Part shown: piece by piece, positions 1 to 49,208 of the stretch | Position numbering within the stretch: position 1 is the first letter of the stretch | How the letters are laid out: every line of letters begins with the position of its first letter | DNA from: Mayamaea pseudoterrestris | Taxonomy: Eukaryota | Reading direction: 5' to 3' | Assembly (NCBI GenBank): GCA_027923505.1 | Contig: BROI01000021.1 | Location: 620,001 to 669,208, forward strand | Length of the DNA: 49,208 nt | Translations under genes and position numbers: made by a program | The notes under the pieces: generated by a model | Seen by the model: the letters and a program-made list of their open reading frames with translations, nothing else | Database searches by the model: none | Told to the model about the DNA's origin: nothing

Positions 1-1516
1 GACTTGTAAAGTATTCGAGCTTTCAGAAGGTAAACATCGACTGCATCGGGTGTATGTTCTATACATTTATTTAGCAAGATCACAGCATCGACATATTCTG
101 CCACCAATTCATGCAGTCCAGCTCGAAGATACCAAGCCCACAAGATTGTGGTCTGTGGCTCTTCGTCGGCGTCCGACTCTGCGAACTTAGATGAAGCAGC
201 GAGCGAAGAAATGAAACCATCAACAACGTCAGTGTACACCTTATACAATGAGTGCAAACGTAAATCGACCGGATCGTTTGGCCGTAGTAAAGAATCATCC
301 CTCTCGATCCATAAAAATGAATGTAGCTCATGACACAGCGAGGGAACACCTTGAGATAGGTGTTTTCTACAAAGCTGGTCAACCGCAAATCGAAATGCTT
401 CGCCGTCAAGAAAAGTAATGGGAATTTGCTTCGCGGCATACGAATCGGGATATCTCACTTGTAGGTCCAACTCGTAAGCTTCTCGTAATACCTTTTTCTG
501 GTTGCCTGTCAATGGGACCATTGACGCCAGCGTTTGAGACCCCCGCAAACCAAGCACTTTATCGCACAAGTCTGCGTCAACATCTAGAAGGATACACATG
601 TACATAGAGTGGATGCGATAGTCTTCGGTCATTCCGCGATCAAACATGGCCATGACAGCTTCCCTTCCGCGCGCAAAGTCCCGCAACTTTATTGAATACT
701 CTGCTTTAGAAAACAGCCAAGCCCCTCGATCGACAACAGTTTCCTCACAAACATCAAGATGATGTAGTGCCTCATCGTAGTTGTTCGGCATCTCTGCCAA
801 TATACGGTTCTTATACATGGCAAGCTCGCTCGACTCTATACAACGACCAAGTTCTTCGGATCCCTCGTTCAGTGTTCGTAGATACGTGTCAATCACTTCA
901 ATTGCTCCTGTCAATTCTCCCGTCTGGTGTTTGGCTAGAGCCAATGCCATCCAATGAATTTTTAAGCTCGGCCGAAGCTGTAGAATCGTCGCTCGCGTTT
1001 CTTCAAAGCCAATCAGGTCGCGCATCTGGATCTGAAGCATAGAAAGGTCTCTTAAGATATTAAGGTTACTATTGTCAATGCGAAGTGCTCGTTTGTAGGC
1101 TTTTATTGCTTCATTATAGTTGCGCTCATTTCGATGCAAGAGACCGAAGACGTGCCAACACATGTGGGAACTGTAGAGGGTTCGAGGCAATGCCATTCAA
1201 ATATGAGACTACAATACTTCAAAAAGCGCGATCCATAACCATGACATATGACTTACTTCATGTCATTCATCAGACCTTCTTTAACGCATGCTTGTGCTTC
1301 GCCTCCTTTGCCCGTGCTGCTCAAAGTCAAACCCTTCATTGCAAGTGTCTCTCCATGTTTTGGAAACTTTTTTAGTATCGCGTCAGCCTGTTTTAGTGCC
1401 TTCTTATATTGTTTCGTATCAAAGTGCTTTTGTAGAGTTCGAAACATGTCTTGCTCTTTCTTTGGTAGTGGGCGCCCAGCACCAGCCTGTGGATTGTTGT
1501 CGAGTACGGGAGCCAT
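1..1516 (-). CDS. NAA15: N-terminal acetyltransferase A auxiliary subunit (NAA15/NAT1); 5' part only, runs off the window start. Exons 1516-1257 and 1170-<1
   Basis: Exon 1 reads LPKKEQDMFR..QYKKALKQADAILKKFPKHGETLAMKGL. A GTAAGT..CTACAG intron (1256-1171) joins it to NSHMCWHVFGLLHRNERNYNEAIKAYKRAL. The same frame reads EHTPDAVDVYLLKARIL at the window edge. All are NatA TPR-subunit motifs. Confidence 0.95.
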
Positions 1517-1839
1517 GGTCTACAATGGACGGCGACCGGACAGCAAACGTCGCGGCAGTCGTATCAACGATCGTATTCAAAACAATGCAATCTATTCGCT
1601 TGGTCCCGCTAAAGTTACGACGAAAGACTGTTGCGTTGCGAGAAGGGTAGGTTACTGCACCCTGCCGTTGTCGATCCACATTTTCGCGTAGGATGGAAAA
1701 GAAAGGCGGCTTGGACGGTCGCGACATCGCAGCAAGGCGCGGTCCCGCACGTCGGAGGCCAGACGAGTACCGTTCAGACGCTAAATATATCTGACAACGA
1801 ATGAACCGCTCGCACAAAGTGATTGTAGATCAATACACT

Positions 1840-2103
1840 ATGTCGACCGCCCAAACGCGAGCGAAGGCTCTATCTTTATACAGACAGCTACTCAGAGGAG
1901 CTCAAAAGATGCCAACTCCCAATCGACGTAATTTCGTTCTCAAGAAAACGCGGACAGAGTTCAAGGCCAATTTAAACTTGACATCACCCGACGACATCGC
2001 GTTCTGCATTCGACTTGCGGACACGAATCTTGATACAGTTTTAATACAGGCCGAGCACCTGTCACGACTAATGAAAGATATAAACTATCATGCAGATATA
2101 TAG
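1840..2103 (+). CDS. Mitochondrial LYR-motif protein (LYRM4/ISD11-like)
   Basis: ALSLYRQLLRGAQKMPTPNRRNFVLKKTRTEFKAN is an LYR/complex-1 family motif. Start taken at ATG 1840; an in-frame ATG also exists at 1801. Confidence 0.85.
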   Translation: MSTAQTRAKALSLYRQLLRGAQKMPTPNRRNFVLKKTRTEFKANLNLTSPDDIAFCIRLADTNLDTVLIQAEHLSRLMKDINYHADI

Positions 2104-2138
2104 ACTTGACAGGGTTATAAAGCGCTCGTCGTGACACT

Positions 2139-3689
2139 TTATAAAACGAACGGCATAGATATTGCCTTGTCTTGGTACTCGTCCAAACCTTCACCTGCAT
2201 AACTTATCGCCGGCGAAATTTCGCTAATAGCGGCTTCGTCTCCAATCAAATTTGCTCCTGCTTTGCGTAACCAGTCTTTGGCGACGTTTGAGATCATTGC
2301 ACGCGCCGTGTCAGGACTATCCGACAAAGCACCAGCTGCGTTTTTGACAGGTGCAAACTCCTCGTTCCGTTCAACCTCCCACACAATCATTCTCTTTGAT
2401 AATGGGAATACATCAAAGATGAATGTTTCTAGCTTAACTCCGTTGATATCTGACGGCGTAACAGTCTCCCTTCCATTCCAAAACGGTATCTTCTTTCGAG
2501 CAATGTGGTATAGAGCACCCATGTTCGGCAGTATCACATCCTGAACAAAGTCGAGCGTGTAAAAGTGGTTGCAGATGTTTCCCGCACCGTAAATCAGCTT
2601 GCCCGTGTCGTCCATTTGAGAAGCCACCTCGTCGGTCATTTCCGAATACTCTACAATGCGCGACTTGCCATTGTGTAATGCAACGACACCAACCTTTTCG
2701 TATGGATCTGCCTTCCATACCACCTTGTTTCCGCAATCAGCCTGTTGCTGAATGCAGTAACCAACAAAGACTGGATCAGCAGGTTTCACTAAAGCGTTAT
2801 CGATGCTGAAAACATGCAAGAACTCTATCCCACGCGCTCGCATGTTAGCGACCGCACCGGAGGATTGCAGAGAAGTGTAGAGGCCACCGTTGCCATCTGG
2901 AGCCATGCTAACACGTGAGGCAGTTTCCATAATGATCTTTCCCTCCTCCGTTAAGCATGGAAGCATGCCTTGCTGGAAGAGAAAGACATTATCGACGCCA
3001 AGTTCAAAAAAGTTGTTTGCCGTGAAATAATCGAGAGTCATTTGATGGTTCGCTGGGGACGTCATGATGTACAACGGCAACGTCAAAGCATTGCACAAAC
3101 TAGTAACTTTTCGGATACGTTCGGCGATGAGCTGGAAGAGTGTTCGGCCGGAGGGCAGCCCAATGTCATACATTCCTTTTGGACCATCAAACCCAAGTCG
3201 CGTACCCTGAATTCAAAGAGTAGGTAAGAGATGATCCGCGAGTGATGATAAGATCTATCAGTCTGTGTCTTACTTGTCCGCCAGCCAGGACCTTAGTATA
3301 GGAAAAATGTGTGTTAAGTGTGAGCTTGTATCTTCGCAAATAATCTTTAACGACGTTCGTATCATACATTACATACATACCAGGGCTGCAACCTTGTGGT
3401 TTCTGATTGCTTCCATTCCAGTCAAACGAGACGTCAGCCTCGTTTCTTCATCCGTCGCCCTTCCAATCGGTCCATAAAAGGGTTCAAAACTATCGGACTG
3501 TTTCGCCGACAACTCCTGGGTTGCCGCCGCATTAAGAATTACGGCAAGCTTTTCCACATTAATTTCATTTAGCTGCTTTAAAAGTTTCAATTTGTCTTCC
3601 TCTTTTATTGTGTCGACGTACTTGAGAACTTGGTCTTGTTTGGCCCTTTGATAGCGCTCGCGCACGGTTGCAAGGTCCGCCATGGTCAT
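2139..3689 (-). CDS. UAP1: UDP-N-acetylglucosamine pyrophosphorylase. Exons 3689-3381, 3291-3274 (18 nt) and 3206-2139
   Basis: Spliced product reads KVAAL|VLAGGQ|GTRLGFDGPKGMYDIGLPSG. It also contains PDGNGG, DNAL, VEYSE, GNICNH, KLETFIFDVF and EFAPVKNA. Both introns are GT-AG. Confidence 0.95.
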
Positions 3690-4186
3690 TGTCACCAAAA
3701 AATTTATCGCGAATAGTTTCGGTCTTCGTGTCCTACCGTGACAAGTGTACTGTTTGGACGATACTACGTTTTGACATTGCAGCAGTTTCGTGATGTGACG
3801 CACTTTTCCGATGACGTATGAGGCGCAGTTGAATTTGTCGCATGAGCATTCCGCCGCTTCCAGACGCTTGCACCGCCGCGCCACCTTGCTGTCGCGAGTC
3901 TACCTAGCAGTTGCTTGCCCAATAGGAGCAGGATAGGCTACACCAGCCTCTCGACCAAAGTTTCGTGCTAGCTAACTATTTTGTTTTCCATACGGTGCAT
4001 ACGAACCTTCAGCGAAGCGTTCATGAGCGTTACAGTTTCATGCCAACAACTTACGCGAGAATTTTAAGGGCATCATTCGAAGCAACGAACCTCGAGTCAC
4101 TCACACTTGGCATGCGAGAGAGTCTTGTCGTGCTGCATACGTCTATCGATCGTGTGAGCTTGATGAAAGAAGGTCGCATTAAGAAT

Positions 4187-6989
4187 ATGGAAGCAGGAGA
4201 GCAAAGTAAAAGGGGTGTTAAACGGCCCAATAGCATTGCGTCCATTATCAACGAACAACCCGTAGTCGCCGACGATACCGACATTGACAAAAGTGGAGTA
4301 ATAGAAGACGGCAGTTTGACTCAGCAAGCGCAATCCACTCATTCATCGAGTACCAACACAATTTCGGATGATGCGCAAAGCGCTAGTGCGGCACGAGACG
4401 AACTGGAGGATAGGTCTCTCGGTGGGTCGCCGGGCCATCACCTCGCTACAACAACGTGTGATGGAAGTAATGCCATGAGCCAGGATGAGCTGGACGAATA
4501 TTCGTCTCATATGCCACTGCATCGGTCGGGTTCAGAGCATGAAGCGTTGGAACTAGAGGCAGCGCTTCGCTTTCATCATAATAGACGCGTGCTGTTATCA
4601 CGATTAGATGACACTGTTACCACTGGAAGACTGTGCATGGTACGGAATATCGATTACTCTGATCATAGAGGATTTGTTAAAAGGCAATTGAAACACTCAC
4701 GTCTCCGTTTTCGCTCAGATCAATCTTGCTCGCCGCAACCTTTCTCCGGCCGAAGCACCTTTAATCGCCACCGCGATACAGGCCAATCCACAGCTGACGG
4801 AACTTAAACTATGCTACAATTTATTGGGAGACGCAGGTGCACACATAATAGCTACAGCTTTGCGAAACAATGCTGGACAGCCTCATGGGACCTTGTTAAC
4901 ACTGGACCTTGGTTTTAATGAAATTGGAGACGTTGGCTGCGACGCAATTGCCGTTGCTGGTGTCACTGGCAACTATATAATGCGGTCATTGTACTTGACT
5001 GGGAACAAAATAAAAAAGAATGGCGCATTATCGCTAGCGCGCGCAATTTTGCATGGAACTGGCCTTACGTCGCTATATCTATCGGCGAATACCATTGGTT
5101 CGACAGGCATGACCGCGATTGCCCTTGCAGTCGCGAGGAACGATGAACGGTTAGCTAGTCCGGAAGCGTACGCCATTTCCACTGAAGCCCCTTCCAGACG
5201 AATGGAAAATCTGCATCTCAGCGCTACCTTGGCAAATCAAGATGGGTTTGAAGCAATAGCTGGTTTAGTGCTATCAACTGCATCGCTGAAAGCACTTTGC
5301 CTTTCTGGCAACAACATTGACGATCATGACATGGTTCTTTTGTCGCATGCGCTGGCACAGAACAAGTCCATTCCGCTTGAATCAATCCGTTTGGGTTACA
5401 ACCATATTACCTGTCAAGGAGTCGAGTGCTTCATGAACGCCATATGGGGGTCTTCAACATTACGAGAAGTTATGCTGAATCACAACAAGCTGCAAGATCG
5501 TGGTGCACAGTTGTGCGCGGTGGTACTTACGTCAATATCTCTCCGAATCCTGGATTTATCGTTCAACCGAGTGACTACTGTCGGTATAAAGGCGATTATG
5601 AAGAACTTATCTGAGAACGCCACACTTCACTCGCTCAGCCTCTGTGGCATTCCAATTGATTTAAACGCGTCAAAAGCGGTTTCTTATGCGCTGGCGTATA
5701 ACAGCTCATTGCGAGAACTGTATCTTGACAATTGTTCGACCGGATATTCATCTCAGCGGCACATAGTGGCTGGTGTCGTCTCTAATAGACGTTCTTCGCT
5801 ATCAGTTTTGACCGGCTTTGCGGTTGGCCGTAAGTACTGGTGGCTTTTCGTCATTTGGGTTGATAAAAATGTCTCACGTGTAATTTTCTTGCTTTGGAAG
5901 CCGTTGCGATGACGCTTGGTATGCCACAACTGCCTAGTGGGTGGACGAACGCTCAAGTTTTGAGATTTTTTCAAACCATGTGGAAACAATGGCTGCTCAA
6001 ATCTGGACGAGGGGCTGCACTCACCGACGAACAAGTGGTCCGGGGACCAGCGCCGCCGGCTGCTGTTGCGGCCGCGGCAAAAATAGCTCTCGCCGCGATA
6101 GGATCGTCGGATGCCAACTTCCCGAGGGTTGAACGCGATAAGTTAATGACTGAACGGCCTCCGATAGATGCTGCGCGATCATCGCTAATGGAACGGACAA
6201 GTTCTGGGTCGTTAGCTGTGCCAGAGTTTGCCGATGATTTGAATGGAAATATTGATGAGTGGCTAGACCGTAAATGGCAGAAAGACCTTTATGCTGAGTC
6301 GCCTTTTCCGTCAGCTAATACGAGCAACCCTTTGGAGAACACTGAAAGACGGGAACGAAATTTACAATGGCTCCGAAATCAGTTCCGTTCTCTCAATGAA
6401 GTAGGTCGACTTCCTTTTAATAATGCAGACCTTTGGCAGCTTCACCAATACTATTTTTCTCCGCCGTTTGCTGCCAATCTTGAGAGCGTCAATGGTTCGA
6501 ACTGCTCAAATACTATTGCGAACGATCCATCGCCACGCAATATACATCCTAAGGAGGGCGATCATTACATGGGCAGGTCGGTCTCCTTTCAGACGCTAAA
6601 AAATGCATTCGCCGGCTCGAGCCTCACCCCGAATGTGCATAAGCGACCGCAAGGCGATGCGGATGTTGATAACTGCCCCGCTCCGAAAAAAGCAAAGAGT
6701 CTGAGTAAGCCTCGAATAGGCTACTATCCTCGAATAATGGTACGGGCGTGTCTTTTTTGGCGTGATGTCTGTGAGCCACCTTTCTCACCTGCAATTCCTT
6801 GCCATTCAGGCTAAAATACAATCGCTTGGCACTAAGCCTATGGAACAATCGCTTTCCTTACTAAGACAGCTCCGATATATGGAGAATATTATCTTTATTG
6901 GCAAGGATCCTTACGCCGAGCTTGAGGACTCGAATTCTGAAGAACAGACCCACGCTGATGTTGAAATGATCTTGCTTGATTTGCTATGA
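4187..6989 (+). CDS. RNI-like leucine-rich repeat protein. Introns about 4640-4718, 5830-5900 and 6740-6809; start uncertain
   Basis: Many LxLxxNxIxxxG repeats (LDLGFNEIGDVG, LYLTGNKIKKNG, LCLSGNNIDD, LDLSFNRVTTVG). Four ORF segments join in frame through GT-AG introns. Confidence 0.85.
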
Positions 6990-7085
6990 TACTGACAGCC
7001 ACTTGACGGATTATTAAATGACAAAAATATGTTATTACTAACTTCCAACGTTTGCAGGCACGAAGCTGGATGTCGTCGGGTAGTA

Positions 7086-7307
7086 AAAAGGGTGCATGAA
7101 TCTACTGGTAGGCAGCCATTGCGTAACTCTTGCCCAACCTGTCACGCCATCTATTGAGCCGGATGCCTTACAATACTTATCTAGAACAGTACTCGCAGGC
7201 ATACGTCCTACAATCCCAAGTGTTGTTCCATGATCTCGTCCTATGGACCTACTAAGCGACGAGCCGAGGCTAACTGGGAACCAGGCACACAGCTCACGAA
7301 GCTCCAT
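7086..7307 (-). ncRNA. Candidate structured non-coding RNA, family unassigned
   Basis: Several stems with G-U pairs on the minus strand, a T5 run at the 3' end and a TATA-like TTTATAG about 30 nt upstream. No recognisable family motif. Confidence 0.3.
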
Positions 7308-7460
7308 GTAGTCTTGATGATGCGTAACTAAGCTATAAAGTTTGCTACAAAGTACAAACGTATCTTTAAATGCTAAAAAGATTTCTTAGTAGTAAATGGA
7401 CGTAGCCAGATGAATTGATCAAACGATTGTACAGCGACAAATATGTATATGTTTGCAAAG

Positions 7461-10400
7461 TTACAGGCCCGATAGGTAACCGGCTGCGGCGACTGCCTTT
7501 GGCTTGGAGCCGAAGGGAGAGTAAGATTTTGGTGCCGTCTTGGACGAAGCATGGGAGCTTGTTGCTTGCGCGGCGGAATATGTGCTCTCATTTCCGATCG
7601 AGCTGCTGTTGGAAGCGGGGGTGCGTTTTGTTGGCGCCGAGACAGAGACACTGGATTTCATCGCTTCAGCAGTTTTTAATGCAGAGAGATACGATGATCC
7701 AGTTAAAGCAGCTTTTGGTTTGCCTCCCATGAATGGCGCATAACTGGCGCGCTTCAAATTAGATCCCGCGCCCAAATTTGACATGAAACTTGATCCAGGG
7801 ATGGTGGACACTAGCTTGGCGGGTGACGCAGTGAATGAAGTATCACTTGATGGCAAAGGAGAGGCATTCTTTAAGGCTGACAGGTATGAAGATCCATTGT
7901 CCACAGCCTTGGGCTTGACACCTTGGAACGGAGCATAGCTTGCCTTCTTGCCAGCACTTGCGCTTCCACCGAGGCTTGCCATGTAGTTGGCAGGGGCTGC
8001 AGAAGATGCGGCGGAGCCTTCAACCGGAGCAGGACTTGAGGCAGAGGATGGAGCAGCTCCAGTCAAATTTGACAAGTATCCAGTCTGCTGGGCGGCCTTG
8101 GGCTTGACACCTTGGAACGGAGCATAGCTTGCCTTCTTGCCAGCACTTGCGCTTCCGCCGAGGCTTGCCATGTAGTTGGCAGGGGCTGCAGAAGATGCGG
8201 CGGAGCCTTCAACTGGAGCATGACTTGAGGCGGAGGAAGATGGAGCAGCTCCAGCCAAATTGGACAAGTATCCAGTCTGCTGGGCGGCCTTAGGCTTGAC
8301 ACCTTGGAACGGAGCATAGCTTGCCTTCTTGCCAGCACTTGCGCTTCCACCGAGGCTTGCCATGTAGTTGGCAGGGGCTGCGGAGCCTTCAACCGGAGCA
8401 GGACTTGAGGCAGAGGATGGAGCAGCTCCAGTCAAATTTGACAAGTATCCAGTCTGCTGGGCGGCCTTGGGCTTGACACCTTGGAACGGAGCATAGCTTG
8501 CCTTCTTGCCAGCACTTGCGCTTCCGCCAAGGCTTGCCATGTAGTTGGCAGGGGCTGCAGAAGATGCGGCGGAGCCTTCAACCGGAGCAGGACTTGAGGC
8601 AGAGGAAGAGGATGGAGCAGCTCCAGTCAAATTTGACAAGTATCCAGTCTGCTGGGCGGCCTTGGGCTTGACACCTTGGAACGGAGCATAGCTTGCCTTC
8701 TTGCCAGCACTTGTGCTTCCACCAAGGCTTGCCATGTAGTTGACAGGGGCTGCAGGAGATGCGGAGCCTTCAACCGGAGAAGGACTTGAGGCAGAGGAGG
8801 AGGAGGAGGATGGAGCAGTTCCAGTCAAATTTGACAAGTATCCAGTCTGCTGGGCGGCCTTGGGCTTGACACCCTGGAACGGAGCATAGCTTGCCTTCTT
8901 GCCAGCACTTGCGCTTCCACCAAGGCTTGCCATGTAGTTGGCAGGGGCTGCAGAAGATGCGGCGGAGCCTTCAACCGGAGCAGGACTTGAGGCAGAGGAA
9001 GAGGATGGAGCAGCTCCAGTCAAATTTGACAAGTATCCAGTCTGCTGGGCGGCCTTGGGCTTGACACCTTGGAACGGAGCATAGCTTGCCTTCTTGCCAG
9101 CACTAATGCTTCCACCAAGGCTTGCCATGTAGTTGGCAGGGGCTGCAGAAGATGCGGCAGAGCCTTCAACTGGAGCAGGACTTGAGGCAGAGGAAGAGGA
9201 TGGAGCAGCTCCAGTCAAATTTGACAAGTATCCAGTCTGCTGGGCGGCCTTGGGCTTGACACCTTGGAACGGAGCATAGCTTGCCTTCTTGCCAGCACTT
9301 GCGCTTCCACCAAGGCTTGCCATGTAGTTGGCAGGGGCTGCAGGAGATGCGGAGCCTTCAACCGGAGAAGGACTTGAGGCAGAGGAAGAGGATGGAGCAG
9401 CTCCAGTCAAATTTGACAAGTATCCAGTCTGCTGGGCGGCCTTGGGCTTGACACCTTGGAACGGAGCATAGCTTGCCTTCTTGCCAGCACTTGCGCTTCC
9501 ACCAAGGCTTGCCATGTAGTTGGCAGGGGCTGCAGGAGATGCGGAGCCTTCAACCGGAGAAGGACTTGAGGCAGAAGAGGAGGAGGAAGAGGATGGAGCA
9601 GCTCCAGTCAAATTTGACAAGTATCCAGTCTGCTGGGCGGCCTTGGGCTTGACACCTTGGAACGGAGCATAGCTTGCCTTCTTGCCAGCACTTGCGCTTC
9701 CGCCGAGGCTTGCCATGTAGTTGGCAGGGGCTGCAGAAGATGCGGCGGAGCCTTCAACTGGAGCATGACTTGAGGCGGAGGAAGATGGAGCAGCTCCAGC
9801 CAAATTGGACAAGTATCCAGTCTGCTGGGCAGCCTTGGGCTTGACACCTTGGAACGGAGCATAGCTTGCCTTCTTGCCGGCACTTGTATTTCCACCGAGA
9901 CTTGCCATGTAGTTGGCAGGGGCAGCTGAGGACGCCGACAAAGTTTCAGTTGACGGAGCTGGACTTGATGCGATGGGTGAAGCAGAACTCAAGCTAGCAA
10001 AATATCCGGACTCTTGTACGACCTTTGGCTTGGGGTTGAACCCAGAATAACTTGGCTTCTTCATGACACTCGAGCCTCCAAGTGACGACATGTAATTAGC
10101 TGGCGCAGATGATGTCGAGGCGGAGGTTTTTTGGACTGGACTGGATTCCTTGGCCGCTGGTTTACTTGTAACTCCGTTTAAATGCGCAAAGTACCCACTA
10201 GTTTCGACTGCTTTAGGCTTTGAGTTAAAGCCTGAATAGCTTGGTTTCTTCATAGCCGAGTTGCCTCCTAGTGATTTGAGGTATTCCGCTGGGGCAGCTG
10301 TCAATGCTGCTGCCGCGTGTGAAGTCGTCGAAGCAGCCGGAGCAACCGGAGTGTAGGAAGGCGCTGCTGGTGTAGCCTTGTTCAAGGCGGACAAGTAGGA

Positions 10401-10905
10401 TGGTCCATCCTCAACTACCTTGGGCTTGCCCTTGAAGGGTGCGAAGCGAGCCGGCTTGGTGTATCCTGACGAAGCTCCGAGTGCAGCCCTTCGTTAAAAC
10501 GAACGTGAATTATTATTGTGTAAGATGTTATTTCTGTGTGTGTCATTGATGCAAGTATTGCCATTCGGTCCGCCAAACTTACATATAGTCGGCCGATGAT
10601 GGATTCGATGCCTTGGATTCTGCCGACTCAAAAACTGTTGGCGCCGAAGGTGCGTATGTGATTCCTGGTTGCTGTTGATCTCCAAGCACTGGCTGCGTCT
10701 TTAGTACTCCATTGTCGAGATTGCTCAGGTAGTTCCCGAGTCCAGCATCGACAGCTTGTGGCTTGGACCCTCCTGACGGTGCGTACGATGCTGGGCGAGG
10801 AGCCGACTGAGCGCCGCTGAGAGAGCTGAGGTAGGAGCTGAATCCAGCCGAAGCTCGTCCAGCTTCGAAGGCGAGAAAGATAAGGGCGCCGTGAGAGATC
10901 TTCAT
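7461..10905 (-). CDS. ~1116-aa Ser/Ala/Pro/Gly/Lys-rich repeat protein with signal peptide and probable plastid transit peptide; candidate pyrenoid linker/scaffold. Exons 10905-10583 and 10488-7461
   Basis: N-terminus MKISHGALIFLAFEAGRASAG-FSSYLSSL. A GTAAGT..AAG intron (10582-10489) joins exon 1 in frame to the 977-aa ORF. There are 11 near-identical and 6 degenerate repeat units. Confidence 0.9.
7903..9920 (-). repeat. Coding tandem repeat: 11 copies of a ~180-200-bp unit encoding PANYMASLGGSASAGKKASYAPFQGVKPKAAQQTGYLSNL plus a Ser/Ala/Pro spacer
   Basis: The + strand motif GGAACGGAGCATAGCTTGCCTTCTTGCC recurs 11 times. Unit-length differences are multiples of 3, mostly in Ser runs. Confidence 0.97.
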
Positions 10906-11459
10906 GGTCCTCTTGTATGTTGCTGTAGATAAAAATCCGTCGCGAGGTGATGGAACGAAACGAAAATGTGTGATGCCGATTTCGACGCTTGATGTGCGGT
11001 GTCTTCCGCCCACCGCGCTTTCATTGGCGGCAGGCCAAACGCACGTCACTCTTGTTCACGTTCGTCAATCACCGTCATGCAAGTCATTTCTGGTGCACGT
11101 CAGAGATACTTCTATACCGATCTGGAGTAAGCCATCACGGGCTGTACAGTGCTATGATCGCCAATTCAATAGCCTCCTCACGAGACGAAGGGCCAAAATT
11201 GGGATCGCGGAGGGAGCAAACCCTTGGTCTATATCATGAAAACTCGGAGATGACTCGGATGCGTGGCCATAGATGAGGTACGTACTTCGATGTCACCAAC
11301 AGCCCACAGAGCTGGCCAATGGCCACCTCGAGCGAGGCTGACGCATGCGTCATCGAGGAGCCTCCCACCAGCCTCCCCCCACAGACACACAAATCGAAAA
11401 CGAGCCATCAACCAATTCGTCTCATTAACCAATCCACCCGATTTACCAACAACTACAAC
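10906..11459. promoter_or_regulatory. Shared bidirectional promoter with CRE/CCRE-like bZIP sites
   Basis: ACGTCA at 11043 and 11097, CGTCA at 11063 and 11073, a perfect palindrome TGACGCATGCGTCA at 11339-11352, and several CCAAT boxes. The region lies between two divergent start codons. Confidence 0.55.
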
Positions 11460-12642
11460 ATGAAGATCACCGGTGCTTTCCTCCTCCTCGCCTCTGGCGC
11501 CACTGCCTTCCAGCCTCTTGCAAGCAAGGGTAACAGCCGCGTCTCTCCCGTCTTTTCCTACCTGTCCAGCTTGGGCCAGGTTTCTCCCCTTGGCAGCACT
11601 CCGCAGAACAACGACATTGCCACCCGAGGAAGCGACGTTAGCATCACCAAGAATGATTTCTTTGCTAGACGCGCTGATGAAGACCGCACGGTACGTTCAG
11701 TGACTTTTTGATGGACAAATGTCTTGTTCTTTGATGGATTTGTCGATGCGAGAAACCGCCGAGTTTTTCAACGAACACATGACTCATTTCTTCCCATTGA
11801 TCTTACAGAGACGCTTGGAGGATCGCCTCAACCAACTCGAACGCGAGAACATTCAGGGCCCCAAGATTCGTTCTGGAGGCAAACCAGCTCCAGGTCGCTA
11901 CATGGCAAGTGATCTCAACCCCGCCGCCATCATCTCCGACCGATCGGCCAATGTCAAAGTCCAAGGAGGTTCGCTCAAGACATGGTCGTATGCTAGTCCC
12001 ATGGTCGAGCGCATTCACGTTGTTCTCAAGACGGAGGGCCGACCGCTTGACGCTGATGTTGCCTTGTGGCAGGGACCAGACAACACCCCGCACAAGATGC
12101 GCATTTATGTGGAGGACGGCGCCGAGCGCCCATTCAGTGCAGTCATCGAGACACCAAGAGGGCCCAATACTGTTTCTATCCGAAACACTGGCCAGCTCGA
12201 ATTTCCCCTGAACGCTCATGTCTTGGCTGAAGTCGACGGATCCAACAGCGACTTACCAGCTGCTAAGTCCAACGACCTCAAGACGGAAGCCATGACTATT
12301 CAGGGAGGAGCTCTTCGAACATACCCATTCGATCCAACTGTCGACAGCGTCGCTGTCCTCTTAAAAACTGACGGACGTCCACTTAATGCACGCATTGAGT
12401 TGCTCCAGGGTCCTAATAACAACAAGCAAGTCGTCGAGATCTACACCGAAGATGGGCTTGACCGCCCCTTCTTCATGATCATTGAGACACCAGGAAGCGG
12501 AAATGTTGTTCGCGTCGTTAACTCTGCAACTGTCGAGTTCCCCTTGACGGCTTGGGTTGAAGCACACAAGATTGGAACCTCATCGTCTCCACTGGAGCCA
12601 GTCATTGGCGGCGATGATGATGGCTTCATCCGCCAGTGGTAA
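11460..12642 (+). CDS. PyShell: PyShell (pyrenoid shell) family protein, plastid-targeted, ~354 aa. Exons 11460-11690 and 11809-12642
   Basis: Bipartite presequence MKITGAFLLLASGATA-FQPL. Phase-0 GTACGT..TTACAG intron. Two tandem homologous beta-rich domains: VQGGSLKTW..LKTEGRPLDADVALWQGPDN..IETP..EFPL and IQGGALRTYPF..LKTDGRPLNARIELLQGPNN..IETP..EFPL. This matches the duplicated-domain PyShell/Shell family as I recall it. Confidence 0.82.
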
Positions 12643-13060
12643 ACATTGTTATAATTGCGCATGACGAGGACGCAACAAATGGTCGACCAGGACATGACCA
12701 CTGCATATGTCATTGCGGGACTTTTCGATCTCTCGCGTGTACTGTGTGTATGGAGTATGAATATATATACGTGTAACGGCAAATTAGTAAACAAGACATT
12801 TTGATCTTTATCATTCTATATCAGATTAGATGCTGCATAGTACAAAATTTCGTCCTTTTTAGTTGTCATGTATGTAGTATCGACTGACATTGAAGAAGTA
12901 TCAAAGCTAAACGTCAACTCAGAACCTCTAGAAGGTCGGAGCGGTTTTCGATGATAACCATCGAATCCTTGGAAGTGCAGCCCGGACGAAAGCGCAATCG
13001 AATGTTTCTCGCAGCCGCAATTCCAAGAAGTTTGATATTCATCTCCAAAGCATCACCATC

Positions 13061-13757
13061 ATGGAGCGCACTTGTAAGTGAAGTGGTTTGACGAAGAGGT
13101 GCTAGACGATGCTGCATGCAAAAGCTCTCACACATTGGTTTGATTCGTTCGAAGACATTATGATCAAGCCCGATGGCGTCCAACGTGCCCTTGTTGGCGA
13201 AATCATTAAGCGATTTGAAGCCAAAGGATTTAAACTTGTTGCCATGAAATTGACATCGCCAGGAAAAGAACACTTGGAAAAGCATTACGAAGACTTGAAG
13301 GACAAGAAGTTCTTTCCTGGCTTGATCGAATACATGACTAGCGGACCTGTTGTCGCCATGGTTTGGTAAGTTTACGACGAATGCATGCATCGCTTTACCG
13401 TGCCGTAATAATCGCCTTACTCAATGACTCCCTATTGTTACAACAGGGAGGGACGCAATGTCGTTGCTGAAGGCCGAAAAATGCTGGGCGCAACCATGCC
13501 TTCGGAATCGGCGATGGGAACAATTCGTGGAGATTTCTGGTAAGTCGTATTTTCCGTATTTTCATAATTTGTGCGTTGGCTAGACTGTACTCAGAATATT
13601 GCCTGTCATCGTCCTTCGCTGCAGCATTGAAGTCGGTCGCAATATTTGCCATGGATCTGACGCCGTCGATTCGGCCAACAAGGAAATCACCCTTTGGTTT
13701 CCTGAGGGCGTTTCCGAGTGGAATTCGTGTGCGTCAAGCTGGGTTTACGAAGAGTAA
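13061..13757 (+). CDS. NDK: Nucleoside diphosphate kinase. Exons 13061-13073, 13155-13365, 13447-13539 and 13625-13757
   Basis: Spliced product reads [51 protein letters not shown]. All three introns are GTAAGT..AG. Confidence 0.97.
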
Positions 13758-13823
13758 GCGAGATTGAATTGCACGTAAGATTACAATTGTGTTATGGATA
13801 ACGGTTTAAGCTACACATTGTAT

Positions 13824-13998
13824 ATGTTACCACAAATCCCCGCCTCTTTCGGCGGGTTTGGAGAGTCAGTCTGCTCGTAGTGCTGACTTGGACACCGTCT
13901 CAAACAGCTCAAGTAGGCCTGACCCCAAACATAACCCTTCTCTCACCTTGCTTGCTCGCCTTCCGTGCTACTTGTATGAGCGCTGTTTTTGGTAAGAT
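13824..13998 (+). ncRNA. Candidate structured ncRNA or small inverted-repeat element, family unassigned
   Basis: Imperfect terminal inverted repeats, four internal stems of 6-7 bp and a T5 run at the 3' end. G-U pairs favour the + strand. Confidence 0.35.
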
Positions 13999-14753
13999 CG
14001 GTTATAGGCAGCCACCCTAAACTCATGTATATGAAAACAAACCAGGCGCAATCGATCCAAGTACGTACTACTACTGGATAGTGCACCGGTAGGAGACTGT
14101 AGAAGTAATTATACTTTGAGCGTACGTCGTATGTTTGATATTACATGCGAGTACAATAAGAAAGGGACTTGGAGAAGACAGAAGGCAGGTACTTGTCCAG
14201 GCTATGGAATGCATTTCAGCCATGCTTTGGTGCAAGAATGAGAGCAATGACAAGCTATGGCCATGGAGGTTCGAAATCTTCCGCGCCTATAAACATCGTC
14301 TTTTTGGTGGCGACAGGCAGATTGTTAGCTAACCATCGAATCGGAGTACTGTACCAGTGGTTCGGTGATGATGTTTGACTCATCACAACATTGTTTCTCC
14401 GACAATGTTCTTCCACGACTTCGCAATGAGCCAGCCATGCCTGGAATGACGTCAAGTACTATCTCGGCCATAGTTTACCGAGATTCGCCGACTAGAAACA
14501 GTCTTGTCTACTCGTAATTCTCCTGTTTGGCAGCCAATAGAATCACTTTACATTTGGAAGTACGTATGCCGATCGCGTGCCTGTTAAGTATTACTTGAAG
14601 CACTAGTAAGCAGGTCGTGGACGAATCGTGAAAGTGTATGAAGTGTGTCACTGCGGGTCGACTCATAAACTAAAAAGCTGGCAGGTTTAAACCACAGCGA
14701 AGCCACCATTTCGATACGCACTTCAAACCTACTGAGCACTCGAAGCACCAGCT

Positions 14754-15906
14754 ATGATGGCTTACAACCGACCGGCTCATGATGATCCTTTTTATACTAG
14801 AAGACAATTCAACGATCAAGCCCAACAGCAGCAACAACAAGGATTGCGATTACCGCCTGGTTTGCCTTCATCCTTGCCGTTGCACCAAACTCCACACATC
14901 GGGCAAGTTCCCCAGCAGCAGCACCCGCAGCCGATGAATGCAGCTAGTCTCGCTGCCGCAGCTGCTGGAGCAGCTTCTCCCGGCTCTCTAGAATCTCGCT
15001 TGATGATGCGACGTCTCATGATTCGACGTGCGGCCCAGCAAGCCCAAGATATGCAGAGTCTTCATAATGCGCTTATGGCTGAGGCGAACGCAAAAGCTAT
15101 GCAGCAGCAACTTCATCAGCAGCAGCAGCAGCAGCACAACTCATTTATGCGCCAGGGTCCGGCATACATGGATCCGTATCAACATTCTCCGGTTCCTGGC
15201 CTCGACCTTCTTCGGTCGGTTTCGCAGTACGCTCAGCAGCAGAACCAGCAGCGCACACAGCTCGGTCTGCCATCCATTGGACAGTTGGATCATGCAAGCT
15301 TTCTTTCTCCGTCACCAAATCAACCTCCGGCGCGACTTGCGGCAGTTGACTTTTCAATGTTGCCGCGCGCGCCATTTTCGCGCGACGTTTCCGTCACCAT
15401 GCAGAAGGACCCCATGTCGCCGTCGAACAATACTATTTACAGTCCTTCACCTGCGGCGGATGCTCCTAGGAATACAATCAAGTTGTTCGTCGATGACATA
15501 CAAGAGTGGGACGTTTTATGTGGGCGAGGCGGGCGGTCAAACCGTAAGTTAATAGTCAACAGTCAACATGAATGTGGGCACGTGTTGCAAAAAAGTGTTG
15601 CCTCCGTCAATATGCTCACATCTACCGTGATTGGCAACAGACCACTCTGGTAACAAGCGATATCGCCATGTCGTATCGGAGATGAAGGCATCGTACCGCA
15701 CCACGGAAGCCAAGGCTCGCAAGACGGATTTGTCGAGAGCCATTGTCGAGCATGTGTGCCAGTACGGCGGACGCTTTTTGAAAAAAGACTCCACCACCAA
15801 CCGGTACTACGTCTTAACCAAGGCGGAGGCGAGGAAGAAGACAAGCCAAGCGCTTCGTGAGACGAAAGAACTTAAATGGACTGGAAATAACAGTAACGAT
15901 GGGTAA
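14754..15906 (+). CDS. DUF6824-type diatom protein with Gln-rich N-terminus. Intron 15544-15640
   Basis: DVLCGRGGRSNH|HSGNKRYR..IVEHV..GGRFLKK..ARKKTSQALRE is the diatom DUF6824 signature. PolyQ tracts lie upstream. Confidence 0.88.
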
Positions 15907-16027
15907 ATGTTGGGTAGGGCCAACCGATTAGTGCGCAGACGACGACGCGTTAAGAAGGCCATGTCATGCATAATTCAAGTCAGTGAGTTTATGCCTAAAA
16001 CTTTTCAATGTAACCTCATAATGCGAA

Positions 16028-16885
16028 TTACAACCGACGAACGCGCACGGCGACAACTTTGCCATCCTGCAGACTGTAGTTGTACATGTTCGACAGTGGA
16101 CCTGAATCGTTCACTTGGCTGGTGAATGCTAGACGGCCGTGAACGTCTCTCGTTGGCCCGGCCACGAGCGGAAAAACATCAACAATATGATCCGCTAGCT
16201 CTGACAATGAGTTTTCAAAGAATGATGTTGTCATCGACGTGGACTGCTGAACCAAGCCACCCGCACCAAAAGGCTTGATCAAATCAGATGCATCCATATT
16301 TGAATCACAGCCGCAACGCATGTATAACCCAGTCGACGAAGTAATCGCACGACACTGCAGCGATAACAGAAAACGGTACGCTAAATCATTGCCAACAATA
16401 GATGCAAGGGTCGAGACATCATCCACAACGATCCAAGAACTTCCACCGATATTAGCACGCATCCATTGAAGTACATCATGATAAAGACCATTCAAAAATT
16501 GCTCAAGAGAATAAGCGACATCATCAGTTGGCTTTAACTCGTCTGTCTCGTCCAAAAAGTGATTGCCAAGTTCGACCGTCAGACTACGAATGCGCAAAGA
16601 CTCATCGTCATCGTTACCCAGAACGCCATGGGCAGCATCACCCATATTGTGTGGTTTCTCCTCCCATCCTAGTTTTTTGAACGATCGCACCACCAATGAT
16701 TCCGTCACAGGCCCGCCTTGAAGCCACAAAACCTTTTCGTTGGCACGCAACGCTTGAAGTGCGAGATGATATCCGACAAATCGTCCGTCGCTTTCCACTG
16801 TATCGCACACTACAACAGTCGAAGGATTGTTAATAGTCCATGGGACTATGTCGATCAAGGCAGGGGAGACTGCTGATGCAACCAT
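16028..16885 (-). CDS. ELP6: Elongator complex subunit 6-like protein
   Basis: Motifs VVVCDTVESDGRF, WIVVDDVSTL, ADHIVDVFPLVAGPTRDVHGRL and YNYSLQDGKV fit the RecA-like ELP6. Start placed at MVASAV; the ORF-track extension begins at a non-ATG codon. Confidence 0.75.
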   Translation of the reverse strand: MVASAVSPALIDIVPWTINNPSTVVVCDTVESDGRFVGYHLALQALRANEKVLWLQGGPVTESLVVRSFKKLGWEEKPHNMGDAAHGVLGNDDDESLRIRSLTVELGNHFLDETDELKPTDDVAYSLEQFLNGLYHDVLQWMRANIGGSSWIVVDDVSTLASIVGNDLAYRFLLSLQCRAITSSTGLYMRCGCDSNMDASDLIKPFGAGGLVQQSTSMTTSFFENSLSELADHIVDVFPLVAGPTRDVHGRLAFTSQVNDSGPLSNMYNYSLQDGKVVAVRVRRL

Positions 16886-17303
16886 GTTAGATATCGTCGA
16901 CCGCAGCACTGATGGGCAGCCAAATTGTTCGTCGCCGGGTGGAAAGTAACCGATACCGGTACGACCTTCTTTATGCCGTTGCGACACCAAGGTTGAACAA
17001 TATTTAACCCGATCCCTTGCTGCGGGAATGAAACGATCCCTCGGGCGAATCAAAACGATCAACAATCTCCGGTGCGTCAACCGTTGCAGGCTGCTACTGT
17101 ACCGGTACATACTTGACCATTGCACCTCTGCATGCGTCGACCCAAGGCTCGAGATCTTTGCTTGAAAGAGTTCGAACACGACTCCAGGCCTCGTTGCGAT
17201 TGTCTCTTGAGCTCACACTTTGCCCTGCACTACGGTAGACAAAAGCGTTCCAACTGCAACAATGCGAGCTTCCACCCTGCTCCTTCTCGTTTCGCTTGAC
17301 ACC

Positions 17304-18224
17304 ATGGCTGCCCTGGTCGTTGGCCTCGCCATCATCACGCCAACCGCGGCATTCTCGGCCACTTTCAGTATTCCCGTAACAAGGCCAAAGCATTCCATGG
17401 CATTGCACGCACGAACTCGCTCTAGAGGTGCGAATGAAGATCAAGGTGCGGAAGGCATGGATCAAGTACGTCAGAAGCTCGAGGCCCTCCTACTATCATC
17501 CGACACTGCATTGACTCGACAAGAGTCAACTAACAGCAACAAGGCCATGGCGCAATCCGGTATGCTTCGAGACAAGACAATGGTACTGCAGCAGGATCCC
17601 ATTGACTTTCACACGGATTTGTCGACGCAGCCTCCATTGACAAGCATTGATCGAGAGCGACGAACAGCAGAAATTCAACTACTGGCCAACTTGGAATCTG
17701 GCGACGAAGGTCTCTCGGACTTGTGGGCGCATTGGTTCCAGGAGCGTGGTGCGGCAGCTGCGGCTCGGTTACTGCGAGCCGAGGAATTGACTGGACAAGG
17801 ACCTAAATCATGGAACGAGGCGGAGCGAGTGCTGCGCGACTTGATTAAGGACTATGGGGTGTACTGGGCAGAGCCAGTTAATAGACTTGCTACCCTCTAC
17901 TACATGCAAGGCAAGCTTCGCGAGAGTGAATCATTGAGCAAGATTGTTCTCAAAGTCAAGCCATGGCACTTTGGTGCACTTTCAGGCATTGTCATGGTTT
18001 GCGCTGGTCTTCGGGATGCCGAGTCTGCTCGGATGTGGGCGGCTCGACGAATGCCTACGTTTGCACCAAAAGGACCCAATCGACGACGAACCAAGTGGGT
18101 GGAACGGTCTGTCCGGGAAGCAGAGAACTTTCTTGCTGACGCAGAGATGCGTTTAACCAAATCGTTTGGCAAGCCAGATCAGCGACGCGAGCTGCAGCTA
18201 CACGACGAGGACGCCTGGCAATGA
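17304..18224 (+). CDS. Plastid-targeted TPR-like hypothetical protein
   Basis: Signal peptide MAALVVGLAIITPTAA-FSA. TPR-like segment WAEPVNRLATLYYMQG..VKPWHFGALSG. Alternative start at 17262. Confidence 0.7.
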   Translation: MAALVVGLAIITPTAAFSATFSIPVTRPKHSMALHARTRSRGANEDQGAEGMDQVRQKLEALLLSSDTALTRQESTNSNKAMAQSGMLRDKTMVLQQDPIDFHTDLSTQPPLTSIDRERRTAEIQLLANLESGDEGLSDLWAHWFQERGAAAAARLLRAEELTGQGPKSWNEAERVLRDLIKDYGVYWAEPVNRLATLYYMQGKLRESESLSKIVLKVKPWHFGALSGIVMVCAGLRDAESARMWAARRMPTFAPKGPNRRRTKWVERSVREAENFLADAEMRLTKSFGKPDQRRELQLHDEDAWQ

Positions 18225-18413
18225 ACATTTTTAATTCCATACTTATTGCATCACCATGTACTCTTGTCATGTCATGCATATGTACTGGGGGTTCTGCCAT
18301 TCTCGAAACGCCTCAAAATGAAGCCGGGCATTGTACAGTCTACTCGTCGCTACAATAGCATTTCCATGTTTCACATCATTTACTAGTTTCCGTATACAAT
18401 TTTACTTTCAAGA

Positions 18414-19154
18414 TTAAACACCCTTCCAGTAGATGACAGTATTCCTTCCTTCAAACGGTAGTTGAGTACATTGAAACCGAACATCTTTATCTAAAAGGTA
18501 CTGACAAAATGCTTCCACCGTGCGCACCGGAATAAGTTCGCCATTTTGGTGCACCATGCGCTGCGGAAAGATGTTTGGAAATACACAGCAAGGAACCACG
18601 ACAAAGGTCTTTTTGTACTTTAACGCAACATTCACAATAGCTTCGGTGGCTCCGTCGGCGTGCAATCCAACGATTAGACTGGATGCTTCGACGGCGTGAT
18701 GCAGTTCTGGGTGTTGTTGTAGCATGGCTTCGTCGAAATAAGCAACCATTTGTGAAAACTGTTTGTCAAACAGTTTTTCCAGAAATTCTGGTTCCTTCTG
18801 TTGCAATCGCTGCTGCCATTTGAGAGGAATCTTGTTCAAAACGGACGATAGGAAGCAAGCAAGTGGATCGGATGGCCTCGGGTCCACCATAATGACCTTC
18901 TTGCTGTGGCAGACGCACAGACGAGCAGCAACTTCACCCTTGCCTCCAGCAATATCTAGTATTGGTCGATCGTCGGCAATTTCGTTTGGAAACATTTGAA
19001 GCAACCATTTGACGAAGAGTTTTGAACGGGCTTGATTCCGTGCTCCGTGTCGTTTCCGGTCGGGATTGTTGATTCGTCTGCGTTCCTTGTAATTCAGAGC
19101 TGGCTTCGATTCATGCTTCAGATCTTCCTCGCTTGTTTTTCCAGGCTCGTCCAT
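18414..19154 (-). CDS. Class I SAM-dependent methyltransferase-like protein
   Basis: Motif I ILDIAGGKG, plus IVGLHADGATEAIV, VVPCCVFP and LPFEGRN. Confidence 0.8.
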   Translation of the reverse strand: MDEPGKTSEEDLKHESKPALNYKERRRINNPDRKRHGARNQARSKLFVKWLLQMFPNEIADDRPILDIAGGKGEVAARLCVCHSKKVIMVDPRPSDPLACFLSSVLNKIPLKWQQRLQQKEPEFLEKLFDKQFSQMVAYFDEAMLQQHPELHHAVEASSLIVGLHADGATEAIVNVALKYKKTFVVVPCCVFPNIFPQRMVHQNGELIPVRTVEAFCQYLLDKDVRFQCTQLPFEGRNTVIYWKGV

Positions 19155-19533
19155 GGTCTATTGGATGGCAGTACAGTTTCGTGATTTCGATGAATGCAGA
19201 CTTGCATGAGAGCAGAACGTAAAGTAAAACGGATGATGAATGAGAGACGAGGGAGACGATTGCGACGAGCCATCATGAGTACCGGTGAGTCATGGAATTT
19301 CAAAATTTTGTCAATGCTCGCGAGAACCGTCAAACGTCGGAACCATTGTTCTGTTGCTGACTTCAAAGTTGATCCGGTCAGAGTTGCCTGTTGTTTAATA
19401 CATAAAGCCCCGTTGTTGCAGCATCCTGTGAGCGAAGAATACCTGCTTTACCGGTGCACATTGTTAGCTTCAGCCAGTTGCCAGTCGCCAAGAACGTATC
19501 GTTTGGATCTTCACCTTTTCGAAACCACACATC

Positions 19534-20127
19534 ATGAGCAATTCTACAATTACTGGAAGGGATGGCTCAGTTGCTCTCGTACATCGCAAGCTAGCAGTCC
19601 TTGGATTCAGAGCTGTTGGAAAGAGCAGCTTGGCCAATAGTTTTGTCACTGGCACTTTTTCCGAAGCCTACGACCCCACGATTGAATGCACACTCCACAA
19701 AACGATTCGATTCAGAAAGGTTCATTTTGCAACTGATATTGTCGATACGGCCGGTATGGACGAGTTTTCTCGTCTTTCGCGAAATGCCAGTCTTGGATGT
19801 CATGGATATGTTCTCGTCTTCAACATTACATCACGCAACAGCTTTGATCGCATCGTCATGGTCAATGACTTTCTACTGACAACGCTTGGGGACGCACCCG
19901 ACGTTCCTCGAGTACTCGTTGGAAGTATGAGAGACTTGGACGCTCATCGACAAGTGTCAGAGCTTGAAGCACAAACACTGGCGGACAAGTGGGCGGTGCC
20001 TTATCTAGAATGCAGCGCCAAATCGGGTCACAACGTTGCCGAAGTATTTCATGCTCTTTTGAGGGAGATTGAGAAGGATGATGGTCTGTTGAAAGAGACA
20101 AATGATGGAGGATGTATACTTTTATGA
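19534..20127 (+). CDS. RHEB: Rheb small GTPase (Ras family)
   Basis: G1 GFRAVGKSS with the Rheb-type Arg, effector YDPTIE, DTAGMDEF, ECSAK and C-terminal CaaX CILL. Confidence 0.9.
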   Translation: MSNSTITGRDGSVALVHRKLAVLGFRAVGKSSLANSFVTGTFSEAYDPTIECTLHKTIRFRKVHFATDIVDTAGMDEFSRLSRNASLGCHGYVLVFNITSRNSFDRIVMVNDFLLTTLGDAPDVPRVLVGSMRDLDAHRQVSELEAQTLADKWAVPYLECSAKSGHNVAEVFHALLREIEKDDGLLKETNDGGCILL

Positions 20128-20270
20128 AGTCATATAAACTGCTGCGGTACTGAGAGGACCTCAAGCGCTCACTCGCGGTAATGGTCGCCGTACTCGGTTC
20201 ATATTATTTAGCGGCGTAAAATTAATCGTAGTTACACTTAGTACCAACATGACATACGCATTGCGTGTAG

Positions 20271-23200
20271 CTATTGGTAGATGGCAGACGCGGCGACAGC
20301 TCTGTGGAAAGCTTTCGACAAGATTGAATTCCCGACTTCATCATCCAATACCTCGCCACCGCGTCCAGAGACGTGCCCAGCCACCATTGCAATGAATAGC
20401 AAGCCCGGGATCTGCAATGGCATATTTGCACTACGTCTCAGCAAAACGAGGACAACGTCAAAGAGTTTGCCTACATTGCCACTTTCATTCTGTGCCCCAC
20501 ATGTCCTTAAAGCATTCGTGAAATGTTCGACGAGTCCGCTGGCCGTTCTACCACCACCTGACAAACTCGGGAGATCCGAAAGGCGTACACCTGTGACTAA
20601 CCTTGTGAACTGAGGTTTAGAACAAAGGTCGAGACCCGTTGTCGAGTCTCCAACGACTAGTATGGCCAGAGCAGCCGCCTTCCTCCATTGTTCTTGTTTA
20701 AAAACTAATTTGATGAGGTAATGTCCGACCATACAAGCGCCATTGTCAATTGTCGCCTCATATACTTGTGTACAGTCATTTCCGCACACATAACTTGCCT
20801 TGCTGTTCACCTTTGCGTCCGTAGTTCGTGGCTGTGAGCGTCCCAACATGCCGCAAAAAATCGGAGAGCGGCCACTATTAGTAAAATTGGTCGACATGCT
20901 GTCATCGTCATCTGACGAGTCAGTTTCTACGAATGGCTGGCTATCCACATCTTCCAACTTGAGCGCATATCTGAATACATCGCAGAGGACGAATTGTTCT
21001 TCCGATACAACGTCAAACCCGGTGTGACCGAACGACTCGAAGTAAACCTCTATAGCATCTAGACAGTGACCAAGAATTAAGTGGCAATTGTGTTGCAAAG
21101 TTTCAGTATCATGCAGTAGAGGCAGGGAAGACGACGCAGCAAGAATCGATCCATAGTCTAGCGACATCTCATATAAGTCAAGAAGTGTATCGCCGTCGTG
21201 GGAATCCCTCTCAGTAAGCGAATTTGGCAAAGGAAAAAGCGCATTCAAATATCTCGGCTCAAGCTGCCGGCCGATTTCAATAAATACAGCAGCAAATTGT
21301 AGTGGTGTTATCGTATAGCGAGCAAATTCAACAATTGTGGCGAACACAGACTCCGTAATGCGGCAAGCCTCCTGTCGCTCCGTGATATCACCAATTTCCT
21401 CGACAAGTCGAGTAAGAAGTAGCTGCAGTGACTTGAAGGCAATATCTTGGTAAGTACTTGATTGTATACGTTTTTCTAGTCGCCAATAAAAAGGCTCCAT
21501 CTCCGCTTGGATCTTACTCATTGTTCCCAGATTATCAAGCACCTGCGAATAGTATGATGGTAGGAATGCGGGAAACGACAAGATAAACGCGCTGGGTACC
21601 AATACTTCGTGTCCGAGAAAGTCCGATCTGAATTTGTCTCGCTCAAAATCTTCTCCGAGCTCTTGATGAAACTTGAGCACAGCTTGACCACACCCGAGCA
21701 TGCACCCATATTCCGACATCGGTGCAGCGGCTAGCATAAGATTTTTCGATGGTTCAGATGTAGATTGGTGCAGCCATGTCGTCGCCTTGCCCGCAGGCGT
21801 AGTATAGCCAAGTATGAGACGCCTTGGACGGACGAAGTTTCGACAATTATTCGTGACTCCGACTTCAATGGGATTCAGTAGTCTTTCATTGTTTGCAGCA
21901 ACATAGGTAACTGGAACAAACCACGACACGAAAGAACCGTCTGTGAGTTCGAGCAACCATACCATAACATCTAAGCTAATCGTAGTAATGTTCAATTTCT
22001 GCTTTTGTAGGTAATCAGCTCTCCAAACGTTGACCACCTCACACGCAGTTTTATCCGCTCTGGTGGCAAGAATCGACCCAACAGCTACTATGCTGCCGTG
22101 ATTTACACATATAGCGTCCAAACCCTGTGCAGGAGACCGGCGAGCAGCAATGGTAGCGATACCGATATGTGCTTGGTCCTGTCTTGATTGTGTGCTGATC
22201 TCAAGGTTAAACCCGAAAAACCCGCTGCTTAATAACAAATCGGCTGGTGTCCCGATTTCGTTGGCAGCAGCACAGCGGGCTAGCACGAAATATGTTAATG
22301 CGTCTTTGTATGGGTCATTCGCTAGCAATGGCTCAACGACAAGCTGGAGTTGGTAGATTTGAAAAGATGTGACTGCAGAGTCATCGGAGAGCAAGACAAT
22401 CGCTCTCCTAGTACCATTATTTTGCGTAGTGTCAGGTTGCGACAGGATATCCAGCGACGCCGGATGAAAGTTATTCGGCAGCGGCACGCCCCATCTATAT
22501 TTCCTCATTGCAGATGCTGGAAAAAGAAGCTGATGATCCAAATCAAGTATATTCGGTGACCAACACGACAGGTAGCGCCCAGCGCCGTCACCCTCGCGGA
22601 CTTCAATGACCACAATAATCAGATCTTCCCTTATAATGCCTTCGCCCGAGCATCTCGTATGTCCTTCCCACCAAGTGAGCGCAAGAACAGTAAATCGCCC
22701 TTCCTCTGACACCTTCCCAAACCTACGCCACCGTCTCGGCGTCCTGCTACGGACATGTTCGATCGACGGCGACGGAGCACATGCGTTCTCAACGTTATCG
22801 CTTCTAATGTCACAGGTACAGAAACCGCGCAATGAAGCCACTGCCACCCAGCGTCCCCACTTGCTTCCAATGGCAGCAAGACGTAACGCTCCGTGTGATT
22901 GTATATAATCGGCTGGTATTGCCGACTCACGCCATTCCATCTCAAAGTCGCGCTTTGCCGACGAGCAGCTGATGTTTGGGTATGACAATGAAGTTGCTGC
23001 TAAAAGTAAGTTGTTGCTTTTCCAAAAATTGTTTTTCCCATTCGCAACAAGAATGCTTGATCGTGGAGATAAGTGCGCAACGATGTAAATGTCGGCTCGA
23101 AACGTTGCATTCAATCTGAAACATGAAGATGTATGAACAAGCTTGGCCGCGCCAGATGCATCTCTACAGAGCTTTGCAACCGAAAAACTTGATGCTTGAT

Positions 23201-24602
23201 TAACCACATTTGATGCAATGATGACACTTTCAACATTTGAACGCCAGTTCCACACGCAAGCGAATGAAAGACGGCCTATAAGTCCAGATACTTCATTGCA
23301 GGCAACAAGGTCACCCGAAACGATAAGGCCTTCACTAACAGGGTCGTATTGCAAAGTGATTCGGCTACAACAGGTATCCGAAGCATTTTCCACTTTGTTA
23401 GTTTCATCAACCACAAACCCCGCATGGCGATTCTCTTGTAAACGCTGAGCCGTCAACTCCCATACCGCAATCGGCTTCGCGCCATCATTGGCAACAGCAT
23501 AACATTCGACAGATGACGTGGTATCTTGACTTCTTACAATTGCCAGATACGACCCACATAGCCATTCCGAGCATATAAATGACTGTCCAGGTATTCGATG
23601 GAGCAATTGAATAGCAACCGAGACACATCGACGCTCGGACCTTAGAGGTGAAGATGCATGACACTCCATCATCATCGCCTCATCACCTCCACGCATTGCA
23701 GTTAAATGTGTCGAAAAGATAGCCACAATCCCATCCGCACAAAGTGCTGCAAGTTTGCCCGTGGATCCATCGATCCCATCATCCCATTCAGTGCAATGCT
23801 TCAACTGTCGCACTTCTCGAGTCAAAGCACTCCACATTTTCCCATTCTCGTTCACGTGCTGTGGATGATACAGTAGCCCAGTCACGGTGAGAGGTTGATA
23901 TGAAAATCCCAAGATGGTTCCGTCTTGGCAGGCTACGAAGAGAATTGACGGGCCTCCTTCAAACCTCCGACATGACATTGTAGCATCTTCGATAGCTGTA
24001 ATTTGACAATCATTCCCAAGAATAGTTCCGCTGTTTAAGACCTGGTGGTTGCCAGCAACTAGATGGCGATTTTTCGGGAATTGTGAGTGCGCATATATGT
24101 AAGACGGCAATAGCGGCCGCTTCCTCGTCATGTGCAGAACGTCGTATAAGTGAAATACGACGAGCGTTCCACCAGAAGCCAGATACGGCGAAGGGACAAG
24201 ACAAGACAAATAATTGCAGTCGGAAGAAAAAAGCAAGGACAGTTCCATTTTTTCGGACAAGCGCTCGGCGTTGTCGCTCGAAGGCCGAATAGTTGGCTCG
24301 GCAGCCGCATGATCATCGGATGGTGCGAAAGTTATCTGGCAAATTGTTTCCGCATATTGCTCCGTTAGCGGCTCCGATGCAGGAGAAATTCTGACGCTTA
24401 GCTCGATGCAGCTTTTTTCTAAATTTACTTGTACTGTTGCAACCGCTCTTAAGGTTTGATCCGCGCTCAGTGCAAGAGCAACTCCAAGTCTGGCAGGGTG
24501 AATAGTTGGTTCAATCGAACTATCATCGCATTGATGTTCTTTAAGCTTCCATAGCAGATACGACGAAGATGAGGATTTTCCAACTGCAATAGCGAGGCTC
24601 AT
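20271..24602 (-). CDS. RIC1: RIC1-like protein (Rab6/Ypt6 GEF complex subunit), 1443 aa
   Basis: Long uninterrupted ORF with IPADYIQSHGALRLAAI..GRWVAVASLRGF and a C-terminal FIEIGRQLEPRYLNALFP..LYEMSLDYGSILAASSSLPLL RIC1-type segment. Confidence 0.7.
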   Translation of the reverse strand: MSLAIAVGKSSSSSYLLWKLKEHQCDDSSIEPTIHPARLGVALALSADQTLRAVATVQVNLEKSCIELSVRISPASEPLTEQYAETICQITFAPSDDHAAAEPTIRPSSDNAERLSEKMELSLLFSSDCNYLSCLVPSPYLASGGTLVVFHLYDVLHMTRKRPLLPSYIYAHSQFPKNRHLVAGNHQVLNSGTILGNDCQITAIEDATMSCRRFEGGPSILFVACQDGTILGFSYQPLTVTGLLYHPQHVNENGKMWSALTREVRQLKHCTEWDDGIDGSTGKLAALCADGIVAIFSTHLTAMRGGDEAMMMECHASSPLRSERRCVSVAIQLLHRIPGQSFICSEWLCGSYLAIVRSQDTTSSVECYAVANDGAKPIAVWELTAQRLQENRHAGFVVDETNKVENASDTCCSRITLQYDPVSEGLIVSGDLVACNEVSGLIGRLSFACVWNWRSNVESVIIASNVVNQASSFSVAKLCRDASGAAKLVHTSSCFRLNATFRADIYIVAHLSPRSSILVANGKNNFWKSNNLLLAATSLSYPNISCSSAKRDFEMEWRESAIPADYIQSHGALRLAAIGSKWGRWVAVASLRGFCTCDIRSDNVENACAPSPSIEHVRSRTPRRWRRFGKVSEEGRFTVLALTWWEGHTRCSGEGIIREDLIIVVIEVREGDGAGRYLSCWSPNILDLDHQLLFPASAMRKYRWGVPLPNNFHPASLDILSQPDTTQNNGTRRAIVLLSDDSAVTSFQIYQLQLVVEPLLANDPYKDALTYFVLARCAAANEIGTPADLLLSSGFFGFNLEISTQSRQDQAHIGIATIAARRSPAQGLDAICVNHGSIVAVGSILATRADKTACEVVNVWRADYLQKQKLNITTISLDVMVWLLELTDGSFVSWFVPVTYVAANNERLLNPIEVGVTNNCRNFVRPRRLILGYTTPAGKATTWLHQSTSEPSKNLMLAAAPMSEYGCMLGCGQAVLKFHQELGEDFERDKFRSDFLGHEVLVPSAFILSFPAFLPSYYSQVLDNLGTMSKIQAEMEPFYWRLEKRIQSSTYQDIAFKSLQLLLTRLVEEIGDITERQEACRITESVFATIVEFARYTITPLQFAAVFIEIGRQLEPRYLNALFPLPNSLTERDSHDGDTLLDLYEMSLDYGSILAASSSLPLLHDTETLQHNCHLILGHCLDAIEVYFESFGHTGFDVVSEEQFVLCDVFRYALKLEDVDSQPFVETDSSDDDDSMSTNFTNSGRSPIFCGMLGRSQPRTTDAKVNSKASYVCGNDCTQVYEATIDNGACMVGHYLIKLVFKQEQWRKAAALAILVVGDSTTGLDLCSKPQFTRLVTGVRLSDLPSLSGGGRTASGLVEHFTNALRTCGAQNESGNVGKLFDVVLVLLRRSANMPLQIPGLLFIAMVAGHVSGRGGEVLDDEVGNSILSKAFHRAVAASAIYQ

Positions 24603-24795
24603 AAGTGGCTAACTGCGCTGCAAAGGAAGTGCCATTAGACAATTTGATTCACAACTTTTCGCACTGAACCTTTGCCATGGTGGATCGTGTGGGTGGTCAC
24701 TTCTGGAAACGTCGCATCGTTACAAAATAGTGTCGTAGCGTCACTGCAGATCGAAACGCCTTCATTCGCACTTTCCGTGAGGCAGAAAATAGAAA

Positions 24796-27700
24796 ATGAC
24801 CATGGCCGACCGGAACGAAGCCTCTCCCGTTCGTTTGACAGCTCAGGACGAGCGACGCATCATTTCCAAACGTCAACAACGAGGCGAGTGCGTCGCTTGT
24901 GGAACTAAACTATATCGTATCAACTTGCTCGGCAAGAAGACTCCATTGAAAACGGTCACGAAGGATGGTGCTTGCGTGACTTGTTTCGATGAAGCAACTA
25001 TTGGCAAAGTTCCAAGAATTTTGGAGGTGCTCCATCGAAGAACTGTGGAAATGGACGACAGTCAAACCATGATATCGGGCTTGACGCTCCCAGTTGATCT
25101 TGCTTTAGGTGCGCGAATGATTGAAGCTCGCGCGCAACAACCAGTAGTCATTCACCCAGTAAATCAAAAAGAGGAGATTTCTAGCGCTTTTCATGTAGTA
25201 TCGGACCCATCTCCTGGCTCCATGGTTTATGGAGAAGGAAGATGCAGAGAGCATGACCAAGTTGACCACGCCTTAAAAAACCGACGTGGTAGCAAGGGTT
25301 TTATGCCGCCGACGAGTCTGCTTCAACAAACGACCTTGGCAGCCGTCCGACGAAAAGAACGACTTTATGGACCTGACGCGGCACAAATCATATGGGAACC
25401 AGCGACCAAGCTTGATATTTGTGATGAAGAATCTTCAGCGTCCACCACTCCCGATCCCATGCCCAACAGCTTCAAAGACCGAAGAATGGAAGAGCATGTA
25501 TTTGGTAGCAAACTGACAAATTCTGCGGGCCCACGATCTACGGAATCGCCCCATCTTCTTGAAAATTTCGAAGAGCCTCAAGAAATCTATCTTGGTTTGA
25601 AAGAATTAGAAAGAAGCAAAGAAGTAGGTGATGAGACAGCTACATCCATTACTTCGAGTCGTGAGCAGCATTCGGCCGAGCCCGGGACTATGCGGTCGCT
25701 TGAGCAAGACTGCACCAGCATCCGGGATTCTCAGTCTCATCAGCTTAGCAAAGATGAAAGTATCAGAAGCACTGCGTCATCACCTCCATACTTTAAGATG
25801 TCATCGCAGCGATTGCAAGCAAATTCAGTTGAAAATCTCGTTCGAACTCTTTCATCCGCCTCCACGCAGGACCGCACCAGCCGTGTTGCCGCGTTGAAGG
25901 GAATTTCCGACATGATACTTGAGCAAGGATCCGACGCGCAACGGGCACTCGCACAGTGCAGGGGATTGGAAACTATTGCTGCCATCATTTGGTCCGATAT
26001 TTGCGACGACATTCTGCAGGAAGCGGCCTTGACGGTGCTTTTTGCGCTCGTCGCATCGTCGGACGGTGCATCGCTAGCCACTGTTTGGGTCGGCGACGCA
26101 GCCCAGGACTGTCTGGATGCTATACTTGTGTCCATGCGGACGCTCATCGGCAATGAAACGATTCAAAGCATTGGATGTAAAGTACTTGGCTGCCTAGCCA
26201 AAGCGTCTATTGAAAACGATGGCCTTAATGATGGAAGTTTCTCGGGGGCAATATGGACCGTCCTTAATGCTCTGCAGGAGCACGAGCAGAGCTTGGATGT
26301 TCAAGAGCGCGGTATTCGCGCTTTATGCAACTATTGTGAACATTCTAAGAATTCTGAAGCCAACAAAGAAACGGCAGCGAAAAGCCCACTCGAGAATGGC
26401 GAACACGGCGCAGATGTTTTTGTGAAGAGTTTACGCCTCTCTGCATCTTCACCGACGTTGTGTGAGTGCGTCTGTAAACTATATTACATCCTATCGACGG
26501 GTACGGATACTATCCACCTGCTCGCTCCGATTGAATGCGCTTTGAAAGCTATGCTGTCTATCTTGTGGGAGTACCGCGTGAAGACTGGCGCTACCTCACT
26601 ACTTGAAGCTGGTCTTGGCGCAGTAGCCAACATACTGACACACGAAGGCACCCGCGAAGCGATTAATAATGGCAAGGTTTTACGCCTCTCCTTTGACGTG
26701 ATTAACCTGCAAAGGTTAAACCAGTCCGTCGTGACGGCCGCATATCGACTTGTGACAATCTTGTGCCCAGGCAGCACGGATGGCGCTCATGTCGAAACGG
26801 AGCACCTCATCCATGTTTACGATGCCATGCTTTGCTCTCCAACTTCTACGAAGGTTAAAGTTGCTGCGTTACATACATTACTCTGTCTTGGAGAGAGCTC
26901 TGATATCTTGACGGATTTGCTGCTTGAGCCAATCCTCTACGCGAAACTAATGCAGGTTCGACCTATTCTTGTCGAAGCCGACACCGAGGCGATGGCTTGC
27001 CAGCTTATAGCTCGCCTTTTTCAAAGTCAACTCCCCAGCAATCGTCCCGTCGTCTCTGATATGGTGGCCTATGTTCTCTCAGCCATATTGCGGCATCAAA
27101 CCTCCCGGGAACTAGCGGAAGCAGCAACCAGTGCACTTGATACGGCCATTGCCCAACACGGCTCAAGCATCTTCTGTGTCCATGAGCTACTGGGTGCTGT
27201 TCTGGACGTCATGGAAAGACATGAGTTGTCCGGACCGATACAGACGAGCTGCTGCTGTATCATCTCGGTGGTTTTGTCGTCGTCGTTCATTAAATCTGAG
27301 CAAGTCTATGCATATCGCCGAAAATGTCTTATCCGATTGGTAGCGGCTTTACGGACTCTACCGTCTGAATTTTCTGTCGTGCATCCTGCTTGTGAAGCCT
27401 TGAACTCGCTAGTTGCTTCTTCCTCGTATGAAATGAGATCTACGTTTTTTGCGGATGGCAGCCTTGCAACTGTCTTGACGAGTATTTTGGCGATGTATCC
27501 AGCATTACTGGCCCAAATTGCACGTGTACTCGCAGCCGTTGCAGATAGCATTTCCAGTGATTCAGTTTTGAGTGAAGCCCACAGTGAGATCATTCAAGTC
27601 ATGCGGATGGGTGCTCTAGACGCATACTCTATGTACAACAGTGTTTTGTTTTTGTTTCGCGTTGTCGAAGCCCGCCCAGCGCAAATTGCAATCGCGTCTG

Positions 27701-27930
27701 ATGCCATTGTCATCGTACTAGATGCAATGACCTCGCATCACGACGAAGCTAATGATTTCCTAATGGAGGCTTGTCGCTATTTAACGATCATGTCTGACGA
27801 CCCGAGCTCCAGACAAAAGATCCTCAATTGCGGCGGAGTTGGCGTGATTGTCACCGTTTTGGACAATGCGAAGGAAAAACGTTTGCAACGAGCCGCGCTG
27901 ACCGCTTTCAATAAACTCGCATTGATCTAA
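24796..27930 (+). CDS. Armadillo-repeat protein with N-terminal CxxC..CxxC module, 1044 aa
   Basis: Uninterrupted ORF. GECVACG..GACVTC, then an acidic disordered linker, then ARM-like helical repeats (VLNALQEH..VQERGIRALCN; GGVGVIVTVL). Confidence 0.8.
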   Translation: MTMADRNEASPVRLTAQDERRIISKRQQRGECVACGTKLYRINLLGKKTPLKTVTKDGACVTCFDEATIGKVPRILEVLHRRTVEMDDSQTMISGLTLPVDLALGARMIEARAQQPVVIHPVNQKEEISSAFHVVSDPSPGSMVYGEGRCREHDQVDHALKNRRGSKGFMPPTSLLQQTTLAAVRRKERLYGPDAAQIIWEPATKLDICDEESSASTTPDPMPNSFKDRRMEEHVFGSKLTNSAGPRSTESPHLLENFEEPQEIYLGLKELERSKEVGDETATSITSSREQHSAEPGTMRSLEQDCTSIRDSQSHQLSKDESIRSTASSPPYFKMSSQRLQANSVENLVRTLSSASTQDRTSRVAALKGISDMILEQGSDAQRALAQCRGLETIAAIIWSDICDDILQEAALTVLFALVASSDGASLATVWVGDAAQDCLDAILVSMRTLIGNETIQSIGCKVLGCLAKASIENDGLNDGSFSGAIWTVLNALQEHEQSLDVQERGIRALCNYCEHSKNSEANKETAAKSPLENGEHGADVFVKSLRLSASSPTLCECVCKLYYILSTGTDTIHLLAPIECALKAMLSILWEYRVKTGATSLLEAGLGAVANILTHEGTREAINNGKVLRLSFDVINLQRLNQSVVTAAYRLVTILCPGSTDGAHVETEHLIHVYDAMLCSPTSTKVKVAALHTLLCLGESSDILTDLLLEPILYAKLMQVRPILVEADTEAMACQLIARLFQSQLPSNRPVVSDMVAYVLSAILRHQTSRELAEAATSALDTAIAQHGSSIFCVHELLGAVLDVMERHELSGPIQTSCCCIISVVLSSSFIKSEQVYAYRRKCLIRLVAALRTLPSEFSVVHPACEALNSLVASSSYEMRSTFFADGSLATVLTSILAMYPALLAQIARVLAAVADSISSDSVLSEAHSEIIQVMRMGALDAYSMYNSVLFLFRVVEARPAQIAIASDAIVIVLDAMTSHHDEANDFLMEACRYLTIMSDDPSSRQKILNCGGVGVIVTVLDNAKEKRLQRAALTAFNKLALI

Positions 27931-28245
27931 AATATTTTCTTACTTATTCTTTTGCGTCTACTAAATGTTTCCCGCTGCAAGATATCTATTATACATATCA
28001 TACAAGGTATGTACTGTACATACGTACGGTAAGCAAGGTTAGCCGAGCGCGGGCGACAGCGGTGCGACAAAGTGACTTTCGGAATGTGTCGTGAGTCATC
28101 CGTTTCCACTCACGGATGACTCGTCGCGTTGATGTGAGACATTTTCGAGATCAAAGTCATGACAAGTGCATTTTGACAGTGAGAAACTGAACTGGATGAT
28201 AGTATTTGGTGTTTCTGCTACGAAAGTAATTGCATTAGATATAGC

Positions 28246-29862
28246 ATGAGAACGGCAGACGACGACACTGTAATGAAAGCGAGCAACAATGTTGTACAGT
28301 CACCCACTTTAGCAACTCGCCAGGATCTCGCCAATGCAACATTCAACCTCACGTCACAGCGATCAGTGAACTTTGAAGATAGTATGGAAGGCAGTGTCGA
28401 ACTAAATGACAGCGGATTTTACGTTTCCAACAGTAGTGCAAATGTTGGATCACCGAGGTCGCCTCGTCCAACCAACAAGCCTCCAGTCAAGTCTAGACCA
28501 GGACCCACCCAAAGTCAGCTCATGGCTGCAAGTGATCGTCCTGGTTTGGGCGCAAACACGAGTGGATCGTTTCAGAATGCATCGTTTCGAACTGAACCTT
28601 CGCGAAGGGACAACAGTCGCAACAATCTACTGCAATCCATGCGCAGTGCACAAGGTCTCAAACCCAGTGTTCACCTGCGCAAGTATTCAGTGGGAGGGAT
28701 GCGATATTCATCGGAGAAGCGACAAATTGCCGGAATGCTGATGCTCTTCGGGCTTGCATGCGTCTTTCAACCACTTTACTCGACAGCTACTTTAATTGGG
28801 ACCAATGGAACGACGCACTTGGTTGGAGTAGACTTTGCAATTCTTTTTGGTGATGTTTGCATCATATTACTTGGCATAATGGCTGTTGGGATTGGCTTGG
28901 CCGAGTTTGTCGTCGAATCAGGAGATGAGAAGTATACGACTGCTCTTCTTTTATGGGTACAGACTGGCTTTGTTTGGGTCATTTCTTCCATGACATCCGT
29001 CGGTCGAATAGCTGTTGGATCCATCGGTTTTATTCCCGAAGCGTACAATCCTTCGGTGCTTATAAACCGATTTCTTGGTGCCATGGGTATCATTGCGATT
29101 GCATCTTATGGCTTTGCTATGATTGGATCGGTCGCATTTATGGGATTCTCTCTGTATGCGTTCCAAATCATGAAACCGCAAGAGCGCGATCGAGACTACT
29201 ACGTGTCGCGAGCAGCAATTTACAGTGGCGCATTGTTCCTTGCCGGTTTGAGCCAGTTTCTTATGGGCATTTTCATTATTGAGGTCTATGGTAAGCGCTG
29301 AACTCTTCTCTGTTATGCTTGGCGGCTTATCTGTAAGCAGTGACTTACATCATGTCCTGTTGTACTTGCTCTGAGAGGAATGACGCTCGAATCTGGACCA
29401 ATACAGGTCGGTTTCTTTCTAATCAATCTGCCTCTTGTTACGACGCTTATTGGAGTGATACAGACAGCCAGCGGGCTGTGGGGATTTCTTAGAGCATTTG
29501 GTTTGTTTGTTAAAAGTAGATCGGACAATCGTTTTCAGCTTGCCATGGGAGTTGTTTGGGTGGCTCAGTTGATTCTGCAGTGCATAGTACAATCGGCTTA
29601 CTTACCTGAAAGTAAAGGTGCTGGATTTGCTGCTTCAGTGGCTGGCTTATCGTTTGCTCTTAATGTCATGCCATTTTACTTGGATTACAAGGTACGAATG
29701 ACGTTGAAGCGAGTGAAGCCAGCTTATTTTGGGCTGGTCGATGATGACGAAATAGCAGTGGATAACGACGCGGAAATTAAGATTTCGATTCGCAGGAAGA
29801 GCAGCATCGCCGAGTCGCCCAACCCATTTAAGCCACGGTCCGGAGCAGTCGAATCAGCATGA
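28246..29862 (+). CDS. Multi-pass membrane protein of unknown function. Intron about 29291-29377
   Basis: Ser-rich soluble N-terminus followed by ~8 hydrophobic segments across two ORFs. The GTAAGC donor joins in frame at an AG ending 29377; the acceptor is less certain. Confidence 0.7.
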
Positions 29863-29986
29863 TTTGTTCGATTTTCGGATCCTAGTGGGCGATTGACCTT
29901 AACCTACACTGATGTTAACAAATTGGTGGGCCGCCAACAAGGATGACGAGCAATACCGACAGGTCAAAATTCTTAAATATCGTTTT

Positions 29987-32440
29987 TTATAAATCCAGAT
30001 CGCCAGCACTCATGTAGTCGGCTTGCGTCGTTATAAATAGACGCCGGGGACCCACTGCATCACCCATTAGAATCCCCAATGTCTGATCGGCAAGAGCAGC
30101 ATCGTCGGCGGTCACTCTTAGCAGTTTTCTCGTCATGGGGTCCATGGTAGTGTCCCAGAGCTGTCCTGGCATCATCTCGCCAAGCCCTTTGAACCGCTGT
30201 ATCGATACTTTCCCAGACGATATAGCATTGTCCACTTCTTGCGGGCCGCTCAAGGCAAGCAGCATAACAATGACTTCGTCTCGTTCTTTGTCGTCAAAAG
30301 CGTACACTTCCTTTCTTGTCCGTCCACTTCCAGTTGACACTTTGTATAGAGGCGGCTGCGCGATGAAAACGTGCCCTCGTTCAATAAGCTCTTTCTGATA
30401 ACGGTAAAAGAAAGTCAAGAGTAACACCCGAATATGGGCACCATCAACGTCTGCGTCAGTCATGATGATAACCTTGCCGTAGCGAATCGATTTGGAATCG
30501 AAGTCGGCACCCTTGACACCCAAGCCCAACGCTGAAATTAAACCTTGCAGCTCATTGTTTTGATAGATGCGCTCAGCTGCTGCCCGCTCAATATTTAAAA
30601 TCTTGCCACGAAGGGGAAGAATTGCCTGCGTCCTTCGGTCGCGTCCTTGCTTGGCAGATCCGGCTGCTGAGTCTCCTTCAACGATAAATATTTCCGATTC
30701 ATCAATGTCACGCGAGGCACAGTCTGAGAGTTTACCAGGAAGGATGGCCGATGTCAATAGCGTCTTTCTCCGAACCATATCTCGCGCAGCTTTTGCCGCC
30801 GCAGCAGCTTTTGCTGCACTCGTTGCCTTTTCATATATTGCGTCTAGCAGTTCGGGACGGAAGTCAAAAAGGGTGGTGAGTTCCATCGTAACGACCGAGT
30901 CGACGGCGGGACGAACTTCTGGATTACCAAGGCGTCCCTTAGTTTGTCCCTCGAATTCTGGATCGGCCACAGAGACAGATATAATAGCTGTAAGGCCTTC
31001 TCTGATAAATTCGCCGGGTATGTTCCCAGACGCTTCTTTGGACTTGCTGAGCCGTTTAGCAGTTTGATTTATAGTTCTCGTCAAACAAGCTTTAAGTCCT
31101 TCCACGTGGGAGCCACCATCGCGGGTTCGTATATTGTTGCAAAAAGAGAGTATAGATTCGGTGTACATGTCTGACGACCATCGAAGGGCGACCGAAACGC
31201 CAACAGAAGGTCTACCGTCACTAGCAGGGCTCGTGCCAGTGATGAAAATGGTGGATTCGTCAATCGATAAAATGCCAGTTAATGGATCAGACGGAAGGTC
31301 TACTACAGTCCCCGCTGTTTTGGATCTTTTCACTTTCGTTATCTTCGAGGATTTTGTAAATAAGGGGGTCTTGGACTGACATAAAAGCTCCACGTATTCA
31401 ATCAGTCCGCCGGCGTGATAGAAGACCTTCAGCCTATTCTTCACCTTAGGCATGATTCGTTCATCCTTTAGCGTAAGAACTAAACCGGGATTGAGATAGG
31501 CGATCTCGTCCATTCGACTTCGCAAACGACTTGATTCAAAAGTGATACAAGGCATTCCATCCACCCCTTTAAAAACGAGCATATCAGGCAAGAATGTGAC
31601 AATCGTCCCAGACTCACGCGCCGATAAGAGACCATTTAACAATTCAAGGTTTTCTTTTCGTTGTAAAAGATCAATTCGATCATCATCGTCAATCGAAATG
31701 CTATCGAGTCGCTCAAGTTCTTCCGCTACATCTGGATCCATAATTCCTGCCGGCTGTTTCGCGTCAACTTGCAGACTCTCCACGGGAACTCCTCGTCGGA
31801 AGCGCATGCTATATCGGGTCCCAAGTCGATCTACAGCGACGCTAACGCGGTCACTGAGCGCATTAACGACACTAATACCAACGCCGTGAAGACCCCCCGA
31901 CGTTTTGTATCCACTGTCCGATTCTTGATTATTGAACTTTCCGCCCGCGTGCAAAACAGTCAGTACAGTCTCTAATGAACTTTTTTGCGTCACTGGATGA
32001 ATACTCGTTGGAATCCCTCTTCCATCATCCATGACCGTCACGGATCCATCCTGGTGAATGGTAGTGCATACAATCTTGGCGTGGCCGGCCAAGGCTTCGT
32101 CGACCGAATTGTCTACGACTTCCCAGACCAAATGATGCAAGCCATCCGGTCCAGTCGAGCCAATATACATGCCGGGTCTTTTGCGGACAGGGTCTAGACC
32201 TTCTAAAACAGTAATTTGGTCGGCATCGTATGCTCCATTTATTTGGTCTTGCTGACTGAGAGTGTTAATGCTGCTTGAGATGGTGCTTGCTGCCATGCAC
32301 CTTCGAGATTGTCGAGTGAACGATGGTCCATCGCCGAACAAACTGTGTTTCGAAACAGTTTGATAATGCAACTGAAATCCAATGGCACAGCTATGGAACA
32401 AAAACACTATTTGCCACAAATGCTTGCTTGGAACACTCAT
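29987..32440 (-). CDS. gyrB: DNA gyrase subunit B, organelle-targeted (probably plastid)
   Basis: [65 protein letters not shown] and QRFKGLGEM. Presequence ..[10 protein letters not shown]. Confidence 0.97.
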
Positions 32441-32669
32441 GGTAGCGTCAAATATGCGAACTTGCCCCGGCGATGAAAATGAAGGGTTGTCCATGGCGAC
32501 GACGAAAAGAAACATCATAACCAAGCGGCAATGAATGTGATAAATGACTGTCATTTATACAGTACGCATATCTTTTGTGAGGCTCCTACCGGTACTCATC
32601 CCGAGGCCAATCATTTATTTCGCGATTCATAATGTATGTATTCGTGTCGATAGGCACTACGTAGGCACC

Positions 32670-34487
32670 ATGGCAGCTACGAAGGCGAGAGAAATGAGCA
32701 ACACTAACAAGCGCAAGTCCGACGAGACGTTAGGATTTAAAAAGGGAAAAGGAAAGGCTAATTCGGCCTTTAAAAAGCCAAAGAACCAAGAGACACGAGA
32801 CGACGGACATCGGCACGCCCGCAAGCATGCCGACGCGGTGGAGCAAGCAAAGCGGATTTGGAACCAACTTCGCTTGAAGACAAATACCCCAGAGCAGAAT
32901 CAAGAGTGCATGGATCAGTTGATGCCCCTCATTCGAGGCAAGGCCGCCCAAGTCGCCTTGCAACACGATGGCAGTCGGTGCGTGCAAGCCTGCGTGCAGT
33001 TTGGTACACTTACAGAACGCAAGGACATTTTGACCGAGTTTATTCAAGCTGGCATGCCAGACTTGTCCAAGAATCAGTATGCATGCTTTGCGGTTCTCAA
33101 AATTATCAAGTACTGTCACGTTGATGAAGATTCGGCCACCAGAATACTAAAGACATTCAAGGGACACGTTGCAAAACTAGCTGTTCATGCCGTTGCCTCG
33201 CGCGTCATGGACTCAATATTTACCAATTTTTCATCCAAGCAAACGATAATGCTCCGACAAGAGTTCTACGGACCGCAGTTCGCCCTCTTTGCGGTTGACA
33301 GTGGCGATAAGAAACCCCCGACACTCATGACATGCTTGACTGAGGCTCCCACTAAAAAGGAACAGACTCTTGATTTTGTCCGCAGTATCATCAACAAGGG
33401 CATGGCCAAGACACTGTACGGATTGCGATACTTTCAGGAACTATGTGCTGAGTATGTTGCCGTCGTTGATCCCACTGAAGTACGACAAATGGCCACGATG
33501 GCGGCGGATCATTCCATTCACTTGTTGTCGTCCAAGCAGGGGACGCGCGTCGTGGCAGCACTCGTGGCCTATGGAACGGCCAAGGATCGCAAGCGAATTC
33601 TTAAGTCGCTCAAGGGATATACACGCGCTGGTTTGACGCATCCTGATACCTACTTGGCAATTCTAAGGCTGGTGCAGTTGACGGATGACACCGTGTCGAT
33701 CCAAAAGAACCTGTTGAACGAGCTCATTGTCTTGCCTGACAAGACGACGTTAGACGAAAAGGTAGCGTCAAGGTGTGCCGCCGCCAAAGAAGAGTCAGCG
33801 ACCAGAGAGTCGCCGCTGCTCGAGCTTGCTTTGCATAAGAATGCGTCCAAACTATTGCTTTTGCTTCTCATGCCGGCTGGCAATGCTCGTGACAAGATAT
33901 TAGATCCGTACGAATCTTCAATCTTGTTTCTGAATCCAATGGTGACGGAGAACGGAAAGGAAATGCCTACATCGAAAAAGGATGCAGAAGTTCGAAGAAA
34001 AGAGTTGCTGGATTTTATGGAGGAATATTTGATCGCTTTGGGCGCCGAACATGCCAAAGAGTTGCTTCTTTCTTTATCTGGCTCGCTCGTTTTGAGGGAA
34101 GTCTACGCAACCTTTCGTTCCGAAAGCGTCGTTACTGCTATAGTGGATGCATGCGAGGCAGCGCTTGACGCTCAAAGCGCGAACGAGGATAACCAGCTTT
34201 TTGACGACAAAGTTGGTCATCACTCGATTCGCAGTCTTTTGCAGGTAGATGTTCTCTCCGCTGATAGCCCATTGGGTGTTGCGTTTCTGAAGCGCTTGGG
34301 CAACCGATTGATGGAGATTGCGTCGACTAGCCGTGGTGCGTTTGTCTTGGCGGCGCTCTGCAAAATTCCTGCCATCAGGAGCCTTGCACTATCAAAAGTA
34401 AAGATGTCGATCCAGGCGCTTGCAAAACAATCGAAGGAAGCTACTAACAAGGCAGGGTACGAAGCTTTGCTAAAAGAAATCTCGTAA
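32670..34487 (+). CDS. PUF6: Pumilio/PUF6 (PUM3/APUM24-like) nucleolar RNA-binding protein
   Basis: Lys-rich N-terminus, LQHDGSRCVQACVQFG, GTAKDRKRILKSLKG, TDDTV and TSKKDAEVRRKELL (CPL region). Confidence 0.9.
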   Translation: MAATKAREMSNTNKRKSDETLGFKKGKGKANSAFKKPKNQETRDDGHRHARKHADAVEQAKRIWNQLRLKTNTPEQNQECMDQLMPLIRGKAAQVALQHDGSRCVQACVQFGTLTERKDILTEFIQAGMPDLSKNQYACFAVLKIIKYCHVDEDSATRILKTFKGHVAKLAVHAVASRVMDSIFTNFSSKQTIMLRQEFYGPQFALFAVDSGDKKPPTLMTCLTEAPTKKEQTLDFVRSIINKGMAKTLYGLRYFQELCAEYVAVVDPTEVRQMATMAADHSIHLLSSKQGTRVVAALVAYGTAKDRKRILKSLKGYTRAGLTHPDTYLAILRLVQLTDDTVSIQKNLLNELIVLPDKTTLDEKVASRCAAAKEESATRESPLLELALHKNASKLLLLLLMPAGNARDKILDPYESSILFLNPMVTENGKEMPTSKKDAEVRRKELLDFMEEYLIALGAEHAKELLLSLSGSLVLREVYATFRSESVVTAIVDACEAALDAQSANEDNQLFDDKVGHHSIRSLLQVDVLSADSPLGVAFLKRLGNRLMEIASTSRGAFVLAALCKIPAIRSLALSKVKMSIQALAKQSKEATNKAGYEALLKEIS

Positions 34488-34510
34488 TATTATGTTAAAT
34501 GCAGATTTTA

Positions 34511-35789
34511 TTATAATGCATAATGAGGTTGGGTTTGATGCGCAACGGCCCAGTCGCGTAGGCCAGACGAGCACATACTCAGGACTCGATGCTGGTACCA
34601 CCGTAGCGATTTCGCTAAATGGTTACTTAGCAGTGAAGCTGCAGACTCATCGTCCTGTTCATCGTCTAGTGGGCTAAGCAGCAGCTGAAACGAAACGTCC
34701 GCGAGTCGGCTGGCCAAGCAAATGGCAATTTCAGGTGTCAGCACCGTCTCGTTGGAAAAGTGGTGAGGGTTATCAAGTAAGAATGCAGCCACCATGCCTT
34801 CTGGTATTGACGACGGACCAACTTCGTACCGGACTCCGTCAAGATAGACTTCCGCACTGGCTGAGTCGTCCTTCGAACTAAATTCTGGAACAAAGCCGTA
34901 TGATGCCAAACACTTGGCGGCAGGTTGAGCTGACGCACCGTAGTCGATAAATACTTGTTCACTCGATTCAAGATTTGATAGTGCTCTCACCACCAACGCA
35001 CTATTTTCAAGTATAAATTCCGCATTAGGAACATTCGAATGATTAATCATGTCAAAAACAGGAACCAAGCATCGCACAGCGTGGCCATCGTCCAAGATAA
35101 GTCTACAAGACCGCGTTTGCACAACATCCAAAGCGTACTGCACTTGCCCCTTTGTGTATGTGGATGGGCTTGAATGTAGTAACACATCTTCCACAGCTTG
35201 AGCGCGAGCAAAAAGGCCGAGTCGACATGGAGCTCCAACGCTGTTGAACTAGCAAACGTGACAAGATCCGAACTCCAATTGACAGGTAGACTAGCGGCGA
35301 GCAATTCTGGATCTGGAAGGAGGTGAGAATACAGTTCAAAGCTCGAGTCTTGAGCTGCTTGGCGCTCTAAAAACGCAGCAGCTAATCGAGGAGCCCATTG
35401 ATTTGAGAAAAAGAATCAGCAGCATTAATGTCTGGTGCCATTGGCGAAACATCATCACGTAAACAATGGCTGGATAGTGGAATCTTAAAAATCGTGTCTC
35501 CTTTCACAATCGACTGGGCTACATGGACACCACGAACGCCAGTCGCCGAAGTTTGCAGATATGTGGGATTCCCTGGAAGTATACCAATCTCATGGCAAAG
35601 ATCTTCGTATATAATGGCGTCCCTATCCGTCTGTTCCTCAATGCAGGAGTGCGTCCTCAGCTTCCGAGGAATGTAGGTGTCCGTTTGTCCATGGCAAAGC
35701 CGCAAATCTCTCGTTACCTTCGTTCCAGACACAATAAATGCAGTACTTGACGAGGCCTGTAGCAAGGCAAAGGCTAGAAAGCTCCTCAT
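34511..35789 (-). CDS. Plastid-targeted SET-domain (Rubisco LSMT-like) lysine methyltransferase, with two apparent single-base frameshifts
   Basis: Presequence MRSFLAFALLQASSSTA-FIV. Motifs GVRGV, LVPVFDMINHS, EQVFIDYG and LASYGFV. The frame is restored by adding one base in the homopolymers at 35408-35412 and 35210-35214. Confidence 0.8.
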
Positions 35790-35992
35790 GATGGACGAAA
35801 GTGCTGCAGCTGATGATAGCTGTGGCGATCTTCAAAAAAGCGGCAATTATAGTGATGTCGTACCGGTTCAGAAGCTTGTCGATCTTGAAAACTCGACGCA
35901 GTGCAGAGTGCATTGACCATGAGAAGATTTTGGTTGGAGTCGGCAATTCTCCTTGTAAATCGTACAGTTACTATATACTTGCACACGTCAAG

Positions 35993-38900
35993 ATGAAACA
36001 GAAGTCAGTGGAATCCTTCAAGCAATGGACATCACAACTTTCATGGAACAATTTGAAAGAGCTCCTTCATTTCGATTTCGATGAAACAGAGCAGCGACTC
36101 TTCCTGATAATGGTCGAGCTGCAAGCGCCACCACCCACCCCAATTCACCCGAGAGCTATTAATTTTAACAAATGTCAAGCGAAAGCATCTGATGGACGAG
36201 ATCCAGTAGCCAAGAGACGAAAGGATAATCAACATAGACAGCGATGGTTTAAGTACCTCAAGGACGATCGAGGTAGAACGATTGTGCAAGCGAGAAATTT
36301 CGAAGGCGAGGCATCGGGGCGCTGCCATCAACGATTGACTATGGGGTGCACGCGAGAGCAAATCGAAATGGACACTGCCTTACAAGCAGGTACTGTGGTT
36401 CATATATTGAGGAATGGACGATACAGCTGCTCGTACAACACGGACCAGCTCTGCCTCGGCTGCAACACAGAAACTGGCATTACAAAGAAACGCCTCGTTT
36501 TCAGAATGTTAAAGGTTGCATCGCGAGGTAAATTTGCGTCCGACTCACCGACAACAAATACCACATGGCTGCAGCCAACAGAGAACTGGTTCTCTTTGAG
36601 CAAATACTTGGCATGTCGCTTTGAATTTTCTCTATGGAAAGCGTTCTGGGGCACTAAACCAATAAACACACACGGTGAAGTCTTTTCTGCTTTCAATCAC
36701 ATGACCGAAGACACTGTCTGGTTGGTCATATATCGAGTTGTCGGGGCAGCATTGAAGGAAAATGTGCTGGTTGAAGTAAAAACGTCGAGGATCATTGATA
36801 GCTTTTTATGGCGGCTCTTGGAATGTTGCCCACGTAATGGCATTTGTAGAAGTACTTCACGCCCGTGTGCCCGACGATGCTTGAAAAATTTACACGAACT
36901 GACCTTAGAAGACATGGCTGATGCTCACATGGTGGAACTGAAACGGTCGATATCCAGAAACGTTCATGAGCTCCTCACATCGCTTGTGGCCGAGTCACTG
37001 CTTGCTGAGCTTGAACAGGATTCAATGTCTAAAGTTGACTCCAATCAGAATGGGCACAAAAAGAAATGCCGAAAAAAGAATTGTCATCGAAAGAGTAAAA
37101 GTGTGGGAGGTGTGAGCAGCAGTAAGATGACGAAAAGTTTGTCAGTTCTTATGGAAAATGACCATGACGATGCTGACTCGTTGCAGCAGGAGCTCTCCTT
37201 TCCAGATAATAAGACGTCGTCACGCGAGCGTCATCGTAACACTATATTTGTTCTCTCTATTGTTGAGGAGATAGTCGAAAATGCTTGTCGAAAGGTCGGT
37301 CTACCTGATAATTCTACCTCGAGCCCTCGCTGCGAACATTCTACTGCGCCCCTCTTAAGGAAGTTCGACCTTTTAGTTGACGATACCATGGTTCCGGTGA
37401 CAGGTGTTGCCTTATCACAACATTCCGTGCTGCTGCCGACTAATCAGCCAATGGTTGCGACGGAGCAGCAGTTTTTGGCAACGACACCAACGTCCGGAAT
37501 ACTAGGTGCCTCTCCAATTCGAAAGCTCTCTCACGAAAATCCCGCTGCTGTTGTGAACGCCAGTGGTATGGTCTGGGACGTAAGTGATGCGGCACTCGAC
37601 GATTGGGGACGTGTTCAAGGCTTTGCATCTCGAGAGCAGAGTATTTTTACAGAGCTTTTTCCGAGTCTTGACCAAGTTGCGTCTAACTCCAGGATACGAG
37701 TTCCAACTCTTGACTTTGTTGGATTTGAGCCGCAGCTAACGCAAGCCGAGAAACAGAGTTTTGAGCCTTTGACGAAAGCAAGGTTAGATGGTCTTTCACT
37801 TAAAGTGGGAGAGGAGTCTGGTAAGGGTAGTCGAGTGGATAAATCGGGCAAGGCTGTGGACATAATTGTGCCTTCAAAGCCGCATTTATCTCGGTCACTA
37901 TCTTCCTCAACTGGTGCGGAAACGCCAGCAGTTGTCACGGCAACTAATATGCGACCTTTGCATGCTACTAGGTCGCGTGACGATGTCCGAACTCTAGCGG
38001 TCGCTACTGCGTCAATGGGCGAGACAGTGGCTGTCAAGGTATCGCGCAGTGTTAGTTACCGCTCTGGTATTACTCGGCCAATAAAATCAAGAGACGATCA
38101 TGATATTCAGCGACAACGCAGGCCGGCTGATGCCCTCTCAAGCTATCGCTTTGTGATGGTGAAAGATGCTGTAATGAAAGCGCGAGACGACCATGACATC
38201 AGAGAGACCATTCCTCTTGTCCACAAGGCAGGAGTACCATCCGGGGGCGTACCTACTTATCGCTACCGCCTTTCAAGTCGCTCTTTGATGCCCGGAATGT
38301 GTACCACCACTGCAGGGTCGACAACATCGCCTAGACCTCCAAGCCATGTTAACTTTGACAATTCACGCGAAGCAAGAGATTTGTGCGCCAGGAGCGAAAC
38401 ACTTGAAGCTGGAGTTGACATGGACCATTGGCTGGATCGCCCTGACACAAGCATTGACGATGGCGATAATAACACGACGACAAAAGATGAAACGACTACC
38501 ATCACATCAGCACCGACTCATCATGAATCTGATGAAACGACGCGATTGCGAGAAGAGCGCAATGCGTATCGGGACATGTGTTTAACCCTTGAAGCAGAAG
38601 TCGCAAAGTTAACTAATTTGCTTGCGACACAGAGGGTGTCGTCAACACCAGCCGCCAGTGTTTCAGGCGGTCCATTCCAACCGAATCTTGCTGAGCCTGT
38701 ATTCGACCCAGAGTCGGTGGCTCATGGTTTCGTATCAACTAGAGCTAGAACGCTGGCTGCAATGAGTGATGCAGGATTTCGAGCAGAGCACGAGTCGATG
38801 GCGAGTGAAGAGTCTGTAGCCTTGAGACGTCATGGATTTGGCATGACGGAATCAGATTGGTCTATAGACCAAACGAGTGCGGCACTACAATCTACGCAGT

Positions 38901-40228
38901 TTCATTTTCCTTCATCTGTTAATCAAACAAGGGAATACAATGAACCATTACGTCGAAATGGAATGCAATCGCGACTGGCTTTAGATATCTGGCAGTTTGT
39001 CGACGCTACACATGCGCAGCTTCGCAAGCAGAGTCAGTTACGCCAAAATGCTGTTGAACGCATGATGCGATTAGTCAACACGTTGTGGCCGCGAGCACAA
39101 GTAAAACTGTATGGGAGTCATGTAACTGGCGTTTGTTTGCCATCATCAGACGTTGACTTCATCATCTGTTTGCCAGCGGTGCACAAAAATGATGTTGCTG
39201 TGGCGCCTGGTGTATTGGAAGGCCGCAACGCCATCAACGAAAGCTCACAGAAAATTTTATACCGAAAGTTAAAGGCCGAGCCTTGGATCGACCCTCGCTC
39301 GATAAAGTTGATAGAGCGCACATTAGTTCCTGTGATTAAAGTTTCTACGAAAGAGGCGAAAGGCAGAGCACTTCAGCTAGATATAACATTTGATGCACCC
39401 GGGCATCATGGCCTTGAGGCTGTCGAATTGGTGACTCAGATTATAAAGGAACTACCAACAATTCAAGCTCTGGTGCTTGTACTGAAGCAATTTTTGTTGA
39501 CCAAGAGCCTTTTGACGGCGTATACTGGTGGTTTGTCATCGTACTGCTTGTTCTTAATGGTTGCGCGATTCCTCCAGGAACAACCTTCGGTCTTTGTCGA
39601 CGTTGGGGCCCTTTTGATATCCTTTCTGGACTTTTTTGGCAATTTCTTTGATCCTCGGACGACAGGACTTAGCATTCGACGACGGGAGTACTTTGCGCGT
39701 CCAAGTTACTCGTCATCTCGCTTGCAACCCAGAACTATACCATCGGTTCCTACTCCGACGCCCCCGTCATGGCAAACACCTACCTACATTAGTCATCCTG
39801 CCGCAAACACTCAGTTTTACCGAAGAAATAGCTTCAGCGATAAAGGAAATGCTGAGGCTGTTGGTCATGGGCCCTTAATGATGGCAAGGCCCCACCAGCT
39901 TCATCATGGATTGTCACGACAGTCTCCATCACCTCACATGTACCTCCAAGATGGCGCGCTGACGAATAATACTGGCAGCAACTTTGAGCACAGAGTCTCG
40001 TATAACTTTGATCCACTGTGGGTGGAAGATCCATTGAACGAAAGCAATAATGTTGGTCGTAACGCATTTCGATACCTGCAAGTCCAGCGGGCCTTCTCCG
40101 ACGCTCACCGCGCATTGGTTGCTGCACTTGAGTGGGAGATGCCATCGGCGACTGATCTGGAAAATGACTCCGAGTACCCTTTGCTCAAGTGCTTACTACA
40201 AAGCGAAGATATGGTGTTTAATCTTTAG
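35993..40228 (+). CDS. Non-canonical poly(A) polymerase / terminal nucleotidyltransferase (TRF4/PAPD5-like) with long N-terminal extension
   Basis: LWPRAQVKLYGSHVTGVCLPSSDVD, VPVIK, LDITFD, LVLKQFL, YTGGLSSY and LWVEDPLNESNNVGRN (PAP-associated domain). Start taken at ATG 35993. Confidence 0.9.
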   Translation: MKQKSVESFKQWTSQLSWNNLKELLHFDFDETEQRLFLIMVELQAPPPTPIHPRAINFNKCQAKASDGRDPVAKRRKDNQHRQRWFKYLKDDRGRTIVQARNFEGEASGRCHQRLTMGCTREQIEMDTALQAGTVVHILRNGRYSCSYNTDQLCLGCNTETGITKKRLVFRMLKVASRGKFASDSPTTNTTWLQPTENWFSLSKYLACRFEFSLWKAFWGTKPINTHGEVFSAFNHMTEDTVWLVIYRVVGAALKENVLVEVKTSRIIDSFLWRLLECCPRNGICRSTSRPCARRCLKNLHELTLEDMADAHMVELKRSISRNVHELLTSLVAESLLAELEQDSMSKVDSNQNGHKKKCRKKNCHRKSKSVGGVSSSKMTKSLSVLMENDHDDADSLQQELSFPDNKTSSRERHRNTIFVLSIVEEIVENACRKVGLPDNSTSSPRCEHSTAPLLRKFDLLVDDTMVPVTGVALSQHSVLLPTNQPMVATEQQFLATTPTSGILGASPIRKLSHENPAAVVNASGMVWDVSDAALDDWGRVQGFASREQSIFTELFPSLDQVASNSRIRVPTLDFVGFEPQLTQAEKQSFEPLTKARLDGLSLKVGEESGKGSRVDKSGKAVDIIVPSKPHLSRSLSSSTGAETPAVVTATNMRPLHATRSRDDVRTLAVATASMGETVAVKVSRSVSYRSGITRPIKSRDDHDIQRQRRPADALSSYRFVMVKDAVMKARDDHDIRETIPLVHKAGVPSGGVPTYRYRLSSRSLMPGMCTTTAGSTTSPRPPSHVNFDNSREARDLCARSETLEAGVDMDHWLDRPDTSIDDGDNNTTTKDETTTITSAPTHHESDETTRLREERNAYRDMCLTLEAEVAKLTNLLATQRVSSTPAASVSGGPFQPNLAEPVFDPESVAHGFVSTRARTLAAMSDAGFRAEHESMASEESVALRRHGFGMTESDWSIDQTSAALQSTQFHFPSSVNQTREYNEPLRRNGMQSRLALDIWQFVDATHAQLRKQSQLRQNAVERMMRLVNTLWPRAQVKLYGSHVTGVCLPSSDVDFIICLPAVHKNDVAVAPGVLEGRNAINESSQKILYRKLKAEPWIDPRSIKLIERTLVPVIKVSTKEAKGRALQLDITFDAPGHHGLEAVELVTQIIKELPTIQALVLVLKQFLLTKSLLTAYTGGLSSYCLFLMVARFLQEQPSVFVDVGALLISFLDFFGNFFDPRTTGLSIRRREYFARPSYSSSRLQPRTIPSVPTPTPPSWQTPTYISHPAANTQFYRRNSFSDKGNAEAVGHGPLMMARPHQLHHGLSRQSPSPHMYLQDGALTNNTGSNFEHRVSYNFDPLWVEDPLNESNNVGRNAFRYLQVQRAFSDAHRALVAALEWEMPSATDLENDSEYPLLKCLLQSEDMVFNL

Positions 40229-40259
40229 CGTTATGTTTAATGGTTTGTTACGCATCAAC

Positions 40260-41354
40260 TTAAAAATATTTTGTCCCAAAGACCTCCTTGTCGTGCTGCT
40301 TTTTCCTCTCGTCTCTCGTCGTGATAGTAATGGAGTTGTCCGCGTTGATGTTTGGTCTATCCAGCCTGTTGGCATATGGCGGCTCTAAAACGGCACGCTG
40401 GGCGTCAGTCAAATCGTCGTATATAGCAACTGGCCAAGCCCCACCTTCATGACCAAAGTAAGATCTTCCATATGCATTCGTAGCGGGGCTGAATCTGTAC
40501 AGGCAGACGCGGCGCTGTTGGTCGCGCTGCCAAGGCAACGCCCCATGAATCGTTCCTTCACTAAAAAGTACCACATCCCCAGCCTTGGTCACTGGCTGAC
40601 GAATAAACTCGGCATACAGTTCTCCATTCACCATTCCCTTGGGCATTTTAAAGTTTGATTTGTGACTCCCCGGGACGATGCAAAAACCGCCGTCGTCTTG
40701 ATTGTGGTCTGTTAAAACGAGGCTGCAGCCAAGCAAGGCAGTGCGAATGGTGCCTTGATGACACGCGTACGCCAAGTGCGGATTGTACTCGCCCGACACG
40801 CAATCAATCGTTCCTCCATGCAGTTGAAAGCCTTCCGCGCCCTTGTCCTGTGCAATAATGAAGGGAAGATGGTCCATCCTATAGCCCTTGCCCAAAATGC
40901 CGTGAAACAATGGGACGAGTCGCGCATGCGCCAAGACTTCCTTGAACACTTGCGAGTCTAATCCCCATTCTAACACTTTGCCCAAATCCTTTCGTCCAGG
41001 TCCAGTCCCATAGAAGTTTGTTCCAGCCACCGCGTTGCGAAGTGCACCGTCGGTTCGCTCAACAAACTCATGCGAATGCCTGTCAATAGCAGCATTGGCT
41101 TGTTGGACCTGCTCCGGCGCGAAGACATTGCGCACCACAAGATATCCATTCAAGTCAAAGAGATAGCGCTCATCGTCCGTCATTTCGATGGGATCTGCTG
41201 GACCGTCTCCACTAACCAAGGTATTCATTCCGATTATGGGCGTGCCACGAAAGGTTCGCCTAAGGTAATGCCAGTAATACGGAGACGACGAGTGAAAAGC
41301 GCGACTGAAAGAGAATGAAGTAAGAAGCACCATGCAAGAGTAGACTCGGCGCAT
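40260..41354 (-). CDS. Phytanoyl-CoA dioxygenase (PhyH)-family Fe(II)/2OG enzyme, probably plastid-targeted
   Basis: YLFDLNGYLVV, GGFCIVPGSHKS, KAGDVVLFSEGTIHGALPW..RR. Presequence ..FSFSRA-FHSS. Confidence 0.88.
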   Translation of the reverse strand: MRRVYSCMVLLTSFSFSRAFHSSSPYYWHYLRRTFRGTPIIGMNTLVSGDGPADPIEMTDDERYLFDLNGYLVVRNVFAPEQVQQANAAIDRHSHEFVERTDGALRNAVAGTNFYGTGPGRKDLGKVLEWGLDSQVFKEVLAHARLVPLFHGILGKGYRMDHLPFIIAQDKGAEGFQLHGGTIDCVSGEYNPHLAYACHQGTIRTALLGCSLVLTDHNQDDGGFCIVPGSHKSNFKMPKGMVNGELYAEFIRQPVTKAGDVVLFSEGTIHGALPWQRDQQRRVCLYRFSPATNAYGRSYFGHEGGAWPVAIYDDLTDAQRAVLEPPYANRLDRPNINADNSITITTRDERKKQHDKEVFGTKYF

Positions 41355-41767
41355 TGGGGTTGTAATGAAGAATTAAATGGTCTATGGGGAAGGTGCGGAA
41401 TATAGAAACGGAAGTAGTCGTCAGCCACCAATTGGCCTCTATCGAATGCCGTCTCGTTAGCAGCTTCTCACTGACTTGCTTTACAAGTAAGGTGAGCTTC
41501 GTGGAAGTACTGTACTTGGTCAACAGCCATGGCGATTATCATGCCATGGTGATAATATATTTCTACGATGGCGAGAGGACGTGCTCGTTGTGAGTCAGTC
41601 GGTCGGATTGGAGTGTCGCATCGCAAGCGACTTCCTCGTCACACGCCAAGCGTCACGCGCTCGCTGGATGGACCCAACCGGCACCTTTTTTGCTCTTCAC
41701 CTTCACTACATACAGTACCTCCAGACCACTTCTGCTCTAGCCTATGTGCTGTCAATAGCGTGTAAAC

Positions 41768-42778
41768 ATGACTTCATCTACTGCAAACCCTTGGGCTTGG
41801 CTTGGTCTCTTGAAATGGTCACTCACGTATTCCGACGGAACGAGACCGACCGATCTGTCGCCCATGGCACAGGAAGACCGAGAATTTCTCGACAAGGTCA
41901 TGCGAGAAGGCATCATTGACGAGAATCAACGCATGAAAGAGATTCTCCAATTGGTAGCACAACGAATGGAAAAGTGGAAGGAGATAGACGGGGCTGACAT
42001 AACGGAAGAACAGGAAGAAGGCCTCGAAATGTTGTTGCTCGAGCTGCGTGACATTGTAGAGCAGATTGATTACGCTCGAGCATTCGCGGCACTCAAGGGC
42101 GTTGCATTCTTGTTGGGATGCATTCAAGAACCTAAAGTCCCTGTATCGACACGGGCCGAATGCTGTGGAATTATCGCAACAATGGCTCAGCACAACCCGC
42201 CAGTGCAAAAGGAAATGTTGGAGGCTGGAGCTTTGAAAACTCTGAGTGACTTGTTCTTCACCAATGACCAGGAGGACGCTTTTCAGGCACGCTTGATACA
42301 GGCCATGTCGGCCATTGTCCGTCAGAACAACCTCGCAGAGACAGTATTTTGCAAGCTGGAGCAGTCGGTTCCTTTGTTCGAGTCGGCATTACGCAAAGGA
42401 GGAAGTCTAGTCGTGCAGAAGCGTGCCATGTTCTTTCTGTCGGCATTATTGGCTTCCGACGAGTCTGATAGTCAGCGAACAAGTGAATTTGCATCTGTCC
42501 TTGCGCTTGTGGAGGCTGAATACATGGCAACGTTTGTGTCGCCGGATACCCGAGAGTTGTCATTATCGTTGATGCTGCAGTTGATAGAACGCGATTTAAT
42601 TTTTGTTGATGAACGGCGAAAGAATGATCTGGCTGCGCTTGGAGTGGACCGCATTCATGCTTTACGCAACATGGATTGTGACGAAGCATTGCACACTCAT
42701 GCAGCTATTGAATTGGAACTATGGGAGCAACTGTTATCGTTGCTAGCAACAGTTAGCATAATGCCTGCCGCACCATAG
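41768..42778 (+). CDS. FES1: Hsp70 nucleotide exchange factor Fes1/HSPBP1-like
   Basis: WLGLLKWSL, MAQEDREFL, LRDIVEQIDYARAF and AQHNPPVQ, followed by ARM repeats. Confidence 0.85.
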   Translation: MTSSTANPWAWLGLLKWSLTYSDGTRPTDLSPMAQEDREFLDKVMREGIIDENQRMKEILQLVAQRMEKWKEIDGADITEEQEEGLEMLLLELRDIVEQIDYARAFAALKGVAFLLGCIQEPKVPVSTRAECCGIIATMAQHNPPVQKEMLEAGALKTLSDLFFTNDQEDAFQARLIQAMSAIVRQNNLAETVFCKLEQSVPLFESALRKGGSLVVQKRAMFFLSALLASDESDSQRTSEFASVLALVEAEYMATFVSPDTRELSLSLMLQLIERDLIFVDERRKNDLAALGVDRIHALRNMDCDEALHTHAAIELELWEQLLSLLATVSIMPAAP

Positions 42779-42856
42779 TATATATACCAAAGAACTACAC
42801 TCATCAAAGCAATAGGAATATCTACCGTTATATCCAGTGTGCGAAGGAATGGTAGT

Positions 42857-43347
42857 TTAATCATCGCCAGCAGCGCGCTTGGCCTTGTGCTTGGCAATGC
42901 TTGCGCCAGTACCACGAATCTTCTTGCCTTTGTTCTTTGCCTCCTTCATTGCTTTTCTGGAGTACTCCTTCTTCTCCAAAACTCCCTTGCGAATTAGTCT
43001 ATGCTTGGGCTCGAACTTCCGCATGGCGTCCTCCGAATCATAGATCAAGCAAAAGCCAGTGCTGCGGCCACCACCAAATTTGGTTCGGAAGCCAAAGAGA
43101 ACAGTCAATTTAGGATCAGCCTTGTACATGCCTCCGACGACATCTTGCAGCTCAGTCTTGGGAACATTAGGGCGTCCAGGATGAATGATATCAACAATGA
43201 ACTGCAGAAGAAACGCGCAAGGAAGAAGTGAGATAATCATTCTCGCGAATATCAGCAGTTCCATTCGTCGAAAAAGAAGCGTACCTGCTTTCGCGAGAGC
43301 AGAGGATTCTTCTTAAATTTACGCGTCTTTACTACAACGGCACTCAT
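42857..43347 (-). CDS. RPS24: 40S ribosomal protein S24 (eS24). Exons 43347-43285 and 43201-42857
   Basis: MSAVVVKTRKFKKNPLLSRKQ|FIVDIIHPGRPNVPK..FGFRTKFGGGRSTGFCLIYD, with a GTACGC..CTGCAG intron. Confidence 0.97.
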
Positions 43348-44446
43348 GGTGAACGACTGAGCCAAAGACAGATCAAACGATGCAAGCGGGCACTAAGCAG
43401 AGTCACGTTGTCCTTGGATTTCGTAGGTTCGCGGTGAAAGTTAGTAACGCGGTAAGTTTATTGATCGTGCGACAGAATGACGTTTTCATATGTTTGTTTG
43501 GCGATTCGTGCCGTCCGTCACACAGTCAGCACAGTCACACATTTGTACCGACGAAACATTCGATGCAGGTACTCGTATCTTCCGGTACATGCCGTTCATT
43601 GTAGTCCATCCATCAAACGCTTTGTCGCCTACGACAACACCGAACCCTTCCGAACGTCGAAACCGATCATGATGGGGAGAAAAGTTTGCAGCGAGCATTC
43701 ATAATTCATATTCGTCAGTCGTCTCCGACCACAACATGCTATCCTTTCAATTGGCGTGATGGAGCTCGTTATTCTGTTATCCTGGACATTGGATATATTA
43801 TCATTCAAGCTAAATTAAATCACGCACTCTGACGGGGGTAAGATTCAGAGCAATTTTCATATCAACCCAAAGAATAAGCAACAAACCATGAACCATGATC
43901 GAGCAGTAGTCAGCAATCGTTACGTTACTTTAAAATTGACGACTTCTTTGTAGTCCAATAATGGTGTTTCTTGGCGGTCAGACGAATACCGCTAGTCAAA
44001 ATGCTGTACCGGATCGCCTTTGCTAGATTGGCTAAAGGCTCGTTTAGTCAGCCATGACTACCGGTACAAGTAGCTTTCGAGCATCGATACTACGGTACTG
44101 TACGCCTAAACCATATCAAACCTTACGAACAAAGGAAGTTTGATAACTCATGAACCCGCAGATAGAGCAGTGCATGATATGGTCGTGGTCAACCCCTCGG
44201 AAGAGGCGTCATGTCGGCTATTCGCAGCACAGATTTTCCAAGCAATATGTTGCCCAATAATCACTAGTCTGCATCAACTCCCTTCTCTTGCACAAATAGA
44301 TTCAACTCAACTGTGGTCGATAGTGACGAAAGTCTTACAATACCGTCATCGCGGCATTAGACAGTAAGCTAAGTTTATCTAGCAAAGCTATTCCAGAGTG
44401 TCTCGGTTTTGACATGTTGCTAGTAAACTCTAACACATAGCAACGC

Positions 44447-45480
44447 TTACTTACTGGCAACTGCGATTGGCTGTCTTCTTCTTTGGTGCCGCTGTTGATG
44501 CCTTGGAAGCGAGCGAGAGTAAGCAAATGTTCCAACAATGGCGATAGCCGATCCAAGGACAGTGTTTCGTTCCATGGCTTCGTGAAAACAACGGCCGAGA
44601 AGAACAATGATAATGACGCGTTTGGCTGTATTTAATACAGAACGATACAGCGCCAACCTGTGCAGTAAAGCCAAAGCCAAACTCGTTGTAGATGTAGAAG
44701 CAAAGCCACTAAGCACAATGTTGTAGACAAGCGTATAAGTCCCATGCTTTGCGACGGCAGCGTTCCACTCGGCCGGCAAAGTTGACATTTCCGTGATGGC
44801 GACCATGGGGACCGTGCATATAAAGGAAATGATATTCGTGACAGCATACACCTGTTTGGGCCGTTTGTTAGGAGGATTGATGGGCGAAAGGACCATCATT
44901 GATCTTGGAACTGATCGTTATTTGCCCACATTGGCGGCATCCATGTTCTTATTTTTTTTGTCACCCTTGAGTGCCTTGGTGACAGATCCTCCAAGCTTTC
45001 CCTTTAAAGCAGCCGCCAACGTTGCCGCCATAGAAGCATATGCAAAAGCAGTGTAGTTGATGTTCACTCCCTTGCCTTCTGACAGATGCGAGTTTACAAT
45101 CTCCGACAATGGGCAGCAACATGAGGTGCGCAAGCATCGGGCTTGATATCGGCAGGCGGAATACATAACTCCAACAACCGCAGCAAATACAGGCTCATGC
45201 CGACAAGAAAAACTGACGGCACCGACAGCCGACGCCAGACGGACCCAGCATGCGCCAAAGCCGCAAAAGCCCGATGGGAATGCACGAGGCAATGTCCTGC
45301 GCTGTCAAACTGAGCCTCCAGTGACTCCACATGACGAGTGACCAGACGATACCAACCACTAACTACAGCGGCAAGAAACCACGCATGAAGCTTACTACGC
45401 CTTCTTTGTTAAAATGTGTTGCAGAATCGTGTTGTCGGTACGCCAAGCCCACCAAGAGGAGCGCCGAAGGAGGAATGTTG
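44447..45480 (-). pseudogene. Triose-phosphate/phosphate translocator-family gene with many indels (pseudogene or low-quality consensus)
   Basis: Fragments in shifting frames: AHAGSV, GAVSF, EPVFAAVVG, AFAYASMA..AALKGKL, LSGF, SVLNTAKRVIII and GSAIAIVGTFAYS. A GT-AG intron is retained at 44929-44852. Confidence 0.75.
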
Positions 45481-46015
45481 TTGCCACCAACAAATACGGA
45501 CACAGATGACGATACGCAACACAAATAATAAGTCGGCTACATCTATATATTGATGTCGTCCGTTGGCCGTTGATCATTGCCGAAGAAATGTTTCTGTAGC
45601 AAATAAACATTCCATAAACGCTCTTCCGCGACGACGTGTCATCACGCATTTATTTATGCACTTACAAGCTTGAGATCTGATTAGCTAATGACGCAGATAG
45701 ACAATTTATAATGTGTTAGCCAGCTTATCAAAATCAGCGCGGCAGTTGAACTGTGCAGACAGATCAAAGCAACCGACGGCACCCGTGGCGGCCACGCACC
45801 ACATCTGTTGGCGCAGATAACCCGTCCGTCGTTTTGCTAGTCACAGTGTATTGACAATGCAATACATTATCGGCGCAAAACTGGAGAAATACTCGTACTT
45901 ACAGTTAGCATATAGAGGAATATACTGCAATGCGTACAGCATTAGCAGGAAGAAAGCGTAATTCAGATTAACGTCGCCGTCGCCAAATGTCACCACTGAA
46001 TATCACGAACGCGAT

Positions 46016-47190
46016 CTAGAGCGCCGCGCTGTCCATCATGAACGAATCAAGAAAGTCTTGTTCCATTTCGCCAAACTCGCTCTGCAACATACGCTCATAT
46101 ACAGCACTGTAATAAATTCGACGGCCAAAATTGAGCTTAGTAAATGTGCTGCTAGACATCGCGGAAGATTCACCTAACTCCCGCATGTATAAGTAGTCCC
46201 GGATTTTCCCTCATTATCCATCTCCTCATCGTTATCGTGCCACGTGAGAGCTACGGACTGCTTTAGTCTCTGAAAATCTTCGTCTTCAAAGCTCCAGATG
46301 GTCCGACAATGCAATTCGATCCATAATATTACTGAAATGGGCATCCTTAATCAACAGCAGCTCTACAGGTTGATCAACATTATCATTTCTGGGATTATCA
46401 CAGTTTATCCAAATCCAAAGCGAGTCTTCCAAAGAAGTACCATCTCATCCTTTGCTGGCGATGACTCATTTCACTCAGCAACTTTCATGTCCAGCCGCAA
46501 CGATTTTTAGATTGTCTGACTGTTGCTAAATGAAAATTGACCTGATTTGGCCCAGTTGATAGTAGTTGAGTCATGTTTCGTCCTGCGTCAATGAAAAGAG
46601 CCTCATTGCTCGAGCTGTACGTCGCCTTTGCGTCTCGTTTGCTCCCGCGGCGCATTCTCACCTTTCCGCTGTTAGATTAACGTGCTGTTGCCGATCGTCA
46701 ACATGCAACAAGTTACGTCAAATCATACGGCTATCGTAAATGTATTGCATGCCATTCTATCAAAGTGACGATTTGGAAAATCGTTTTCACCAAAGCGCAG
46801 ATGGCATGTGGCAAACAAGGACGCATCCACCGTCGCGTTCAAGGAAGTGCCGTCAATCCATGATGATTTCAAAGTTTGCTCCACCAGATCATCCCCGTAA
46901 GAGACTATGGCGGCGGCCCAGTTGTTGTAAAAGTTGATGAGCGCGGCGAGCCAGTTGCACGCCGTAAAAACAGGAGCGAAAGGCACCATCGTCACCAGCA
47001 GTCGTATCAACCGCTTGAGACAATGCTGATAGTAGTACTTTCCCCATTTCTTGGCTTCAACTCTAAAACCTATCCAGCACCAAGAGTCAACTGCCACGAT
47101 GCAAGCGTCATATATCCAGCAGCAGATATCGCTTCCAATGCCATCCATATCGTCGCTACCAGGATCATTCGTGAAAGTTGAATGCAAATA
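46016..47190 (-). other. Degraded coding-like segment, product unrecognised
   Basis: Protein-like fragments (RDYLYMRELGESS..EQDFLDSFMMDSAAL*, and the 46723-47187 ORF) in discontinuous frames. Confidence 0.3.
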
Positions 47191-49208
47191 GTTTCAACAA
47201 CTCATTAGCGCAGCCCCGGTGGTGCGCTCTTTGCATAGTCGGATTATGATAACGTCCGAGTGGCGTCGGAGATTCAGTTCAAAACGGTGATCGGTAGTCG
47301 ACGCCATGCGCGTCAATCGATCCGCTTCCTGCGCAAGACTCGAAGACTCCTTTTGGCTGTGTCGATTCGGACGACGATTGCAATTGCTTCCCTGACTGTA
47401 AATCGCGAGTCGTCGTTGAAACACCCGAAGTTGCGAGGAAGAGGACCATGTCGATTGACAAATGTATCGTCGCCAAGGCTCTTGTAATACAGATCCCAGC
47501 AGGAAGATAGTGATGAAAGGGCATTGCTCTTATGGAAAATGTAACAATGTTAAAGAGAATTGTGAGAGAAGGCTTCGGTCGAAAGCTGTTCGAAACGAAG
47601 CGCGGCAAGATTCATGGTGCGGCGCGCCACAAAACCAGATGAAGACTTTAATTGACGAATATGACGTCATTGCCACGTAGATCGTATTGCCCGGTCTGTG
47701 CGCCAAGCGTCATCACAGGCGCACAGGCGCACAGGCTCACACACCGCCAACTTTCCACCTGGAATGTACAGTACCTATTCTGTCACCATGACTGATTTGG
47801 AAAGCGACGAAAGCTCATTGGAAGACATGAACTACACAAGACTCCCTTTGCGAACGACTAGGGGAAAAGAAACAACTCGAAGACGAAGACACTCGCTTAG
47901 ATTTGTGCATCGCCGAAAACAATGAGCGCTTGGGCAACGATCACGGCTCACCGACCAGTGGAGCATAAAGATATGAACGAAGATCGATATGGTCTCAGAA
48001 GTTGCTCCAATCAAACACTAAAGCTGTAAATAGAGAACTCGAAGGCCTTTGCGGACTATACATCATAATGCTCTTGCCGATGACGAGCTCAAGGCATATA
48101 GAAGCCATTCAGACATGTCAACATGAGCGATACGGGAAACGGAACGATGATTCAATATGATCCGGCGCGAGCGACGAATGACACCGCTATTTGTGACAAC
48201 GGACGAGGCGATTGCCGCACTACAGCAACAATCAACCAACATGCAGCAGGAGACCAGCATGGGATATTGATGGTTTAACGCGAAAGAAATGACATGGCTG
48301 CGCCGATTGGATGATGTACTTGCTGAAGGCGAGGGGTAAGCCCTTATTGCTCTTGCAAGTCGGTCGACTCGCCGAGGTCGTCCAGGCGACCGACGACAGC
48401 AGGGCGGGCTTGAAAGTGTCTGTTCGTGGCTTTTGTTCGGCGCTTAGTCTACTTCAGAAAATCAACTTGCCGAAGCGTCAAAACAAGCACTGATAGAAAT
48501 TATTCAAATGGACTGCTTCCCTTCAAATTGCTGGTTCAAGTCATGGCCTGGCATTGCTCGACGTTCACCGTGTGATCGATCTCATTCAAAACACACCGAC
48601 GAGAAAGAGAATAAGCTGCGTTGACTTTATATGCAATGTTAGTGGACTCGAGCATTTGCTATCACTGACAGCGGACTCGCGTGATGGAAAGATAAGTCTC
48701 GATCCAGCCATTGCAATGATGATCACGACAACTCTTTTTGCGATTGTCATTAGATGAGTTGATACTTGACTTCCAGTCGAACACATCCACAACATTCTCT
48801 TGACCCTGACGAGTGGAATGAAGGAAATGGATGGAGCAGCTATGGCGTTGATCAAGACGACTGCCGAGGTATTTCGAAATGACACCGTTGGACAGGTGCT
48901 CAACACGAATTATCCGATGCACAGGGCATCCACCAGTCAGCGCGATGATCGAGCTCACACCAGTCTCCACCGGCTTGCTGAAGGTTCATCTGCTTGCCAA
49001 AGCGTTTGAGTGTTCTATTATTCCCGAGTGGCGCACCCATCGGGTCTGAAACACCGGCCAACCTTTTGACAAAACGTGGGACAAAATCTGAATCGCGTCC
49101 GATAAGAAGAGTTGTCGGTTCTGTCTGTGGCCTGACTGTCATTGACATTTTGCGAAGACACCGGCGATCTGCGACGATTACGCTGCCTGCGCGCTTCTCC
49201 TTCTTGCT

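Follow-up and report, generated by a model that had tools for sequence, protein, structure and literature searches.

A divergent gene pair at a PyShell locus

What kind of protein is encoded next to a PyShell gene in the freshwater diatom Mayamaea pseudoterrestris, and does the pair form a unit of the pyrenoid? In the window, i.e., the whole stretch of 49,208 bases that was analyzed, a PyShell gene (+) and a repeat-protein gene (−) lie head-to-head and diverge, with 554 bp between their start codons; the first-pass annotation had put this distance at about 555 bp and had read the pair as a two-gene cassette of shell and scaffold. All the sequence elements that it described, including the flanking genes for an LRR protein and NDK, were found where it had placed them (Table 1).

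The plus-strand gene, proposed earlier as PyShell-type, is proven at the sequence level to be a genuine PyShell. Residues 74–288 of its exon-2 ORF match TpPyShell1 (PDB 8wqp_A, E 3.1e-100), and the Pfam family DiatomPyrShell (PF25192) is matched over profile positions 3–208 of 209 (E 6.4e-90, 300.6 bits against a cut-off of 27). Both conserved PyShell regions, CR1 and CR2, are present, as in TpPyShell1 and other family members, and the spliced product is identical to P0140, i.e., GKY99472.1 (MPSEU_000901500) of Mayamaea pseudoterrestris. The PyShell domain is acidic (pI about 5). Read by eye, the presequence consists of MKITGAFLLLASGATA up to the cleavage site and FQP after it, i.e., an ER signal with an ASAFAP-type site; a stramenopile plastid presequence of this type is named as a PyShell criterion in the PyShell preprint, which also describes the N-terminal 68 residues of TpPyShell1 as disordered. 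The FSYLSSLG of the N-tail and the RRLEDRLNQLE segment of the paralogue in the window occur in part of the family only.

Intron-spanning contigs skip both introns in runs X2, X3, and X4, which belong to one single study, and retain them in X1; because both are skipped in X2–X4, we conclude that both genes are transcribed and spliced as modeled. The 554-bp spacer is presumed to be a shared promoter. Four TGACGY sites fall within it, against 68 in the whole window; PtbZIP11 is stated to target TGACGT/C in diatom promoters that respond to CO2, and the motif has been tied to the CO2 response of P. tricornutum (PMC11142338). We counted the four sites toward a scaffold role of the repeat protein, and their own role here is putative.

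Table 1. Coordinates of the features of the locus (positions in the window)
Feature	Positions	Strand	Evidence or remark
LRR protein, flanking gene	4692-5912		
Repeat-protein exon 2 (stop codon included): 15 anchor-pattern modules and a terminal partial module; C-terminus ..GYLSGL	7461..10487	-	
Tandem array in exon 2: period 192 nt (64 aa), 10.5 copies, 92% matches	7906..9923	-	
Repeat-protein intron, 94 nt	10488..10581	-	GT..AG on the minus strand with the cut one base rightward (equal fit); skipped in X2-X4, retained in X1
Repeat-protein exon 1: signal peptide, cleavage ..SAG/F, first SYLSSL, one degenerate module, end ..ADY(M)	10582..10905	-	Orthologous exon-1 products P0132, P0133, P0134, P0136
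SYLSSL in repeat protein, residues 24-29	10819..10836	-	
Spacer between divergent start codons, 554 bp	10906..11459	.	Putative shared promoter
Two more TGACGT sites (11043-11048 and 11097-11102)	11043..11102	-	
Palindrome TGACGCATGCGTCA, two TGACGC half-sites	11339..11352	.	108-121 bp upstream of the PyShell ATG
PyShell exon 1: signal peptide, ASAFAP-type cleavage site (GATA/FQP), flexible N-tail with FSYLSSLG	11460..11690	+	Spliced product is P0140; junction in X2-X4 contigs
SYLSSL in PyShell N-tail, residues 33-38	11556..11573	+	SYLS[SN]LG at the same site in the closest PyShell homologues
PyShell intron, 118 nt, GT..AG	11691..11808	+	Skipped in X2-X4, retained in X1
PyShell exon 2: RRLEDRLNQLE segment, CR1 and CR2 beta-sheet domain, C-tail ending RQW, stop codon included	11809..12642	+	PDB 8wqp_A, PF25192, alignment
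NDK, flanking gene	13109-13369		

A basic repeat protein and its family

The product of the minus-strand gene comprises 1116 aa (about 106 kDa) with a pI of 9.84, i.e., 82 Lys and Arg against 28 Asp and Glu, and it contains 52 Tyr, no Trp, and no Cys. Its composition is dominated by S (20.6%), A (20.5%), G (9.8%), and P (9.3%), together 60%, followed by K (6.9%) and Y (4.7%). About 17 modules of roughly 45 residues each are separated by Ser/Ala/Pro spacers, and the spacing from module to module is 59–67 residues (14 anchor matches). Every module has three short Tyr-centered motifs, xNYMxSLGG, KKxSYxPFxGxKPK, and xGYLxxL, and 33 copies of the SYLSSL-type motif are distributed over the mature protein. 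AF2 modeling of three repeat units gave a mean pLDDT of 44.5 and no secondary structure, a result made weak by the single-sequence input, and the protein is predicted to be intrinsically disordered. By eye, its presequence reads MKISHGALIFLAFEAGRASAG before the cleavage site and FSS after it, with Phe right after the signal peptide; plastid-type presequences are thus found on both proteins, as had been claimed, and the repeat protein would likewise be imported into the plastid and may reside in the pyrenoid. No protein model appears to have been deposited for the gene; if so, proteome searches based on the annotation would have missed its product.

A profile of the module, searched among 1.84 billion proteins, retrieved 62 representatives at E<=1e-3. 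In a Pfam scan of 66 members, 60 had no family at E<=0.001, and the other six had sub-threshold or isolated matches that look spurious; judged by these searches, the module defines a small, previously undescribed dark family without a real Pfam domain, new here. The module is conserved in five divergent proteins: of the 49 units compared, 45 have Tyr at the first aromatic position and all 49 have Tyr or Phe at the third. The spacers between modules are unconserved. The C-terminal end is exactly Y[LMF]xx[LMF]-COOH in 21 of the 62 members, against a shuffle mean of 0.02 and a maximum of 1 (500 shuffles). Please note that the family profile includes the motifs, which makes motif counts within the family partly circular; this does not apply to the exact placement at the C-terminus.

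A motif common to both proteins

SYLSSL is the sole hexapeptide that the two proteins have in common and, as noticed at the outset, it lies near the mature N-terminus of each. When the PyShell was shuffled, any hexapeptide in common with the repeat protein arose in 25 of 2000 shuffles. Among 57 PyShells scanned, the N-tail contains a strict motif pattern in five (shuffle mean 0.24, maximum 3, 1000 shuffles) and a loose pattern in 12 (shuffle mean 0.8, maximum 4), and neither pattern occurs in the folded PyShell domain of any of them. The sharing goes beyond chance, and the motif returns in the N-tails of other PyShells, in orthologues, and in relatives at the C-terminus. PyShells bearing the motif are a minority, which we counted against a scaffold role. 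The N-proximal copies are located at the expected transit-peptide site and may be removed by cleavage, which we also counted against it.

Scaffold of the pyrenoid or neighbor by chance

We regard it as about evenly balanced whether the repeat protein is a multivalent pyrenoid scaffold or tether. Linker criteria have been published for FLIPPer (largely disordered, repeated elements 20–120 residues apart; PMC11570498) and in the Ulva preprint (at least three repeats, pI above 8; 10.64898/2026.07.16.738900), and the repeat protein combines predicted disorder, at least three elements at 59–67 residues, and a pI of 9.84. In such a scaffold, the repeated motifs would serve as stickers for an acidic oligomeric partner, i.e., Rubisco or the PyShell lattice at its inner face, and would possibly also bind each other; their binding would condense or tether the matrix. 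Through the single YLxxLG on the flexible N-tail of the neighboring PyShell paralogue, the shell would be connected to this network as well, similar to green-algal pyrenoids, whose proteins have Rubisco-binding motifs in common. Rubisco and PyShell are candidate partners here. The earlier idea of a scaffold partner for the shell gains an expressed, spliced gene, a plastid-type presequence, and linker-like spacing, pI, and predicted disorder, with its cassette part unproven.

A broader proposal is tentative, and we think it somewhat improbable: the Tyr-centered module would be a diatom pyrenoid "sticker code", corresponding in the red lineage to the Rubisco-binding motif that is shared among pyrenoid proteins in Chlamydomonas and Ulva. 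With its roughly 17 copies, the repeat protein would then be the Rubisco linker that is missing from diatoms without PYCO1, and the one copy on the N-tail of the divergently transcribed PyShell would tether the shell to the matrix. The code also stands at the extreme C-terminus of a third of the putatively plastid-targeted family, including long coiled-coil forms, which would be SAGA-like organizers.

The two genes may also be neighbors by chance, the repeat protein being a plastid protein that works outside the pyrenoid (thylakoids, nucleoid, another condensate, or the import pathway) and SYLSSL a targeting or processing feature of some plastid presequences; we hold this to be rather unlikely. 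The Mayamaea genome is compact (30.6 Mb, 11,019 genes; PMC9724779), and head-to-head neighbors are common for that reason. In addition, the first motif directly follows the signal-peptide cleavage residue, i.e., in the transit-peptide region, in the window protein, P0001, P0149, P0165, P0155, and P0125, and the paralogues P0002 and P0155 of the same genome are on contigs that differ in size from those of the four Mayamaea PyShell genes seen, placing them away from these genes. None of 78 further PyShell loci was found to carry the module, and most of these loci are uninformative (only 19 have more than 1.1 kb upstream, none more than 73% identical; 11 of the 15 long loci have a GC above 0.6). 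However, the motif recurs all along the mature protein, a presequence feature does not explain why it stands at the extreme C-terminus of a third of the relatives (21 of 62), and spacing, charge, and predicted disorder are all of the linker type. The pair is apparently kept in two close relatives as well: the longest contig is 8936 for both P0132 and the PyShell P0007/P0139, and 2714 for both P0136 and the PyShell P0143, matches in size only with the DNA itself unseen, which hint that the pairing is retained. For the two-gene cassette of the first-pass annotation, microsynteny therefore gives a hint in two close relatives against none of the 78 other loci; the cassette is weakly supported, and co-regulation of the two genes is putative.

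Very improbable, in our view, is a secreted structural protein, frustule-associated or belonging to adhesive mucilage, whose Tyr/Lys/Ser-rich repeats would serve cross-linking or silica/polysaccharide binding. The S/A/G/P/K/Y-rich composition and the signal peptide are consistent with it, since such a composition broadly resembles repetitive diatom cell-wall and adhesive proteins. Mayamaea is also a gliding benthic raphid pennate diatom (gliding motility is a keyword of PMC9724779). Against secretion, the window protein has Phe, Leu, Trp, or Tyr after the predicted cleavage site (heuristic and by eye), as do nearly all of its full-length relatives with a signal peptide, which is the ASAFAP-type hallmark of plastid import in stramenopiles according to the PyShell preprint; the motif is common to the N-tails of plastid PyShells, and there is neither a Cys nor, in the Pfam scan, any known cell-wall domain.

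The least probable reading makes the protein a divergent PYCO1 orthologue and its family the wider, so far unrecognized PYCO1 family of pennate diatoms, with Y-S/A-P-F-x-G standing for W-S-P-R-G-G, the sticker that binds the Rubisco small subunit, and TGYL for GTGYNP: the motifs are built and ordered in a similar way (aromatic-S/A-P-x-G in a basic block, followed at a short distance by TGY) and PYCO1 is likewise basic, disordered, and built of tandem units, but the repeat protein has no Trp, its family matches among the 1.84 billion representatives hold no KWSP or GYNP, no PYCO1 chain was matched in the PDB sequence set by profile or protein, and the PYCO1 authors report no homologues by BLAST (PMC10288592).

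Comparison with known systems

The candidate scaffold resembles PYCO1 of Phaeodactylum tricornutum (Phatr3_J49957; PMC10288592), compared here by description only, in that both are basic (pI 10.03 for PYCO1 and 9.84 here), mostly disordered tandem-repeat proteins of pennate diatom plastids, with import putative in our case, and both have two kinds of aromatic-centered stickers per repeat and low-complexity spacers. The six PYCO1 repeats are each about 80 aa long and contain KWSPRGGS and the self-association sticker GTGYNP, whereas the repeat protein comprises about 17 Tyr-motif modules, each of about 64 aa, and ends in GYLSGL. KWSPRGGS is absent from it and from all family matches, among which the sole WSP, in P0181, is not KWSP; GYNP is likewise absent, and TGYL at a comparable place is a resemblance only. 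The family profile search and the PDB sequence set gave no sequence homology to PYCO1. Rubisco binding and phase separation have been shown for PYCO1 (PMC10288592) and are putative for the repeat protein.

With EPYC1, CsLinker, and SUPA1, the architecture is alike, i.e., conserved elements 20–120 residues apart, disorder, and high pI (PMC11570498; 10.64898/2026.07.16.738900), with no sequence relation. These green linkers have five or six helical stickers, whereas the repeat protein has about 17 modules and no predicted helix, and either a protein shell or Rubisco of the red type (form ID) is its candidate partner. In Chlamydomonas and Ulva, the linker motif is also found in other structural pyrenoid proteins (10.64898/2026.07.16.738900).

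In Thalassiosira pseudonana, DPC3 has been proposed as a matrix–shell adaptor whose function is not predictable from sequence (Nam et al. preprint). A roughly 60-aa repeat is present in none of the T. pseudonana pyrenoid proteins of Nam et al., unlike in our protein with its units of about 64 aa, so the repeat family may be lineage-restricted or not pyrenoidal. DPC3, compared by description only, is a candidate for the intermediary role between shell and Rubisco matrix that had first been given to the repeat protein.

A further parallel would be CsoS2 of alpha-carboxysomes, a basic, repetitive, disordered scaffold that is encoded beside shell genes and ties Rubisco to the shell. CsoS2 is bacterial and operon-encoded; its sequence is unrelated to that of the repeat protein, and the Mayamaea locus is a eukaryotic divergent gene pair rather than an operon.

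Gene models of the divergent pair

The window has a GC content of ~0.46-0.58 and is nuclear DNA of a freshwater raphid pennate diatom (Sellaphorales), whose genome is described as 30.6 Mb with 11,019 genes (PMC9724779, in the portion of the text available). The first-pass annotation had named the + strand gene a PyShell, and homology bears this out: the exon-2 ORF matches T. pseudonana 8wqp_A (E 3.1e-100) and the Pfam family PF25192, DiatomPyrShell (E 6.4e-90), and the spliced product is identical to P0140, i.e., GKY99472.1, hypothetical protein MPSEU_000901500 of Mayamaea pseudoterrestris. The divergent spacing, put at ~555 bp, measures 554 bp between both start codons, and the genes bordering the pair, one for an LRR protein and one for a nucleoside diphosphate kinase, are unrelated to it as had been described. 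The original observation is thereby confirmed, and the PyShell half of the locus is known biology already. The remainder of the 49,208-base window consists of housekeeping genes, with no further pyrenoid genes found in it; two genes unrelated to the pair are included in the table.

Features of the divergent pair and other features of the window
Feature	Position	Strand	Basis or remark
Repeat-protein exon 1	10905-10582, ends ..ADY	-	spliced contigs
Repeat-protein intron (94 nt)		-	skipped in X2-X4 contigs
Repeat-protein exon 2	10487 to stop 7461	-	spliced contigs
Core tandem array	7906-9923		Tandem Repeats Finder
Repeat-protein end, ..GYLSGL	7464-7481	-	
Divergent spacer	10906-11459		
TGACGY sites	11043, 11097, 11339, 11347		
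Palindrome TGACGCATGCGTCA	11339-11352		formed by the sites at 11339 and 11347
PyShell gene	start 11460, stop 12642	+	exon-2 ORF homology; spliced product
PyShell intron (118 nt, GT..AG)	11691-11808	+	skipped in X2-X4 contigs
PyShell N-tail segment RxLExRLxxLE	11809-11850		alignment of 40 PyShell homologues
PyShell C-tail EPVIGGD...(R)xW	12600-12639		alignment of 40 PyShell homologues
DNA gyrase B subunit gene	29987-32554	-	nuclear, probably organellar product
Triose-phosphate/phosphate translocator family gene	44447-44917	-	fragment

Both introns are skipped exactly in the contigs of three coded sequencing runs from one study (X2-X4) and retained in the contig of a fourth (X1); therefore, both gene models are confirmed and both genes are transcribed. 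Please note that X2-X4 are taken to be RNA-derived only because their contigs are without both introns. These contigs end at ~10949-10960 and ~11398-11402 and leave the middle of the spacer uncovered; since contig ends are not transcript ends, spacer cover carries no evidential weight, and contig depth is likewise unfit for ranking genes by expression. Position 10798 is A in the window and X2 and G in the contigs of X1, X3, and X4, an allele or assembly difference rather than RNA editing, because the intron-retaining X1 also has G.

The repeat-protein gene appears to be without a deposited protein model, since searches of the protein collections that contain its PyShell neighbor (GKY99472.1) returned nothing identical or close to the repeat protein. 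There may be an annotation gap or mis-model at 7461-10905 (- strand), perhaps from masking of the tandem array. An origin of exon 1 of both genes by inverted duplication was considered and ruled out (0 inverted repeats at seed 8; BLASTP E 0.15).

A basic, predicted disordered repeat protein and its family

The repeat protein is 1116 residues long and basic, with a pI of 9.84 (82 K+R versus 28 D+E); it contains 52 Tyr, neither Trp nor Cys, and 60% Ser+Ala+Gly+Pro. Its core tandem array comprises 10.5 copies of a 192-nt period (64 aa) with 92% matches, and is bordered by more divergent units; by an anchor pattern, exon-2 units lie 59-67 residues apart, and degenerate units also occur in exon 1 and at the C-terminus, giving a total of ~17. 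The unit is approximately APANYMASLGG-SASAG-KKASYAPFQGVKPK-AAQQ-TGYLSNL and then a Ser-rich spacer. AlphaFold2 prediction of three units from the single sequence gave a mean pLDDT of 44.5 without secondary structure, with slightly higher confidence over the motif blocks. A PDB sequence search with the module and the repeat protein yielded chance matches only (ropporin, E 1.7; antibody heavy chains, E 0.016-0.17), and an ESM Atlas search no usable match.

The repeat protein is not alone. Exon 2 as a query retrieved four relatives (P0001-P0004), among them P0001 (777 aa, 45% identity), which has a near-identical presequence followed by FSSYLSSLSG, and P0002 (MPSEU_000014600), another Mayamaea gene, whose product combines a coiled-coil head with 11 units; there is a third Mayamaea family gene, MPSEU_001057200 (1971 aa), and a family member in Pseudo-nitzschia pungens (transcript). 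Of 49 units from five proteins, 45 have Tyr at the first aromatic position and all 49 have Tyr or Phe at the third (the second is invariant through the choice of units and is not an independent result), unlike the spacers between units, which are unconserved. When a profile built from ten window units was run against 1.84 billion representatives, it matched 62 at E<=1e-3, of which 25 reach E<=1e-10 and 8 reach E<=1e-30; against a collection with protein names, it matched 15 proteins. No credible Pfam domain was found in the repeat protein and its relatives: 60 of the 66 family members scanned have no match at E<=0.001, and those in the remaining six are sub-threshold or isolated and look spurious.

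The window repeat protein ends on the motif, and an exact C-terminal Y[LMF]xx[LMF]-COOH is present in 21 of the 62 representatives (shuffle mean 0.02, maximum 1, 500 shuffles). This terminal motif is often GGGYLDGL, e.g., in P0125, P0126, P0128, P0131, P0152, P0167, P0175, and P0176. Five paralogues (P0137, P0167 from Pseudo-nitzschia pungens, P0175, P0176, and P0002) are of ~1000 aa or more, and in them a plastid-type presequence goes together with several KKSYSPFGGGKPK units and a long region that is coiled-coil or charged; four of them end GGGYL[DG][GE]L, and P0002 instead ends ..SYLSNLRN. By their sequence these five look like organizer proteins bearing the same motif, and they recall the SAGA-type proteins of Chlamydomonas. 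The repeat protein and motif family appear undescribed so far: in full-text literature, SYSPFG, YSPFG, and GYLSGL were absent among the matches listed and the other motif-string matches listed were unrelated to diatoms, and searches covering PYCO2, shell-interacting proteins, DPC3, and (from 2024 onward) disordered diatom pyrenoid motifs returned no description of the family.

The motif in PyShell tails

The hexapeptide SYLSSL, pointed out in the first-pass annotation as common to both window proteins, is the only one they share, occupying residues 33-38 in the PyShell and 24-29 in the repeat protein; any common hexapeptide arose in 25 of 2000 PyShell shuffles. We then took the best 120 of 3179 PyShell homologues plus P0140 (121 in total), of which a crude filter kept 57 as full-length with a signal peptide. 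Five of these 57 match, in the tail ahead of the folded domain, a strict pattern derived from window units only, [YF][LMF][SAKG][SNAHG]L (shuffle mean 0.24, maximum 3, 1000 shuffles), and 12 match a looser one (mean 0.8, maximum 4), counts in which rows are related by descent and occurrences are not independent events. All N-tail matches fall at positions 33-56, and neither pattern is present in the folded domain of the 57. Outside the filtered set, P0011, P0013, and P0014 also carry FSYLSNLGGG. The motif thus genuinely belongs to the N-tails of a minority of PyShells. The corresponding region of TpPyShell1 is reported as disordered and not resolved in the structure (PyShell preprint, in the part available).

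Two other tail features, both outside the folded domain, were observed in many PyShells, namely the N-tail segment RxLExRLxxLE and the C-tail EPVIGGD...(R)xW, whose last residue is aromatic. In the published structure, the PyShell C-terminal domain touches a pocket of the adjacent monomer.

A putative scaffold, and whether the neighborhood is by chance

Every sequence property used to find Rubisco linkers is present in the repeat protein; as far as the accessible sections of the sources go, these are conserved elements 20-120 residues apart with disorder (PMC11570498) and at least three repeats with pI >8 (Ulva preprint, 10.64898/2026.07.16.738900). Its partners are likely acidic, as is the PyShell domain (pI ~5). 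We consider that the repeat protein may be a multivalent pyrenoid scaffold, its Tyr motifs binding Rubisco and/or the shell, with the PyShell tail possibly using the same handle; we put the chance of this at about even. It is the reading we favor, because the linker properties are present, the partners are likely acidic, and the motif recurs as it does in Chlamydomonas and Ulva.

Alternatively, the repeat protein could be a plastid protein with a different role that is next to the PyShell by chance, which we think less likely. Evidence on the pairing falls on both sides. Exon-1 orthologues were found as P0132, P0133, P0134, and P0136; P0132 (81%) and P0136 (85%), given as identity to the window exon-1 product, both stop at the same intron. 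The longest contig is 8936 for P0132 and for the PyShells P0007 and P0139 alike, and 2714 for P0136 and the PyShell P0143, which fits one contig with both genes in each of two close relatives. In these putative syntenic relatives, exon 1 diverges faster than a paired PyShell (P0007 86%, P0143 98% identical to that of the window), a difference in keeping with a disordered protein whose short motifs are conserved. On the other hand, the Mayamaea paralogues P0002 and P0155 sit on contigs of 2,994,718 and 278,135 bases, other than those of the PyShells (P0140 is on a contig of 669,208 bases; P0014, P0015, and P0021, among the matches listed, are on one of 2,775,980 bases), so pairing is no rule for the family. 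When metagenomes were scanned with the PyShell, 582 matches were confirmed, and of the best 80 of these 78 loci were kept (54-73% identity); the module was found beside the PyShell in 0 of 78 by pattern or profile (best E 0.097 versus 8e-264 for the window); this negative is weak, because only 19 of the 78 have >1.1 kb upstream and, among the 15 exceeding 4 kb, 11 have GC >0.6, unlike diatom DNA. Low-complexity ORFs adjoining the PyShell in those 15 loci were rejected as spurious frames in high-GC DNA.

The spacer itself holds four TGACGY sites where ~0.77 would be expected in 554 bp (68 in the whole window), a Poisson P of ~0.008 uncorrected for the choice among motifs. In the available part of the literature, TGACGT/C is described as the CO2/cAMP element of P. 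tricornutum CCM promoters, and PtbZIP11 is described as targeting it, on both strands, in promoters of that species that respond to CO2 (PMC11142338). The cluster is no more than a hint of CO2-linked control, and the co-regulated cassette proposed in the first-pass annotation stays putative.

Destination of the product bears on another alternative, a secreted wall or adhesive protein. The signal peptide as such would suit secretion; the N-terminus reads MKISHGALIFLAFEAGRASAG and then, with Phe past the likely cleavage site as judged by eye, FSSYLSSL. We read this as an ASAFAP-type plastid presequence, a type of site given as a mark of stramenopile plastid import in the part of the PyShell preprint available. 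Signal-peptide members of the family likewise have F, W, Y, or L past the predicted site (heuristic and by eye), and in several the first motif directly follows that residue. A secreted protein thus seems improbable, and we return to the putative pyrenoid scaffold.

Significance and comparison with known systems

About one-fifth of global CO2 fixation takes place in diatom pyrenoids, and to our knowledge PYCO1, confined to Phaeodactylum, is the only linker known in them. The repeat protein and motif family are, from their sequences, a well-founded pyrenoid-scaffold candidate; the locus supplies a concrete, cloneable linker or scaffold candidate, and the motif, by which a PyShell paralogue is connected with a linker-like protein and a number of uncharacterized plastid proteins, is searchable in every diatom proteome and testable with peptides. 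If true, the scaffold reading would reveal the logic by which the red-type pyrenoid assembles and add new parts for synthetic pyrenoid engineering; if it fails, what is left is an ordinary PyShell gene beside an unrelated disordered neighbor.

Two 2026 reviews, in the sections available, mention no diatom linker besides PYCO1, which is nearest in kind to the repeat protein: it comes from a pennate diatom, is basic and disordered, consists of repeats, and bears two aromatic stickers (PMC10288592, available portion). These defining stickers, KWSPRGGS and GTGYNP, are however absent from the repeat protein, and homology of the repeat protein or its family to PYCO1 was not detected among 1.84 billion representatives and PDB sequences; a divergent PYCO1 orthologue, a special case of the scaffold reading, is the least probable alternative. 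Y-S/A-P-F-x-G does resemble W-S-P-R-G-G of PYCO1, and TGYL resembles GTGYNP, which we take as a lead only.

In T. pseudonana, no linker analogue and no ~60-aa repeat protein are reported among the pyrenoid proteins; the study (Nam et al. preprint) proposes DPC3 as a shell-matrix adaptor and leaves the shell-to-matrix connection open. In Chlamydomonas and Ulva, the Rubisco-binding motif of the linker recurs in structural proteins that organize the pyrenoid (10.64898/2026.07.16.738900, in the part available). The likeness is that here, too, one motif turns up repeatedly: in a protein resembling a linker, on the tail of a PyShell, and at the C-terminal ends of relatives.

Follow-up and report, generated by a model that had tools for sequence, protein, structure and literature searches.

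A PyShell-adjacent repeat protein as a candidate pyrenoid organizer in the diatom Mayamaea pseudoterrestris

What organizes the pyrenoid in diatoms other than Phaeodactylum is the question raised by a gene pair in a 49,208-nucleotide stretch of the Mayamaea pseudoterrestris genome (here, the window), in which a gene for a long repeat protein lies head to head with a PyShell gene. Diatom pyrenoids are credited with fixing about a fifth of global CO2, and in the available parts of the published accounts PYCO1 is the only known diatom Rubisco linker and is confined to Phaeodactylum. The locus bears on a question raised in the same literature, how non-Phaeodactylum diatoms hold the pyrenoid matrix together and join the shell, the matrix, and the traversing thylakoid. 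New here are the adjacency to PyShell, the occurrence of a repeat-protein motif in the PyShell tail, a family of 57 protein clusters, and plastid-type N termini throughout that family. Because it is PyShell adjacent, apparently plastid addressed, and built of 17 near-identical units and has one motif in common with the shell tail, we suggest that the repeat protein is a good candidate, as yet unproven, for a novel kind of pyrenoid-organizing glue.

Gene structure and repeat anatomy

The repeat-protein gene occupies positions 10905-7461 on the minus strand, where two open frames of 108 and 930 aa are found, and comprises two exons and a single 94-nt intron, with a product of 1116 aa. Exon 1 (10583..10905, minus strand) opens with the start codon at 10905, supplies 107 codons plus 2 nt, and encodes the signal peptide, the G-F junction, and unit 1. 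The intron (10489..10582, minus strand) runs GTAAGT...AG, and when AG acceptors up to 200 nt from the donor were tried, the one at 10489 alone yielded an open frame. Exon 2 (7461..10488, minus strand, stop codon included) encodes units 2-17 and ends in G-Y-L-S-G-L, as do homologues P0125 and P0126. The gene models of two exon-1-like relatives, P0155 and P0147, stop at the same ...DYM.

Four sequencing runs, all from one study and of unrecorded library kind, were searched. In contigs of three of the four (X2, X3, and X4) the 94-nt intron is skipped exactly, 10582/10583 being joined to 10487/10488; X1 is unspliced and may be source DNA. The repeat-protein gene is real, as the contigs of three runs confirm the predicted GT..AG borders. 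The number of units rests on the assembly, because the read contigs examined exclude the array at 7906-9923.

A profile of the unit identified 17 copies, 1 in exon 1 and 16 in exon 2, and a six-frame search of the whole window with it gave nothing further below E 0.28. The initial annotation had proposed about 17 units with a period of ~60-67 aa, and this estimate holds: the distance between units is 59-82 aa overall and 59-67 aa in the central region. Each unit, of ~64 aa, consists of a 46-aa core and a Ser/Ala/Pro spacer of 13-21 aa, and the core presents Y[ML]xSLGG, KKxSYxPF..KPK, and GYLxxL in that order. The representative core at 9600..9737 (minus strand), the first row of the unit alignment, has Y-M-A-S-L-G-G, then K-K-A-S-Y-A-P-F..K-P-K, then G-Y-L-S-N-L. 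The protein as a whole carries 33 [YF][MLF]xx[LI], 16 KKxSYxPF-type, and 17 KP[KQR] motifs.

In the DNA, the central units form a tandem array (7906..9923, minus strand) with a TRF period of 192-195 nt and 10.5 copies (92% matches, score 3348). The central cores (n = 10) have a mean nucleotide identity of 96%; nine codon columns vary synonymously only and six change the amino acid, all six lying outside the three motifs, which are invariant in these cores. Because the motifs stay invariant while codons vary synonymously and spacers vary in length over the range given above, we read selection as acting on the three motifs rather than on the spacers.

The 1116 residues are dominated by the five types named in the first description of the protein, Ser (20.6%), Ala (20.5%), Gly (9.8%), Pro (9.3%), and Lys (6.9%), which sum to 67.1%. 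There is no Cys and no Trp, Lys and Arg number 82 versus 28 for Asp and Glu, and the mature protein has a pI of 9.8. That description also found no folded domain, and nothing above threshold emerged from Pfam, NCBIfam, or the PDB: exon 2 had no Pfam family at E ≤ 1, NCBIfam gave no matches, and no PDB chain matched the unit profile at E ≤ 10. A protein atlas search returned no usable match. An AF2 model of three units had a mean pLDDT of 48 and no secondary structure, a weak result because it was run from a single sequence with no alignment. Disorder-promoting residues make up 73% of the protein, and by charge-hydropathy the mature protein (H 0.472 versus a boundary of 0.431) falls on the compact side and not on the extended-disordered one. 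Past the signal peptide there is no hydrophobic segment, the top 19-aa KD mean being 0.74.

Residues 1-21 (10843..10905, minus strand) resemble a signal peptide. The N terminus reads M-K-I-S-H-G-A-L-I-F-L-A-F-E-A-G-R-A-S-A-G-F-S-S, a signal peptide followed by G-F-S-S just as the initial annotation had it, with the segment ending in A-S-A-G before F-S-S-Y-L-S-S-L. The latter stretch is both plastid-type junction and first motif. Phe at +1 is the established mark of diatom stromal import (ASAFAP motif; attributed to Gruber 2007, as cited in the source available); here it takes that position only with cleavage after Gly, whereas cleavage after A-S-A puts it at +2. The presequence had been called plastid type, and the junction type indeed holds across the family. 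All 23 family proteins with a signal-like N terminus have F, L, Y, or W after small-x-small by a permissive pattern (23/23); judged by eye, the junction residue in these 23 is F in 13, L in 5, W in 1, and Y in 1, with 1 ambiguous case and 2 doubtful signal peptides. Among relatives with a recognizable signal peptide, F, L, W, or Y stands at the junction in 21/21, again by eye.

The PyShell neighbor, the common motif, and the protein family

The PyShell gene is the divergent neighbor of the repeat-protein gene, 554 bp away. Its product matches PF25192 at E 6.4e-90 with 300.6 bits (cut-off 27) over profile positions 3-208 of 209, which identifies the neighbor as a true PyShell gene; no PF25192 match was found in the repeat protein. 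PyShell exon 1 (11460..11690, plus strand, 77 codons) encodes a signal peptide ending in A-T-A before F and then a disordered N-tail, and exon 2 (11809..12642, plus strand, stop included) encodes the folded shell domain. The 118-nt GT..AG intron between them (11691..11808, plus strand) is removed in contigs of X2-X4, which join 11689/90 to 11808/9. PyShell homologues number 3187, the best being 94% identical.

The region between the ends of both genes' contigs, 10961..11397, is probably a common bidirectional promoter. It contains four TGACGY sites, at 11043 (minus), 11097 (minus), 11339 (plus), and 11347 (minus), versus 0.6 expected from the 68 sites in 49208 bases (Poisson P ~0.003, a post hoc value), and two inverted TGACGC sites form a 14-bp palindrome at 11339..11352. 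TGACGY is described as the CO2-cAMP-responsive element of Phaeodactylum CCM genes in the available part of the source (PMC11142338). The X2-X4 contigs have zero coverage at 10986-11369, and depth is unequal between both genes; neither observation was used as evidence.

The PyShell N-tail contains F-S-Y-L-S-S-L-G at residues 32-39 (11553..11576, plus strand), a motif of the same class as in the repeat protein. The motif is short, at 8 residues. In the closest relatives of this PyShell, the SYLSxLGG-type motif is a conserved island amid otherwise diverged tails (carriers P0009, P0011, P0013, P0014, P0065, P0041, P0092, and P0084). Its strict form occurs in 8 of the 120 PyShell homologues listed, always at N-tail residues 33-46. 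Full-length-looking homologues carry it in 6/58 cases, against an expectation of 0.11 from shuffled tails (never more than 2 carriers in any of 1000 shuffles), and these six are not independent events, because the PyShells bearing the motif are related to each other. In TpPyShell1, the first 68 residues form a flexible stretch to which the available part of the publication assigns no role.

Near 78 other PyShell loci from metagenomes (310,604 bases), no units were detected at E ≤ 0.01. This absence is weak negative evidence because most of the contigs are of ~1-3 kb; about 12 exceed 10 kb, and the PyShell proteins there are 61-73% identical. Within Mayamaea, the locus tags of the repeat-protein homologue and of the PyShell genes are far apart. 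A predicted complex of two copies of the PyShell domain with one 46-aa unit scored 0.00 and 0.00 and, being modelled without controls or the supplied alignments, speaks neither for nor against binding.

The unit profile retrieved 57 protein clusters, the sole named relative being a hypothetical protein of Mayamaea pseudoterrestris. In an alignment of 259 units, drawn from 58 of 61 family proteins, the central motif is conserved, at 0.86 for S, 0.98 for Y/F, 0.87 for P, 0.79 for F, 0.75 for K, and 0.81 for the last P. Several members are long, contain hydrophobic segments, and bear arrays of the motifs at the C terminus. P0149, P0133, P0151, and P0168 are long and have coiled-coil-like as well as hydrophobic segments. 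A Pfam search of 30 longer members left 28 without a family, and the matches of the other two, P0154 and P0162, were weak, partial, probably spurious, and set aside. At E ≤ 0.1, a Pfam search of 39 further proteins gave only subthreshold matches for repeat-family members, and five PyShell homologues within that set matched PF25192.

Possible roles inside and outside the pyrenoid

Taken together, these features suggest that the repeat protein may act in the pyrenoid as a multivalent scaffold or linker that relies on a common docking motif, an explanation that we favor tentatively. The nuclear-encoded protein would be imported into the plastid, where each unit could offer three stickers, the aromatic Y[ML]xSLGG, the basic KKxSYxPF..KPK, and GYLxxL, and where the Ser/Ala/Pro spacers would keep the units about 64 residues apart. 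With 17 such units on spacers, one chain could therefore hold many partners at once. The main partner would be form ID Rubisco, and the matrix would therefore be condensed or stiffened, as it is by PYCO1 in Phaeodactylum and by EPYC1 in Chlamydomonas. Carried also by the PyShell N-tail and by the long hydrophobic-segment proteins, this kind of sticker would dock the shell and membranes to the matrix.

A wider version of this explanation is possible but doubtful. In it, raphid pennates, and perhaps others, would build the pyrenoid by a hitherto undescribed code of short motifs, Y[LM]xxLGG, KKSYSPFGxKPK, and a C-terminal GGYLxxL: the 17-unit protein would serve as Rubisco matrix linker in species without PYCO1, PyShell N-tails would fasten the shell to the matrix via the same motif, and the C-terminal arrays of P0149, P0133, P0151, and P0168 would fasten the pyrenoid-penetrating thylakoid. 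A conserved motif set recurring on three kinds of protein (linker-like repeat, PyShell tails, and membrane type) would make the question directly testable. If it holds, the motifs would offer a form ID-compatible sticker and a shell-docking tag for synthetic pyrenoids.

The plastid-type N termini across the family would also fit a stromal low-complexity protein outside the pyrenoid, for example a thylakoid or nucleoid coat binding via Lys-Pro-Lys or a protein for buffering or storage, with its place beside PyShell a coincidence. Such a role would suit a basic protein with KPK elements, the lack of units at the 78 other, mostly short-contig PyShell loci, and the survey of the Thalassiosira pyrenoid proteome, which in its available parts reports no pyrenoid protein with a ~60-aa repeat. 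However, it leaves the conserved motif island of the PyShell tails unexplained, and the motifs are centered on aromatic residues, with Lys at just 6.9%. In typical DNA-coating tails, Lys is far above this value. We consider a stromal role of this kind unlikely.

The head-to-head arrangement of the two genes could instead point to the shell itself. The motifs would then have PyShell, as lattice or as tails, for a partner in place of Rubisco, and the protein would line or staple the shell or bridge it to the matrix in the manner of CsoS2. Homotypic contacts between motifs would fit the motif common to PyShell N-tails, and published in situ maps show extra shell density that carries no assignment in the parts available. 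Yet 17-fold valency with three motif classes per unit seems more than a lattice staple needs, and the long hydrophobic-segment proteins with the same motifs are more easily explained by a common matrix target, which makes a purely shell-side protein distinctly unlikely. Ser/Lys/Tyr-rich repeats are common in diatom wall, mucilage, and adhesive proteins, so a secreted or cell wall protein (of biosilica, mucilage, or adhesive) using the signal peptide alone also has to be weighed. The signal peptide, the low complexity with Ser, Lys, and Tyr, and cleavage after A-S-A, which would leave Gly first and Phe at +2, are in keeping with secretion. Against it, in every family member with a recognizable signal peptide the next residue is aromatic or Leu (F in 13), the repeat protein has neither RxL sites (0 matches) nor Cys, and the motif is common to a family known to be plastid located, PyShell. 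Secretion is very improbable.

Comparison with known linkers and scaffolds

A literature search, with figures and most supplements outside its scope, found no paper describing the repeat protein or its motifs. Among the closest counterparts is PYCO1 (Phatr3_J49957) of Phaeodactylum tricornutum, likewise a nuclear-encoded diatom protein with a plastid presequence (predicted here). PYCO1 is mostly unfolded, and no fold was detected here; both proteins are basic (pI about 10 for PYCO1 versus 9.8), and in both each tandem repeat bears several aromatic stickers. G-G-S closes one of the PYCO1 stickers (PMC10288592), just as it closes Y-M-A-S-L-G-G-S here. PYCO1 differs in having six ~80-aa repeats with KWSPRGGS and GTGYNP (PMC10288592), compared with 17 Trp-free repeats of ~64 aa, and its binding and localization are proven, those of the repeat protein being predictions. 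According to the available parts of that paper, Trp is essential in the PYCO1 sticker KWSP[RQ]GGS, GTGYNP is a self-association motif, and its authors found homologues in Phaeodactylum only (PMC10288592). By these published motifs the repeat protein is set apart from PYCO1, as the initial annotation had anticipated: it has 0 KWSP, 0 GTGYNP or GYNP, and 0 Trp. PYCO1's large-subunit helix, AAEWGSMNQ, loosely resembles A-N-Y-M-A-S-L, but the likeness was rejected as evidence and retained as no more than a lead, the hydrophobic spacing being different and EW[GA]SMN having 0 matches.

Residues 16-39 matched positions 62-84 of the DPC2 profile (PF25195) at E 0.028, and P0147 and P0155 matched the same stretch at E 0.052 and 0.089. 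Identity with DPC2 was rejected, given 15.3 bits versus a 70-bit gathering threshold over 24 residues. DPC2 belongs to the pyrenoid matrix of Thalassiosira pseudonana and, in the published description available, is not built of repeats.

The FLIPPer approach, as outlined in the source available, seeks linkers with at least 3 repeats 20-120 residues apart, a pI above 8, and disorder. The first three features are present here (17 units, 59-82 aa, pI 9.8), and the linker-like build first proposed for the protein is borne out by 17 repeats ~64 aa apart in a basic protein with no detectable fold. CsLinker of Chlorella and SUPA1 of Ulva, both disordered, resemble it in being basic with at least 3 repeats at 20-120-residue spacing, and differ in belonging to the green lineage; SUPA1, in the account available, packs 6 helical stickers into about 290 residues, whereas the repeat protein is four times longer and helix free in AF2 (single sequence).

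CsoS2 of the alpha-carboxysomes, the analogue named in the initial annotation, is a large, basic repeat scaffold without a stable fold, in which separate motif classes serve Rubisco and the shell. The repeat protein is similarly large, basic, and built of repeats with different motif classes. It differs in that CsoS2 is bacterial, shares no sequence similarity with it (no Pfam family of any kind matched exon 2 at E ≤ 1), and works with a shell of unrelated proteins.

The Chlamydomonas proteins EPYC1, RBMP1/2, and SAGA1/2 offer a precedent for such a design, with a multivalent repeat linker whose short motif appears again on proteins of the membranes and the boundary (PMC10473226). One Rubisco-binding motif is common there to linker, membrane, and sheath proteins, and it is reported, in the parts of the paper available, as not found in other lineages (PMC10473226). 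EPYC1 itself is unrelated in sequence, has 5 motifs versus 17 units of 3 motifs here, and works with form IB and not form ID Rubisco. In the present case, it is PyShell tails and long hydrophobic-segment proteins that bear the motifs a second time. By this analogy, if raphid pennates do build their pyrenoids by the three-motif code, it would be an independently evolved, red-lineage counterpart of the Chlamydomonas Rubisco-binding-motif network.

Structure and probable transcripts of the repeat-protein gene

Two open frames, one of 108 and one of 930 codons, make up the repeat-protein gene on the minus strand (10905 to 7461). In a single reading, stops lie between the two, a canonical GTAAGT donor sits at the break, and the sole AG acceptor within 200 nt that keeps the frame open gives a 94-nt intron (10582-10489) and an 1,116-aa product. 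In contigs of X2, X3, and X4, three public sequencing runs of one study whose library kind is not on record, 10582/3 is joined to 10487/8, exactly at the predicted borders, and other contigs of these runs also join the exons of the neighboring PyShell (pyrenoid shell) gene across a 118-nt GT..AG intron; we infer that these exon-joining contigs are assembled transcripts. The gene is present as unspliced DNA in run X1 of the same study, which may be where the window itself comes from. Two differences from the window were observed: A>G at 10798 in X1, X3, and X4, a synonymous change at the third position of the exon 1 codon for Pro-36, and T>A at 10974, upstream of the start codon, in X1 only. 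Exon-1-like gene models of two relatives (P0155 and P0147) end in D-Y-M, the site of the repeat-protein intron. From this, the intron position seems to be conserved and the two models are probably truncated models of orthologues; such truncation may explain why predicted-protein collections hold few full-length relatives.

The initial description of the protein was correct in every checked point, including its size (1,116 aa), its S/A/P/G/K bias, its N-terminal sequence, and its 17 units. Ser (20.6%), Ala (20.5%), Gly (9.8%), Pro (9.3%), and Lys (6.9%) sum to 67.1% of residues, Cys and Trp are both absent, and K+R outnumber D+E (82 versus 28; pI about 9.8). A hydrophobic signal-like segment ends in A-S-A-G and is followed directly by F-S-S-Y-L-S-S-L, as the reported G-F-S-S implied, and the C terminus is G-Y-L-S-G-L. 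A profile of 11 units (alignment A1 of the repeat-unit cores) detected 17 units in this gene, a copy number that depends on the assembly of the array, and none elsewhere in the six-frame window below an E value of 0.28. The 46-aa core of each unit contains, in order, Y-[ML]-x-S-L-G-G, K-K-x-S-Y-x-P-F...K-P-K, and G-Y-L-x-x-L, and leads into a Ser/Ala/Pro spacer of 13 to 21 aa. At the DNA level, TRF reports a minus-strand tandem array (7906-9923; period, 192 to 195 nt; 10.5 copies; 92% matches). All three motifs are invariant across the 10 central cores; nine codon columns vary only synonymously, and amino acid changes are confined to six columns, none of them within a motif.

The absence of an evident folded domain held up: no Pfam family matched exon 2 at E ≤ 1, no NCBIfam family matched, and no PDB chain was found at E ≤ 10. 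AF2 on three units returned a pLDDT of 48 and no secondary structure, a weak result because it was run from a single sequence. Beyond the signal peptide, the protein has no hydrophobic segment. Mean hydropathy (0.472) exceeds the charge-hydropathy boundary (0.431) because of the 20% Ala content, and this one measure counts against a simple "extended disordered" label.

A family of proteins sharing the unit

Word-indexed searches found no identical entry and no more than eight relatives, of which four (P0001 to P0004, one from Mayamaea) were similar in length and four (P0125 to P0128) were shorter. With the unit profile, a full HMMER search matched 57 cluster representatives at E ≤ 1e-3; of these, 27 passed 1e-10 and 6 passed 1e-30. 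In 58 of 61 family proteins we counted 259 units, in which the element conserved throughout is the central motif [KP]-K-x-S-[YF]-[SA]-P-F-G-x-K-P-[KQ]-A; the two Y-L-x-x-L elements occur in about half of the units. Many members terminate exactly in G-G-Y-L-x-x-L or S-Y-L-S-S-L, comparable to the end of the repeat protein. None of 30 longer members contained a convincing Pfam domain.

Stromal import in diatoms (ER plus ASAFAP) is marked by Phe at the +1 position after signal-peptide cleavage. Twenty-three family members begin with Met and a hydrophobic segment, and F/L/Y/W follows a small-x-small site, a permissive pattern, in all 23; by eye, the junction residue is Phe in 13, Leu in 5, Trp in 1, Tyr in 1, and ambiguous in 1, with 2 doubtful signal peptides. 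Phe at +1 (ASAFAP) serves as a filter in published diatom work.

In four long members (P0149, P0151, P0168, and P0133; 891 to 1,072 aa), a plastid-type presequence occurs together with extended Ala/Glu/Lys-rich repeats of coiled-coil-like character, two or three hydrophobic 19-mers in the interior (KD, 1.5 to 1.76), and, at the C terminus, an array of KKSYSPFG..KPK motifs with a final GGYLxxL; by these features, the four proteins look like membrane tethers with the same motif code. Sub-families with variant units, such as LNYMGSLGGGNAMKSGKNYSGVS or GSYMDTIGGGGVQKYTPP, were also observed (P0003, P0004, P0127, P0163, and P0159), one with a His-rich tail. These keep the Y-[LM]-x-x-[LI]-G-G element with the central motif replaced, which suggests that unit elements are able to evolve separately.

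The PyShell neighbor and its tail motif

The PyShell gene is arranged head to head with the repeat-protein gene, their start codons 554 bp apart. It is complete, with two plus-strand exons (11460-11690 and, after the intron, 11809-12642) encoding 354 aa that match PF25192 with an E value of 6.4e-90 (300.6 bits; cut-off, 27). Among 3,187 homologues, the top one is 94% identical and the best named ones are from Mayamaea pseudoterrestris, which places the window in a diatom close to the raphid pennates; the protein collections searched contain no identical entry, so the PyShell of this species seems to be missing from them. Elsewhere, the window contains ordinary nuclear genes (NatA auxiliary subunit, UDP-glucose pyrophosphorylase, LRR protein, Ras-family GTPase, gyrase B, Pumilio/CPL protein, poly(A)-polymerase-like protein, and PhyH dioxygenase). 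The intronless 854-codon gyrase B frame (29987-32554, minus strand) has all four domains (PF00204, PF00986, Toprim, and HATPase_c) in this nuclear context and is presumably the organelle-targeted gyrase of diatoms.

Between the contig ends of the two divergent genes (10961-11397), four TGACGY sites occur on the two strands versus 0.6 expected from window density (post hoc P, about 0.003). Two of them form a 14-bp palindrome (11339-11352) some 50 bp upstream of where coverage by PyShell contigs begins. TGACGT/C on both strands has been described as the CO2-cAMP-responsive element to which PtbZIP11 binds in low-CO2-induced CCM promoters of Phaeodactylum (PMC11142338). The sites are a hint of coregulation, nothing more.

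After its own signal peptide (A-T-A, then F), the PyShell neighbor carries F-S-Y-L-S-S-L-G at residues 32 to 39. Among the best 120 of the 3,187 homologues, strict Y-[LM]-x-x-L occurs in 8, always at residues 33 to 46 and never in the folded domain; it is present in 6 of 58 full-length-looking homologues versus an average of 0.11 and a maximum of 2 in shuffled tails (1,000 trials), although the motif-bearing proteins are mutually related and these counts are thus not independent events. The tail alignment contains a conserved island, F..SYLS[SN]LGGGE.LAST.PQ, amid diverged sequence; paralogues P0012 and P0021 lack it. Judged from this alignment, the keeping of an 8-residue island in a drifting tail indicates constraint. 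According to the PyShell preprint, the N-terminal 68 residues of TpPyShell1 are flexible and not visible in the lattice structure, and in situ maps contain extra density of unassigned identity on the shell.

Proposed role and relation to known linkers

The repeat protein has the anatomy of a sticker-and-spacer scaffold: a basic, presumably flexible chain with a plastid-type presequence, along which 17 putative binding blocks are regularly spaced and kept by selection. As one motif recurs on linker-like, shell, and membrane-type proteins, the simplest explanation would be a common partner in between, namely, Rubisco, which would fill the space between them. Our favored reading, held with less than even confidence, is therefore that the protein serves as a scaffold of the Rubisco matrix and uses a shared docking motif. 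Alternatively, the partner could be the shell lattice itself and the protein a CsoS2-like bridge, which we consider improbable.

The pyrenoid link is indirect, drawn from the divergent PyShell pairing, the sticker in PyShell tails, and the stickers on membrane-type proteins. Counting against it, 78 other PyShell loci, mostly on short contigs, have no unit nearby; the Mayamaea homologue of the repeat protein does not adjoin a Mayamaea PyShell gene, judged by locus tags; the accessible part of a Thalassiosira pyrenoid survey has no ~60-aa repeat protein; and Pfam similarity to DPC2 (PF25195), a Thalassiosira pyrenoid matrix component, is far below threshold. A stromal protein unrelated to the pyrenoid is unlikely, and a secretory or cell-wall protein is very improbable.

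No sequence similarity was detectable between the repeat protein and any curated family, and a literature search of article text, motif strings included, found neither protein nor motifs described. As initially noted, its sticker differs from that of PYCO1, the Phaeodactylum Rubisco linker: KWSP, Trp, and GTGYNP all number zero, repeat length and number differ, and membership in the PYCO1 family was rejected. In the PYCO1 sticker, K-W-S-P-R-G-G-S, the Trp packs against G-G-S of the following sticker (PMC10288592); the aromatic-plus-G-G-S form of our first unit motif recalls it, a resemblance that is a lead only. In architecture, by which these mutually unrelated linkers are defined, the protein is built like PYCO1, EPYC1, CsLinker, and SUPA1. 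Multivalent pyrenoid scaffolds are a known kind of protein; what appears to be new is this set of motifs, the family that carries it, and its overlap with PyShell tails. In Chlamydomonas, PMC10473226 describes one common Rubisco-binding motif on EPYC1 (linker), RBMP1/2 (tubule), and SAGA1/2 (sheath); the reuse of stickers on membrane-type members of the unit family reproduces this shared-motif logic.
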